NCBI RefSeq assembly: GCF_000014265.1 | Contig: NC_008312.1 | Location: 6,990,001-7,022,000, forward strand | DNA: 32,000 nucleotides | Direction of reading: 5' to 3' | DNA from: Trichodesmium erythraeum IMS101 | Lineage (GTDB): Bacteria; Cyanobacteriota; Cyanobacteriia; Cyanobacteriales; Microcoleaceae | Part shown: positions 1 through 32,000 of the stretch, piece after piece | Position numbering within the stretch: the stretch's first letter is position 1 | How the letters are laid out: every line of letters starts with the position of its first letter | The notes under the pieces: model-generated | Database searches by the model: none | The model's input: the letters and a program-made list of their open reading frames with translations, nothing else | What the model was told of the DNA's origin: nothing | Translations under genes and position numbers: made by a program

Positions 1-470
1 GTATTGTGGGTTAAGCTTGCCTATATACATGACTTTTTATTCAACCCATTTATGGCCGCAAATCACAGACCATGGAATATTGGGAAAATTTTTACAGGAG
101 AAAAGAGCAGATATATTTTCACTTTCTGAAGCACCCATAAATATATGTTTGTTTTTTCCCAAAGTCTTTCCATCCATCCTTAGTGGAAAATTACTCTGCT
201 TTTTCATTCTCTGGAGCCCCAGAAAAAATGCCGCGACTTTGAAAAATCTGATTCCATCCTCATGATTTTTGTGATATTATAAATGTATTGTGGGGGTAGT
301 TCGCCTATATACATGACTTTTTATTCAACCCATTTATTTTGGCAAATCACAGACCATGGAATATTGAGGAAATTTTCCCAGAAGCAATAGTAGGAATATT
401 CTCATCCTGTGAAGCTCCAAAAAAATCCTGAACAAATCTTTCCATCTATCCCTGAATGTGGAAAACCACA
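1..470. repeat. Tandem direct repeat, about 284-bp unit, about 1.65 copies (1-284, 285-~470). The window starts inside the array. Related to the array at 3686-4402.
   Basis: GTATTGTGGG..GCCTATATACATGACTTTTTATTCAACCCATTTA..CAAATCACAGACCATGGAATATTG occurs at 1 and again at 285. The 3' halves diverge. Confidence 0.85.
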
Positions 471-490
471 AATATTAGGAACTTTGTGCT

Positions 491-1048
491 ATGTCAGTCA
501 GGCAGCTAAGACGACTATTTAAGCTCAAAGAATATAACAAAATGCCTTAAGTAGGTATTTTGAAAGAGGACGAGAGAGTAGAACTAATTCGAGGAGAAAT
601 TCTGAAAAGGTCCCCAGTAGGTCGTCAACATGCAGCGTGGGTGAACCGCTTAAATAAACTATTTCAAAAATTAGGCGATCGCGCTTTAGTGAGCATTCAA
701 AACCCAGTTGAATTAGATAACTATTCCGAACCAGAACCAGATGTAGTTTTATTAGAACCAAAAGCAGATTTTTATGCATCAGGACATCCCCAGTCTCAGG
801 ATGTATTTCTCATAGTTGAAGTAGCAGATAGTAGGATTAAATTCGACGGTGAAATTAAAGTTGTTCTCTATGGAGAAAATAATGTAGTTGAGGTTTGGTT
901 GGTAGATATTAATGAGCAATGTCTGGAGGTGTATCGACAACCTATTGGTAGTATTTATCAAGAAGTACAAAAGTTAAAGCGAGGGGAATTTTTATCTGTT
1001 CAAAGGTTTTCAGATATTAATATTCAAGTCGATGAAATACTGGGGTAA
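491..1048 (+). pseudogene. Uma2-family (DUF820) endonuclease with an in-frame TAA at 548-550. The remaining ORF restarts at TTG 560.
   Basis: The 560-1048 translation has the Uma2 pattern (EDERVELIRGEI..SP.G..HA, EPDV, VEVADS). The same frame upstream reads MSVRQLRRLFKLKEYNKMP*VGIL, which is the usual Uma2 N-terminus broken by one stop. Confidence 0.7.
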
Positions 1049-1420
1049 GATACATGATTTGATGTTGATAAATATGGTGGAAATATTGAAAAAGATCATA
1101 ATTTTTAGGGATGAATTTTTGTCTGACTGAGAAAATAAAAAAGTTATCTGTTATGGCTAACAAAATGTTTACGCAGAGAATCATGGATAAAGCGAAAACG
1201 ACCTCCAACTTGTTGAATTAATTTTCTTTGAGTAGCATATTTCAAAAATCTGGCATAGTTCCAAGGAATTAAACCATTTTGGCAGAGAATAAGTCTTAAG
1301 CTAAAGTATTCAATACATGGTGTGCCGCCAGTAATAAACCTACTATTATTCCTAGGGCATATCATCAATTACAGAGATTGACATGCAGGGGTATTATATG
1401 CTGTAGGTAGATAGGGATCC

Positions 1421-1757
1421 CTATGCTAATAAAATTACTGAGGCTACCAAATAAACCCCTCCCAGGAAGTTAACCGAACTTTTATCGTATCTTGTTGCGA
1501 TCCCTCGATACTGTTTGAGTTTGGCAAAGAAAGAAATTTTCGCTCAGATGACGTGCTTTGTACAAGCCTTTGATCATAATTACGCTGTTCTTTTTGGTTT
1601 TTTTTCGGAGGAATCACTACTTCTATGCCTCTTTGGGTTAAGGCCCAATTGCCCGCTCTTGAGCATCATAAGCTTTATCCCCTAATAGCGCTTCTGCTTC
1701 CACCATCGGTAATAAAACATCTGCCCCCTCCAAGTCAGAGGCTTGAGCTATTGTCAT
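1421..1757 (-). pseudogene. IS5-family transposase, C-terminal half only, with several frameshifts
   Basis: Minus-strand pieces read AQASDLEGADVLLPMVEAEALLGDKAYDAQERAIGP, QRGIEVVIPPKKNQKEQRNYDQRL, YKARHLSENFF and FAKLKQYRGIATRYDKSSVNFLGGVYLVASVILLA* in three different frames. The N-terminal half is absent, and the relic abuts the rhodanese stop. Confidence 0.75.
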
Positions 1758-1776
1758 CTACTTTTTCAGCAATCTG

Positions 1777-2673
1777 TTAGTATGGCAGGCCTTCTTCAAT
1801 TGGGAGGGCAGGATCACGGGACCATTCATTCCAGGATCCAAAATATATTTTCACGTCCTTCACACCTGCCTCTTTAAGAGCAAGATAGGTGTTGGAGGCC
1901 CGCGCACCCTTGAAGCAATAAAGTGCAACCGGCGTTTCTGGTGTGATGCCTACTGTGGCGCATTCTGCAAGGACTTCTTCCTTGTTCTTGAGCATTAACC
2001 CTGTTGGGGTTGGCTTCATCATCCGATACCACTCGATCCACTTAGCTTCTGGAATACGGCCTTTGCGTGGGCAGAAATCCTTACCATAGGGTGAAGAGCT
2101 TTCTCCAATCCATTCGTCGATGTCACGAACGTCAAGCTTGACTACGCTCTTATCTTTGACTGCAGCCAGCATATCAGCAGTGTCCATCATCAGGCTTGCG
2201 CCAGCCTCTGAGGATGGAAATATCTTCGGTTCCGGAGTGACAGCTTGCGATGACGTTGGCATTCCAGCTAAAGTCCAAGCTTCATAGCCGCCGTGTAGCA
2301 CCTTGATTTGTGGATAGCCGAGATATTGCAGTAGAAAATAGCCACGGCAAGACTGGCCGAAACCAGTGTTCATGGATTGTTCATAGATGATTGCAGTTTC
2401 TTTGCCCGACAGGCCAGCTGCACCGAATTCAGTTTCAAACTTACCCTTCAATTCTGCTATGCCTTCAGGGGTAGAAGTCGCCAGATAGGTGAAAATATTA
2501 TGCAAATTTACCGCATCCGGAATATGACTTTCTTCATAGGCTTCGGATCTCCGGGTATCGATAATGACACAGGGGACTGTCTTTATAAGATCAGCAAGTT
2601 CTGCAGGGTTAATTAAAATACTATTACTCATTGTGGTTTTCGTGGTCTTGTAGGTTACTTTTTTGTTCAACAT
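1777..2673 (-). CDS. Two-domain rhodanese sulfurtransferase (thiosulfate/3-mercaptopyruvate sulfurtransferase-like). An alternative start is ATG 2631 (MSNSIL..).
   Basis: 298-aa ORF with tandem rhodanese domains and an active-site loop YCFKGARAS in the C-terminal domain. Confidence 0.85.
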   Translation of the reverse strand: MLNKKVTYKTTKTTMSNSILINPAELADLIKTVPCVIIDTRRSEAYEESHIPDAVNLHNIFTYLATSTPEGIAELKGKFETEFGAAGLSGKETAIIYEQSMNTGFGQSCRGYFLLQYLGYPQIKVLHGGYEAWTLAGMPTSSQAVTPEPKIFPSSEAGASLMMDTADMLAAVKDKSVVKLDVRDIDEWIGESSSPYGKDFCPRKGRIPEAKWIEWYRMMKPTPTGLMLKNKEEVLAECATVGITPETPVALYCFKGARASNTYLALKEAGVKDVKIYFGSWNEWSRDPALPIEEGLPY

Positions 2674-2899
2674 TTTCCTCTTGTTACAGAGGTCTGGTTA
2701 ATTCAATGTAATCCATCAGATAAAAAGTATTACATTAGCGCAATAAAATTCAGTAGACCTCATATACCAATAAATCTTTTGGTTAGGACTGGGTGAGTAA
2801 TTTTAGGTTGCAAGGGAATAGGGAATAGGTAATAAGCATTGGAACATATAGAAAAATGTCCTAACGCATTTTCGTAAAACTATATCACTAAACCAAATC

Positions 2900-2928
2900 T
2901 TGACAATACACTATTACTTGTTTAGCAT
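2900..2928 (+). promoter_or_regulatory. Sigma70-type promoter candidate: TTGACA, 17-nt spacer, TAGCAT
   Basis: TTGACA at 2900-2905, an exact 17-nt spacer, then TAGCAT at 2923-2928. No annotated gene lies downstream, only a 21-codon hydrophobic ORF at 3025-3090. Confidence 0.3.
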
Positions 2929-3194
2929 ACAACTTTAAATGCTGCAATTAAAGAATAGTATAAAGTATACAAAGTTTGTTGATAAAATATTGTTCCAGGA
3001 AAATCTAGCTTAATTAGAACTGCAATGTTTCCATTCCCAATTATCCTCATCTTTGTTATAAGTATAGTAATAATTATCGTAAGATTTTAAAGGTTGTTTG
3101 GGGTCTGTACCTAAGTATTTATAGACGTAATCTGAAATGTCTATTGTTGACTCATTTATTTACCTATAAATATCAGGATTCATTCGTATTGCTA

Positions 3195-3625
3195 TGTTCT
3201 CTATCCAGGTTGTGTTAAACTAAGCCAGGTAAGTTACCCTGCCCGACTCGTCTTCAGAACCGGACGTGAGACTTTCACCTCATCCGGCTCCCCTCCTGAG
3301 CGTCCCTTGTCATGGGTACATCCTGCACTAGGGTTAACATATCGTTGATCCATTGGTAATTATCAGGTAGGTCCTGTGCCTTAAATTTTGGATATGCTTT
3401 AACGTCCAGTGCCGTTTTGCTGTCGTGACAATGTCGATGTAATAACTAATTATCCTAACAACTTTAGCATTGTCTTTTACCGTACCAATACTTTGATGGA
3501 TACTTTGATGACCCACTCCAACTAAGCCTTTTTGGTCGTAGGTATTTCCGTTTGGTTCCATAAGTTTTAAATTAATTGATATACTCCCATCAAATCCAAA
3601 TTTATGATGGGTAATTCTGATCATA
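3195..3625 (-). mobile_element. Group II intron, 3' fragment: maturase (X-domain) remnant plus domains V/VI. The 5' part is missing and the outer limits are approximate.
   Basis: A canonical domain V lies at 3257-3290. ORF 3334-3624 carries RT-domain-7/maturase-like strings (KFGFDG.., ..VVRIISYYIDIV..AKRHW). No RT domains 1-6 and no 5' GUGYG end are present. Confidence 0.7.
3257..3290 (-). ncRNA. Group II intron domain V (catalytic hairpin)
   Basis: The minus strand reads GAGCCGGATGAGGTGAAAGTCTCACGTCCGGTTC. This is 34 nt with the AGC triad, a 2-nt bulge position, a GAAA tetraloop and the closing CGGTTC. Confidence 0.85.
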
Positions 3626-3685
3626 AATGATTCTATATTTACCCAAATAATTTAAGTTGACAATATTTTTATCGTCTACTCAACT

Positions 3686-4402
3686 GATTTTTTCTATCAT
3701 TAAATCTTACTGTTTATCCCCTTTAATAAAAAGCTCGTAACATTTTCATTTTCTGAAGCTCAAAAAAATCAAAAAAGGGATGGGGTGGCATACGCACAAA
3801 ATTTATGATATAGTAAAGGCTATAAGGGTAAGCTCGATCGTATGTATGACTTTTTATTCAACTAGTTTTAGAAAACCTCAAGTTAGAGGCCGTCACTAAA
3901 CATATTTAATTTCATTCTCTGAAGCTCCAGAAAAAACAACAGCTTATGCACTCATTTTTTTTTAGATCATCAAGTCTTACTATTTTATCCCCCTTAATAA
4001 AAAGCTCGTAACATTTTCATTTTCTGTAGCTCAAAAAAAATAAAAAAGGGATGGGGTGGCATACTCACAAAATTTATGATATAGTAAAAGCTATAATTCT
4101 AAGCTCGCCCGTATGTATGACTTTTTATTCAACTAGTCTGAGAAAATCTCAAATTAGAGGCCGTCACTAAACATATTTAATTTCATTCTCTGAAGCTCCA
4201 GAAAAAACAACAGCTTATGCACTCATTTTTTTTAGATCATCAAGTCTTACTATTTTATCCCCTTTTATAAAAAGCCAGTAACATTTTCATTTTCTGGAGC
4301 TCAAAAAATTAAAAAAGGGATGGGGTGACATACTCACAAAATTTATGATATAGTAAAGGATATAAGGGTAAGTTCGCCCATATACATGACTTTTTATTCA
4401 AC
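3686..4402. repeat. Tandem direct repeat array, 270/271-bp unit, about 2.65 copies
   Basis: The phase marker CATTTTCATTTTCTG occurs at 3741, 4011 and 4282. Each unit carries TGaTATAGT (hexamers at 3809, 4090, 4349) and the invariant 17-mer ATGACTTTTTATTCAAC (3846, 4117, 4386). Confidence 0.9.
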
Positions 4403-4502
4403 TTAAATAGCCAGAAAGCTGAAACCAAAAAGAAACTTGGGGTTTGTTGCAGTTATCCTAGTAATTTTTTTTGCAAGTCCCTTAAAAGTTAACAATTAAA
4501 AG

Positions 4503-5267
4503 TTAACGAAGAGCCAACTCATACCTACGATTAACCTCCGGCCAATTAACAATATTCCACCAAGCATTCAAATAATCACGGCGACGATTTTGATACCTCA
4601 AATAATAAGCATGTTCCCAAACATCATTACCCATAATGGGATAGTTCCCAGTCAAAAAAGGGCTATCTTGGTTAAGAGTGCTAATAACCTTCAACTTTCC
4701 ATCATTACCCAAAACCAACCATACCCAACCACTACCAAAACGAGCAGCACCAGCAGCATTAAACCTTTCCTTAAAACCATCAAAATTACCAAAACTCTCA
4801 TCAATAGCAACAGCTATTTTTCCTTCAGGTTTACCCCCACCATTAGGAGCCATAATTTCCCAAAACATTTTATGATTAACATAACCACCACCATTATTTC
4901 TGACAGCAGTACGAATATCCTGAGGCAAACTATTCAAACCAAGCAATAGCTCCTCAGCAGTAAACTCCTTAAGTTTAGGGTATTGAGCGATCGCCCCATT
5001 TAACTTTTTAATATAACCAGCATAATGTTTACCATAGTGAAACCCCATAGTTTCCTTATCAATATAAGGTTCCAATGCATCATATCCATAAGGTAAAGGT
5101 GTTAGTTGAAATACCCCTAAATTTTCTGAAAACTTAGTATCATTCGGTAAAGTAGATTCTATTACAGATCCAGAAGAATTATCTAGTGATATCTTACAAC
5201 TACTTACAGTCATAAACCCTAAAGTTGTACTTAGTAAAAGCAAGAAATGACGACGATTAATATTCAT
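4503..5267 (-). CDS. sodA: Manganese superoxide dismutase with an N-terminal Tat-like signal and lipobox
   Basis: Motifs [24 protein letters not shown] and LNQDSP are Mn-type residues. The N-terminus is [24 protein letters not shown]. Confidence 0.9.
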
Positions 5268-5362
5268 TATTAATTACCCAAAAACAACAATTTACCTTAA
5301 TTAATTCCGGATAAATTTTTAGAGAATTTAGATATAAAAAATGTTATAATACTATCAACCAC

Positions 5363-6010
5363 TTACAACATCCATGGTGGAGCCAACTCCAATTCCATTT
5401 CTATTTGATCGTGATTACCAGTTTCATCAATATTAAGAATTACCAACTCATCATTTGGAGTGCGAATTTTAAGATTTAAAGACTTTAAATCTGTAGTAGC
5501 ATTAATATATCCTTCATATTTAGAACCTATAGGTAATTTTAATAAAATTTCCTCAATTTTTTCAATTAATCTACTAGAATTATAGCAATACTTGGTAGCA
5601 TTTGCAAATTTTTGCTCAACCTTTTCTCGACTAATTTTTAAACTCTTAGCCAAACCAAAAACAAAACTATCCTCTTCCTCAGTTAACTTATTATCTGCCA
5701 TAGCAACTTCAACAGCCAAATCAAAAGCAGTTTCTATTTCTTTTTCATTTTGAAGTACCTGTTTAGCTGCATAAAATAATGCTTCATTTTTCTCTTGAGC
5801 AATAATTCTTAAAACCTTTTCTCTAGCTACATTTACTTCTCTAGCAGTAAATCCTTTTCTAACTAAGAAACCCTCAATAATTTCTACCTCATTCATATCA
5901 ATATCACCATCAACCGCCATAACCATTAAACCAATAGCAAAAATTGCTTCATTAGGGGTTAGTTCTTCAGAAGATTTTACTTTACTATTGAAAATATGTT
6001 CATAAGACAT
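5363..6010 (-). CDS. TerB-like (tellurite-resistance TerB family) domain protein with an uncharacterised C-terminal domain
   Basis: 215-aa ORF with two TerB-type half motifs: LMVMAVDGDIDMNEVEIIEGFL and VEVAMADNKLTEEEDSFVFGLAKSLKIS. Confidence 0.55.
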   Translation of the reverse strand: MSYEHIFNSKVKSSEELTPNEAIFAIGLMVMAVDGDIDMNEVEIIEGFLVRKGFTAREVNVAREKVLRIIAQEKNEALFYAAKQVLQNEKEIETAFDLAVEVAMADNKLTEEEDSFVFGLAKSLKISREKVEQKFANATKYCYNSSRLIEKIEEILLKLPIGSKYEGYINATTDLKSLNLKIRTPNDELVILNIDETGNHDQIEMELELAPPWML

Positions 6011-7006
6011 AGATTTTTTTTAAAGCTCTGAAATGTGAATAAAAAGATAAATCAAAACGAATAAAGAACAAAAAATTAACCATATAAATTATCTACATTT
6101 TTTGGAAAATCAAACATTATAAACAAATTTTTATATAAAACTAAATTATTTTGAATAATAAACTTATTATTAAATAATTAAATAATTAAATATTATCAGG
6201 TTGCACTTTTTAAGTTTAAATTAATCTGAAAAAAATCCTAATTTTCACTACTAACTCATCACTACCATTACTTAATAATACCAAAGCTAAAAAAAGAATC
6301 TTGCAAATAGTTTCAAACTATATATGTAAAACAATTTATTGAAATTACTAAGTATCTCAAAGTTTTAAGCCTATAAAATCTCAATAAAATCTCAATGTAT
6401 TACTTCCGTCCTTGGGGTGTTAATGTGATTCAGGAGATAAGATAAAAAAGTATAACTTGTACCTTGTGCAAAAAAAGAATAGTTAACTTGAGTAAAGCTT
6501 CAACTCTTAAATAATTAAAACTTACTGAATAACTTTTTTGATAATTATTAACATTTCAGTATTAATTATTATTATGTTTGCTTTTCCCTTGCTCCCCTAC
6601 TCCCTTATCGAAGAATCTACCCATCGCTCTTATTCTTAAGCATAAAATAACCAAAATCTTAATCTTACCTAGAACATTTTCTAGAGTATGCACATTAATT
6701 TACCAAGTGTTATATCAAATCTCACTAATTAGCCATCATCAAAATACTCTTCTCACATATATTATTCTCAATTCCCAGTTCCTAATTCCTAATTCCCCAA
6801 AATTTTCCCATAGTGAGTATCTAAATAGAGTTAAAATTATACCAGCTTGATATTATCTATCAGTATTTTTATTGACAAGGGAAAAAAATTAAAGTATTTA
6901 CATTTATTAACTCATATATTACTTAATCAATTTGAGAATTTTCCCTTATTTGTAAATAAGCTAGAAGTAGTCAACTAATCTAATAAAAAAAATGCTATTA
7001 TATAGA

Positions 7007-8191
7007 TTAAGTGCTAGACAAAAGTTCTACTGGAGTCCCTACCAGTAATTGATGAGCATCTTGAAGAATATCTGGAATTTTATCAGCATGAGGACTATTC
7101 ACAAGAAATTTACTCAAGTTATATTTTTCTACTTGTTCAGCATTTGCACCAGGAAACCAATGACTACCATTGCCCAATAAGTTATAGCGTACTTTAGCAT
7201 ATTCCCACATATCGTAGGCGATCGCTAAATTTCTTAACCATAAAATCACAGGAATATTAATATTTCCTGGAGTATTTTCTGGAGTAGGCAAACCAATATG
7301 CCAAGTTTGGTACCAATTTTCTCCTAGTTTAGCGATCGCTTCTTTTTCTAGACTATTTAATATTGGTTGTAATATCTCATCTGGTTTCTCTAAAAATTCC
7401 AATGTTTTTAAGTGCTCATCAAAATCTGTTGGTTTTGAAGCTCCCAAACTCAATGTATGAACTTGGGGATGACTCAAACAAAATAGATTATTAAACACCA
7501 TTGGGCTTAATGGATAGCACAAATCTATTAATTTTTGTGGCGGTTGATACAATTTACCACCCTTATCAGAAGGACTAATAATAAATACTCCCAGATCAAA
7601 CTTATTAGCAACCTCTATTGCGGACCAATTCTCCTGATTAATGTAGTACCAGTGTAGGTTAACATAGTCAAATTGATTGGTTTCTATAGTTTTAATTATT
7701 ACATCAGTTGGCCCATGAGTAGAGAAACCAACAAACCTGACTTTTCCCTGCTCTTGTAATTTTCTAACTATATCTAAACAACCTCCTGGTCTAATAGAAT
7801 AGTCAAGACGTTCTAACGTGTTAATCCCATGTATGGCCAGCAAGTCAACATATTCTAGTTGTAAAAAATGGAGAGACTGATCAAACTTGGATTTGAATTC
7901 TTGGGAGTCAACGCTTGGGCTAATTTTTGTTTGGATAATCAATTTTTCCCGTGGTAGTTGAGGTAAAATTTCTCCCAGTTGCATTTCAGATGTGCCATAA
8001 TTACGGGCCGTTTCTATGTGGTTAATCCCACATTCTAGAGAGCGACGGATTGTATTTTCTAAGTTTTGTTGATTATTAAGTGGGATTTCATTTTTAGGAA
8101 CATCTTGCCATTTATATTTATACCTCATTCCGCCACAGGAAAACACTGGTATTGATAATTCTGTGCGCCCAAAGCGTCGATATTGCATCAT
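7007..8191 (-). CDS. Aldo/keto reductase family oxidoreductase (long, about 390-aa cyanobacterial type)
   Basis: 394-aa ORF. The N-terminus MQYRRFGRTELSIPVFSCGGMR.. and the strings INHIETARNYGTSE and DLLAIHG are AKR hallmarks. Confidence 0.85.
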   Translation of the reverse strand: MMQYRRFGRTELSIPVFSCGGMRYKYKWQDVPKNEIPLNNQQNLENTIRRSLECGINHIETARNYGTSEMQLGEILPQLPREKLIIQTKISPSVDSQEFKSKFDQSLHFLQLEYVDLLAIHGINTLERLDYSIRPGGCLDIVRKLQEQGKVRFVGFSTHGPTDVIIKTIETNQFDYVNLHWYYINQENWSAIEVANKFDLGVFIISPSDKGGKLYQPPQKLIDLCYPLSPMVFNNLFCLSHPQVHTLSLGASKPTDFDEHLKTLEFLEKPDEILQPILNSLEKEAIAKLGENWYQTWHIGLPTPENTPGNINIPVILWLRNLAIAYDMWEYAKVRYNLLGNGSHWFPGANAEQVEKYNLSKFLVNSPHADKIPDILQDAHQLLVGTPVELLSST

Positions 8192-8233
8192 CTGAATACT
8201 CTCTATTAATTTCTATTAATTTCGGTGAGAAGG

Positions 8234-8722
8234 TTATTCTTTTACCTCTATATTATTTATTGTAAAATTTGTTCTAGCTAGAGAACCATAATATTTTCTT
8301 GCTGCTTCATCGTAAGCAATAGCTGCATCTTTTTCTACCTCAAAACGACCTAAACGTATTTGCTTTTTGTAAACTTTAATTTCTGCTATCCATTTACGTT
8401 TATCCTTACACCAATACACTCCTCGGTATTTAGATGAATGTTTAACGCTAGGTCTTCTGTGCATTCGCGCACTTCCTTTAACTAAGCGTAAATTTTCTCG
8501 CTGATTATCTAGTTTATTGTGATTAATATGATAAACAGATACACCCATAGGAGCATCCATAATCACTCTGTGCATATATATAGTAGTTCTCTTTTCCTCT
8601 TTTTTTATTGTTCTAGCAGCAAACCCATCTATTAAGTACCATTTATGCTTTGATAATTCTTCATAGTCTTGTTCATCCACTATTACTATCTGCCCTCTAG
8701 TAATCAAAATTTCTTTAGACAT
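8234..8722 (-). CDS. HNH endonuclease plus AP2/ERF DNA-binding domain protein
   Basis: HNH_3-like YHINHNKLDNQRENLRLV is followed by the AP2 signature SSKYRGVYWCKDKRKWIAEIKVYKKQIRLGRFEVEKDAAIAYDEAARKYYG. It lies 42 bp upstream of the AKR gene on the same strand. Confidence 0.8.
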   Translation of the reverse strand: MSKEILITRGQIVIVDEQDYEELSKHKWYLIDGFAARTIKKEEKRTTIYMHRVIMDAPMGVSVYHINHNKLDNQRENLRLVKGSARMHRRPSVKHSSKYRGVYWCKDKRKWIAEIKVYKKQIRLGRFEVEKDAAIAYDEAARKYYGSLARTNFTINNIEVKE

Positions 8723-10491
8723 TTTTGCAGCTTTCTTGTTTTATTAATCTATAGAAAATCCTTAATTTATTTAAACATTTGAGGTCAGTACAAAGTTTTT
8801 GAGAATATAATTATGTAACTTTTTCTCTTTCAGCGCTATCGCCAGTTTAATTATTCTTAGCTGCACCCCAACTGTAATTTATCAATTAAGTTTTCAAAAA
8901 ATCATTGACTTTATGGTTTTTTTACTCAGAAGTCTTAGTAATTTTATTCATGTTTTTACTTAACGACTCAAGAGCATTTAACCATTCGTGTATATAGTGG
9001 TTTTACTTTTTTTTTGTGTTAATCACCTCCTCATGGTTATATCTACCGATAAGTCTCTTAAAATAATTATTATAACCTCTCTTTAATTTTTTGACTACTA
9101 ATTATCCAACAAATAGGTATATGTTAAATTTTATTCCTATGTAAAAAGATGTAAACTTTCTTTCCAGTCTACTGTCAGATATTTAGCTGAGAGTAACTTG
9201 ACAAAATTTAATACAGTTAAACTTTTTTGTGCTTACTAGTAGTAAGCCAGAAGATTAACAGACTTATCAAGCTTGACTTTAAAATAGTTAAAAAATACTC
9301 TCATTCCTAATGATAAACAAAAAAACAAGTTTTTCTAGATTGATTTTTCATCAACAAAAGCTCATACTTGTTTATCGTCCATGAGATTATTCAAATATTC
9401 TTAATCATTAAGATAGCACATACTAACAGAGTTAAGCCAAGTTAAATCTCTAATTTTATAGCTAGTTAAGCTATAGATACCCCTTTTTTTCAAAAATATT
9501 GACCCTAAAATTGATACAAAAGTTGTTCAAAAAAACCAAAATCTACTTGATTTTGTATTTTGAATTTTCAATATCAAGTATAATAATACCACTGATCAAA
9601 AACTTTTATACCCAGGTTTTTAAACTGGGAAGAAGTTGATATTAGGAAAAGTCAATATTTATAAAATCAAAACTCTAATATCTAATAATGATAAAAAGGT
9701 TATCCTGCCGATGTTACTTAAAATAATTGAAGTATCATCTAAGAATAACCAGACTTTTTTCTAGTTAAGACTTAGGCAGTACCACTAAATATAGTATATT
9801 TTTAGTAATTATTTCAGATATTTTCACTACAATTAACCCCTTTATATAGGTCCTACTAGTATCAGTATAAATAAGTAAGAGGAATGTTTTTAACAATTCA
9901 TTCTTAATCCTAAATCCTACTCCTTACCACTAAATTTTTAATTCTTAAGTGAAGGCCACCAATACTGACAAAAAAAATTGCTTAACCAGCCTGGCCACAA
10001 TAGCTACTGTTATCAGTAGAATCATTGCGAATCACTTGAAAATCCTCAATAGTTTGAAATACATTTTTTGTGAAAGTAAAATTATCGAGAAGTTTCTCCA
10101 CAAAGAATTAATATCAAAATTTCACCATGAGTTTAACCACCTCTAACTTGTACTATAAACCCCTGGATCAACCAATAATTATCATTCTTATTTGCAGAGC
10201 GATCGCCTGCGCCTAATTCATAAACTTATGAGTTATCGAAACAATAGGAGGATCAATAAATTTAAAGTAGCATTTCCTGATCAAACCACATAAATGATCA
10301 ATACTAGGATCATCGACTCTATTCAACTTTTCCAGAGCTATCGGTTAACCGAATTTTAGTAACTCTTCTATCAGGGAGTTTTCATAAATAGAGTCTAGTT
10401 CATAGAGATAAGCAAAAACTTAGTTAACAAACACATCACTGCAAATCAGAATCTAAAATTATGTTATGTTTTGAGATGCTCAAAGCTTTAG

Positions 10492-10526
10492 CCTGTTTCG
10501 GTAAATTATAACTCCACCGAAACAGG
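10492..10526 (-). terminator. 10-bp perfect hairpin about 60 nt downstream of the aroF stop. It may be a terminator but has no U-tract.
   Basis: CCTGTTTCGG, 15-nt loop, CCGAAACAGG. Neither strand has a T-run after the stem. Confidence 0.3.
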
Positions 10527-10588
10527 ATAAGTATTTGTAGCCAAGATTTTAGTATTTGATATAATGGAGAACACCAATAAAGTTAAAT

Positions 10589-11437
10589 TTAAGCCACAGC
10601 TAACTCCTCAAGTTCACAAATATATCGCCCTACTGCAGTAGCAATAGGGCGTAAACTTTGAACTAACTTCACCATATCTTCCAACGACAATGCTTGCTGG
10701 GCATCCGAAACCGACTTCTCCGGTATAGGATGACACTCTATCATCAAACCATCCGCTCCGCAGGCAACCGCAGCTTTTGCCAAGGATGCCACCAACTCCC
10801 TTCTACCAGCAGCATGAGAAGGATCGACAATAACTGGCAAATGAGTCAACTGTTTCAATGCAGCTACCGCACCCAAATCTAAAACATTACGAGTATAACT
10901 ATCAAAACTACGAATACCTCTTTCACATAAGACCACATTAGGGTTGCCATAACTGAGAATATATTCAGCTGCCATTAAAAATTCCTCAATAGTTGCAGCT
11001 AGCCCCCGTTTCAAAATCACAGATTTGCCAGCTTTCCCAACTGCTTTGAGTAACTCAAAGTTTTGCATATTGCGACTACCTATTTGCAGCATATCTGCAT
11101 AAGCAACTACTGACTCTATTTGCGGAATAGACATAACTTCTGTTACTACTGGGATATTGTAGCGTTGGCGAACGGATGCCAAAATTTTTAATCCTTCTAT
11201 TCCCAACCCCTGAAATGAGTAGGGAGAAGTGCGGGGTTTGTAGACACCTCCCCGGAACATTTGCACAGGTGCCATTATTAACTTATTTGCTACTGCTGTC
11301 ATTTGTTCCATACTTTCAACAGTGCACGGACCTCCAATAATTAAAAAATTTGTACCTCCTACCGTTGTCTGTTCAGAAATATTGACAACTGTTTGATCTT
11401 CCGAGTGAGACTTGGATACAAGTTTAGTTTTAGACAT
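10589..11437 (-). CDS. aroF: 3-deoxy-7-phosphoheptulonate (DAHP) synthase, type I-beta
   Basis: 282-aa ORF with GGPCTVES, LQIGSRNMQNFELLK and IVDPSHA motifs. An AAGGAG RBS lies 8 nt upstream of ATG 11437. Confidence 0.9.
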   Translation of the reverse strand: MSKTKLVSKSHSEDQTVVNISEQTTVGGTNFLIIGGPCTVESMEQMTAVANKLIMAPVQMFRGGVYKPRTSPYSFQGLGIEGLKILASVRQRYNIPVVTEVMSIPQIESVVAYADMLQIGSRNMQNFELLKAVGKAGKSVILKRGLAATIEEFLMAAEYILSYGNPNVVLCERGIRSFDSYTRNVLDLGAVAALKQLTHLPVIVDPSHAAGRRELVASLAKAAVACGADGLMIECHPIPEKSVSDAQQALSLEDMVKLVQSLRPIATAVGRYICELEELAVA

Positions 11438-11468
11438 GAGATTTTCTCCTTGATAAATTAAGTAGGGT

Positions 11469-11506
11469 AAAAAATAAAAAACCCGGAACCATTATCAGTT
11501 CCGGGT
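11469..11506 (-). terminator. Rho-independent terminator of the proximal attenuator
   Basis: The minus strand reads ACCCGGAAC, tgataatg, GTTCCGGGT, then TTTTTATTTTTT. The stem is a perfect 9 bp. The structure ends 31 nt before the aroF ATG. Confidence 0.8.
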
Positions 11507-11531
11507 GAAAAGTAAAAGTCAGCATAACAAG

Positions 11532-11594
11532 TTACCCGGAACTATATCGGGGCCAAAAATAAAAACTGTAATACCATTTGTTAACTTGAGTCAT
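11532..11594 (-). CDS. Leader peptide 2: MTQVNKWYYSFYFWPRYSSG* (8 of 20 residues are W/Y/F)
   Basis: Translated by hand codon by codon from ATG 11594-11592 to TAA 11534-11532. The last codons and stop (AGTTCCGGGTaa) are the 5' arm of the antiterminator. Confidence 0.6.
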   Translation of the reverse strand: MTQVNKWYYSFYFWPRYSSG

Positions 11595-11631
11595 GGCTGT
11601 TCGTGTCTTTTTTTGATACGTCGAGTTTGTG

Positions 11632-11662
11632 AACAAAAAACCGCAGTGTTTATGCTGCGGTT
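11632..11662 (-). terminator. Rho-independent terminator of the distal attenuator
   Basis: The minus strand reads AACCGCAG, cataaaca, CTGCGGTT, then TTTTG. Read with a 6-bp CCGCAG/CTGCGG stem, it is followed by T6. Confidence 0.7.
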
Positions 11663-11707
11663 CACTCAGAGATTTATAGAAAAAAACTATATTCACTCCA
11701 AGTGAAC

Positions 11708-11749
11708 CTATTTATACCAAAAATAAAGGTAGAAATTATGGATAAACAT
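11708..11749 (-). CDS. Leader peptide 1: MFIHNFYLYFWYK* (7 of 13 residues are W/Y/F)
   Basis: Translated by hand from ATG 11749-11747 to TAG 11710-11708. The stop codon overlaps GGTTCACT, the 5' arm of an antiterminator. Confidence 0.55.
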   Translation of the reverse strand: MFIHNFYLYFWYK

Positions 11750-12259
11750 CGGCTTTTTATTAGTGTAAAGAAATGTACTAGTTATGGAATCTTTTATGCT
11801 TAGAGCAAGAATACTTCTTTTTATTTATTAATAAACAATCATAGCAGACACTTTAGATAGTGTCAAGCCCCTATAGGATTTTTTTTTCGGGGCTAGATGT
11901 AAAGCCACCTTTAGACATAGGGGTGAAAAAGAATGCAAAGCTTCTCTAAAAGGTTTACTCGGAAAAGCTTATGTAATTTCTGTATTAGTGGTAAACAAAG
12001 AAAGAATTTTTGCACCTTAAATGAATGGATGACAGGGATATATAGTAATCCTATTTTGGTTATAATATTGTGTAGTAATTAGGATTCATAATTAAAAATA
12101 TTTTCAGTTCAAGTCAACTATTTTAATATGATTATAGCCAATTTATGGATTGCTATAACATTATTAATATCATTAAACATGAACTAACTACCAAAAAATT
12201 GAGGTGATTTTGCTGTTAATTATAATTATGAATTATCCTAATTTACAATTTATTCCTGT

Positions 12260-13756
12260 TCAAAATCTGCCTCTTTTATTTATTTTACCTAGTGTCATTT
12301 GTAACGCTCTATTATATTTTTTTTCATTCTCCTTAACTGACTGCCATAAATCAATAATTGGTTCTGGATAATCTACCCCTATTTTGACACCAAATCTATC
12401 TTGTTCAACAGGTAATAATTTCCAAGGTTCATGTACTTTAGCAGGAGGAACTTTTCCTAATTCTGGTAACCAATGTTTAACATATTTTCCTTCTGGGTCG
12501 TAATCTTTTGCTTGTTTAGGAATATTAAAATAGCGAAAACCTCGCCCATCATTTCCTACTCCAGCAGTGTAATTCCAATTTCCCCAATTACTACAAACAT
12601 CATAATCTATTAGTAAAGACTCAAACCATTCAGCTCCCATTTGCCAATTAATTCCTAAATTTTTAGTAAGAAAACTAGCAACATTTTGTCGACCACGATT
12701 TGACATAAAACCTGTAGCTAAAAGTTCACGCATATTAGCATCTACTAGAGGAAATCCTGTTTGACCTGCTTGCCACTTTCTAAATTTTTCCCAATCCTCT
12801 TGCCAAGGAATAGCTATACCTTGTAAACCAGATTTATGAAATATTTTATTCCCATGTTTTTGACAAATAAATCGGAAGTAATCTCGCCATATTAACTCAA
12901 ATATTAACCAATAAGTTGATTGATTCTTGACTCTTTGATATTCATATTCTTTAACTTCTTCATAAATATAACGAGGTGACAAACATCCTAAAGCTAACCA
13001 AGGGGAAAATTTAGAAGAATAATTGGCACCTAGCATTCCATTTCTGGTTTCCTTATAAACTTTTAAATAGTCTTGCTGCCAAAAGTAGTTTTTTACTCTT
13101 TCCTTAGCGGCAGTTTCTCCACCTTTAAATTCTAAAACTCCCTGTGAATTTAGTGGCGGTTTTTCTAGATTTAAATCAGATAATGTAGGTAATTCTCCCA
13201 CATCAATTTTTGGTAAGGATGATAATTTTTTAGGGATTGAGAATGTAGGGTTTACACTAGAATTTTTCTCTACATCTTTACGAAAAGTAGTAAATAATTC
13301 TGGTAATTGTTTTATTTCAAAAGGTAAATCATCTGGATGGTAAAGTGTATGACCCCAAAATGATTTTAACCTAACTCCAATTTGTTTTAGTGCTTGATGA
13401 ACTAATCTTTCTACTTTAACTTCGAGCTCAGTAACTTCTTGATGAAAAAATACTGATTTAGCAGATAATTGTTGAGCTAGTCTAGGAATTACTATTTCTG
13501 GTTTATCTTGAAAAATAACTAAATTACTACCTAATTTTTGTAGGTTGTTACGCAAATCAGCAATACTTTCTAGTAAAAACTTTGCTCTAAATACACCTGT
13601 TTTAGGAAAACCAAAATCTGTTTGACTAAATTGCCTTGGATCTAAACAATAAATCGGTATAATTTGAGCATTAACTTTGAGTGCTTTATATAGTGGTTCA
13701 TGGTCATGGATGCGTAGGTCATTACGATACCATAATATAATTACGTTTTGACTCAT
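12260..13756 (-). CDS. DASH-family cryptochrome / photolyase-family flavoprotein
   Basis: 498-aa ORF. The N-terminus ILWYRNDLRIHDHEPLYKAL..YCLDPRQF..FGFPKTG matches the cry-DASH pattern, and the C-terminal FAD-binding part contains WRDYF, SNRGRQNVASFL and DYDVCSNWGNWNY. Confidence 0.9.
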   Translation of the reverse strand: MSQNVIILWYRNDLRIHDHEPLYKALKVNAQIIPIYCLDPRQFSQTDFGFPKTGVFRAKFLLESIADLRNNLQKLGSNLVIFQDKPEIVIPRLAQQLSAKSVFFHQEVTELEVKVERLVHQALKQIGVRLKSFWGHTLYHPDDLPFEIKQLPELFTTFRKDVEKNSSVNPTFSIPKKLSSLPKIDVGELPTLSDLNLEKPPLNSQGVLEFKGGETAAKERVKNYFWQQDYLKVYKETRNGMLGANYSSKFSPWLALGCLSPRYIYEEVKEYEYQRVKNQSTYWLIFELIWRDYFRFICQKHGNKIFHKSGLQGIAIPWQEDWEKFRKWQAGQTGFPLVDANMRELLATGFMSNRGRQNVASFLTKNLGINWQMGAEWFESLLIDYDVCSNWGNWNYTAGVGNDGRGFRYFNIPKQAKDYDPEGKYVKHWLPELGKVPPAKVHEPWKLLPVEQDRFGVKIGVDYPEPIIDLWQSVKENEKKYNRALQMTLGKINKRGRF

Positions 13757-15013
13757 ATTAATTTTTGAGGGAATAAGGAATGGAAAATAGGAAAAACTAG
13801 GATAATTGAATAATGTTGCTGATATCCTTTATCTTTAGTATTTTGGATGATACCAAAAGTAGCTTTTAAGACAATATGGTTCAGATCAGGATTTTTTTTC
13901 CATTTCTACAGTTTTGAAAATTTCATAATTTTACCTTTATATTATAACAGTTTTGGTATTATAGTAATTATTAGATATTGATACTATATTTAGTTTATAT
14001 TACCTGATTAAGTAATTAATATCTGCTCAATAACTTTTTTTGATAATTACTAGCTAGTAGGGCGTTAATTATTCTTCATACAGTAGGGAGGTTGTATGCA
14101 ATTACCTACCTATTCTCCTACTATTAGGAAATGTAGAATTTTTTTTGATAAATTATAGTATCTCAACCATAAGGGCTTAAGGAAAATTTAAATATTTTAT
14201 GTGATTATCTATAATTGAACTAAAAGAGATATTTACCATAAAAATGATATTTTAGCTATTTATTATCACTTTTGAATCTATATTTATATCCTCCTATAAA
14301 CTGTTTAACTATTTGTGGTCAATACTTATTAAATTTTGCTATTTTGCTTTTTTTATATTTACAATAAAAAAAGCAAAAAAAATATGATTTATAGCCTATA
14401 TTCTTAATAGATATTAATAGTTTATGTAGTATTTTTTTGGAGATATGATTTTGCTAATTATTTTTAATAAATACTTTTTGTTCTTAGGCATAATTCAGGT
14501 AATAACATATAGTTATGAACTCAATTTTGACAAAAAAAATTAGGAGTAAATTAATCTGTTTGATTAATATTGGCTGAATTTGATTAAATCTTTGACATTT
14601 TAACAAAATGCAATATTTAATTTTGGAGTTGCGATCGCTTCCAATATAAGTCGTTTTTTCTGCTTAGTATTGTGTCTAAAATACCTAAATAAATTTGTGG
14701 AAAAAGTGTTGACAATTACCGGTAATTTATAACTCAAAAAAATAGAACAACTTATAGGTATATATAGGAGTTATAAATATTGTAAAATATACGGAATTTA
14801 CGAATTTTATATTTCCTATTATCTCTTCCATATAACCTTAAATTTTGTATTTGAATAAAATGATAATTTCTATGGAAATTTATAGATTGTAAATTTTTGT
14901 TTCATTTAGGAAAATCAGGGTTGCTCTAAATCTCTAAAAGAGTTAGCTTATATAATACTTTATCAACCATAAAACTCGGAATTAAAATTAGGATTGAATA
15001 TACCAATTACAAT

Positions 15014-15349
15014 ATGTCTAATACTAGTACCGTTGAAATTCACACTGTTGAAATTAACCACCAAGGAAAAACTTACACTATAAAGGTGTCAGAGAATAAG
15101 ACAATTTTAAAGGCTGCTGAGGAGGCGAAACTAGATTTGCCTAACTCATGCAATGCAGGGGTTTGTACTACCTGTGCAGCTCAGATTCTGGGAGAGGGTA
15201 CTGTAGATCAAAATGATGTTATGGGAGTTAGTCCAGAACTTCAAGGGGAAGGTTATGTGTTATTGTGTATGGCATATCCTCGGTCTAATTTAACGATAGA
15301 AACTGAAAAGGAAGATGAGGTTTATAAGCGTCAATTTGGTTCTCCATAA
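15014..15349 (+). CDS. Plant-type [2Fe-2S] ferredoxin
   Basis: 111 aa. Cluster ligands SCNAGVCTTCAAQI (C-x4-C-x2-C) and the distal LLC are present. Confidence 0.85.
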   Translation: MSNTSTVEIHTVEINHQGKTYTIKVSENKTILKAAEEAKLDLPNSCNAGVCTTCAAQILGEGTVDQNDVMGVSPELQGEGYVLLCMAYPRSNLTIETEKEDEVYKRQFGSP

Positions 15350-15577
15350 ATTATTGAACAAGTAAATCACGAAAAGGACTTTTAAGACATATTTACGAGT
15401 GAAAAAAAGTGGGGAAAGTTAACAAATAATTAGTATTGATACTTGATTCTTCTCTACTTAGTATCTTTGTTATTCTAAAATTTGTCTTTTTTTGATTAAC
15501 TAGTTTAAGTATAATATATATTTTATAGCTGCAAGCTTAATGCAACTAAGTATGAACTAACTAATTGTATAATTACC

Positions 15578-15775
15578 ATGACTACTCATTTTATTAATGC
15601 TGAAATTGATTTGCAAGAATCACCAGGTAAACTCAATCAAGAAATTGAAAAGGAGTTGGAAAAATTTGGTATTCCTCTACGTTGGGCAGTGACAAAGGTA
15701 GATACAGAAAAACAAAAAGCTAATGTAGAAGCTGTAGTGCTTGAAAAAATAAATCTCAAAACTAATTCCCAATAA
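15578..15775 (+). CDS. Small hypothetical protein (65 aa)
   Basis: The ORF has balanced, non-low-complexity composition in an otherwise ORF-free spacer. No motif was recognised and no clear RBS is present. Confidence 0.4.
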   Translation: MTTHFINAEIDLQESPGKLNQEIEKELEKFGIPLRWAVTKVDTEKQKANVEAVVLEKINLKTNSQ

Positions 15776-16324
15776 TTAGTTATGCAGAATTAATTACAAA
15801 TACTTTCAAGCCAAAAGGCATATATTCTCTGTGATTTGATCATAATATTAGGTAATTAATTTGGTCTTTGCACTTAAGTAGTTATACAAAATTAATTACA
15901 TATACTCAAGGTACTGAAAAGCCTATAAGTGTAAAAATCACAGGGAATAAATAATGGTAATTAATTGGGCTTAAAGACTTAGAACAGATAATAATTTTAT
16001 AGGTTATTGTAGTGGACTGATGCTATTAATCAAAAAATTTTCGACTTGGCACTTTGAGTCGGGGTCTCACCCTAAGCCCCTAAACTGGAGTAGGAGGGGG
16101 AGTAGATCGGAATTTTCTATAGAACGTCCCTACTGTCAGAAGAATAATTAATTGGTTACTGACTCTTTATTATTAATATACTTCGGACGTTGCACTGACG
16201 TGACAAGGGGAGATTTTTTAGTTAGGGAAGCCCTAAGGGCAGTTTTCAGTTGAGGTGATGTCCTCGCCTTGTATCAACTTTGATTTATACATCTATATAT
16301 TATAATGAATGTATATATAATTTT

Positions 16325-17361
16325 GGTGGTCCTGTATATGTAGTGATAAGCCAATATAAATGATTAGTTATTGACATCAATCTTGAAAACATTAAGTTTT
16401 TTATGCTTAATAATTCAAAATTTTTATCTAGGCGATCGCTACATAATAATCAGTCATTAAACTATCAAGAATTAAACTCAACTATCATGAAAAAAGTATG
16501 CTATTATCTATGACAGTAATAAGAAAAAATCTATATAATTCAGATGTCCATTCATAAATTAATCTGTCCTAGTTGTGGCAGTAATCATATTGTCAAAAAT
16601 GGGACTATTCACAACAAAAAACAAAAATATCAATGTCAAAATTGTCAGAGACAATTTGTCGAAAATAGTCAAAGAGATTATATTAGTAATGAAACCAAAG
16701 AACTTATTGATAAATTAAAATAGAGAAAAAATTAGTTTAGCTGGTATAACCCGTGTAACAGGCGTGTCAGAAAAATGGCTCCAGAATTACGTCAATAATA
16801 AGTATGCTGAGGTTTCACGCTCTATTAAATGTACTAAAAAAAAACAGGTAAACTCACCATTCAATGTGATGAAATGTGGTCATTTGTAGGCAATAAAAAT
16901 AATAAACAATGGCTGTGGTTAGCGATTGATATAGAAACTAAAGAAATTGTGGGTTTTTACTTAGGGGAAAGAGGAGAAAAAGGGGCAGCATAGATTATGG
17001 AATTCTAACCCACGGTGTCTTAAGGCCGTGTGCAGTTTGTTATACAGATTTTTGGTCAGCTTACGAGCTTGTCTTTCCTGAAGAGAGACATAAATCAGTG
17101 GGGAATATTCAGGTTTAACAGCTTATATAGAAAGATTGAATAATACTTTGCGTCAAAGAATTTCTCGGTTGGTCAGAAAGACTTTATCCTTTTCTAAAAA
17201 GCTTCGGTCCCATCTAGGAGCTATTTGGTATTTCATTAATCATTATAATGAAGCGATCGCTTCACTGTAATTTTATCACTACATATACAGGACTACCCAT
17301 TAATCATTATAATGAAGCGATCGCTTCACTGTAATTTTATCACTACATATACAGGACTACC
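16325..17361 (+). mobile_element. IS1-family element with a decayed insA/insB. It has a 9-bp TSD and a duplicated right end.
   Basis: IRL is GGTGGTCCTGTATATGTAGTGATAA and the reverse complement of IRR is GGTAGTCCTGTATATGTAGTGATAA. The TSD TATAATTTT lies at 16316-16324 and 17362-17370. The InsA-like zinc-finger ORF is at 16544-16723 (MSIHKLICPSCGSNHIVKNG..QCQNCQRQF). The InsB-like frame (..CDEMWSF-type, ..YIERLNNTLRQRISRLVRKTLSFSKK) is broken by several stops and frameshifts. Confidence 0.85.
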
Positions 17362-17362
17362 T
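17235..17362. repeat. 64-bp tandem duplication of the IS1 right terminus, giving two IRR copies
   Basis: ATTAATCATTATAATGAAGCGATCGCTTCACTGTAATTTTATCACTACATATACAGGACTACC occurs at 17235 and again at 17299. Confidence 0.85.
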
Positions 17363-17537
17363 ATAATTTTTAATAGCTACAATAGAAAGTCAGGACAAAC
17401 CCCACGGATAACCCCCGGTTTTTATCCCGAACCTCTGCTCCGGAAGAGTGCGGGACTAGAGTTCGGGGGAGTTCAAAATAAATCAAGATTATTAAATAGT
17501 TGTGTAGGGAGTAAGGAGTAGGAAGAAAAAGGAAAAA

Positions 17538-18296
17538 ATGATAAATTTAAGTGAAAAAGTTATTTTAATTACAGGTGCATCTAGTGGTATTAGTGCCGCA
17601 ACAGTGCAAACTTTAGCTAGTGCTGGAGCTAAAGTTATTTTACATTACTATCATAAACAACTTGTAGCAGAAACTATAGGTGATAAAATTGGTAAAGATA
17701 AATGTTATTTATTAAAAGCAAATTTAGCTGAGAAAAATGCTGCTGTGAAATTATGGCAGGAGGCGATCGCCTGGAGAAATCATATTGATATTTTGGTGAA
17801 TAATGCTGGTATTTTTGTTGGTGCTAGTGTAGAGGATGAAATGGATATTTGGGCTAATGCTTGGCAAGAAACTTTGCAAGTAAATTTAATTGCAGTTGCG
17901 GATCTATGTCGAGAAGCAATTCGTCATTTTCAGACTCGTAATGGCGGTACTATTATTAATATTGCTAGTCGTGCTGCTTTTCGGGGAGATGACCCTCAAC
18001 ATATTCACTATGCTGCTAGCAAAGGTGGTGTTATTTCTATGACTCGTACTATTGCTCGTGGTTTTGCTAAGGATAATATTTTGGCTTATGCGGTGGCACC
18101 AGGGTTTGTTCGTACTGAGAGAGTAGAAAGTTATCTGCAAGAAGTAGGCGAAGAGTTTGCTACCCGGGATATTCCCTTGGGTAAGTTGGCAACACCAGAA
18201 GATGTTGCTAATGTAGTAGCTTTTTTGGCATCTGGTTTAGCACCTCATACGACAGGAGCAACTATTGATATTAATGGTGCTTCTTATGTACGCTAA
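17538..18296 (+). CDS. SDR-family oxidoreductase (3-oxoacyl-ACP-reductase-like)
   Basis: 252 aa with TGASSGIS (cofactor site), NNAG and the catalytic YAASK motif. Confidence 0.85.
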   Translation: MINLSEKVILITGASSGISAATVQTLASAGAKVILHYYHKQLVAETIGDKIGKDKCYLLKANLAEKNAAVKLWQEAIAWRNHIDILVNNAGIFVGASVEDEMDIWANAWQETLQVNLIAVADLCREAIRHFQTRNGGTIINIASRAAFRGDDPQHIHYAASKGGVISMTRTIARGFAKDNILAYAVAPGFVRTERVESYLQEVGEEFATRDIPLGKLATPEDVANVVAFLASGLAPHTTGATIDINGASYVR

Positions 18297-18557
18297 TTTT
18301 TGTGGTTATTAGTTATTAGTATCTAGCAGCGCTTAACCTGAGAATTAAAATACTGAAGTTTATTTTTTTCTCAAACCTTTAAAGGGGAGTTTTAATACCT
18401 TGTTTTTTGGTCAGAACTGATAACAGTTTTCATTATTCAAAAATACAGAGATTGTGCTTTAAAGGCATTTATGCTGATGGTAGAGGGCATAATTTTTGTA
18501 GCTATAAGGTGAAAATTGCTATATATGGTGTCCCTATCTCGGAGCTATCAAAAAGTA

Positions 18558-18586
18558 GGTATTTCTGTATATGTAGTCATAAAATT
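18558..18586. repeat. Solo IS1-type terminal inverted repeat relic
   Basis: GGTATTTCTGTATATGTAGTCATAAAATT matches the IS1 end GGTAGTCCTGTATATGTAGTGATAAAATT at 26 of 29 positions. No transposase is adjacent. Confidence 0.45.
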
Positions 18587-18745
18587 CTGTTCAGTTGATA
18601 TGGCTGCGGCTAAAAATAGAAGGTGCTGAAGTTAAAACTATTGCTTATTGAGAATGTGAAGTTAATGTATTGCTTCATACTAGTTATGTTGGTTTGAAAC
18701 TGCTTTGTTAAAATATTGTACTGAAAGCCAAAGTGAAGAGTTATT

Positions 18746-18989
18746 GTGGCAACTGAACCAGGTATTATTCATCAAGTGCAGAGCAGAGCTGGGAACAAAA
18801 ATTTTATTCGGGCACCAGCTATGAATAATTAATTGTACTTGTAACGAATTTTCGCAGATGAGGTTGAATACTTTGGAAAAGCTCTATCTGGCGGCGATAA
18901 GCAAGACTCCAGAAATTGTGGTTTCTCAAGAAATACGGGTGGTAGCATTGAAACCTATTCAAAAAATGTTAGAGCTGTCATTTAGCTAA
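18746..18989 (+). pseudogene. nadA: Quinolinate synthase NadA, C-terminal relic with a frameshift and stop
   Basis: VATEPGIIHQVQ..NKNFIRAP is followed, in another frame, by CTCNEFSQMRLNTLEKLYLAAISKTPEIVVSQEIRVVALKPIQKMLELS*. The upstream roughly 250 codons of nadA are absent. Confidence 0.7.
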
Positions 18990-19234
18990 GAAGTCTACCC
19001 CTAACTCCTCCGAAGGGGAAGCAGAGGTAGAGATGTTGGATGCAAGGTCTGTACAATATAAAAATAATTAACAACAATAAATAACACACTTTTGGCTTTT
19101 TATGATCAAAAAAGCTATTTGCTATATGCTAATTATCACGGGGTGACAAGCCAGTTGAAAGCTATATATAAAGGGATTTGCCTTCAGGAGCTGAGGAATA
19201 ATTCAATAAAAAAAAATCCTTATTGGACTGGGAA

Positions 19235-19275
19235 GGGGGTGTAGTGCGAGCGCTCTGCGCTCGCACTACACCCCC
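19235..19275. repeat. 41-nt perfect palindrome (19-bp stem, 3-nt loop) inside the left TIR
   Basis: GGGGGTGTAGTGCGAGCGC tct GCGCTCGCACTACACCCCC. Confidence 0.95.
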
Positions 19276-20347
19276 TAACTGGGTTGAATAATAATTCAAG
19301 TTGTGCAGTAGAATAATATCATGAAAAAACTTAACTTTATTAATTAATTTTTAATCAAAAATTACAGTCTAATTAACCACTTTATTCATCGCTTTTATTC
19401 CCCTGCGATAATATAGTAATTTATGAGGATTAAGGCTCATTAAATTTTCTACTAATTTCCACATTAAATCATCATTTATTGCCCAATAAATACTAGATAA
19501 CCCTAAGCAAAAACTACTGTTTCTTCTTTCTTTTCTACCTCTTTCATTAGTTCTTGATATATATTCTTGAACTCCTTTATTTTTAATTTCTTGTCCTTTA
19601 AATGAACTAATTGTGTATGAAATAGCTATTAATAAAATTAGATTATTAAGTCTAGTTTCGTTGGCTTTTGCTGATTCTAGATTATAACCACCAGTTTTAT
19701 AATCCTTAAACATGGCTTCTATGCCCATTCTCTGGCTATATATTTTTTTAACTTTTCCACATTACTATGATAAATTGGAGAGAGTATACCATTTCTCTGA
19801 AACAGAATTGTGACGATATTTCTGTCTTTTATATACAAGTAAATTATATGTTCCTACCTTCAAAATTTTGGTAATTTTTTGATTCAATAATAGTTGGGAT
19901 TCACCGATATTTACTTTTAACTCTGAGAGTTGACAATATTTTCTCCCTCGTTTTATCATAGTTGATTTTTTTTGTCTCAAGACAAAATATACGTCTTTTT
20001 TTTATATTCTTTCAACCAATGGCACAGGAAAATACTGTGGAATTCTAGGGTGCTGTGAGAATTATTTTGTGTGCTTTCAATAATTTTAATACAGGGCGAA
20101 TTACTGATTTTTGTTCGGTTAAATTACTAGCTCCTTTATGAGATAAAATCTTCCAATATATAGGTAAAGCTCTCTTTTTCCAAGCTACAGTTATCATTAA
20201 AATATTAATATTTTGCCACTGAGTGCGGTCTAAAATCAACACTAACTCTGAGGTAAAGTTGAAGAGATTTTTTACCATTATTTTGACTAAAGGGAACCAA
20301 AATATAGGTAAACTTAATTCCTTTAGGGTTAAAAATCTTTCGCATAA

Positions 20348-21723
20348 CGGGACTTTAGTGAAAAAATAGTAAAAAAAAGGGTATAATGTATACCTGATAT
20401 GTATTTTACGTTAATTACTGGCCTGGGAAAAGTTTGATGAAAGAAACAACTTCAGTGGCCATGCCCTCTTGTTTCCATCGATGGTGCGATCGCTTTAACA
20501 ATGTCTTTAAAACAAAAGCCCAAAAAACAGGGTTTAGGGAATATATAGGAGGATTACTCTTGAGAAAGCGATCGAAAAAACTTGTCTCAAATTGCCAACA
20601 ACACTGTAGGTCACACGTACCACAAATTACGGCATTTTCTAGTTCGAGCAAATTGGTCTGTAGATGCTGTGAATGAGCGTCGTCTTCAAGTAATGTGGGA
20701 ACGTCGCCAAACAAAACCTTCTCGATCCTATTGCTTTAATTATAGACGATTCAGGCCACAGAAAAAGTGGTAATTTTACTGCAGGAGTAGGGCGGCAATA
20801 TATAGGAGAAATAGGAAAAACAGATAATGGTGTAGTCGTGGTGACAACTCATCTTTATGATGGAGTTAAAAGTCTACCTTTAGACATAGCTTTGTATCAG
20901 AAAGCTGATTCTTTTCCAAAAGGAAAAAAAGACCCAGAATTTGTCAAGAAACCAGACGAGTGCAATGTCTCTAGTAGATCAATGTTTGTCCAGAGGACAC
21001 CAACCAGAAATTGTGTTAATTGAAATTTGGCTATGGTAACAATACATCATTCTTAAATCAACTAGAGAAAAGAAGTTTAACTTATATAGGAGGATTAGCT
21101 AAAAATCGAAAAGTCATCATTAAAAAACAAGATGACATTAAAGAGGAAATTAGATTAGACAAGCTGGCAGAAAGTATACCTCAGAAAGCTTTCAACTTAG
21201 TTCAACTAAGTACAAAAAATGCTAGAGAAGTTTGGGTAGCTACATTAGAAGTAGAAATATCTAGGATGTCAGGTCAAAAAACTATAGCTATCGTTATGAA
21301 TGCTAAAAGTTTTTCTGAGGCCACTGATATTAACTATTATATCACTAATAGAGAAGACAAATATGTAACTCCTGAGTGGATATATTCTACTTATTCTCAA
21401 AGAAATTGGGTGGAAGTTTTCTACAGGGAAGCCAAAGGATGGTTAGGATTAAGAGAATATCAAGTCAGAGATAAAATCAGCCTTAAAAGGCATTTTATTT
21501 TAGTATTTTGTGCTTATACATTTATTATCTGGCATCAGTTAACAGGAGGTATAAGAAGGCGTTGGGCTAACAAACCATTAAATACGTTTACTGATACTTT
21601 AGAAGCATTTCGTACCGCAATATCTTATCGTTTTGTTGAGTGGTTAGATGAAAACATCGACGTATTTACCGCTCATAAAGAGAGTTTAGGGTTTGTTTGG
21701 GCTTGAAATTTGCTAAAGTCCCG
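20348..21723 (+). mobile_element. IS701-like element, copy 1 (1376 bp), nested in the IS4-family element. The transposase is frameshifted.
   Basis: The ends are CGGGACTTTAG.. and ..CTAAAGTCCCG, with a 4-bp TSD ATAA at 20344-20347 and 21724-21727. Transposase pieces are spread over at least 4 frames (..YHKLRHFL, LIIDDSGHRKSG.., GVGRQYIGEIGKTDNG, and the 228-aa C-terminal ORF 21020-21706). Confidence 0.85.
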
Positions 21724-21993
21724 ATAAGTTTTCGCTTACTTTCTGATTTAATTGGTAGCTGAAAATAATTGGTTAGCTTTGATATTTGTACAGTTTTATG
21801 TACTGAAATTAAGTATAATAATATTTGTAATGTTACTACTTGAGATGGACTCAACTTTTGCTTAATATGGTCTTGATAAAAGCCTAATATATTCACTTTT
21901 TCTTCTTTTTTTTTTGTAATTATTAACCCTTTTTTATCATATTTTTAACAGTTTTTTTTAATGTTTTAATGAATAAATAATCAACCATGGGTA

Positions 21994-22033
21994 GGGGGTG
22001 TAGTGCGAGCGCTCTGCGCTCGCACTACACCCC
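21994..22033. repeat. Same palindrome inside the right TIR (18-bp stem)
   Basis: GGGGGTGTAGTGCGAGCGC tct GCGCTCGCACTACACCCC. Confidence 0.95.
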
Positions 22034-22198
22034 TTCCCAGTCCAATAAGCGTTTTCTTTTTGTTGAAATATTCTTCAGTTCCCGAACACAAATTCCTTTC
22101 TATATATAGCTTTCAACTAGCTTGTCACCCCGTGAGATGCTAATTATATCATGTTTGGATAATTAGTGTTCAAAAACTTTCCCCCGTCAGTGTCAGTT

Positions 22199-23062
22199 CT
22201 ATCCTTTCCCATACTTTTCCATCCCGGCGTTCCATACTACACGAAATCCAATAAAGTGTTTGTAGAAGCTGCGCTTATAGTCGTTGATGCGAGACGCAGA
22301 ACGACAATGATGAGGATAGAAGTTCCAAGATCCTCCTCGCAGTGGAGAAAAGTTGTCATTTCCAGTTTCCCGAGCACTTCCATCTGTAGGAGCTCCTTCA
22401 TAGTTGTTATGCAAAACATCTTGACACCACTCCCACACATTGCCGTGCATATCATATAAACCAAAGGTATTGGGAGGATAAATTCCTACATTTGTTGTTT
22501 CTTCAGGATGTTTTCCTTTCGGTGCGTTACTATAAGTGTAGTTACTGTTGTAGTTAACTAACTCAGAGGTTATAGTTTCGCCAAAGTAAAAAGGTGTTGT
22601 TGTTCCTGCACGGCAAGCATATTCCCACTGACTTTCGCTGGGTAGTCTGTAGTTCTTCCCGGTTTTCTCGGATAGCTTTTGACAAAATTCTGTTGCGTGG
22701 TACCAGTTTACTTTTTCTACAGGGCGGTTTGCACCTTTGAACTTAGAAGGGTTATTTCCCATAATTGCCTGGTATTGGTTTTGAGTAATGGGATATTTGC
22801 TCATATAAAAGGGTTGAAGAGTTACTTGATGTTGGGGGCCTTCACTACGGTTTCTTTTGGCTTCATCTTCTGGGGATCCCATGATAAAGCTTCCACCAGG
22901 AGTATAAACTATTTCCAATTTAATGTCGTTACCTAAGTTTTCTATTTTTTGTCTGGCGTTTCCCTGGCTACGATGAATAATACCGCCAGAGTTGTTGACG
23001 CTTATAATTTCAAAAGTGAATAGGTCTCCTTTTTCTGATTCTGATATTGATGGTTGAGTCAT
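22199..23062 (-). CDS. Formylglycine-generating-enzyme (FGE/SUMF1) domain protein, possibly the C-terminal remnant of a larger protein
   Basis: 287 aa with the FGE-sulfatase pattern: GGSFIMGSPEDE.., VNWYHATEFC, RLPSESQWEYACRAG, HGNVWEWC, RGGSW. It begins with the short beta-rich linker that usually follows another domain in cyanobacterial homologues. Confidence 0.8.
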   Translation of the reverse strand: MTQPSISESEKGDLFTFEIISVNNSGGIIHRSQGNARQKIENLGNDIKLEIVYTPGGSFIMGSPEDEAKRNRSEGPQHQVTLQPFYMSKYPITQNQYQAIMGNNPSKFKGANRPVEKVNWYHATEFCQKLSEKTGKNYRLPSESQWEYACRAGTTTPFYFGETITSELVNYNSNYTYSNAPKGKHPEETTNVGIYPPNTFGLYDMHGNVWEWCQDVLHNNYEGAPTDGSARETGNDNFSPLRGGSWNFYPHHCRSASRINDYKRSFYKHFIGFRVVWNAGMEKYGKG

Positions 23063-23095
23063 TTCAATTACAAGAATTAATTATTTCTATATGAT

Positions 23096-24440
23096 CAGGA
23101 CTTACGCAAGTACGCTATATATAGCGTACTGTCGATATGAAATTCTCCATACTATAATTAGTTTTTTTTCAGATAGATATTACTTTTAATGTATCTTTAA
23201 ACAAAGTTACAATTAGGTTAAATTAACTTGCTAAAAAGCTTTAATTATTAGATGATAATGACAGGATTATATTATTTCAAAAATATGAATTTTAATTTTG
23301 TTGACTACTGTCAATATTTACTTAAATCTCACACAAATTTTACTATAACGCTCCTTGGCAAATCCAGAGTAAAAATATTAGCCATGATATAATAAATCGC
23401 TATTTAAGAGCAGAGTCTTTAAATTCAGAAGATTTATGGCGAAATGTTCAAGAAGAATTTGTTTGGTGATACCGAAGCTTATTTAATTTTTGATGACACA
23501 GTAATTAATAAAAAGTATGGATATAATATTGAACTTACACGACGACAATATAGTGGTAATGAACATCAAGTTGGTCGTGGATCTTGGAATAGTTAATTGT
23601 GTATATTTTAATCCCCAAAATGAACAATTATGGATTATAGATTATAGAATTTATGACCCAGATACTGACAAGAAAACAAAAATAGAAGAGTGTTGAAGAA
23701 ATGATACTTAATGCCATAAATAATAAGAAAATACCATTTAAAACAGTATTAATGGATTTGGGTATGCAACACAAAGATTAATGGGACTAATAGATAACTT
23801 AGGAAAAATTTACTACTGTCCTTTAAAAAGTAATCGCGCGCGTTGATGATACACGAGGTGCAGAAAAATACAAAAAAGTTCAAGATTTAAATTGGAATGA
23901 AGCTGAAAAAAAGTCAGGAAAAATAATTAAAATTAAAGGGTTTCTACTCTGCCAAAAGGTGAAAATATTTTGGATTAGGTGTATCTGCCAACTTCAGCAG
24001 AATATATTGTCACTAATGACTTGACTCAATCATCACTCTTATGATGTAGAGTTTGAATCTCAAACTCGATGGAAAATCGAAGAATTTAATAGAGAAATTA
24101 AGCAATTAACAGGTTGAGGATTTTGTCAGTGTCGTCTGCGAATAATTCAGAAAAATCATATTGTTTGTGCAATGTTAGTGTGGAACTTCTTCAAAATATT
24201 TGCTACTAAAATAGGCAAAAGTATTTATCAAGTTAAGCATGAATTATTATCAAAATATCTAAGGGATCAATTGAAAAATCCTTCAATTAAAATGAAAGTT
24301 ATTTGACTTGAAAAACTCAAGGTTTTTTGAGTCAAAATAGTTAGGCGATTGCTAACGCAAAGCTCCGCTAACGCACATGACTATAGTGAAGTTCGTCGAA
24401 GTTGTCATGCGCTATATATAGTGTCTTTGCGTAAGTCCTG
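23096..24440 (+). mobile_element. DDE-transposase IS (IS701/IS4-superfamily type), heavily decayed
   Basis: The IRs are CAGGACTTACGCAAGTACGCTATATATAGCG and its near-perfect inverse, with a 5-bp TSD ATGAT at 23091-23095 and 24441-24445. Transposase traces lie at 23285-24306 (YLIFDDTVINKKYG, RRQYSGNEHQV, RWKIEEFNREIKQLTG). So many stops and frameshifts are present that no ORF of 60 aa or more survives. Confidence 0.8.
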
Positions 24441-24481
24441 ATGATAATTGATTTGATTGTTGATTTTTTGAGATGTCTATT

Positions 24482-24558
24482 AGTTTTCTGCTGAAGTTTG
24501 TCTTGGTCAGAGGTTTATCGGGAGGGGAGCACTAAATAAATAAAGCGCAATAGTTAAT
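24482..24558. repeat. First part of a 107-bp repeat unit, cut by IS insertions. It continues at 29572.
   Basis: ATTAGTTTTCTGCTGAAGTTTGTCTTGGTCAGAGGTTTATCGGGAGGGGAGCACTAAATAAATAAAGCGCAATAGTTAAT matches 30733-30817. Confidence 0.8.
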
Positions 24559-25585
24559 AGAGTTGTTGGGAAATAACTTAGGAGAGAAAAAACTCAAACG
24601 AAAACTTGACATATTTCCCTAGTAATTTGACTACTTATGCTGTCATCAGATATAAGTTCCACTCACCAGTTGCTGTTAGCATTAATTTGTCATCAAAATC
24701 ATACTTGTGATTACGAGAAATCTGACTGACAGCTCCATAACGCTTGACGCCCGCCAAGGCGTTTTCACAGACTACCCTTGATTGACTCAATTTCCGAAAA
24801 TCTGGTTTTTGTTGCTCACTTAACTCTCCCCCTTTTGGTTTTTTATGGGGGATTCGGATATTTTCATACTGATGCGTGGAGACCTTGGAAACCACTGTCT
24901 ACTTCTATCGGAATCTCTAGAGGTATATTTCCTATCAATTTTTCCTGGTCATGGAACTTCGACTTCATGCAGCTTTCCTTCTCGTGCCTGACTCAATACC
25001 AGCACTTTCTTGTTTTGATTAACTGCTACTAGATGTTTGCGAGTGTGACGCTTTTTTTTTCCTGAATAATTCAGTTTTGGTTTTTCAGAGTGAGTTGGTC
25101 TTTGTACTGGCCGTTCTGTGCCATCCATTATCACTCGTTCTACTCGAGGGAAACGCTCTATGAATCCTTGGACGCTGTTAATTTGACGCAATGCATCGCG
25201 CCTTTTTTTCTCCCAAGGCTGCTTCTAACATAGTTTGTAAGCGATGAACCCAATAATGTGCTTGACTACGGTCGATATCAAACAAGATACCAGCTAAGTC
25301 AAAAGTCGGGTAACATTTAAAGTAGAAGAGAATGTCAAACAATTTGTCTTGTAGAGTGCGTAAACGAGCCAAAAGACCTCCTCCAACAGAGCGTTGACGA
25401 GGTGAGCGAGTGCAATGTTTGCTCATACATTTGCCCAAAGGACTCCAAGAAAGATTCAAATGCTTTACGGTTTAATGGGTGTTAATGCTCTGAGTAATCT
25501 GTCTTGTTTTAAGGCTCGTTCAATATTTAGCATTTTTATGGCAAATTTTTTCTGAAATTATTTTACCTTATTTCCCAACAACTCT
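24559..25585 (-). mobile_element. IS5-like element with a Harbinger/PIF-type (DDE_Tnp_4) transposase, frameshifted
   Basis: The IRs are AGAGTTGTTGGGAAATAA and TTATTTCCCAACAACTCT. The flanking triplets are AAT (24556-24558) and TAT (25586-25588). Three ORF pieces lie at 25178-25459, 24949-25191 and 24635-24895 (..YSGKKKRHTRK.., ..VVCENALAGVKRY). Confidence 0.75.
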
Positions 25586-25624
25586 TATATAGCAATGAGC
25601 GCTGGCATCTTTACATACTACCAA

Positions 25625-25669
25625 TGTCAGTCATGTAGTATACATCCTGCTACATGACTGACATTTTTT
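25625..25669 (+). terminator. Strong rho-independent terminator on the plus strand, inside the IS630 tail
   Basis: TGTCAGTCATGTAG, 11-nt loop, CTACATGACTGACA (14-bp perfect stem), followed by TTTTTT. Confidence 0.65.
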
Positions 25670-25711
25670 CTATGCGATCGTGACAACGGAACGGAGGCGC
25701 AATCGCACTAC

Positions 25712-28223
25712 CGGGACTTTAGCAAATTTCAAGCCCAAACAAACCCTAAACTCTCTTTATGAGCGGTAAATACGTCGATGTTTTCATCTAACCACTCAAC
25801 AAAACGATAAGATATTGCGGTACGAAATGCTTCTAAAGTATCAGTAAACGTATTTAATGGTTTGTTAGCCCAACGCCTTCTTATACCTCCTGTTAACTGA
25901 TGCCAGATAATAAATGTATAAGCACAAAATACTAAAATAAAATGCCTTTTAAGGCTGATTTTATCTCTGACTTGATATTCTCTTAATCCTAACCATCCTT
26001 TGGCTTCCCTGTAGAAAACTTCCACCCAATTTCTTTGAGAATAAGTAGAATATATCCACTCAGGAGTTACATATTTGTCTTCTCTATTAGTGATATAATA
26101 GTTAATATCAGTGGCCTCAGAAAAACTTTTAGCATTCATAACGATAGCTATAGTTTTTTGACCTGACATCCTAGATATTTCTACTTCTAATGTAGCTACC
26201 CAAACTTCTCTAGCATTTTTTGTACTTAGTTGAACTAAGTTGAAAGCTTTCTGAGGTATACTTTCTGCCAGCTTGTCTAATCTAATTTCCTCTTTAATGT
26301 CATCTTGTTTTTTAATGATGACTTTTCGATTTTTAGCTAATCCTCCTATATAAGTTAAACTTCTTTTCTCTAGTTGATTTAAGAATGATGTATTGTTACC
26401 ATAGCCAAATTTCAATTAACACAATTTCTGGTTGGTGTCCTCTGGACAAACATTGATCTACTAGAGACATTGCACTCGTCTGGTTTCTTGACAAATTCTG
26501 GGTCTTTTTTTCCTTTTGGAAAAGAATCAGCTTTCTGATACAAAGCTATGTCTAAAGGTAGACTTTTAACTCCATCATAAAGATGAGTTGTCACCACGAC
26601 TACACCATTATCTGTTTTTCCTATTTCTCCTATATATTGCCGCCCTACTCCTGCAGTAAAATTACCACTTTTTCTGTGGCCTGAATCGTCTATAATTAAA
26701 GCAATAGGATCGAGAAGGTTTTGTTTGGCGACGTTCCCACATTACTTGAAGACGACGCTCATTCACAGCATCTACAGACCAATAGACATCTCCAAAAATA
26801 CTCAAACGCTTATCCTAACTATCTTTAGTGGTGCGATCGCTACTTATGAAGATAGTTAATTTGTACAGTTTTATGGGCATCAGAGATACTTTGTGTTACT
26901 AATTCAAATATTTATTGTACTTTAATTTATTCTTTTTATCTCAGCTTTTGATGGTTTATGCTAATATAAAAGATCCAATTCTTAGTCGCACTAAACCACA
27001 TATTGTTAAGATTACTTTTTGATAATTATTATCTTTTAATCTGAATCTTTCTCTAGCAATTCCAAATATTTTAATTAATCTTATTACATGTTCTACAAAT
27101 ATTCTCTTTCTGGCTTTTTCTTGATTTTCTTCTTTGATTTCTAGCGGCATTTCTTTTTTTCTTGGTTTCTTTTTTGGTGTAGTAGTTCTTTCTACTCCTT
27201 CATAAGCTTTATCTCCTTGAAATTTTTGTTTTTTATCAAATTTATCCTGTTGTTTTCTTAATATTTTTACATCACTTACTGGACCTTTTTCTCCTACTAT
27301 TACATCTACTATTTCTGTTCCTTTTGGTGTCGTTATTATTTGATTTTTAAAAGTATGATTTTTATTTTTTCATATTTTATATTTTTATTGGTCTTTATAT
27401 TCACTTGGTCTTTCTCTACTTTGTTCTGTACTATCTACAATTAATTCTAATTCTGTTAATATCTCCTTTACCCATTCCAATTCATTTTCTTTTTTTTTTA
27501 CTTGTTCTAATAAACTTGCTGGCAGTAATTCTCTGAGAATATCTATCCAGTAATGAAAAATATTATTAGCACTTGATTCACTTATACCAAAGTTAATTCC
27601 TAATGTTTGAAAAGTCGGTATTTGATGTAAATAAAATAACGTTAAAATTATTTCTTCCTCCTTTGTTAAATTCTTTTTTCTGACTCCACCTGCTTTAATT
27701 AATCTTTTTTCTGTTTTAGCGATCGCCTTCTTTTTCTCTGATTCTATTATTTGGGCCTTTGCTATTAATTTTATTAGCTGTTCATAAGTAATGCCAATAA
27801 TTCTTTTTGTTTCTTTTGGATGGTTATAAATATATTCTAAAGTTGGATTCATTTGGGAGACTTTATAAATAAATGGTTTTGATAATTTTACCTTATTTTT
27901 TATTTTGGAGATGTCTAATTTGCTCGAACTAGAAAATGCCGTAATTTGTGGTACGTGTGACCTACAGTGTTGTTGGCAATTTGAGACAAGTTTTTTCGAT
28001 CGCTTTCTCAAGAGTAATCCTCCTATATATTCCCTAAACCCTGTTTTTTGGGCTTTTGTTTTAAAGACATTGTTAAAGCGATCGCACCATCGATGGAAAC
28101 AAGAGGGCATGGCCACTGAAGTTGTTTCTTTCATCAAACTTTTCCCAGGCCAGTAATTAACGTAAAATACATATCAGGTATACATTATACCCTTTTTTTT
28201 ACTATTTTTTCACTAAAGTCCCG
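25712..28223 (-). mobile_element. IS701-like element, copy 2, interrupted by IS5-like copy B1
   Basis: It has the same ends as copy 1 and a 4-bp TSD CTAC at 25708-25711 and 28224-28227. ORFs 25729-26415 and 26412-26597 give the same proteins as 21020-21706 and 20838-21023. The length 2512 equals 1376 + 1133 + 3. Confidence 0.9.
26784..27916 (-). mobile_element. IS5-like (HTH_Tnp_4 + DDE_Tnp_4 type) element, copy B1, 1133 bp
   Basis: The IRs are AGACATCTCCAAAA.. and ..TTTTGGAGATGTCT, with a 3-bp TSD AAT at 26781-26783 and 27917-27919. It interrupts the sequence that is continuous in IS701-like copy 1 (..AGACCAATTTGCTCG..). Confidence 0.9.
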
Positions 28224-29598
28224 CTACCTTAAAGTTTTATGCCATGCCTGAAAAAATAATGTGACATAAGGATGTGAGAAAATCCTTGCCAGGCAATAAT
28301 TATAGCATGGCAGCTCGGATTAAAATTTGGTATTATAGACTCCCGCGTTGCACTTTGATTTAACTGACAACAAAAGAATCACAGTGTTATGGGAGTGTAT
28401 TCGCGAAGCCTCTCGAGTGAGAGAATCGCCTCAAAGAGCAACTATATTCTATATTAATAATTGATATCTTTCACCACTACGGAAAAACTTGAGGATTTTC
28501 TATAAAAGCTGCATCCACACAGTCTCTAAAATGATCAAATTTCTTCAGTCTTTGTTTGCAGATCGTTTTTTAACACAAACCACCAACGTTCTATCTTATT
28601 AAAATCTGGTGAGTATGGTGGTAAATACCAGATTTCACACCTTTGCTTGGCCACTAATTCTTCAATATAAACTGATTTATGAAACGTTGTGTTATCCAAT
28701 ATAATCACTTGCCCTGGTTGTAATTTTGGTATGGGAACAATTTTCCAACCAGTTCTCAAACAAGTCACGATTACAACTTCCTGTAAATGTTAAAGGAGCA
28801 AACATTTTTGATTGATTTATAGCTGCAATCCAACTAACTCTCTCAGTTCTTTTTCCGGACTTCATGCCTGGTACTATGAATGCCTTTAAATCCATAACCA
28901 TAAGGATAATCTTCTCTATTATCTATTCCGGCTTCATCTACATAAACAATATCTTTTTTGTCTATTTGATTCAGTTTTAAGGCCAACTTTTCTCTTTCTA
29001 TTTCGTCTCTTTCTTGATAACCATATGTTTTTTTTTACGAGTAAACCCAAGTTTTTTTAAACTTCTACTAATAGTAAAACGACTACAATTTCCCCATTTT
29101 GCAGCCATTTGTTTTTGAGTTTGCTCACTTAGTGTCCTCAACAAACTTTTCACATTCTTCCCAGTTTTTAATTTTAGATGTCTGAGGGGGAGGTATATTG
29201 GCTGATTGAGTTGTTGAACCTGTGGTTAAATATATCTCTCGCCATTGATGAAGAGTAGGCCGACTTATATTTAATAAACCACTCATAAGACTGATAGACA
29301 TACCATTTAAGGTGGAGGTCAAGAGCTCGCATGTCGCAAATCTTGACTGTAAGGATATACCTAAGCACTCAAACAATAGATTGAAGATAGAAATATCTTA
29401 AAGCTATCAACTCACTCATTGTCAATACCATTACACGCATCCTTAAAACTTTAACGTTTAGCGATCGCCTAATTTATGAAAAATGCAGGTCATACTGCAA
29501 GTCATACTGCAAGTCATATATTACATTGTAGCTATTTATGTAGTATGTAAAGATGCCAGCGCTCATTGCTATATCTTCTGTTTGAGACTGAAAGTATT

Positions 29599-30732
29599 AG
29601 ACATCTCCAAAATAAAAAATAAGGTAAAATTATCAAAACCATTTATTTATAAAGTCTCCCAAATGAATCCAACTTTAGAATATATTTATAACCATCCAAA
29701 AGAAACAAAAAGAATTATTGGCATTACTTATGAACAGCTAATAAAATTAATAGCAAAGGCCCAAATAATAGAATCAGAGAAAAAGAAGGCGATCGCTAAA
29801 ACAGAAAAAAGATTAATTAAAGCAGGTGGAGTCAGAAAAAAGAATTTAACAAAGGAGGAAGAAATAATTTTAACGTTATTTTATTTACATCAAATACCGA
29901 CTTTTCAAACATTAGGAATTAACTTTGGTATAAGTGAATCAAGTGCTAATAATATTTTTCATTACTGGATAGATATTCTCAGAGAATTACTGCCAGCAAG
30001 TTTATTAGAACAAGTAAAAAAAAAAAGAAAATGAATTGGAATGGGTAAAGGAGATATTAACAGAATTAGAATTAATTGTAGATAGTACAGAACAAAGTAG
30101 AGAAAGACCAAGTGAATATAAAGACCAATAAAAATATAAAATATGAAAAAATAAAAATCATACTTTTAAAAATCAAATAATAACGACACCAAAAGGAACA
30201 GAAATAGTAGATGTAATAGTAGGAGAAAAAGGTCCAGTAAGTGATGTAAAAATATTAAGAAAACAACAGGATAAATTTGATAAAAAACAAAAATTTCAAG
30301 GAGATAAAGCTTATGAAGGAGTAGAAAGAACTACTACACCAAAAAAGAAACCAAGAAAAAAAGAAATGCCGCTAGAAATCAAAGAAGAAAATCAAGAAAA
30401 AGCCAGAAAGAGAATATTTGTAGAACATGTAATAAGATTAATTAAAATATTTGGAATTGCTAGAGAAAGATTCAGATTAAAAGATAATAATTATCAAAAA
30501 GTAATCTTAACAATATGTGGTTTAGTGCGACTAAGAATTGGATCTTTTATATTAGCATAAACCATCAAAAGCTGAGATAAAAAGAATAAATTAAAGTACA
30601 ATAAATATTTGAATTAGTAACACAAAGTATCTCTGATGCCCATAAAACTGTACAAATTAACTATCTTCATAAGTAGCGATCGCACCACTAAAGATAGTTA
30701 GGATAAGCGTTTGAGTATTTTTGGAGATGTCT
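29599..30732 (+). mobile_element. IS5-like element, copy B2, 1134 bp
   Basis: It has the same ends as B1 and a 3-bp TSD ATT at 29596-29598 and 30733-30735. The uninterrupted target ..GACTGAAAGTATTGGTGCG.. is present in the next repeat unit at about 30830. Confidence 0.9.
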
Positions 30733-30960
30733 ATTGGTGCGTTTTCTGCTGAAGTTTGTCTTGCTCAGAGGTTTATCGGGAGGGGAGCACTAAATAAATA
30801 AAGCGCAATAGTTAATATCTTCTGTTTGAGACTGAAAGTATTGGTGCGTTTTCTGCTGAAGTTTGTCTTGGTCAGAGGTTTATCGGGAGGCGAACGCTAA
30901 ATAAATAGAGCGCAATAGTTAATATCTTTTGTTGGAGACTGAATGTATTGGTGTATTATA
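30733..30960. repeat. 107-bp tandem repeat array. Units start at 30733, 30840 and 30947. Earlier units lie at 24482-24558 and 29572-29598 and are split by IS insertions.
   Basis: The unit is ATTGGTGCGTTTTCTGCTGAAGTTTGTCTTG.TCAGAGGTTTATCGGGAGG..GC.CTAAATAAATA.AGCGCAATAGTTAATATCTT.TGTT.GAGACTGAA.GT with an exact 107-nt period. Confidence 0.85.
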
Positions 30961-31148
30961 TCATGTCCGGATGATTAGGTATAATAAAAATGAACTGACT
31001 ATCGCCAGTCTATAGAACCCATTTGAGATCTCTAGCCAGAGGCTACAAGTCTCTTAATCATTAGTATGACAAAGCAAAGATTCAGTTTTGTCGTCGCATT
31101 CGATAGAGTTCTCTCAAAGTTCTTCACCAGAATCTTACATCTTTCCAT

Positions 31149-32000
31149 GGCTTTGTTGCATGAATGTTGCGCTCGCAACTTCTCCCCAGAAGAGAAGTTA
31201 ATTAGTGAAGAGCGAATTCTACTTTGTAGCTTTCTGGCTGACAATTCTGTATCATACGATTAAGTATGGCACATTGTACGAACAATTCCACTGCCTGATT
31301 GTCGAATTTCCGTCGTCGCAACTTACCTCCAAATATTACTTTCAGTCTAAACATAGTTGTTTTTCACTTTCGACGTCGGTGATATCCACTCTCACGTTTC
31401 CACTTTTTGCGTCCTACCTTACGAATCTCTCTGAGGTTCTCGTCCCTAGGATGAGGTGGACTATTACAATTACCATGATGCCAGATGACTGCATTTTTAC
31501 GGGGTGGTATGGTTGGTTTGGCTCCTCTGTGACTTGCTGCGGAGTAGCACTTGCGTTTGTGATATGCTCCATCACCTGACACTTGACCTATCTCGCTTTC
31601 TACGACCTCTAGTAGTTGGCAAAATACTTGGTCGTCACTGACATCGTTGGTACTAACCACTGCAGTTACTATTTCCCCTGTGGCCTCATTCACACCTAGA
31701 TGCAACAAAGCCCCATGTACGACGTTTACCTACTCCATGAATTCTTGTTTTCCACTCTCCTTCTCCATAAACTTTGACTCCCGTCAATCTACCACCAGGT
31801 GAATTGCTTCTGTTGCTGGAATTACTGGTATTTCTATGTTCAATTTACCCAAGCGACGAGAAAAAGTACTGTGGTCTGGGACTGGTAACTCTAGTCCCAT
31901 TAGAGAAAATATAGATTCTAAAAAGCCCTCAGTTTGACGTCCTGCCAAGCTAAATAAAGTCGAAAGTGTTGCCATCAATTCGATCGCCACATTACTGTAA
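31149..32000 (-). mobile_element. IS5-family, IS903-group element, partial (runs off the window). The transposase has an in-frame stop and a frameshift.
   Basis: The terminal IR GGCTTTGTTGCATGAAT at 31149 resembles the IS903 IR. Transposase pieces are ..HLVVD (31784-31990), LHLGVNEATGEIV..DGAYHKRKCY..IPPRKNA..GYHRRRK* (31364-31708), then KTTMFRLKVIFGGKL..AILNRM.. to a stop at 31202-31204. Confidence 0.8.

Follow-up and report, generated by a model that had tools for sequence, protein, structure and literature searches.

A probable pair of leader-peptide attenuators in series ahead of a DAHP synthase gene in Trichodesmium erythraeum

The window analysed here, a stretch of 32,000 nucleotides (32 kb) of Trichodesmium erythraeum DNA, carries a DAHP synthase gene on its minus strand. 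The encoded protein is identical to T. erythraeum IMS101 ABG53517.1 and aligns with the NCBIfam model PRK08673 over profile positions 68 to 335 of 338; TIGR01361 also matches. The enzyme has no N-terminal regulatory domain, the Pfam matches being DAHP_synth_1 and NeuB only. Between the promoter and this gene, the minus strand holds two complete units, each made up of an aromatic-rich open reading frame (ORF), an antiterminator and an intrinsic terminator with a U tract. In each unit the 5' arm of the antiterminator sits at the stop codon of the leader ORF. The features are as follows, in the order of transcription.

12260-13756, minus strand: upstream gene, a DASH cryptochrome (cry-DASH), co-directional with the leader
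11866-11838, minus strand: sigma-70-type promoter of the leader/DAHP synthase transcript, with the -35 element TTGACA at 11866-11861 and a 17-nt spacer
11843-11838, minus strand: extended -10 element TG-TATGAT, with a predicted transcription start at about 11831
11749-11708, minus strand: leader ORF 1, encoding MFIHNFYLYFWYK, with its stop codon TAG at 11710-11708
11734-11714, minus strand: aromatic codon run of ORF1, F Y L Y F W Y
11708-11696, minus strand: 5' arm (arm A) of the unit 1 antiterminator, GGUUCACUUGGAG
11695-11693, minus strand: UGA following arm A of unit 1, the leader stop codon in every other genus
11692-11674, minus strand: inner hairpin of unit 1
11671-11659, minus strand: 3' arm of the unit 1 antiterminator, CUCUGAGUGAACC, whose GAACC is common to the arm and the terminator
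11663-11638, minus strand: stem of the unit 1 terminator, GAACCGCAG, an 8-nt loop and CUGCGGUUU, then UUUUUU at 11640-11635
11594-11532, minus strand: leader ORF 2, encoding MTQVNKWYYSFYFWPRYSSG, with its stop codon TAA at 11534-11532
11576-11553, minus strand: aromatic run of ORF2, W Y Y S F Y F W
11542-11534, minus strand: 5' arm of the unit 2 antiterminator, GUUCCGGGU, within the last three codons of ORF2 and into its stop codon
11506-11498, minus strand: shared arm of unit 2, ACCCGGAAC
11489-11481, minus strand: 3' arm of the unit 2 terminator, GUUCCGGGU, giving a stem at 11506-11481 with 11 pairs
11480-11469, minus strand: U tract of unit 2, UUUUUUAUUUUUU (U6AU6)
11451-11446, minus strand: Shine-Dalgarno sequence AAGGAG of the DAHP synthase gene
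10589-11437, minus strand: DAHP synthase gene, type I-beta, 282 aa, monocistronic here

The promoter is the highest-ranking promoter-like site of the region, with 11 of 12 matches plus the TG, and it is also kept in other Trichodesmium and in Okeania. More widely, a TTGAC-N17-20-TAnnnT motif lies 5' of unit 1 in 58 of 62 related loci. A preliminary description of this DNA had bounded the element at 11437-11800; with its promoter included, the element reaches further. The same description held that the leader is dedicated to the DAHP synthase gene and that 11750-12259 contains no ORF. The first point is borne out by the conserved promoter 5' of unit 1 and by upstream neighbours that are not conserved: they fall into 40 unrelated clusters, in both orientations, and unit 1 is always present. 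The second stands for ORFs of at least 50 aa, none of which occurs there, and not for shorter ones, as chance ORFs of 20 to 49 aa are present.

Aromatic residues make up 7 of the 13 residues of ORF1, whose family consensus is M..(S)YFYFW(F/Y)..V(H/R)xx-stop, and the first positions of the unit 1 aromatic codons are nearly invariant across the family. A TGA occupies the column directly after arm A in all 42 non-redundant sequences. The Trichodesmium ORF1 has an in-frame UAG four codons earlier and ends at the first base of arm A, so that arm A would lie only partly within a terminating ribosome. This early TAG is common to four other Trichodesmium contigs and does not occur in Okeania. The minimum-free-energy fold of the window leader forms the 13-bp unit 1 antiterminator. 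Over the 42 sequences this helix is 89% paired with compensatory changes at 8 of its 13 pairs, a level reached by none of 500 shuffles. The unit 1 terminator is 98% paired with compensatory changes at 4 pairs, and was independently recovered by RNAalifold.

ORF2 contains 8 aromatic residues out of 20, and its family consensus is ..(N/S)W(Y/F)(Y/F)GFYFW(P/T)..S(S/P)G-stop. The pairing of the unit 2 antiterminator (A:B) is kept in 88% of cells and its core is predicted by RNAalifold; covariation is weak here because the CCGGG core hardly varies. The unit 2 terminator is 90% paired with 22 double-change cells, again a level reached by none of 500 shuffles. Some Obscuribacterales hairpins of unit 2 have no U tract. 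The terminator stems of the two units (GAACCGCAG and CCGGG) show a conservation of primary sequence that exceeds the requirement of pairing.

Across the family, both leader ORFs conserve their start codon and reading frame, and six consecutive positions are aromatic. UUU accounts for 87% of the Phe codons in unit 1 leaders and for 79% in those of unit 2, versus 35% in adjacent coding sequences. The last Trp codon precedes arm A by 11 nt in unit 1 and by 13 nt in unit 2, and arm A abuts or contains the stop codon, a geometry that fits an attenuator if the ribosome footprint is taken from general knowledge. The units differ in their energetics. In the window, the antiterminator and terminator of unit 1 are at -21.4 and -12.8 kcal/mol, versus -13.7 and -17.1 kcal/mol for those of unit 2. 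In the family, the antiterminator is the more stable structure in 42 of 42 sequences for unit 1, by about 7.5 kcal/mol, versus 19 of 37 for unit 2. Neither leader ORF has a recognisable Shine-Dalgarno sequence, while the DAHP synthase gene has AAGGAG; initiation without such a sequence is common in cyanobacteria. An upstream "1:2" pause hairpin as in E. coli, which would synchronise ribosome and polymerase, is absent from the leader.

Units 1 and 2 are found in the same order before orthologous DAHP synthase genes in about 60 genomes and in 65 distinct metagenomic leaders. Carriers of the tandem span the Oscillatoriales, Leptolyngbya-like lineages and the Obscuribacterales (Melainabacteria), and include Okeania, Lyngbya, Microcoleus, Kamptonema, Aerosakkonema, Leptolyngbya, Stenomitos, Drouetiella and Obscuribacterales/Melainabacteria MAGs. 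A scan of metagenomes gave 67 pattern matches that combine an aromatic leader with a DAHP synthase gene 179 to 570 nt downstream, and 36 matches without such a gene, all of which also have no aromatic ORF. Unit 2 is canonical in 57 of the 65 distinct metagenomic leaders, and the other 8 carry variants of it. We also applied a family-agnostic detector, defined by an aromatic ORF plus a terminator. In its relaxed version it reported two units before the DAHP synthase gene in 45 of 68 loci and one unit in 13 of 68, versus a single unit in 2 of 728 control segments; the strict version, with equally clean controls, gave 32 two-unit loci. The generic strict detector undercounts, as family-specific patterns find two units in nearly all loci. 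The window holds 10 aromatic-rich stretches of 8 codons where about 1.5 would be expected, and repeated DNA accounts for several of the 10. Such stretches are thus not rare in this AT-rich window, and within-window statistics are only moderate. On the comparative evidence, a chance origin of the double leader is excluded.

These results agree with the earlier proposal of two serial attenuators before the DAHP synthase gene: both units, not one only, are deeply conserved in the same order across genomes, the antiterminator and terminator of unit 1 covary, and the pairing of unit 2 is retained. The proposed mixture of Trp, Tyr and Phe codons is likewise present in both leaders. Counting both strands, the 32-kb window has exactly two copies of the string TTATTTTTGG, which the ORFs had been said to share: one at 11726-11717 in ORF1 and one at 11562-11553 in ORF2. 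An ATAG follows each copy 5 to 9 nt on. The distance from the T-tract of terminator 1 to the ATG of ORF2 is 40 nt (11634-11595) and not 38 nt. As for the suggestion that one unit arose from the other by duplication, a profile-versus-sequence comparison of the units by nhmmer gave a weak similarity confined to the aromatic codons. A duplication is therefore plausible and unproven and, if real, would be ancient, not recent.

The leader is probably made up of two transcription attenuators of the ribosome-mediated (leader-peptide) type, placed one after the other on a single RNA and controlling a DAHP synthase without an allosteric domain. Transcription would start at the promoter at 11866-11838, and in each unit a ribosome would translate the short ORF with its dense run of Phe, Tyr and Trp codons. 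When charged aromatic tRNAs are plentiful, the ribosome would reach the stop codon and cover the 5' arm of the antiterminator; the shared middle arm could then pair downstream to form the terminator, and RNA polymerase would stop at the U tract. A ribosome stalled at an aromatic codon would have its front edge just short of the 5' arm, which would be free to pair with the middle arm, block the terminator and let the polymerase read on. Only transcripts that pass both checkpoints would reach the DAHP synthase gene, so that total read-through would be the product of the two units. We infer from this arrangement that the ORFs are translated, that termination takes place in vivo, that the leader responds to aromatic amino-acid supply, and that the two units act multiplicatively. 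Serial gating would be expected to lower the basal level and to sharpen the response. The two units would not be equivalent, the unit 1 antiterminator being far more stable than its terminator. The structures of unit 2 are nearly isoenergetic, so the outcome there would be set by kinetics.

Other readings of the leader were weighed against this one. It is highly improbable that only one unit works, the other being a remnant in decay or a hairpin with a structural or insulating role. Nature does offer single-unit leaders (L062 and L065, genus Obscuribacter), the U tract is missing from some unit 2 hairpins in Obscuribacterales, and ORF1 of Trichodesmium is shortened by its early TAG. However, over very deep divergence both units have retained their terminator stem and U tract, their aromatic codons within an intact ORF and the geometry of their arms, and a relic would not be maintained so long; in one leader (L060), moreover, a tandem has been formed again from two copies of the unit 1 type. 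The distal hairpin at 11663-11638 might instead be the terminator of a co-directional cry-DASH transcript, as the two share a strand and none of the canonical terminators found lies directly 3' of cry-DASH. The probability of this is negligible. The strong conserved promoter between cry-DASH and unit 1, together with the unrelated upstream neighbours, shows that the hairpin is not the terminator of another gene, and an identity as cry-DASH terminator was rejected. The hairpin also lies about 600 nt past the cry-DASH stop codon and is coupled to a covarying antiterminator.

Two further possibilities concern the sensor. A trans-acting factor could switch the hairpins, in which case the ORFs would not be sensors; it might be a protein that binds RNA, an uncharged tRNA (the T-box mode) or a small ligand. 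The primary sequence of the arms is unusually conserved (GGUUCAC...GUGAACCGCAG, with CCGGG occurring three times), the leader ORFs have no Shine-Dalgarno sequence, and the leader contains GGUGAACCGCAG, which we take to bear a loose resemblance to the T-box core GGUGGUACCGCG. We nevertheless consider such a factor very unlikely. Neither the T-box family (RF00230) nor any other relevant Rfam family matched at E values up to 10, and the sequence 5' of the arms is occupied by the conserved ORF, leaving no space for a Stem I or an aptamer; a T-box identity was rejected on these grounds. The start, the frame, the position of the stop and the aromatic character of the codon run hold across the family even as other codons vary, and the C-terminal residues shift exactly with the covarying arm (VHLE, VRPE or VHRG). 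There is also a very slim chance that the leader peptides are nascent-chain arrest peptides or functional micropeptides that sense free amino acids in the manner of TnaC, not tRNA-charging sensors. The FYFW motif is very strongly conserved, and a Pro follows it in the Oscillatoriales. Beyond that order, however, the Pro gives way to FWT and FFA variants, and Phe and Tyr interchange freely, as expected of regulatory codons. Stalling when amino acids are abundant would moreover switch the pathway on, the opposite of what feedback requires.

We searched the window and seven related loci against Rfam at gathering and permissive thresholds, and no leader family was found (Trp_leader, Phe_leader, the Leu, His and Thr leaders, and others). 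The permissive threshold returned spurious matches alone, far below gathering scores (E values of 0.027 to 9.2). In the literature on attenuation and leader peptides, partly focused on cyanobacteria, we found no description of the DAHP synthase double leader and no published report of leader-peptide attenuation in cyanobacteria and their non-photosynthetic relatives. The locus goes unmentioned in the text of the Trichodesmium primary-transcriptome paper, and according to a paper from 2016 reliable data on cyanobacterial attenuation did not exist.

The Trichodesmium leader is a variant on known themes, since attenuation by leader peptides, leaders of aroF and attenuators in tandem have all been described before. 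It resembles the E. coli trpL-trpE, pheL-pheA and pheM-pheST leaders in that a short ORF enriched in end-product codons and an intrinsic terminator precede the structural gene, the antiterminator and terminator hairpins exclude each other, and the position of the ribosome is what is read out (summarised in PMC11802643). It differs from them in having three arms per unit instead of four segments and no 1:2 pause or protector hairpin, in mixing three amino acids in one leader, and in placing two complete units in series. In Corynebacterium glutamicum, the aroR leader before aroF has a Phe-Tyr-Phe run at which ribosome stalling raises transcription (Neshat et al. 2014, as described in PMC11802643). 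It is likewise a leader-peptide control of a DAHP synthase operon, a likeness drawn from the published description; in that account it consists of one unit and no Trp codon is mentioned, and it belongs to another phylum. The uORFC-13-1 motif before aroF in Acholeplasma, with a predicted uORF and terminator, concerns the gene of the same enzyme, but it is a single unit from Tenericutes with a U run coding for Phe only, and a prediction only (PMC8632094).

The preliminary description knew of no tandem among leader-peptide attenuators. A precedent exists in the Salmonella mgtCBR leader, where each of two short ORFs, mgtM and mgtP, controls its own alternative stem-loops and the passage of transcription to the coding region; they sense two different signals, ATP and proline, and act additively, in what its authors call a "singular example" (PMC3641672). 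The likeness of two leader ORFs with their own alternative structures is functional and implies no homology. In the Trichodesmium leader, unlike mgtCBR, regulatory codons of the same kind occur in both units and each unit ends in a canonical intrinsic terminator. Serial, independent terminator switches for the same signal, with a presumably more digital response, also exist as tandem riboswitches and T-boxes, such as the tandem TPP riboswitches of B. anthracis and thrZ of B. subtilis. There the sensing is done by an aptamer or by tRNA binding instead of a translating ribosome.

In ecologically important cyanobacteria such as Trichodesmium and Microcoleus, the tandem is probably the main point of control over a DAHP synthase that has no allosteric regulation. 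For cyanobacteria and Melainabacteria it offers a case in which transcription-translation coupling can be tested, and it could supply compact aromatic-responsive parts for cyanobacterial synthetic biology. More tentatively, and with less probability than the attenuator pair itself, the tandem may be an ancient and selectively maintained two-stage device whose stages are deliberately non-equivalent, the first thermodynamically locked and the second near-isoenergetic and decided kinetically. Passing both stages would need the stalling of two independently loaded ribosomes, so that the device could act as a temporal proofreading filter for sustained aromatic starvation. If this two-stage reading is true and inheritance was vertical, the tandem would predate the split of photosynthetic cyanobacteria and Melainabacteria. 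The existence of such a device would also give direct evidence of ribosomes closely trailing RNA polymerase in a Rho-less lineage, and represent the first well-supported classical attenuation system in Cyanobacteriota.

The family provides natural same-signal leader-peptide switches in series together with variants for comparison, namely the single-unit leaders of Obscuribacter and the re-duplicated L060. By nhmmer, the single Obscuribacter unit of L062 matches the unit 2 profile (E = 2e-5), an exception to the otherwise weak similarity in that comparison. At 15 loci, mostly from Melainabacteria/Obscuribacterales MAGs and including one labelled Drouetiella, a related ORF follows the DAHP synthase gene; the one tested, from L046, is a chorismate mutase-prephenate dehydrogenase gene.

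The gene that encodes type I-beta DAHP synthase in the window is preceded on the minus strand by two successive units, each comprising an aromatic leader ORF, an antiterminator and a terminator. A preliminary description had reported two serial attenuators here, and this is accurate: all their elements were found on the minus strand, from 11866 to 11438. Its figures required adjustment, the gap between terminator 1 and ORF2 being 40 nt instead of 38 nt and the element starting at a promoter near 11866 instead of at 11800.

Features of the DAHP synthase leader and flanking genes. Arm A, 5' arm of the antiterminator.
12260-13756, minus: DASH cryptochrome gene, co-directional with and upstream of the DAHP synthase gene
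11866-11838, minus: promoter-like site TTGACA-17-TG-TATGAT, 11 of 12 positions matching, best of the region
11749-11708, minus: leader ORF1, encoding MFIHNFYLYFWYK and a stop
11708-11696, minus: unit 1 arm A, 13 nt, GGUUCACUUGGAG
between GGUUCACUUGGAG and its complementary arm, minus: small inner hairpin of unit 1
11671-11659, minus: unit 1 complementary arm, CUCUGAGUGAACC
11663-11635, minus: terminator 1, formed by GAACCGCAG, a loop, CUGCGGUUU and U6
between terminator 1 and ORF2, minus: 40-nt spacer
11594-11532, minus: leader ORF2, encoding MTQVNKWYYSFYFWPRYSSG and a stop
11542-11534, minus: unit 2 arm A, GUUCCGGGU, inside the last codons of ORF2
11506-11498, minus: unit 2 middle arm, ACCCGGAAC, complement of GUUCCGGGU
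11489-11481, minus: unit 2 third arm, a second GUUCCGGGU
to 11469, minus: U6AU6 of unit 2
11451-11446, minus: AAGGAG, with the ATG of DAHP synthase at 11437
10589-11437, minus: type I-beta DAHP synthase gene, 282 aa, from profile and Pfam matches

The 10-mer TTATTTTTGG occurs twice in the whole 32-kb window, once per leader. No Shine-Dalgarno sequence was found in front of either leader ORF, and no obvious pause hairpin that would synchronise ribosome and polymerase was seen in the leader. Directly next to the leader promoter's -35 hexamer lies AGCCCC-N17-GGGGCU, an inverted repeat whose loop contains an A9 run (11867-11895, minus); neither strand of it makes a canonical terminator.

The DAHP synthase, identical to ABG53517.1 from T. 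erythraeum IMS101, matches only DAHP_synth_1 and NeuB in Pfam. Its alignment to NCBIfam PRK08673 starts only at profile position 68, so the N-terminal regulatory domain is missing. A strong terminator-like hairpin (11 pairs, 7 GC; 10626-10651, minus) precedes the stop at 10589 and falls within the final ~20 codons of the ORF as annotated. Relatives can be aligned only as far as about residue 273-282, which makes the C-terminal tail and true 3' end worth closer inspection.

Leader-peptide attenuation is a classical mechanism, and the arrangement of arms suggests that each unit would switch between alternative pairings of three arms. Arm A would be covered by a ribosome that has reached the stop codon, leaving the middle arm to pair downstream and form the terminator, whereas a ribosome stalled at the aromatic codons would leave arm A free to pair with the middle arm and pre-empt the terminator. 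The last Trp codon lies 11 nt from arm A in unit 1 and 13 nt in unit 2, which is about the reach of the leading edge of a ribosome. The ribosome can be stalled at Phe, Tyr and Trp codons alike, so that shortage of any one of the three amino acids should open each unit. Such a response would suit the common entry step of the pathway, and an enzyme devoid of an allosteric domain. Since both units must be passed, read-through into the gene would be the product of their pass probabilities.

The predicted switches were examined in alignments of 42 non-redundant unit 1 sequences (A1) and 37 unit 2 sequences (A2). In unit 1, pairing holds in 89% of cells for the 13-bp antiterminator, with compensatory changes at 8 pairs, a level reached by 0 of 500 shuffles, and in 98% for the 9-bp terminator, which has 4 compensatory pairs. 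Unguided RNAalifold recovered parts of both helices. Pairing is also kept in unit 2 (88% of cells for arm A with the middle arm, 90% for the middle arm with the third). Covariation is clear for its terminator (22 double-change cells, reached by 0 of 500 shuffles) and weak for its antiterminator because the CCGGG core barely varies.

Folding energies predict that the two units are not redundant copies. The unit 1 antiterminator is more stable than the terminator in the window (-21.4 vs -12.8 kcal/mol) and in all 42 sequences of the family (means -23.9 vs -16.3), so that unit 1 would be locked open whenever arm A is free. The window's unit 2 has values of -13.7 kcal/mol for the antiterminator and -17.1 for the terminator; across the family its helices are balanced, with a mean of -18.5 for the antiterminator, which is the more stable helix in 19 of 37 sequences, and of -18.0 for the terminator, and its outcome would thus have to be decided kinetically. 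The primary sequence of the terminator stems is kept well beyond pairing needs in cyanobacteria and Melainabacteria (GAACCGCAG/CUGCGGUU, and CCGGG three times; A1 columns 103-111 and 124-132, A2 cores), which could reflect cassette transfer or an extra constraint. A Blastocatellia MAG (L073) carries a Trp-rich leader ORF followed by a GAACCGCAG...CUGCGGUU terminator upstream of DAHP synthase; the single aromatic leader of an Actinomycetota MAG (L072) is different.

Within the window (33% GC), 10 aromatic-rich 8-codon runs were found against ~1.5 expected, several of them in repeated DNA. This statistic is only moderate, and since such runs are not rare in the window, the argument has to be made from other genomes. 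Scanning one genome per species yielded 80 loci with relatives of the enzyme. As to whether one or two units precede the gene in other cyanobacteria, two were found in the same order in many lineages: Okeania, Lyngbya, ~20 Microcoleus species, Kamptonema, Aerosakkonema, Leptolyngbya, Stenomitos, Drouetiella, Leptothoe and many Obscuribacterales/Melainabacteria MAGs. Some MAG labels are doubtful, the leader of a 'Sericytochromatia' MAG (L020) being almost identical to that of Stenomitos. A metagenome scan with the unit 1 pattern gave 121 matches, 67 of which have an aromatic leader (…YFYFWF..VH.. and stop) and a DAHP synthase 179-570 nt downstream. Another 36, with enough downstream sequence and no DAHP synthase, are chance matches, since none has an aromatic ORF. 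Unit 2 is canonical in 57 of 65 distinct metagenomic leaders and a recognisable variant in 8. A family-agnostic detector (an ORF with at least five aromatic residues in eight, then a terminator-like hairpin) found two units in 45 and one in 13 of 68 DAHP synthase upstream regions; in 728 control segments of the same loci it found a single unit twice and two units never.

The distal hairpin could instead have been the terminator of the co-directional DASH cryptochrome gene. This is ruled out by a TTGAC-N17-20-TAnnnT promoter 5' of unit 1 in 58 of 62 loci and by upstream neighbours that are not conserved, the nearest ORFs falling into 40 unrelated clusters in both orientations.

Several features point to translation of the leaders. 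Start codon and reading frame are conserved, and the unit 1 UGA directly follows arm A in 42/42 sequences. Six consecutive positions are aromatic, (Y/F)-F-Y-F-W-(F/Y), with Phe/Tyr interchange and a nearly invariant T at the first codon position. The C-terminal residues (VHLE, VRPE, VHRG…) vary exactly with the covarying arm, which places the constraint on them at the RNA level. UUU makes up 87% of Phe codons in unit 1 and 79% in unit 2 leaders, versus 35% in the adjoining DAHP synthase genes (A1 and A2; window and related loci L001-L067). These genes range from 42 to 68% GC, and the bias holds even in GC-rich genomes; possible causes are a polymerase pause at U-rich sequence and a slower decoding of the wobble position by tRNA-Phe(GAA).

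In all 41 other non-redundant sequences the leader stops at the UGA, whereas Trichodesmium ORF1 ends four codons ahead of it at an in-frame TAG (11708-11710, minus). This TAG is common to all Trichodesmium contigs examined (the window and L081-L084); Okeania has the family's GAG there. A ribosome terminating at this TAG would still cover most of arm A, and unit 1 termination may be weaker or retuned in Trichodesmium. Two Obscuribacter loci (L062, L065) have unit 1 only, and a Melainabacteria MAG (L060) has two unit 1-type copies instead of unit 1 and unit 2; these three offer a natural way to see what the tandem contributes. In some Obscuribacterales, the unit 2 hairpin has no U tract.

The units had been proposed to derive from a duplication. 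They share the FYFW-coding 12-mer, the Trp-to-arm A distance, an arm starting GUUC with C(C/U)GG, and a stop right after the arm; against this, their profile similarity is weak and does not extend beyond the aromatic codons. Only the single L062 unit departs from this, with a match to the unit 2 profile at E = 2e-5 and an intermediate appearance. The L060 locus indicates that such duplications do occur. An ancient duplication is thus plausible, though not demonstrated.

The gene stands alone in Trichodesmium and other photosynthetic cyanobacteria. In 15 loci (range L033-L059, mostly Melainabacteria/Obscuribacterales MAGs; L033 is labelled Drouetiella), a related ORF, mostly of ~400 aa and in one cluster, lies within ~50 nt 3' of it. 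The sole such ORF scanned, in L046, is a chorismate mutase type II and prephenate dehydrogenase gene in an aroF-tyrA-like operon, which strengthens the tie of the leader to the aromatic pathway.

No Rfam family matches either unit, and our search of the literature on attenuation and leader peptides, cyanobacteria included, found no description of this DAHP synthase leader. In Corynebacterium glutamicum, aroF is under the control of aroR, a leader with a Phe-Tyr-Phe run (PMC11802643), and a uORF motif lies 5' of aroF in Acholeplasma (PMC8632094). The tandem leader-ORF attenuators of Salmonella mgtCBR, called a 'singular example', respond to two different signals (PMC3641672), whereas the tandem here is homotypic. 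According to Korolev et al. (2016), reliable data on attenuation are lacking for cyanobacteria (PMC4833913). From its sequence features, we would class the leader as a homotypic tandem of leader-peptide attenuators; the lineage is one for which this mechanism had not been established.

Elsewhere in the window, a group II intron domain 5/6 match lies at 3214-3293, minus (RF00029, 60.5 bits; RF04357, 60.3 bits). A 162-aa ORF (8234-8722, minus) looks, by eye only, like a fusion of an HNH endonuclease and an AP2-type DNA-binding domain (HINHNKLDN…, YRGVYW…RLGRF…). Identical aromatic-rich strings in translation (FWVFFSFW, FFFSWFLF, YWTFFSYY) occur on opposite strands at about 20939(-), 26496(+), 27151(+), 27277(+), 30239(-) and 30365(-), which points to repeats or inverted repeats, perhaps of a mobile element, within the 20.9-30.4 kb region. 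In Stenomitos, an RF00174 cobalamin riboswitch (44.5 bits; L026 1913-2116, minus), unrelated to the leader, lies ~0.9 kb upstream of the locus for DAHP synthase.

Follow-up and report, generated by a model that had tools for sequence, protein, structure and literature searches.

How might a cyanobacterium control a DAHP synthase that appears to consist of a catalytic barrel and nothing more? The question is raised by a single gene in the window, the 32,000-nt stretch of Trichodesmium erythraeum IMS101 DNA that we analysed:

11437..10589, minus strand: 3-deoxy-7-phosphoheptulonate (DAHP) synthase, type I-beta, 282 aa, assigned by NF006421 and structure matches

The product matches NF006421 with 409 bits over profile positions 68-335 of 338, in agreement with an initial annotation that had named DAHP synthase as the regulated gene; it matches A. 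pernix 1VS1 and P. furiosus 1ZCO over the full length, and aligns to residues 69-334 of T. maritima 1RZM. These alignments indicate a bare catalytic barrel without an allosteric domain. According to PMC6435475, the subclass of bare type I-beta barrels is unregulated, and this gives a reason for control at the level of expression. We propose, with a probability of roughly 80%, that two ribosome-mediated transcription attenuators follow one another in the 5' leader of the DAHP synthase mRNA. The initial annotation had described one such unit, at 11594-11469; its account of that unit was exact, and it missed a second, distal unit at 11749..11632, thus capturing half of the element.

The gene-proximal unit, together with the ribosome-binding site that follows it, is laid out upstream of DAHP synthase as follows:

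11594..11532, minus strand: proximal leader ORF MTQVNKWYYSFYFWPRYSSG, from ATG 11594..11592 through 20 codons to stop TAA 11534..11532
11576..11553, minus strand: regulatory codon run W-Y-Y-S-F-Y-F-W, codons 7-14, delimited by leader alignment
11552..11544, minus strand: three spacer codons, P-R-Y here, fixed in number and hypervariable in sequence
11543..11534, minus strand: segment 1, AGTTCCGGGT, 5' arm of the proximal antiterminator, its last base being the T of the stop codon
11506..11497, minus strand: segment 2, ACCCGGAACT, pairing with segment 1 in the antiterminator or with segment 3 in the terminator
11490..11481, minus strand: segment 3, (G)GTTCCGGGT = GGTTCCGGGT, 3' arm of proximal terminator T2, identified by terminator scan, RNAalifold and covariation
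11480..11469, minus strand: T-run TTTTTATTTTTT after segment 3, part of intrinsic terminator T2
11451..11446, minus strand: Shine-Dalgarno AAGGAG of the DAHP synthase gene, outside either hairpin

Re-reading the sequence bore out every coordinate and every sequence that had been assigned to the leader ORF, segments 1-3, the T-run, the ribosome-binding site and the gene ATG, and translation confirmed the aromatic content: eight of 20 residues are aromatic, seven of them among the eight codons 7-14, with Y17 as the eighth. The ORF terminates within segment 1. Constrained folding, a check that the initial annotation had called for, gave -16.0 kcal/mol for the 1:2 structure and -19.8 kcal/mol for 2:3, energies comparable enough for both to be viable alternatives of a mutually exclusive switch. 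The T2 hairpin alone folds at -17.1 kcal/mol, and its 2:3 pairing was recovered independently by a terminator scan (11 pairs); T2 (11506..11481 plus the T-run) lies 44 nt before the DAHP synthase gene.

Upstream of the proximal unit, at 11749..11632 on the minus strand, we found a second leader ORF and switch of the same design, preceded by a promoter-like site:

11866..11838, minus strand: promoter-like site TTGACA-17-TATGAT with TG extension, 11 of 12 matches
11749..11708, minus strand: distal leader ORF MFIHNFYLYFWYK, with stop TAG at 11710..11708
11708..11696, minus strand: distal segment 1', GGTTCACTTGGAG, 5' arm of the distal antiterminator (fold, 13 bp)
11671..11659, minus strand: distal segment 2', CTCTGAGTGAACC, 3' arm of the distal antiterminator (fold and covariation)
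11663..11635, minus strand: distal intrinsic terminator T1, with arms GAACCGCAG (11663..11655) and CTGCGGTTT (11646..11638) and a T-run to 11635

Six of the eight codons 6-13 of the distal leader are aromatic, and distal segment 2' overlaps the 5' arm of T1 by 5 nt. In the Trichodesmium lineage the distal leader ends at a premature TAG in place of an ancestral GAG, the ancestral stop being TGA at 11695..11693. Trichodesmium, Dapis and Okeania all have the same -35 sequence, CTTGACAC, in the promoter-like site. Transcription of the whole leader probably begins from this site, with a start expected near 11831. The unit at 11594-11469 is therefore the second of the tandem, proximal to the gene and distal to the promoter.

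Each unit would thus present the ribosome with a mixed run of Trp/Tyr/Phe codons, then three spacer codons, then a set of last codons and a stop that would double as the 5' arm of the antiterminator. When charged tRNA-Trp, -Tyr and -Phe are ample, a translating ribosome would reach the stop and mask segment 1; the 2:3 hairpin would then form, and this GC-rich hairpin with its U-tract would free RNA polymerase ahead of the gene. A shortage of any one of these charged tRNAs would stall the ribosome in the aromatic run with its leading edge short of segment 1, and free segment 1 would capture nascent segment 2, blocking the terminator and allowing the polymerase to continue. Because both units need read-through, their effects would multiply, and DAHP synthase expression should respond steeply to the supply of aromatic aminoacyl-tRNA with low leak.

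The leader ORFs are not a chance product of AT-rich DNA, an explanation that we rejected on the basis of an ORF census and shuffles. Among 334 ATG-initiated ORFs of 10-40 aa in the window, only the proximal and distal leader ORFs have at least six aromatic residues in any eight, and a first-order Markov model predicts 0.01 ORFs per 32 kb at the stricter level of seven or more in eight. When the 114 nt upstream were dinucleotide-shuffled 20,000 times, a perfect complement of at least 9 nt to the terminator 5' arm arose in five cases, and the fold of the whole leader has z = -4.4.

The pattern of substitution in the leader points to codons rather than to a peptide. In an alignment of 35 distinct proximal leaders, positions -14..-7 are aromatic in nearly all, with Trp, Tyr and Phe swapping for one another and with synonymous TAT/TAC and TTT/TTC changes; the spacer is exactly three codons, with 9 different residues at position -5 and 13 at -4. 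This combination of class-level aromatic conservation and a hypervariable spacer led us to reject a functional small protein, and is the pattern expected of a regulatory leader. Counted from the first base of the last Trp codon, segment 1 lies 12 nt away; given the established length of the ribosome footprint, a ribosome halted on the final aromatic codon would reach up to, and not onto, segment 1, and one on the stop codon would cover all of it. A near-identical TARA contig carries Leu in place of Trp14 in its proximal leader, which, like the premature stop of the distal leader, counts against the proposal.

The C-terminus of the leader is constrained at the nucleotide level, and here a different translation-dependent signal has to be weighed: arrest of a TnaC-like nascent peptide (FYFW-P..SG, then stop) by a free amino acid or another ligand, or a report of global translation rate, in place of aromatic tRNA charging. 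The last Trp is followed by Pro in 26 of the 35 leaders, the final residue is Gly in all, and the stop codon sits in the switch, as it does in tnaC-type systems. Set against this, Trp, Tyr and Phe interchange freely and the residues before the C-terminus are hypervariable, which is unexpected for a peptide that fits the exit tunnel; RNA pairing accounts for the conserved C-terminal codons; and the distal and proximal peptides have aromatic content as their sole common feature. We consider arrest or rate sensing very improbable.

Beyond the ORF, the helices are conserved, and to differing degrees covary. Across 36 diverse proximal sequences, 93.9% of cells are paired in the terminator, with four covarying pairs and 29 compensatory cells, values reached by none of 500 shuffles, and the RNAalifold consensus is this terminator. 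In the proximal antiterminator 91.7% of cells are paired, and a compensatory UA<->CG change at columns 34/80 occurs in four sequences; its CCGGG core does not vary, and as many covarying pairs arise in 99 of 500 shuffles. The initial annotation had asked whether segments 1-3 carry compensatory changes: the terminator provides them clearly, the antiterminator modestly. Column 74 is A or G; each of these pairs with the unchanging U of the stop codon, and the column covaries with column 101, its partner in the terminator. The distal unit adds an antiterminator with 89% of cells paired, in which nine of 13 pairs and 41 cells are compensatory (none of 500 shuffles matching on any measure), and terminator T1, with 97.4% of cells paired and compensatory changes in four pairs. 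That ORF, aromatic class, three-codon spacer and both helices are all kept argues for the trpL/pheL-type logic that had been proposed for the proximal unit.

Two further pairings appear in the minimum free energy (MFE) fold of the proximal leader. One joins the Trp-Pro codons to segment 1 by 4 bp and is unconserved outside CCC-Pro lineages. The other is a candidate helix:

11533..11520, minus strand: P0, a post-stop stretch complementary to the leader start-codon region 11599..11582, from the MFE fold

P0, a possible anti-antiterminator or means of start-codon sequestration, has 74% of cells paired in 25 sequences and almost no compensatory change. This alignment yielded no convincing anti-antiterminator or pause hairpin of the trp 1:2 type in the proximal leader, so an untranslated leader may default to read-through, unlike those of trp and his.

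Is the ORF translated at all? Neither the proximal nor the distal leader ATG has a Shine-Dalgarno sequence, an absence that is common in cyanobacteria and that would also suit hairpins acting as constitutive, partly leaky terminators of small leader RNAs (an sRNA/mRNA "actuaton"), possibly trans-acting, with ORFs untranslated or irrelevant to termination. Units of sRNA plus read-through have been described in cyanobacteria (PMC6596454), and rhizobial sRNAs that derive from attenuators can act in trans (PMC6614838). Such an arrangement leaves unexplained the conserved ATG, frame and stop, the aromatic class with its synonymous changes, the fixed three-codon spacer, the stop codon on the last antiterminator base pair and the conserved alternative pairing, and we regard it as very improbable; a function of the leader RNAs in trans, besides attenuation, could nevertheless exist.

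A terminator/antiterminator pair is also common to mechanisms in which a trans-acting factor sets the switch, be it a metabolite bound by a riboswitch, an uncharged tRNA bound by a T-box, or a TRAP/PyrR-like RNA-binding protein. An Rfam 15 cmscan of 10000..13000 at E <= 10 returned sub-threshold chance matches only, the best over the element being anti-hemB at 21 bits (gathering threshold 49.5) and L20_leader at 17.7 (gathering threshold 58.7); even at this permissive cut-off no family was matched, T-box and all riboswitches included, and the curated leader families (Trp_leader, His_leader, Leu_leader, Thr_leader, leu/phe leader and others) gave no match in the same interval. The leader has no specifier, T-box sequence or (G/U)AG triplet array, and sequence outside the ORF and three segments is poorly conserved, leaving no room for an aptamer. 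On these absent motifs, and on the lack of conserved sequence beyond ORF and segments, we rejected riboswitch, T-box and TRAP-like control, and we see hardly any likelihood of a trans-acting factor.

Ribosome-mediated attenuation in tandem is, from its sequence signature, predicted to recur in cyanobacteria and their non-photosynthetic relatives. We searched 82 other loci (the DAHP synthases of Synechocystis 6803, S. elongatus and Anabaena 7120 aside) with covariance models, at cut-offs of >45 bits for the proximal and >50 bits for the distal unit. The proximal unit was found in 48 of the 82, answering the initial annotation's call for a conserved short aromatic ORF before orthologous genes, and the distal unit in 67, Melainabacteria included; Nostocales had been named there for that comparison, and the host is Trichodesmium, one of the Oscillatoriales. 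Cultured carriers include Microcoleus vaginatus, Lyngbya sp. PCC 8106, Stenomitos frigidus ULC18 and Leptothermofonsia ETS-13. Every match was on the coding strand directly upstream of DAHP synthase, and Acidobacteriota, archaeal, Thermoanaerobacterium and Actinomycetota loci gave zero covariance-model matches to either unit. An ATG-started ORF of 16-26 codons precedes DAHP synthase in about 50 loci, its length differing by whole codons, with frame, start and stop kept upstream of the orthologous genes. A motif-first scan of metagenomes found 27 aromatic leaders, 26 of them with DAHP synthase 36-190 nt downstream; the contig of the 27th ends before the downstream gene, so that all 26 evaluable leaders precede DAHP synthase, and the scan's 53 chance matches had neither an aromatic ORF nor DAHP synthase. 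The aromatic leader is thus exclusively tied to DAHP synthase. More tentatively, at a little under even odds, the tandem Trp/Tyr/Phe attenuator may be ancestral to the phylum Cyanobacteriota and may have passed down vertically from before the divergence of photosynthetic cyanobacteria and Vampirovibrionia (Melainabacteria, Obscuribacterales).

If the attenuators operate as proposed, ribosomes would trail RNA polymerase closely enough for attenuation in cyanobacteria and Melainabacteria; we know of no demonstration of tight transcription-translation coupling in cyanobacteria. An ancestral origin would place the element among the oldest traceable ribosome-mediated attenuators, and would provide direct genomic evidence for such coupling in the phylum. 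Where a lineage's DAHP synthase has no allosteric domain, the tandem would be the expression-level control point over the flow of carbon into the shikimate pathway. This bears on the amino-acid economy of Trichodesmium, Microcoleus and other ecologically dominant taxa, and deletion of the leader should deregulate the pathway, which would be useful for engineering aromatic compounds in cyanobacteria.

An aromatic leader attenuator appears not to have been previously described for the phylum, and this one would be its first leader-peptide attenuator system. A full-text literature search for earlier descriptions of the element found none, and the peptide strings GFYFW, SFYFW, YFYFW and FYFWP were absent from the relevant papers. 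The attenuator survey of Naville & Gautheret mentions neither cyanobacteria nor aroF; in a Synechocystis Ribo-seq preprint the only proposal is Sml0012, upstream of aroQ; cyanobacteria are reported to have the fewest known cis-regulatory RNAs among lineages surveyed (PMC3766115); "no reliable data" were noted on attenuation in cyanobacteria (PMC4833913); and a major review of cyanobacterial regulatory RNAs leaves leader peptides unmentioned (PMC6596454).

With a conserved ORF, end-product codons, an intrinsic terminator and a mutually exclusive antiterminator at the stop, the element is best classed with the known leader-peptide attenuators, as a new member of phylum-wide distribution. The mechanism is a textbook one; what the element adds is not a new principle but its distribution, its architecture (tandem, three amino acids) and its evolutionary depth. 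Like E. coli trpL and pheL, the Trichodesmium units have a short leader ORF with codons for pathway products, an antiterminator 5' arm that would be masked by a ribosome at the stop and exposed by a stalled one, and an intrinsic terminator and antiterminator with one arm in common; Trichodesmium segments 1, 2 and 3 correspond to E. coli trp segments 2, 3 and 4. They differ in mixing three amino acids, in placing two units in series, in preceding an enzyme of the common pathway and in belonging to another phylum, and there is no sequence or Rfam relationship, nor a demonstrated counterpart of the trp 1:2 protector/pause hairpin.

The mixing of codons has its parallel in the multivalent attenuators of E. 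coli ilvGMEDA (Ile/Leu/Val) and thr (Thr/Ile), in each of which one peptide mixes codons for the end products of a shared pathway. There, as predicted here, scarcity of any single end product relieves termination; ilvGMEDA and thr are single units with multi-hairpin leaders, and their amino acids, sequences and phylum differ from those of Trichodesmium. For tandem conditional terminators the precedents are the Salmonella mgtCBR leader (mgtM, mgtP) and tandem T-boxes or riboswitches, which likewise place two conditional terminators serially in one 5' leader for combined or sharpened control. The mgtCBR units sense different signals (ATP; proline or osmolarity), whereas both Trichodesmium units carry aromatic runs.

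Closest in the gene controlled are two leaders upstream of aroF. The uORFC-13-1 motif of Acholeplasma is a candidate uORF with Phe codons directly before an intrinsic terminator and aroF, for which attenuation was proposed (PMC8632094); like the Trichodesmium element it is known from comparative analysis alone, and it differs in its restriction to Acholeplasma and environmental sequences, in a U-run that encodes at least one Phe, and in having no tandem (PMC8632094). Corynebacterium glutamicum aroR, which the initial annotation had correctly cited as a leader upstream of aroF, precedes the aroF operon with a Phe-Tyr-Phe leader on which stalling under Phe limitation raises read-through (Neshat et al. 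2014, as related in PMC11802643). Compared by description, aroR and the Trichodesmium leaders both place an aromatic leader peptide upstream of a DAHP synthase gene. In that account aroR, an actinobacterial leader, is one unit whose three aromatic residues do not include Trp, and it responds to Phe and not to Tyr (PMC11802643); the Trichodesmium leader, by comparison, has two units, each with 6-7 aromatic codons that include Trp.

Every element of the attenuator that the initial annotation proposed in front of the DAHP synthase gene is present: a leader ORF at 11594-11532 on the minus strand, segments 1 to 3, a U-tract, an AAGGAG and a downstream ATG. These form the proximal unit; a second, distal unit of the same design lies upstream of it.

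Features of the leader (window positions)
11866..11838, minus strand: promoter-like TTGACA-17-TATGAT (promoter/terminator scan)
11749..11708, minus strand: distal leader ORF, MFIHNFYLYFWYK plus stop (strand sequence)
11708..11696, minus strand: segment 1', in a 13-bp helix with segment 2' (folding)
11671..11659, minus strand: segment 2', sharing 5 nt with the 5' arm of T1
11663..11638 plus Ts, minus strand: distal terminator T1 (terminator scan)
ATG 11594 to TAA 11534..11532, minus strand: proximal leader ORF, encoding MTQVNKWYYSFYFWPRYSSG (strand reading and ORF list)
11543..11534, minus strand: segment 1, AGTTCCGGGT (strand reading)
11506..11497, minus strand: segment 2, ACCCGGAACT (strand reading)
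11490..11481, minus strand: segment 3, GGTTCCGGGT (strand reading)
11480..11469, minus strand: T-run after segment 3 (strand reading)
11451..11446, minus strand: AAGGAG, Shine-Dalgarno of DAHP synthase (strand reading)
ATG at 11437, minus strand: DAHP synthase, 282-aa ORF (strand reading and ORF list)

A simple terminator scan independently recovered the proposed 2:3 terminator as an 11-pair hairpin. Enforced in constrained folding, the 1:2 antiterminator reached -16.0 kcal/mol and 2:3 reached -19.8 kcal/mol, so the two states are comparable in energy; 1:2, being transcribed earlier, is predicted to be kinetically favored. An AT-rich background (G+C of the window, 33%) does not account for the pattern, as an ORF census, a Markov expectation and shuffling rule this out: at least six aromatic residues in any eight occur in 2 of the window's 334 ATG-ORFs of 10-40 aa, the proximal ORF and one 155 nt upstream; ORFs with at least seven of eight are expected 0.01 times per 32 kb; and when the upstream 114 nt were dinucleotide-shuffled 20,000 times, a perfect complement of at least 9 nt to the terminator 5' arm arose in 5 cases. 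The proximal leader ATG is preceded by a conserved AAAACAGC and by no Shine-Dalgarno sequence.

The distal antiterminator is the minimum free energy (MFE) structure of its unit, and the entire 331-nt leader folds at -81.3 kcal/mol (z = -4.4), equaled by 0 of 100 shuffles. The full-leader MFE fold also pairs an A-rich stretch before the distal start codon (11750..11760) with 11632..11642, the CGG and U-tract of T1, over 11 bp, which may be incidental A/U complementarity. The distal leader ends at a premature TAG (11708..11710) found only in the window and in a TARA Oceans contig (L081), both with AAA TAG in place of the AGA GAG of other Trichodesmium, Dapis and Okeania. This stop falls five codons ahead of the ancestral TGA (11693..11695, minus strand), and the ORF closes immediately in front of segment 1', not at the 3' end of that segment. 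A ribosome terminating there would still mask the 5' half of segment 1'.

We compared 80 loci carrying relatives of the enzyme, one genome per species, together with further loci from close relatives. Both leader peptides recur 5' of DAHP synthase, the proximal as M..W[YF]Y[GS]FYFW-P-x-x-S-S-G* and the distal as M..S-Y-F-Y-F-W..V-[HR]-[LP]-[EG]*, bearing out the expectation that orthologous upstream regions would hold a short aromatic ORF. Covariance models built from the alignments and searched over the window and 82 loci matched the proximal unit in the window and 48 loci (>45 bits) and the distal unit in the window and 67 (>50 bits), always on the coding strand just 5' of DAHP synthase. Carriers include Trichodesmium, Okeania, Dapis, Lyngbya, Microcoleus, Kamptonema and Aerosakkonema, as well as Stenomitos, Leptolyngbya, Leptothoe, Leptothermofonsia and Synechococcales; the distal type extends to Melainabacteria, Obscuribacter among them, on contigs as long as 7 Mb. 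Neither model matched the Acidobacteriota, archaeal, Thermoanaerobacterium or Actinomycetota loci.

Several leaders depart from this layout. The L081 leader (1040-1510) is nearly identical to that of the window save for Trp14 of the proximal peptide (TGG to TTG, Leu), which reflects either variation within the population or a misassembly. One Melainabacteria locus (L060) has two distal-type units in tandem (2208-2313 and 2363-2467) instead of a distal and a proximal one, and in four Obscuribacterales-type loci (L046, L048, L049, L053) the second leader is long and finishes with SYYWYFFFFAGGTPGQV and a stop. An Actinomycetota MAG (L072:2310-2480), whose DAHP synthase is 59% identical, carries MQRNFTYNSYWYWFSPSQKASPYGVVRAIS, an aromatic leader unrelated to these, with a strong terminator behind it (AACCGCCAGCC...GGCTGGCGGTTTTGTTTTTT); this suggests an independent aromatic attenuator before a gene of the same type.

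Anchored at the stop codon, 35 distinct proximal leaders are aromatic from positions -14 to -7 save for Gly/Ser at -11, with W, Y and F interchanging and TAT/TAC and TTT/TTC alternating. Position -6 is Pro in most; 9 different residues occur at -5 and 13 at -4, with the number of codons constant; and positions -3 to -1 are nucleotide-fixed (AGT TCC GGG) because these codons are segment 1. Such a pattern marks a regulatory leader. It fits poorly with a functional small protein or an arrest peptide, given the free interchange of W, Y and F and the hypervariable spacer.

The association with the gene also emerged when the gene was not used as seed. Scanning metagenome contigs for a degenerate proximal switch (CCGGGTAA N22-42 CCCGG N10-20 CCGGGYTTTT) returned 80 loci, 27 of them with an aromatic-rich ORF ending in CCGGGTAA. 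In 26 of these 27 a DAHP synthase homolog begins 36-190 nt further on in the same orientation, and the remaining contig stops 105 nt past the motif; aromatic ORF and DAHP synthase are both missing from the other 53 loci. The aromatic leader is thus specific to DAHP synthase.

Helix conservation was counted in alignments of 36 diverse proximal and 42 distal units. The compensatory changes that the initial annotation named as a check on segments 1-3 are clear for 2:3 and modest for 1:2. The 2:3 terminator, which is also the RNAalifold consensus, is paired in 93.9% of cells with compensatory change at four pairs (29 cells), values reached in 0 of 500 shuffles; its base swaps AU and GC in 14 sequences and its top CG and UA in 11. 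The 1:2 antiterminator is paired in 91.7% of cells (15-57% when slid), with compensatory change at three pairs, including UA-CG swaps in four sequences; support from covariation alone is modest because the 7-bp core is almost invariant. Its last base pair involves the stop-codon U, which cannot change, and the partner (column 74) is only ever A or G, both of which pair with U, and covaries with its terminator partner, column 101. In the distal unit the antiterminator is paired in 89% of cells, with compensatory change at 9 of 13 pairs and in 41 cells, equaled by none of 500 shuffles on any measure, for example GTTCACCTGG/CCAGGTGAAC in most lineages and GTTCGCCCGG/CCGGGCGAAC in Microcoleus, and the terminator in 97.4%, with four compensatory pairs. 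Because both units share one architecture, the distal result backs the proximal reading.

In essentially all sequences segment 1 begins 12 nt after the first base of the last Trp codon, and a ribosome protects about this distance 3' of its A-site codon, a geometry that fits ribosome-mediated attenuation. A ribosome held up anywhere in the run by a shortage of Trp-, Tyr- or Phe-tRNA would leave segment 1 free to capture segment 2; one at the leader stop would cover all of segment 1, letting 2:3 form and releasing polymerase at the U-tract. Control should be transcriptional, since the Shine-Dalgarno of DAHP synthase lies outside both hairpins, and since polymerase has to pass both units, their probabilities of read-through would be expected to multiply, for a steeper, less leaky response. 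A further helix of the MFE fold (P0), between the leader start region (11599..11582) and the stretch after its stop (11533..11520), is paired in 74% of cells across 25 sequences with almost no compensatory change, and could be an anti-antiterminator or limit re-initiation. Terminated RNAs may act in trans as well, but a purely sRNA-type "actuaton" would leave the conserved frame, codon class and stop-codon placement unexplained. Riboswitch, T-box or TRAP-like control finds no supporting motif in the leader, which also has no conserved sequence to hold an aptamer. Conservation, alternative pairings and the geometry of stop codon and segment 1 support the trpL/pheL-type design first proposed, and we put the probability that the element is a ribosome-mediated attenuator at roughly four in five.

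The regulated enzyme is a type I-beta DAHP synthase (NF006421, 409 bits; TIGR01361). It covers profile positions 68-335 of 338, aligns with residues 69-334 of the T. maritima enzyme and aligns end to end with those of A. pernix and P. furiosus, and is thus a bare catalytic barrel without N-terminal regulatory domain, a subclass termed unadorned and unregulated (PMC6435475). The protein is 100% identical to that of "Trichodesmium sp. ALOHA_ZT_67" and about 90% to other Trichodesmium sequences, and also occurs on TARA Oceans contigs; together with the G+C content, this assigns the window to a marine Trichodesmium and not to the Nostocales. Several of its 284-291-aa orthologs (P0044, P0050, P0052-P0055, P0058) are publicly named "bifunctional DAHP synthase/chorismate mutase," probably an over-annotation, since length and alignment leave no chorismate-mutase domain. 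A strong 11-bp hairpin, CCTGTTTCGGT...ACCGAAACAGG, without T-run (10492..10526, minus strand), about 65 nt past the DAHP synthase stop, is probably the 3' end of a monocistronic mRNA; a terminator-like match (10651..10626) falls inside the last part of the coding sequence. On its upstream side the leader is preceded by a DASH cryptochrome gene (12260..13756, minus strand). Just 19 ORFs in the 32 kb reach 100 aa or more, a low coding density typical of Trichodesmium.

This kind of control is textbook, as in trpL, pheL and the multivalent ilvGMEDA leader. Segments 1, 2 and 3 correspond to segments 2, 3 and 4 of the trp attenuator; P0 is the candidate counterpart of the trp 1:2 pairing, and without such a helix an untranslated leader would default to read-through. 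Rfam models did not match the leader, and the leader peptide strings are absent from the relevant open-access literature; that literature, which cannot prove absence, agrees with the initial annotation in offering no cyanobacterial description. A 2016 survey states that reliable evidence of attenuation is lacking for the phylum (PMC4833913), leader peptides go unmentioned in a review of cyanobacterial regulatory RNAs (PMC6596454), and a regulon survey found cyanobacteria poorest in cis-regulatory RNAs and amino-acid attenuators mainly in γ-proteobacteria (PMC3766115). Other leader peptides before DAHP synthase genes are the known Corynebacterium aroR peptide (Phe-Tyr-Phe; PMC11802643) and the proposed uORFC-13-1 of Acholeplasma (PMC8632094). 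We suggest that the regulatory element is solid and directly testable; its principle is not new, and what is notable beside these systems is its tandem layout, its mix of codons for three amino acids, its apparent age and its occurrence in a phylum for which no such mechanism had been reported.

Follow-up and report, generated by a model that had tools for sequence, protein, structure and literature searches.

Within the DNA analysed here, a stretch of 32,000 nt from Trichodesmium erythraeum IMS101 (the window), sequence comparison and folding models point with good probability to a ribosome-mediated leader-peptide transcription attenuator, the first of two arranged in tandem in the leader of the mRNA for 3-deoxy-D-arabino-heptulosonate-7-phosphate (DAHP) synthase. 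An earlier reading of the sequence alone had already proposed a second aromatic attenuator with its own switch at this place, and the proposal is upheld by the conservation of the ORF, the covariation of its helices, the association with DAHP synthase, the promoter and the geometry of the ribosome footprint. With somewhat less assurance, although we lean toward it, the element belongs to a previously undescribed and ancient family of leader-peptide attenuators, the first documented in Cyanobacteria and common to the non-photosynthetic Melainabacteria/Obscuribacterales, in which the charging of Phe-, Tyr- and Trp-tRNA controls DAHP synthase, usually via two serial switches. Within such a family, T. 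erythraeum would carry a natural variant whose ribosome halts on the near side of the antiterminator arm and not beyond it.

The leader of the DAHP synthase gene

The putatively regulated gene (10589..11437, minus strand) encodes a DAHP synthase of 282 aa (Pfam PF00793 DAHP_synth_1, E = 6.7e-77), identical to ABG53517.1 / WP_011613839.1 of T. erythraeum IMS101 (annotated DAHP synthase); it lies on a contig of 7.75 Mb and is preceded by the Shine-Dalgarno sequence AAGGAG. A photolyase/cryptochrome gene (13756..12260, minus strand) is located upstream on the same strand, and the gap of about 820 nt between the two genes houses the element, in the 5' leader of the DAHP synthase gene (11437..10589). 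DAHP synthase is the entry enzyme of Phe, Tyr and Trp synthesis, which places the gene in the pathway of the amino acids that would be sensed. Two open reading frames of the same region from a program-made ORF list, 11505-11705 on the plus and 11532-11696 on the minus strand, had no Pfam match, and the compensatory and indel pattern across the region disfavours them as genes.

The distal leader ORF (11708..11749, minus strand) runs from ATG (11749-11747) to TAG (11710-11708) and encodes MFIHNFYLYFWYK. Exactly as the sequence-only reading had described it, seven of the 13 residues are F, Y or W. Its aromatic fraction of 0.54 is the highest among the 292 ATG ORFs of 10-30 aa in the window (mean 0.13, sd 0.10), and the proximal leader ORF ranks sixth in the same set; the short ORF is enriched in codons for the end-product amino acids. 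The codons that would be regulatory form the block F6 Y7 L8 Y9 F10 W11 Y12 (11714..11734, minus strand), delimited by the in-frame aromatic bias of the family alignment. By inspection of the sequence, no recognisable Shine-Dalgarno motif precedes the distal ATG, which counts against the attenuator reading. Another aromatic-rich mini-ORF is present at 1720-1682 (minus strand), with no aromatic-pathway gene downstream of it.

A consensus scan placed the putative leader promoter upstream of this ORF, with a -35 hexamer TTGACA (11861..11866, minus strand) and an extended -10 element (11838..11846) composed of TG (11846-11845) and TATGAT (11843-11838); with its 17-nt spacer the promoter matches the consensus at 11 of 12 positions. 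Sixty of 63 relatives carry the motif TTGACN-16..18-TANNNT no further than 170 nt before the distal unit (background rate 0.02 per 180 nt), and other Trichodesmium contigs carry TATAAT or TATTAT at -10, thus varying only at the weakly constrained fourth position. The -10 candidate suggested earlier, TACACT (11767-11762), was neither conserved nor matched by the scan, and it gives way to TTGACA-17-TATGAT at 11866-11838. Transcription is predicted to start near A11832, giving a predicted 5' UTR of about 83 nt (11750..11832) that is A-rich before the ATG; as the predicted promoter lies upstream of the leader ORF, the ORF should be transcribed. The attenuated RNA is expected to begin near 11832 and to end near 11633, a length of about 200 nt. 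The text of the IMS101 primary-transcriptome paper makes no mention of this locus.

Downstream of the aromatic codons, two helices compete for the same bases. The antiterminator pairs a 5' arm (arm 1, GGTTCACTTGGAG, 11696..11708, minus strand) with a 3' arm (arm 2, CTCTGAGTGAACC, 11659..11671), the last four bases of which, AACC, are common to the terminator. Complementarity between GGTTCACTTGG (11708-11698) and CTGAGTGAACC (11669-11659) had been recognised from the sequence alone and is real, but its extent was underestimated: the helix comprises 13 pairs (11708-11696 with 11671-11659; 11 Watson-Crick and two G-U) and is topped by an upper hairpin, TATAG-T7-CTATA (11675..11691, minus strand). 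The minimum-energy fold of 151 nt includes this 13-bp antiterminator capped by the upper hairpin; its energy of -41.7 kcal/mol compares with -21.1 +/- 3.2 for shuffled sequences (z = -6.4), and none of 200 shuffles was as good.

The intrinsic terminator hairpin (11639..11662, minus strand) consists of AACCGCAG (11662-11655), the loop CATAAACA and CTGCGGTT (11646-11639), and the T-run TTTTTTGTT (11632..11640) marks the expected 3' end of the attenuated RNA. These stem arms, their overlap in AACC and the T-run had all been read correctly, and the pattern scan agrees with them, reporting a 9-pair stem with five G-C pairs followed by TTTTTTGTT. It detected two terminator-like sites in 1.1 kb where 0.4 were expected, the second being the proximal terminator. 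An intrinsic terminator therefore stands between ORF and gene, together with an excluding helix whose 5' arm is within reach of the ribosome. The competition is limited to the 4-nt AACC, a small overlap that counts against the attenuator reading; these bases make up the foot of the terminator stem, adjoining the U-tract. From what is generally known of terminators, losing the four AACC pairs should abolish termination.

Two further pairings were considered and set aside. The local hairpin TTCACT-tgg-AGTGAA (11706-11692), suggested earlier as an additional competing element, exists as written, but there is little to recommend that role: 85% of its cells in the family alignment are pairable with almost no covariation, and it is pairable mainly because it overlaps the invariant stop codon. 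A pairing of the start region (AAGCCG/AUGUUUA) with the loop and 3' arm of the terminator was seen in the minimum-energy fold of the window and is not a family feature (mean z = -0.4 across 43 relatives, only seven of them significant).

Conservation of both units upstream of DAHP synthase

One genome per species was scanned for DAHP synthase relatives and the best 80 loci were kept; these include Okeania, Microcoleus, Lyngbya, Leptolyngbya, Stenomitos and many Melainabacteria/Obscuribacterales, and a few non-cyanobacterial loci are among the lowest-ranked. The 800 nt upstream of DAHP synthase were searched blind for small ORFs rich in aromatic residues, and most cyanobacterial loci proved to have a conserved pair of leader ORFs there, the distal peptide being of the type M..SYFYFWYxxV(H/R)xx-stop and the proximal one of the type M..WYYGFYFWPxxSSG-stop. 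An alignment (A1) was made of 53 non-identical distal units, the window included, and a covariance model (R1) was built from the 52 relatives with the window left out. R1 scored positions 11756-11627 (minus strand) at 102.3 bits (E = 2.5e-18). Among the best 80 loci, it matched 65 of the 71 cyanobacterial or melainabacterial loci L001-L071, always on the strand of the gene and upstream of DAHP synthase; one locus (L060) was matched twice, corresponding to two distal-type units, and the non-cyanobacterial loci L072-L080 gave no match. Metagenomes were scanned separately with a degenerate pattern of 30 nt that represents the ORF end; 80 loci were listed, 69 of them with enough downstream DNA. 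DAHP synthase lay downstream in 65 of these 69 listed matches, and the other four, which are without a terminator, were dismissed as chance matches. Judged by these searches, the element is specific to DAHP synthase leaders in everything sampled.

Known RNA families did not account for the element. No Rfam leader or riboswitch family (Phe_leader, Trp_leader, Leu/Phe leader and others) was found in the window at the gathering threshold, and at E <= 10 the region 11400-11900 gave no leader match except a sub-threshold L20_leader over the proximal unit.

Conservation of the ORF and of the stems in relatives had been named as a check in the sequence-only reading, and both were found, the ORF in 52 of 52 relatives and the stems as two covarying helices. 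Start codon, aromatic run and an invariant TGA share one frame in all 52 relatives; the start codon is mostly ATG, with GTG in five and TTG in one. Over the six codons ending at Trp, 82% of the codons in the 53-sequence alignment are F/Y/W in frame, compared to 30% and 23% in the other frames. Most substitutions within the aromatic block exchange Y and F or are synonymous. Of the 53 sequences, 48 retain TGG, and in 50 a constant 11 nt separates the Trp codon from arm 1. The codons within arm 1 vary in the amino acids they encode (VHLE, VRPE, VHQR, VHRP and others) with matching changes in arm 2, so the constraint there is on RNA pairing and not on the peptide sequence.

Across the family, 88.4% of antiterminator cells are paired (alignment columns 52-64 with 98-110) and nine of the 13 pairs have changed on both sides. 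None of 500 shuffles reached any of these measures, and a slid partner was paired in only 31-53%. In one example of this covariation, CAC-TTG with CAA-GTG becomes CGC-CCG with CGG-GCG. The segments between the arms differ in sequence among relatives and fold better than shuffled ones (mean z -1.1; 32 of 53 below -1), consistent with a conserved upper hairpin. In the terminator, 97.9% of cells are paired across the 53 sequences, four of eight pairs show compensatory changes and the core CCGC/GCGG is invariant; RNAalifold, run unguided, recovered part of the antiterminator and the terminator. Arms and terminator are 0.85-1.00 identical to those of other genera, and the UTR and the inter-unit spacer reach just 0.47-0.61; the same poor conservation of the 5' UTR (0.47-0.61) holds in comparison to the other Trichodesmium clade, Dapis and Okeania.

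This distribution of conserved parts bears on the question whether the terminated transcript (about 200 nt, starting near 11832 and ending near 11633) acts chiefly as a small regulatory or dual-function RNA, with the ORF being secondary. Such a reading would resemble the cyanobacterial "actuaton" arrangement, in which the promoter of an RNA also drives an mRNA by read-through (PMC6596454), and it would agree with a conserved promoter of its own, a strong terminator and the unusual invariance of the terminator core. We nevertheless consider it very unlikely: the 5' UTR is the least conserved part while aromatic codons, arms and terminator are the conserved ones, codon identity tracks amino-acid class, and in the loci sampled the unit occurs solely in front of DAHP synthase. 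A trans-acting role in addition to attenuation may exist.

The proximal attenuator (11471..11594, minus strand), recognised by sequence, fold and terminator scan, repeats the arrangement with different sequences. Its ORF, MTQVNKWYYSFYFWPRYSSG (11594-11532), starts 38 nt after the distal T-run and is followed by a terminator at 11506-11481 with a T-run; the last codons of this ORF, AGTTCCGGGT, pair with the 5' arm of that second terminator. In relatives, changes at the end of the leader match those in the terminator arm (TTCCGGG with CCCGGAA versus TCCCGGG with CCCGGGA). Both units contain F, Y and W codons, their peptides and stem sequences differ, and R1, the model of the distal unit, gave the proximal one just 25 bits. 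By strict criteria, a comparable second unit was present in at least 39 of 66 related loci, and some Obscuribacter loci carry a distal-type unit only. Three Obscuribacterales loci (L056, L059 and L067) have Tyr-only runs in both leaders, so that the two units change their codon identity in concert. Placed in series, the termination probabilities of both switches should multiply.

Ribosome position and the early stop codon

From this arrangement we infer the start site, translation of the ORF, ribosome stalling, termination in vivo and the kinetics of folding, which together would operate as follows. Transcription would start near 11832 at a sigma-70-type promoter, and a ribosome would translate the 13-codon ORF. 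When Phe-, Tyr- or Trp-tRNA is scarce, the ribosome would stall at the codons F-Y-L-Y-F(-W), which precede arm 1 by 11-26 nt, and leave arm 1 (GGUUCACUUGGAG) free to pair with arm 2 once the latter has been transcribed. This pairing would take AACC from the base of the terminator stem, and the polymerase would reach the proximal attenuator and then the gene. With charged tRNAs, the ribosome at the stop codon would cover arm 1, the terminator would fold, and a transcript of about 200 nt would end near 11633. The mechanism would require a sufficiently tight coupling of transcription to translation in cyanobacteria, which is an assumption and a point against it.

The effect of ribosome position was modelled by keeping a footprint unpaired that extends 18 nt in the 5' and 12 nt in the 3' direction from the first base of the A-site codon. 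Pair probabilities were then computed for an RNA ending with the terminator stem. With the A site at codons 7-10 (Y, L, Y, F), the antiterminator base GGUU:AACC formed with P = 0.94-0.98 and the terminator base with P <= 0.06 in this model; with the A site at Y12, K13 or TAG, the terminator base reached P = 0.96-0.97. W11 is a borderline case with an intermediate value (P = 0.75) that depends on the assumed edge of the footprint (+10, +12 or +14). When arm 1 was masked, the terminator was favoured in all 53 sequences (P = 0.93-0.98). If arm 1 is left free, neither fold clearly prevails at equilibrium in the family as a whole (mean P about 0.4 versus 0.55, a rough balance), which means that discrimination would have to be kinetic, through the order of transcription; this order matters because arm 2 is made before the 3' arm of the terminator. 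The two folds are thermodynamically consistent with a switch. Without a ribosome, the RNA of the window favours the antiterminator (P = 0.91), and according to the model termination should need translation.

A near-balance of the folds at equilibrium would also suit a TRAP- or riboswitch-like device, in which a protein or small-molecule ligand sets the switch and the ORF is incidental, and so would some highly invariant columns outside the pairing overlap, e.g., GTGA after arm 1 and CCGCAG/CTGCGG. A start codon, aromatic run and stop kept in frame in all 52 relatives, and an aromatic bias specific to that frame, are not expected of an incidental ORF, and the fixed 11-nt spacing from W codon to arm 1 fits a ribosome footprint. 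Moreover, no conserved internal loop or junction is large enough for a ligand pocket, and the Rfam search of 11400-11900 revealed no riboswitch or leader match for the distal unit even at E <= 10. Control by a ligand is therefore highly improbable in our view, and the leader-peptide attenuator remains the preferred reading.

Where the T. erythraeum copy departs from the family is at the end of its ORF. The window reads ...W Y K TAG | GTT CAC TTG GAG TGA and is the sole member of the 53-sequence alignment with an in-frame stop before the family TGA. All relatives outside the T. erythraeum clade have a sense codon at this position, followed by four more codons (V-H/R-x-x) up to the invariant TGA. 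This sense codon is GAG in Dapis, in Okeania and in the second Trichodesmium clade, whose DAHP synthase is 90% identical, and the full ORF there ends ...EVHLE-stop. The T. erythraeum-clade contigs that were compared all carry TAG, among them a diverged sub-lineage (L081-L087). Since all others have GAG or another sense codon and the full ORF, TAG is, on this comparison, a recent GAG-to-TAG nonsense change specific to the T. erythraeum clade, and the ancestral stop is the TGA at 11695-11693. It ends the ORF, as the alignment indicates, five codons early and directly 5' of arm 1. The overlap of the stop codon with arm 1, noted from the sequence alone, is thus present in the window as described, but it is a derived state confined to this clade and not a trait of the family. 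The vestigial end of the ancestral ORF, GTT CAC TTG GAG TGA (V H L E stop; 11693..11707, minus strand), with its TGA invariant in 53 of 53 sequences, is no longer translated in T. erythraeum owing to the upstream TAG. The 16 nucleotides left untranslated (11708-11693) are 100% identical in all four comparisons.

The early stop gives rise to the main rival explanation, in which the family as such is a real attenuator but its T. erythraeum member has been weakened or disabled and persists as a relic. The ribosome would then leave at TAG before arm 2 is made, the distal unit would mostly read through or be unresponsive, and regulation would fall to the proximal unit. The confinement of TAG to this clade, with the 52 other family members (second Trichodesmium clade, Dapis and Okeania included) reaching TGA, is in line with such a loss, as is the preference of the ribosome-free RNA for the antiterminator. 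With TAG in the A site, the ribosome must in addition stay at the stop while about 75 more nt are transcribed; otherwise, early release favours read-through. On the other hand, a ribosome in that position still masks 11 of the 13 bases of arm 1, and the model then gives the terminator P = 0.96. TAG has been kept in two diverged T. erythraeum sub-lineages that agree completely (100% identity) from arm 1 through TGA and again over arm 2 plus terminator, and aromatic-to-aromatic and compensatory changes continue, even though the divergence within the clade is too small for this to prove continued selection. We therefore regard a disabled copy as unlikely. As the ribosome at TAG would still cover most of arm 1, the truncated ORF appears compatible with function as an attenuator, and the unit could be leakier if release is fast.

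Relation to known attenuators

Leader-peptide attenuation is a classical mechanism class. Like pheL-pheA and trpL-trpEDCBA of E. coli, the element described here combines a short codon-rich ORF, mutually exclusive helices, a U-tract terminator and a biosynthetic gene. It differs from them in being a three-segment and not a four-segment device with no supported 1:2 hairpin, and it would sense three amino acids at once in front of the entry enzyme of the common pathway, not of a terminal branch. A trp-type 1:2 hairpin was looked for in the window and found no support, as the hairpin at 11706-11692 is almost without covariation and the antiterminator prevails in ribosome-free RNA (P = 0.91). In contrast to the E. 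coli trp leader, the untranslated RNA of the window is predicted to read through and not to terminate strongly.

A comparative paper from 2016 reported no reliable evidence of attenuation in cyanobacteria (PMC4833913). In the literature searched, which covers subscription journals only a little so that an earlier publication is possible, we found no DAHP synthase leader of this kind for Cyanobacteria, and papers on cyanobacterial termination, small RNAs and small proteins mention no such leaders. If functional, the element would imply working transcription-translation coupling in a phylum without Rho, and the entry of carbon into the shikimate pathway would be set at the RNA level by tRNA charging in many cyanobacteria; such control would predate the split between photosynthetic cyanobacteria and Melainabacteria. 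A functional element would also allow the coupling of transcription to translation to be tested directly in living cyanobacteria, and it could serve in engineering flux through the shikimate pathway as a compact sensor that responds to Phe, Tyr and Trp alike.

In Corynebacterium glutamicum, a Phe-Tyr-Phe leader peptide is described upstream of a DAHP synthase gene (aroR-aroF), where stalling raises transcription (PMC11802643), and the aroR unit is reported there to respond to Phe only (Neshat et al., 2014, cited via PMC11802643). With an aromatic leader peptide before DAHP synthase, aroR-aroF is the closest functional analogue of the cyanobacterial element. It belongs to another phylum, and the cyanobacterial run is longer and of mixed Y/F/W composition, including Trp; the cyanobacterial units moreover form a family with an invariant stop codon inside the antiterminator, and the distal unit is usually in tandem with a second one.

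Tandem cis-regulators are known as tandem riboswitches, as tandem T-boxes on trp operons and as the two-ORF leader of mgtCBR in Salmonella. The arrangement upstream of DAHP synthase would likewise place two termination switches in series, with basal expression being the product of the read-through probabilities and with a steeper response. Unlike in those systems, both units here would be leader-peptide attenuators, and their F/Y/W content is similar.

Invariant and variable parts of the distal unit

For the distal unit, the first of the two tandem putative aromatic leader-peptide attenuators 5' of the DAHP synthase gene, 53 non-identical copies, the window's among them, were compared in an alignment (A1). 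The terminator core, made up of CCGC (A1 columns 109-112, window 11660-11657) and GCGG (A1 columns 129-132, window 11644-11641) on the minus strand, was unchanged in all 53 sequences, although the DAHP synthases are just 62-83% identical to that of the window. Double use in the antiterminator accounts for CC/GG only and not for the rest of this invariant core.

The TAG stop of the distal leader ORF (11708-11710, minus strand) arose by nonsense mutation of a GAG codon. In the comparison with loci L081-L090 it was restricted to the T. erythraeum clade, and the full 18-codon ORF was retained in Dapis, in Okeania and in the second clade of Trichodesmium. Upstream, an inverted repeat (11866-11894, minus strand), AGCCCC (11894-11889) and GGGGCT (11871-11866) with an A-run between its halves, adjoins the predicted promoter of the leader, sharing 1 base with its -35 hexamer.

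The probable proximal attenuator and other elements of the window

The probable proximal attenuator (11471-11594, minus strand; ORF MTQVNKWYYSFYFWPRYSSG*) is kept in many relatives. The 5' arm of its terminator (11506-11481, minus strand) is complementary to the final codons (AGTTCCGGGT) of the leader ORF, and in the relatives leader end and terminator arm change in matching fashion.

Elsewhere, an aromatic-rich mini-ORF, MFYYRWWKQKRY (1682-1720, minus strand), lies directly past a terminator-like site downstream of a rhodanese-like gene; no aromatic-pathway gene was found downstream of it. Group II intron domains 5/6 were matched by Rfam at 3214-3293 (minus strand, 60.5 bits). Two identical transposase-like ORFs of 228 aa in inverted orientation (21020-21706, plus strand, and 25729-26415, minus strand) and further duplicated ORF fragments (20415-20714/27905-28156 and 20434-20676/27385-28137) are predicted to be repeated insertion-sequence copies.

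Leaders at DAHP synthase loci of relatives

Three Obscuribacterales MAGs (L056, L059, L067) carry two leaders 5' of DAHP synthase, both with Tyr-only runs (YYYYY and YYYY) replacing mixed F/Y/W, which suggests the leader of a Tyr-specific isozyme. Because locus L060 holds a tandem pair of distal-type units (2183-2468) and two Obscuribacter loci (L062, L065) hold one each, about 90-105 nt upstream of the gene, the ancestral unit may have been of the distal type.

A contig labelled Actinomycetota (L072) contains an unrelated aromatic leader ORF (MQRNFTYNSYWYWFS...) about 250 nt upstream of a DAHP synthase match and followed by a strong terminator. It looks like an independently arisen attenuator in front of a gene of this kind.
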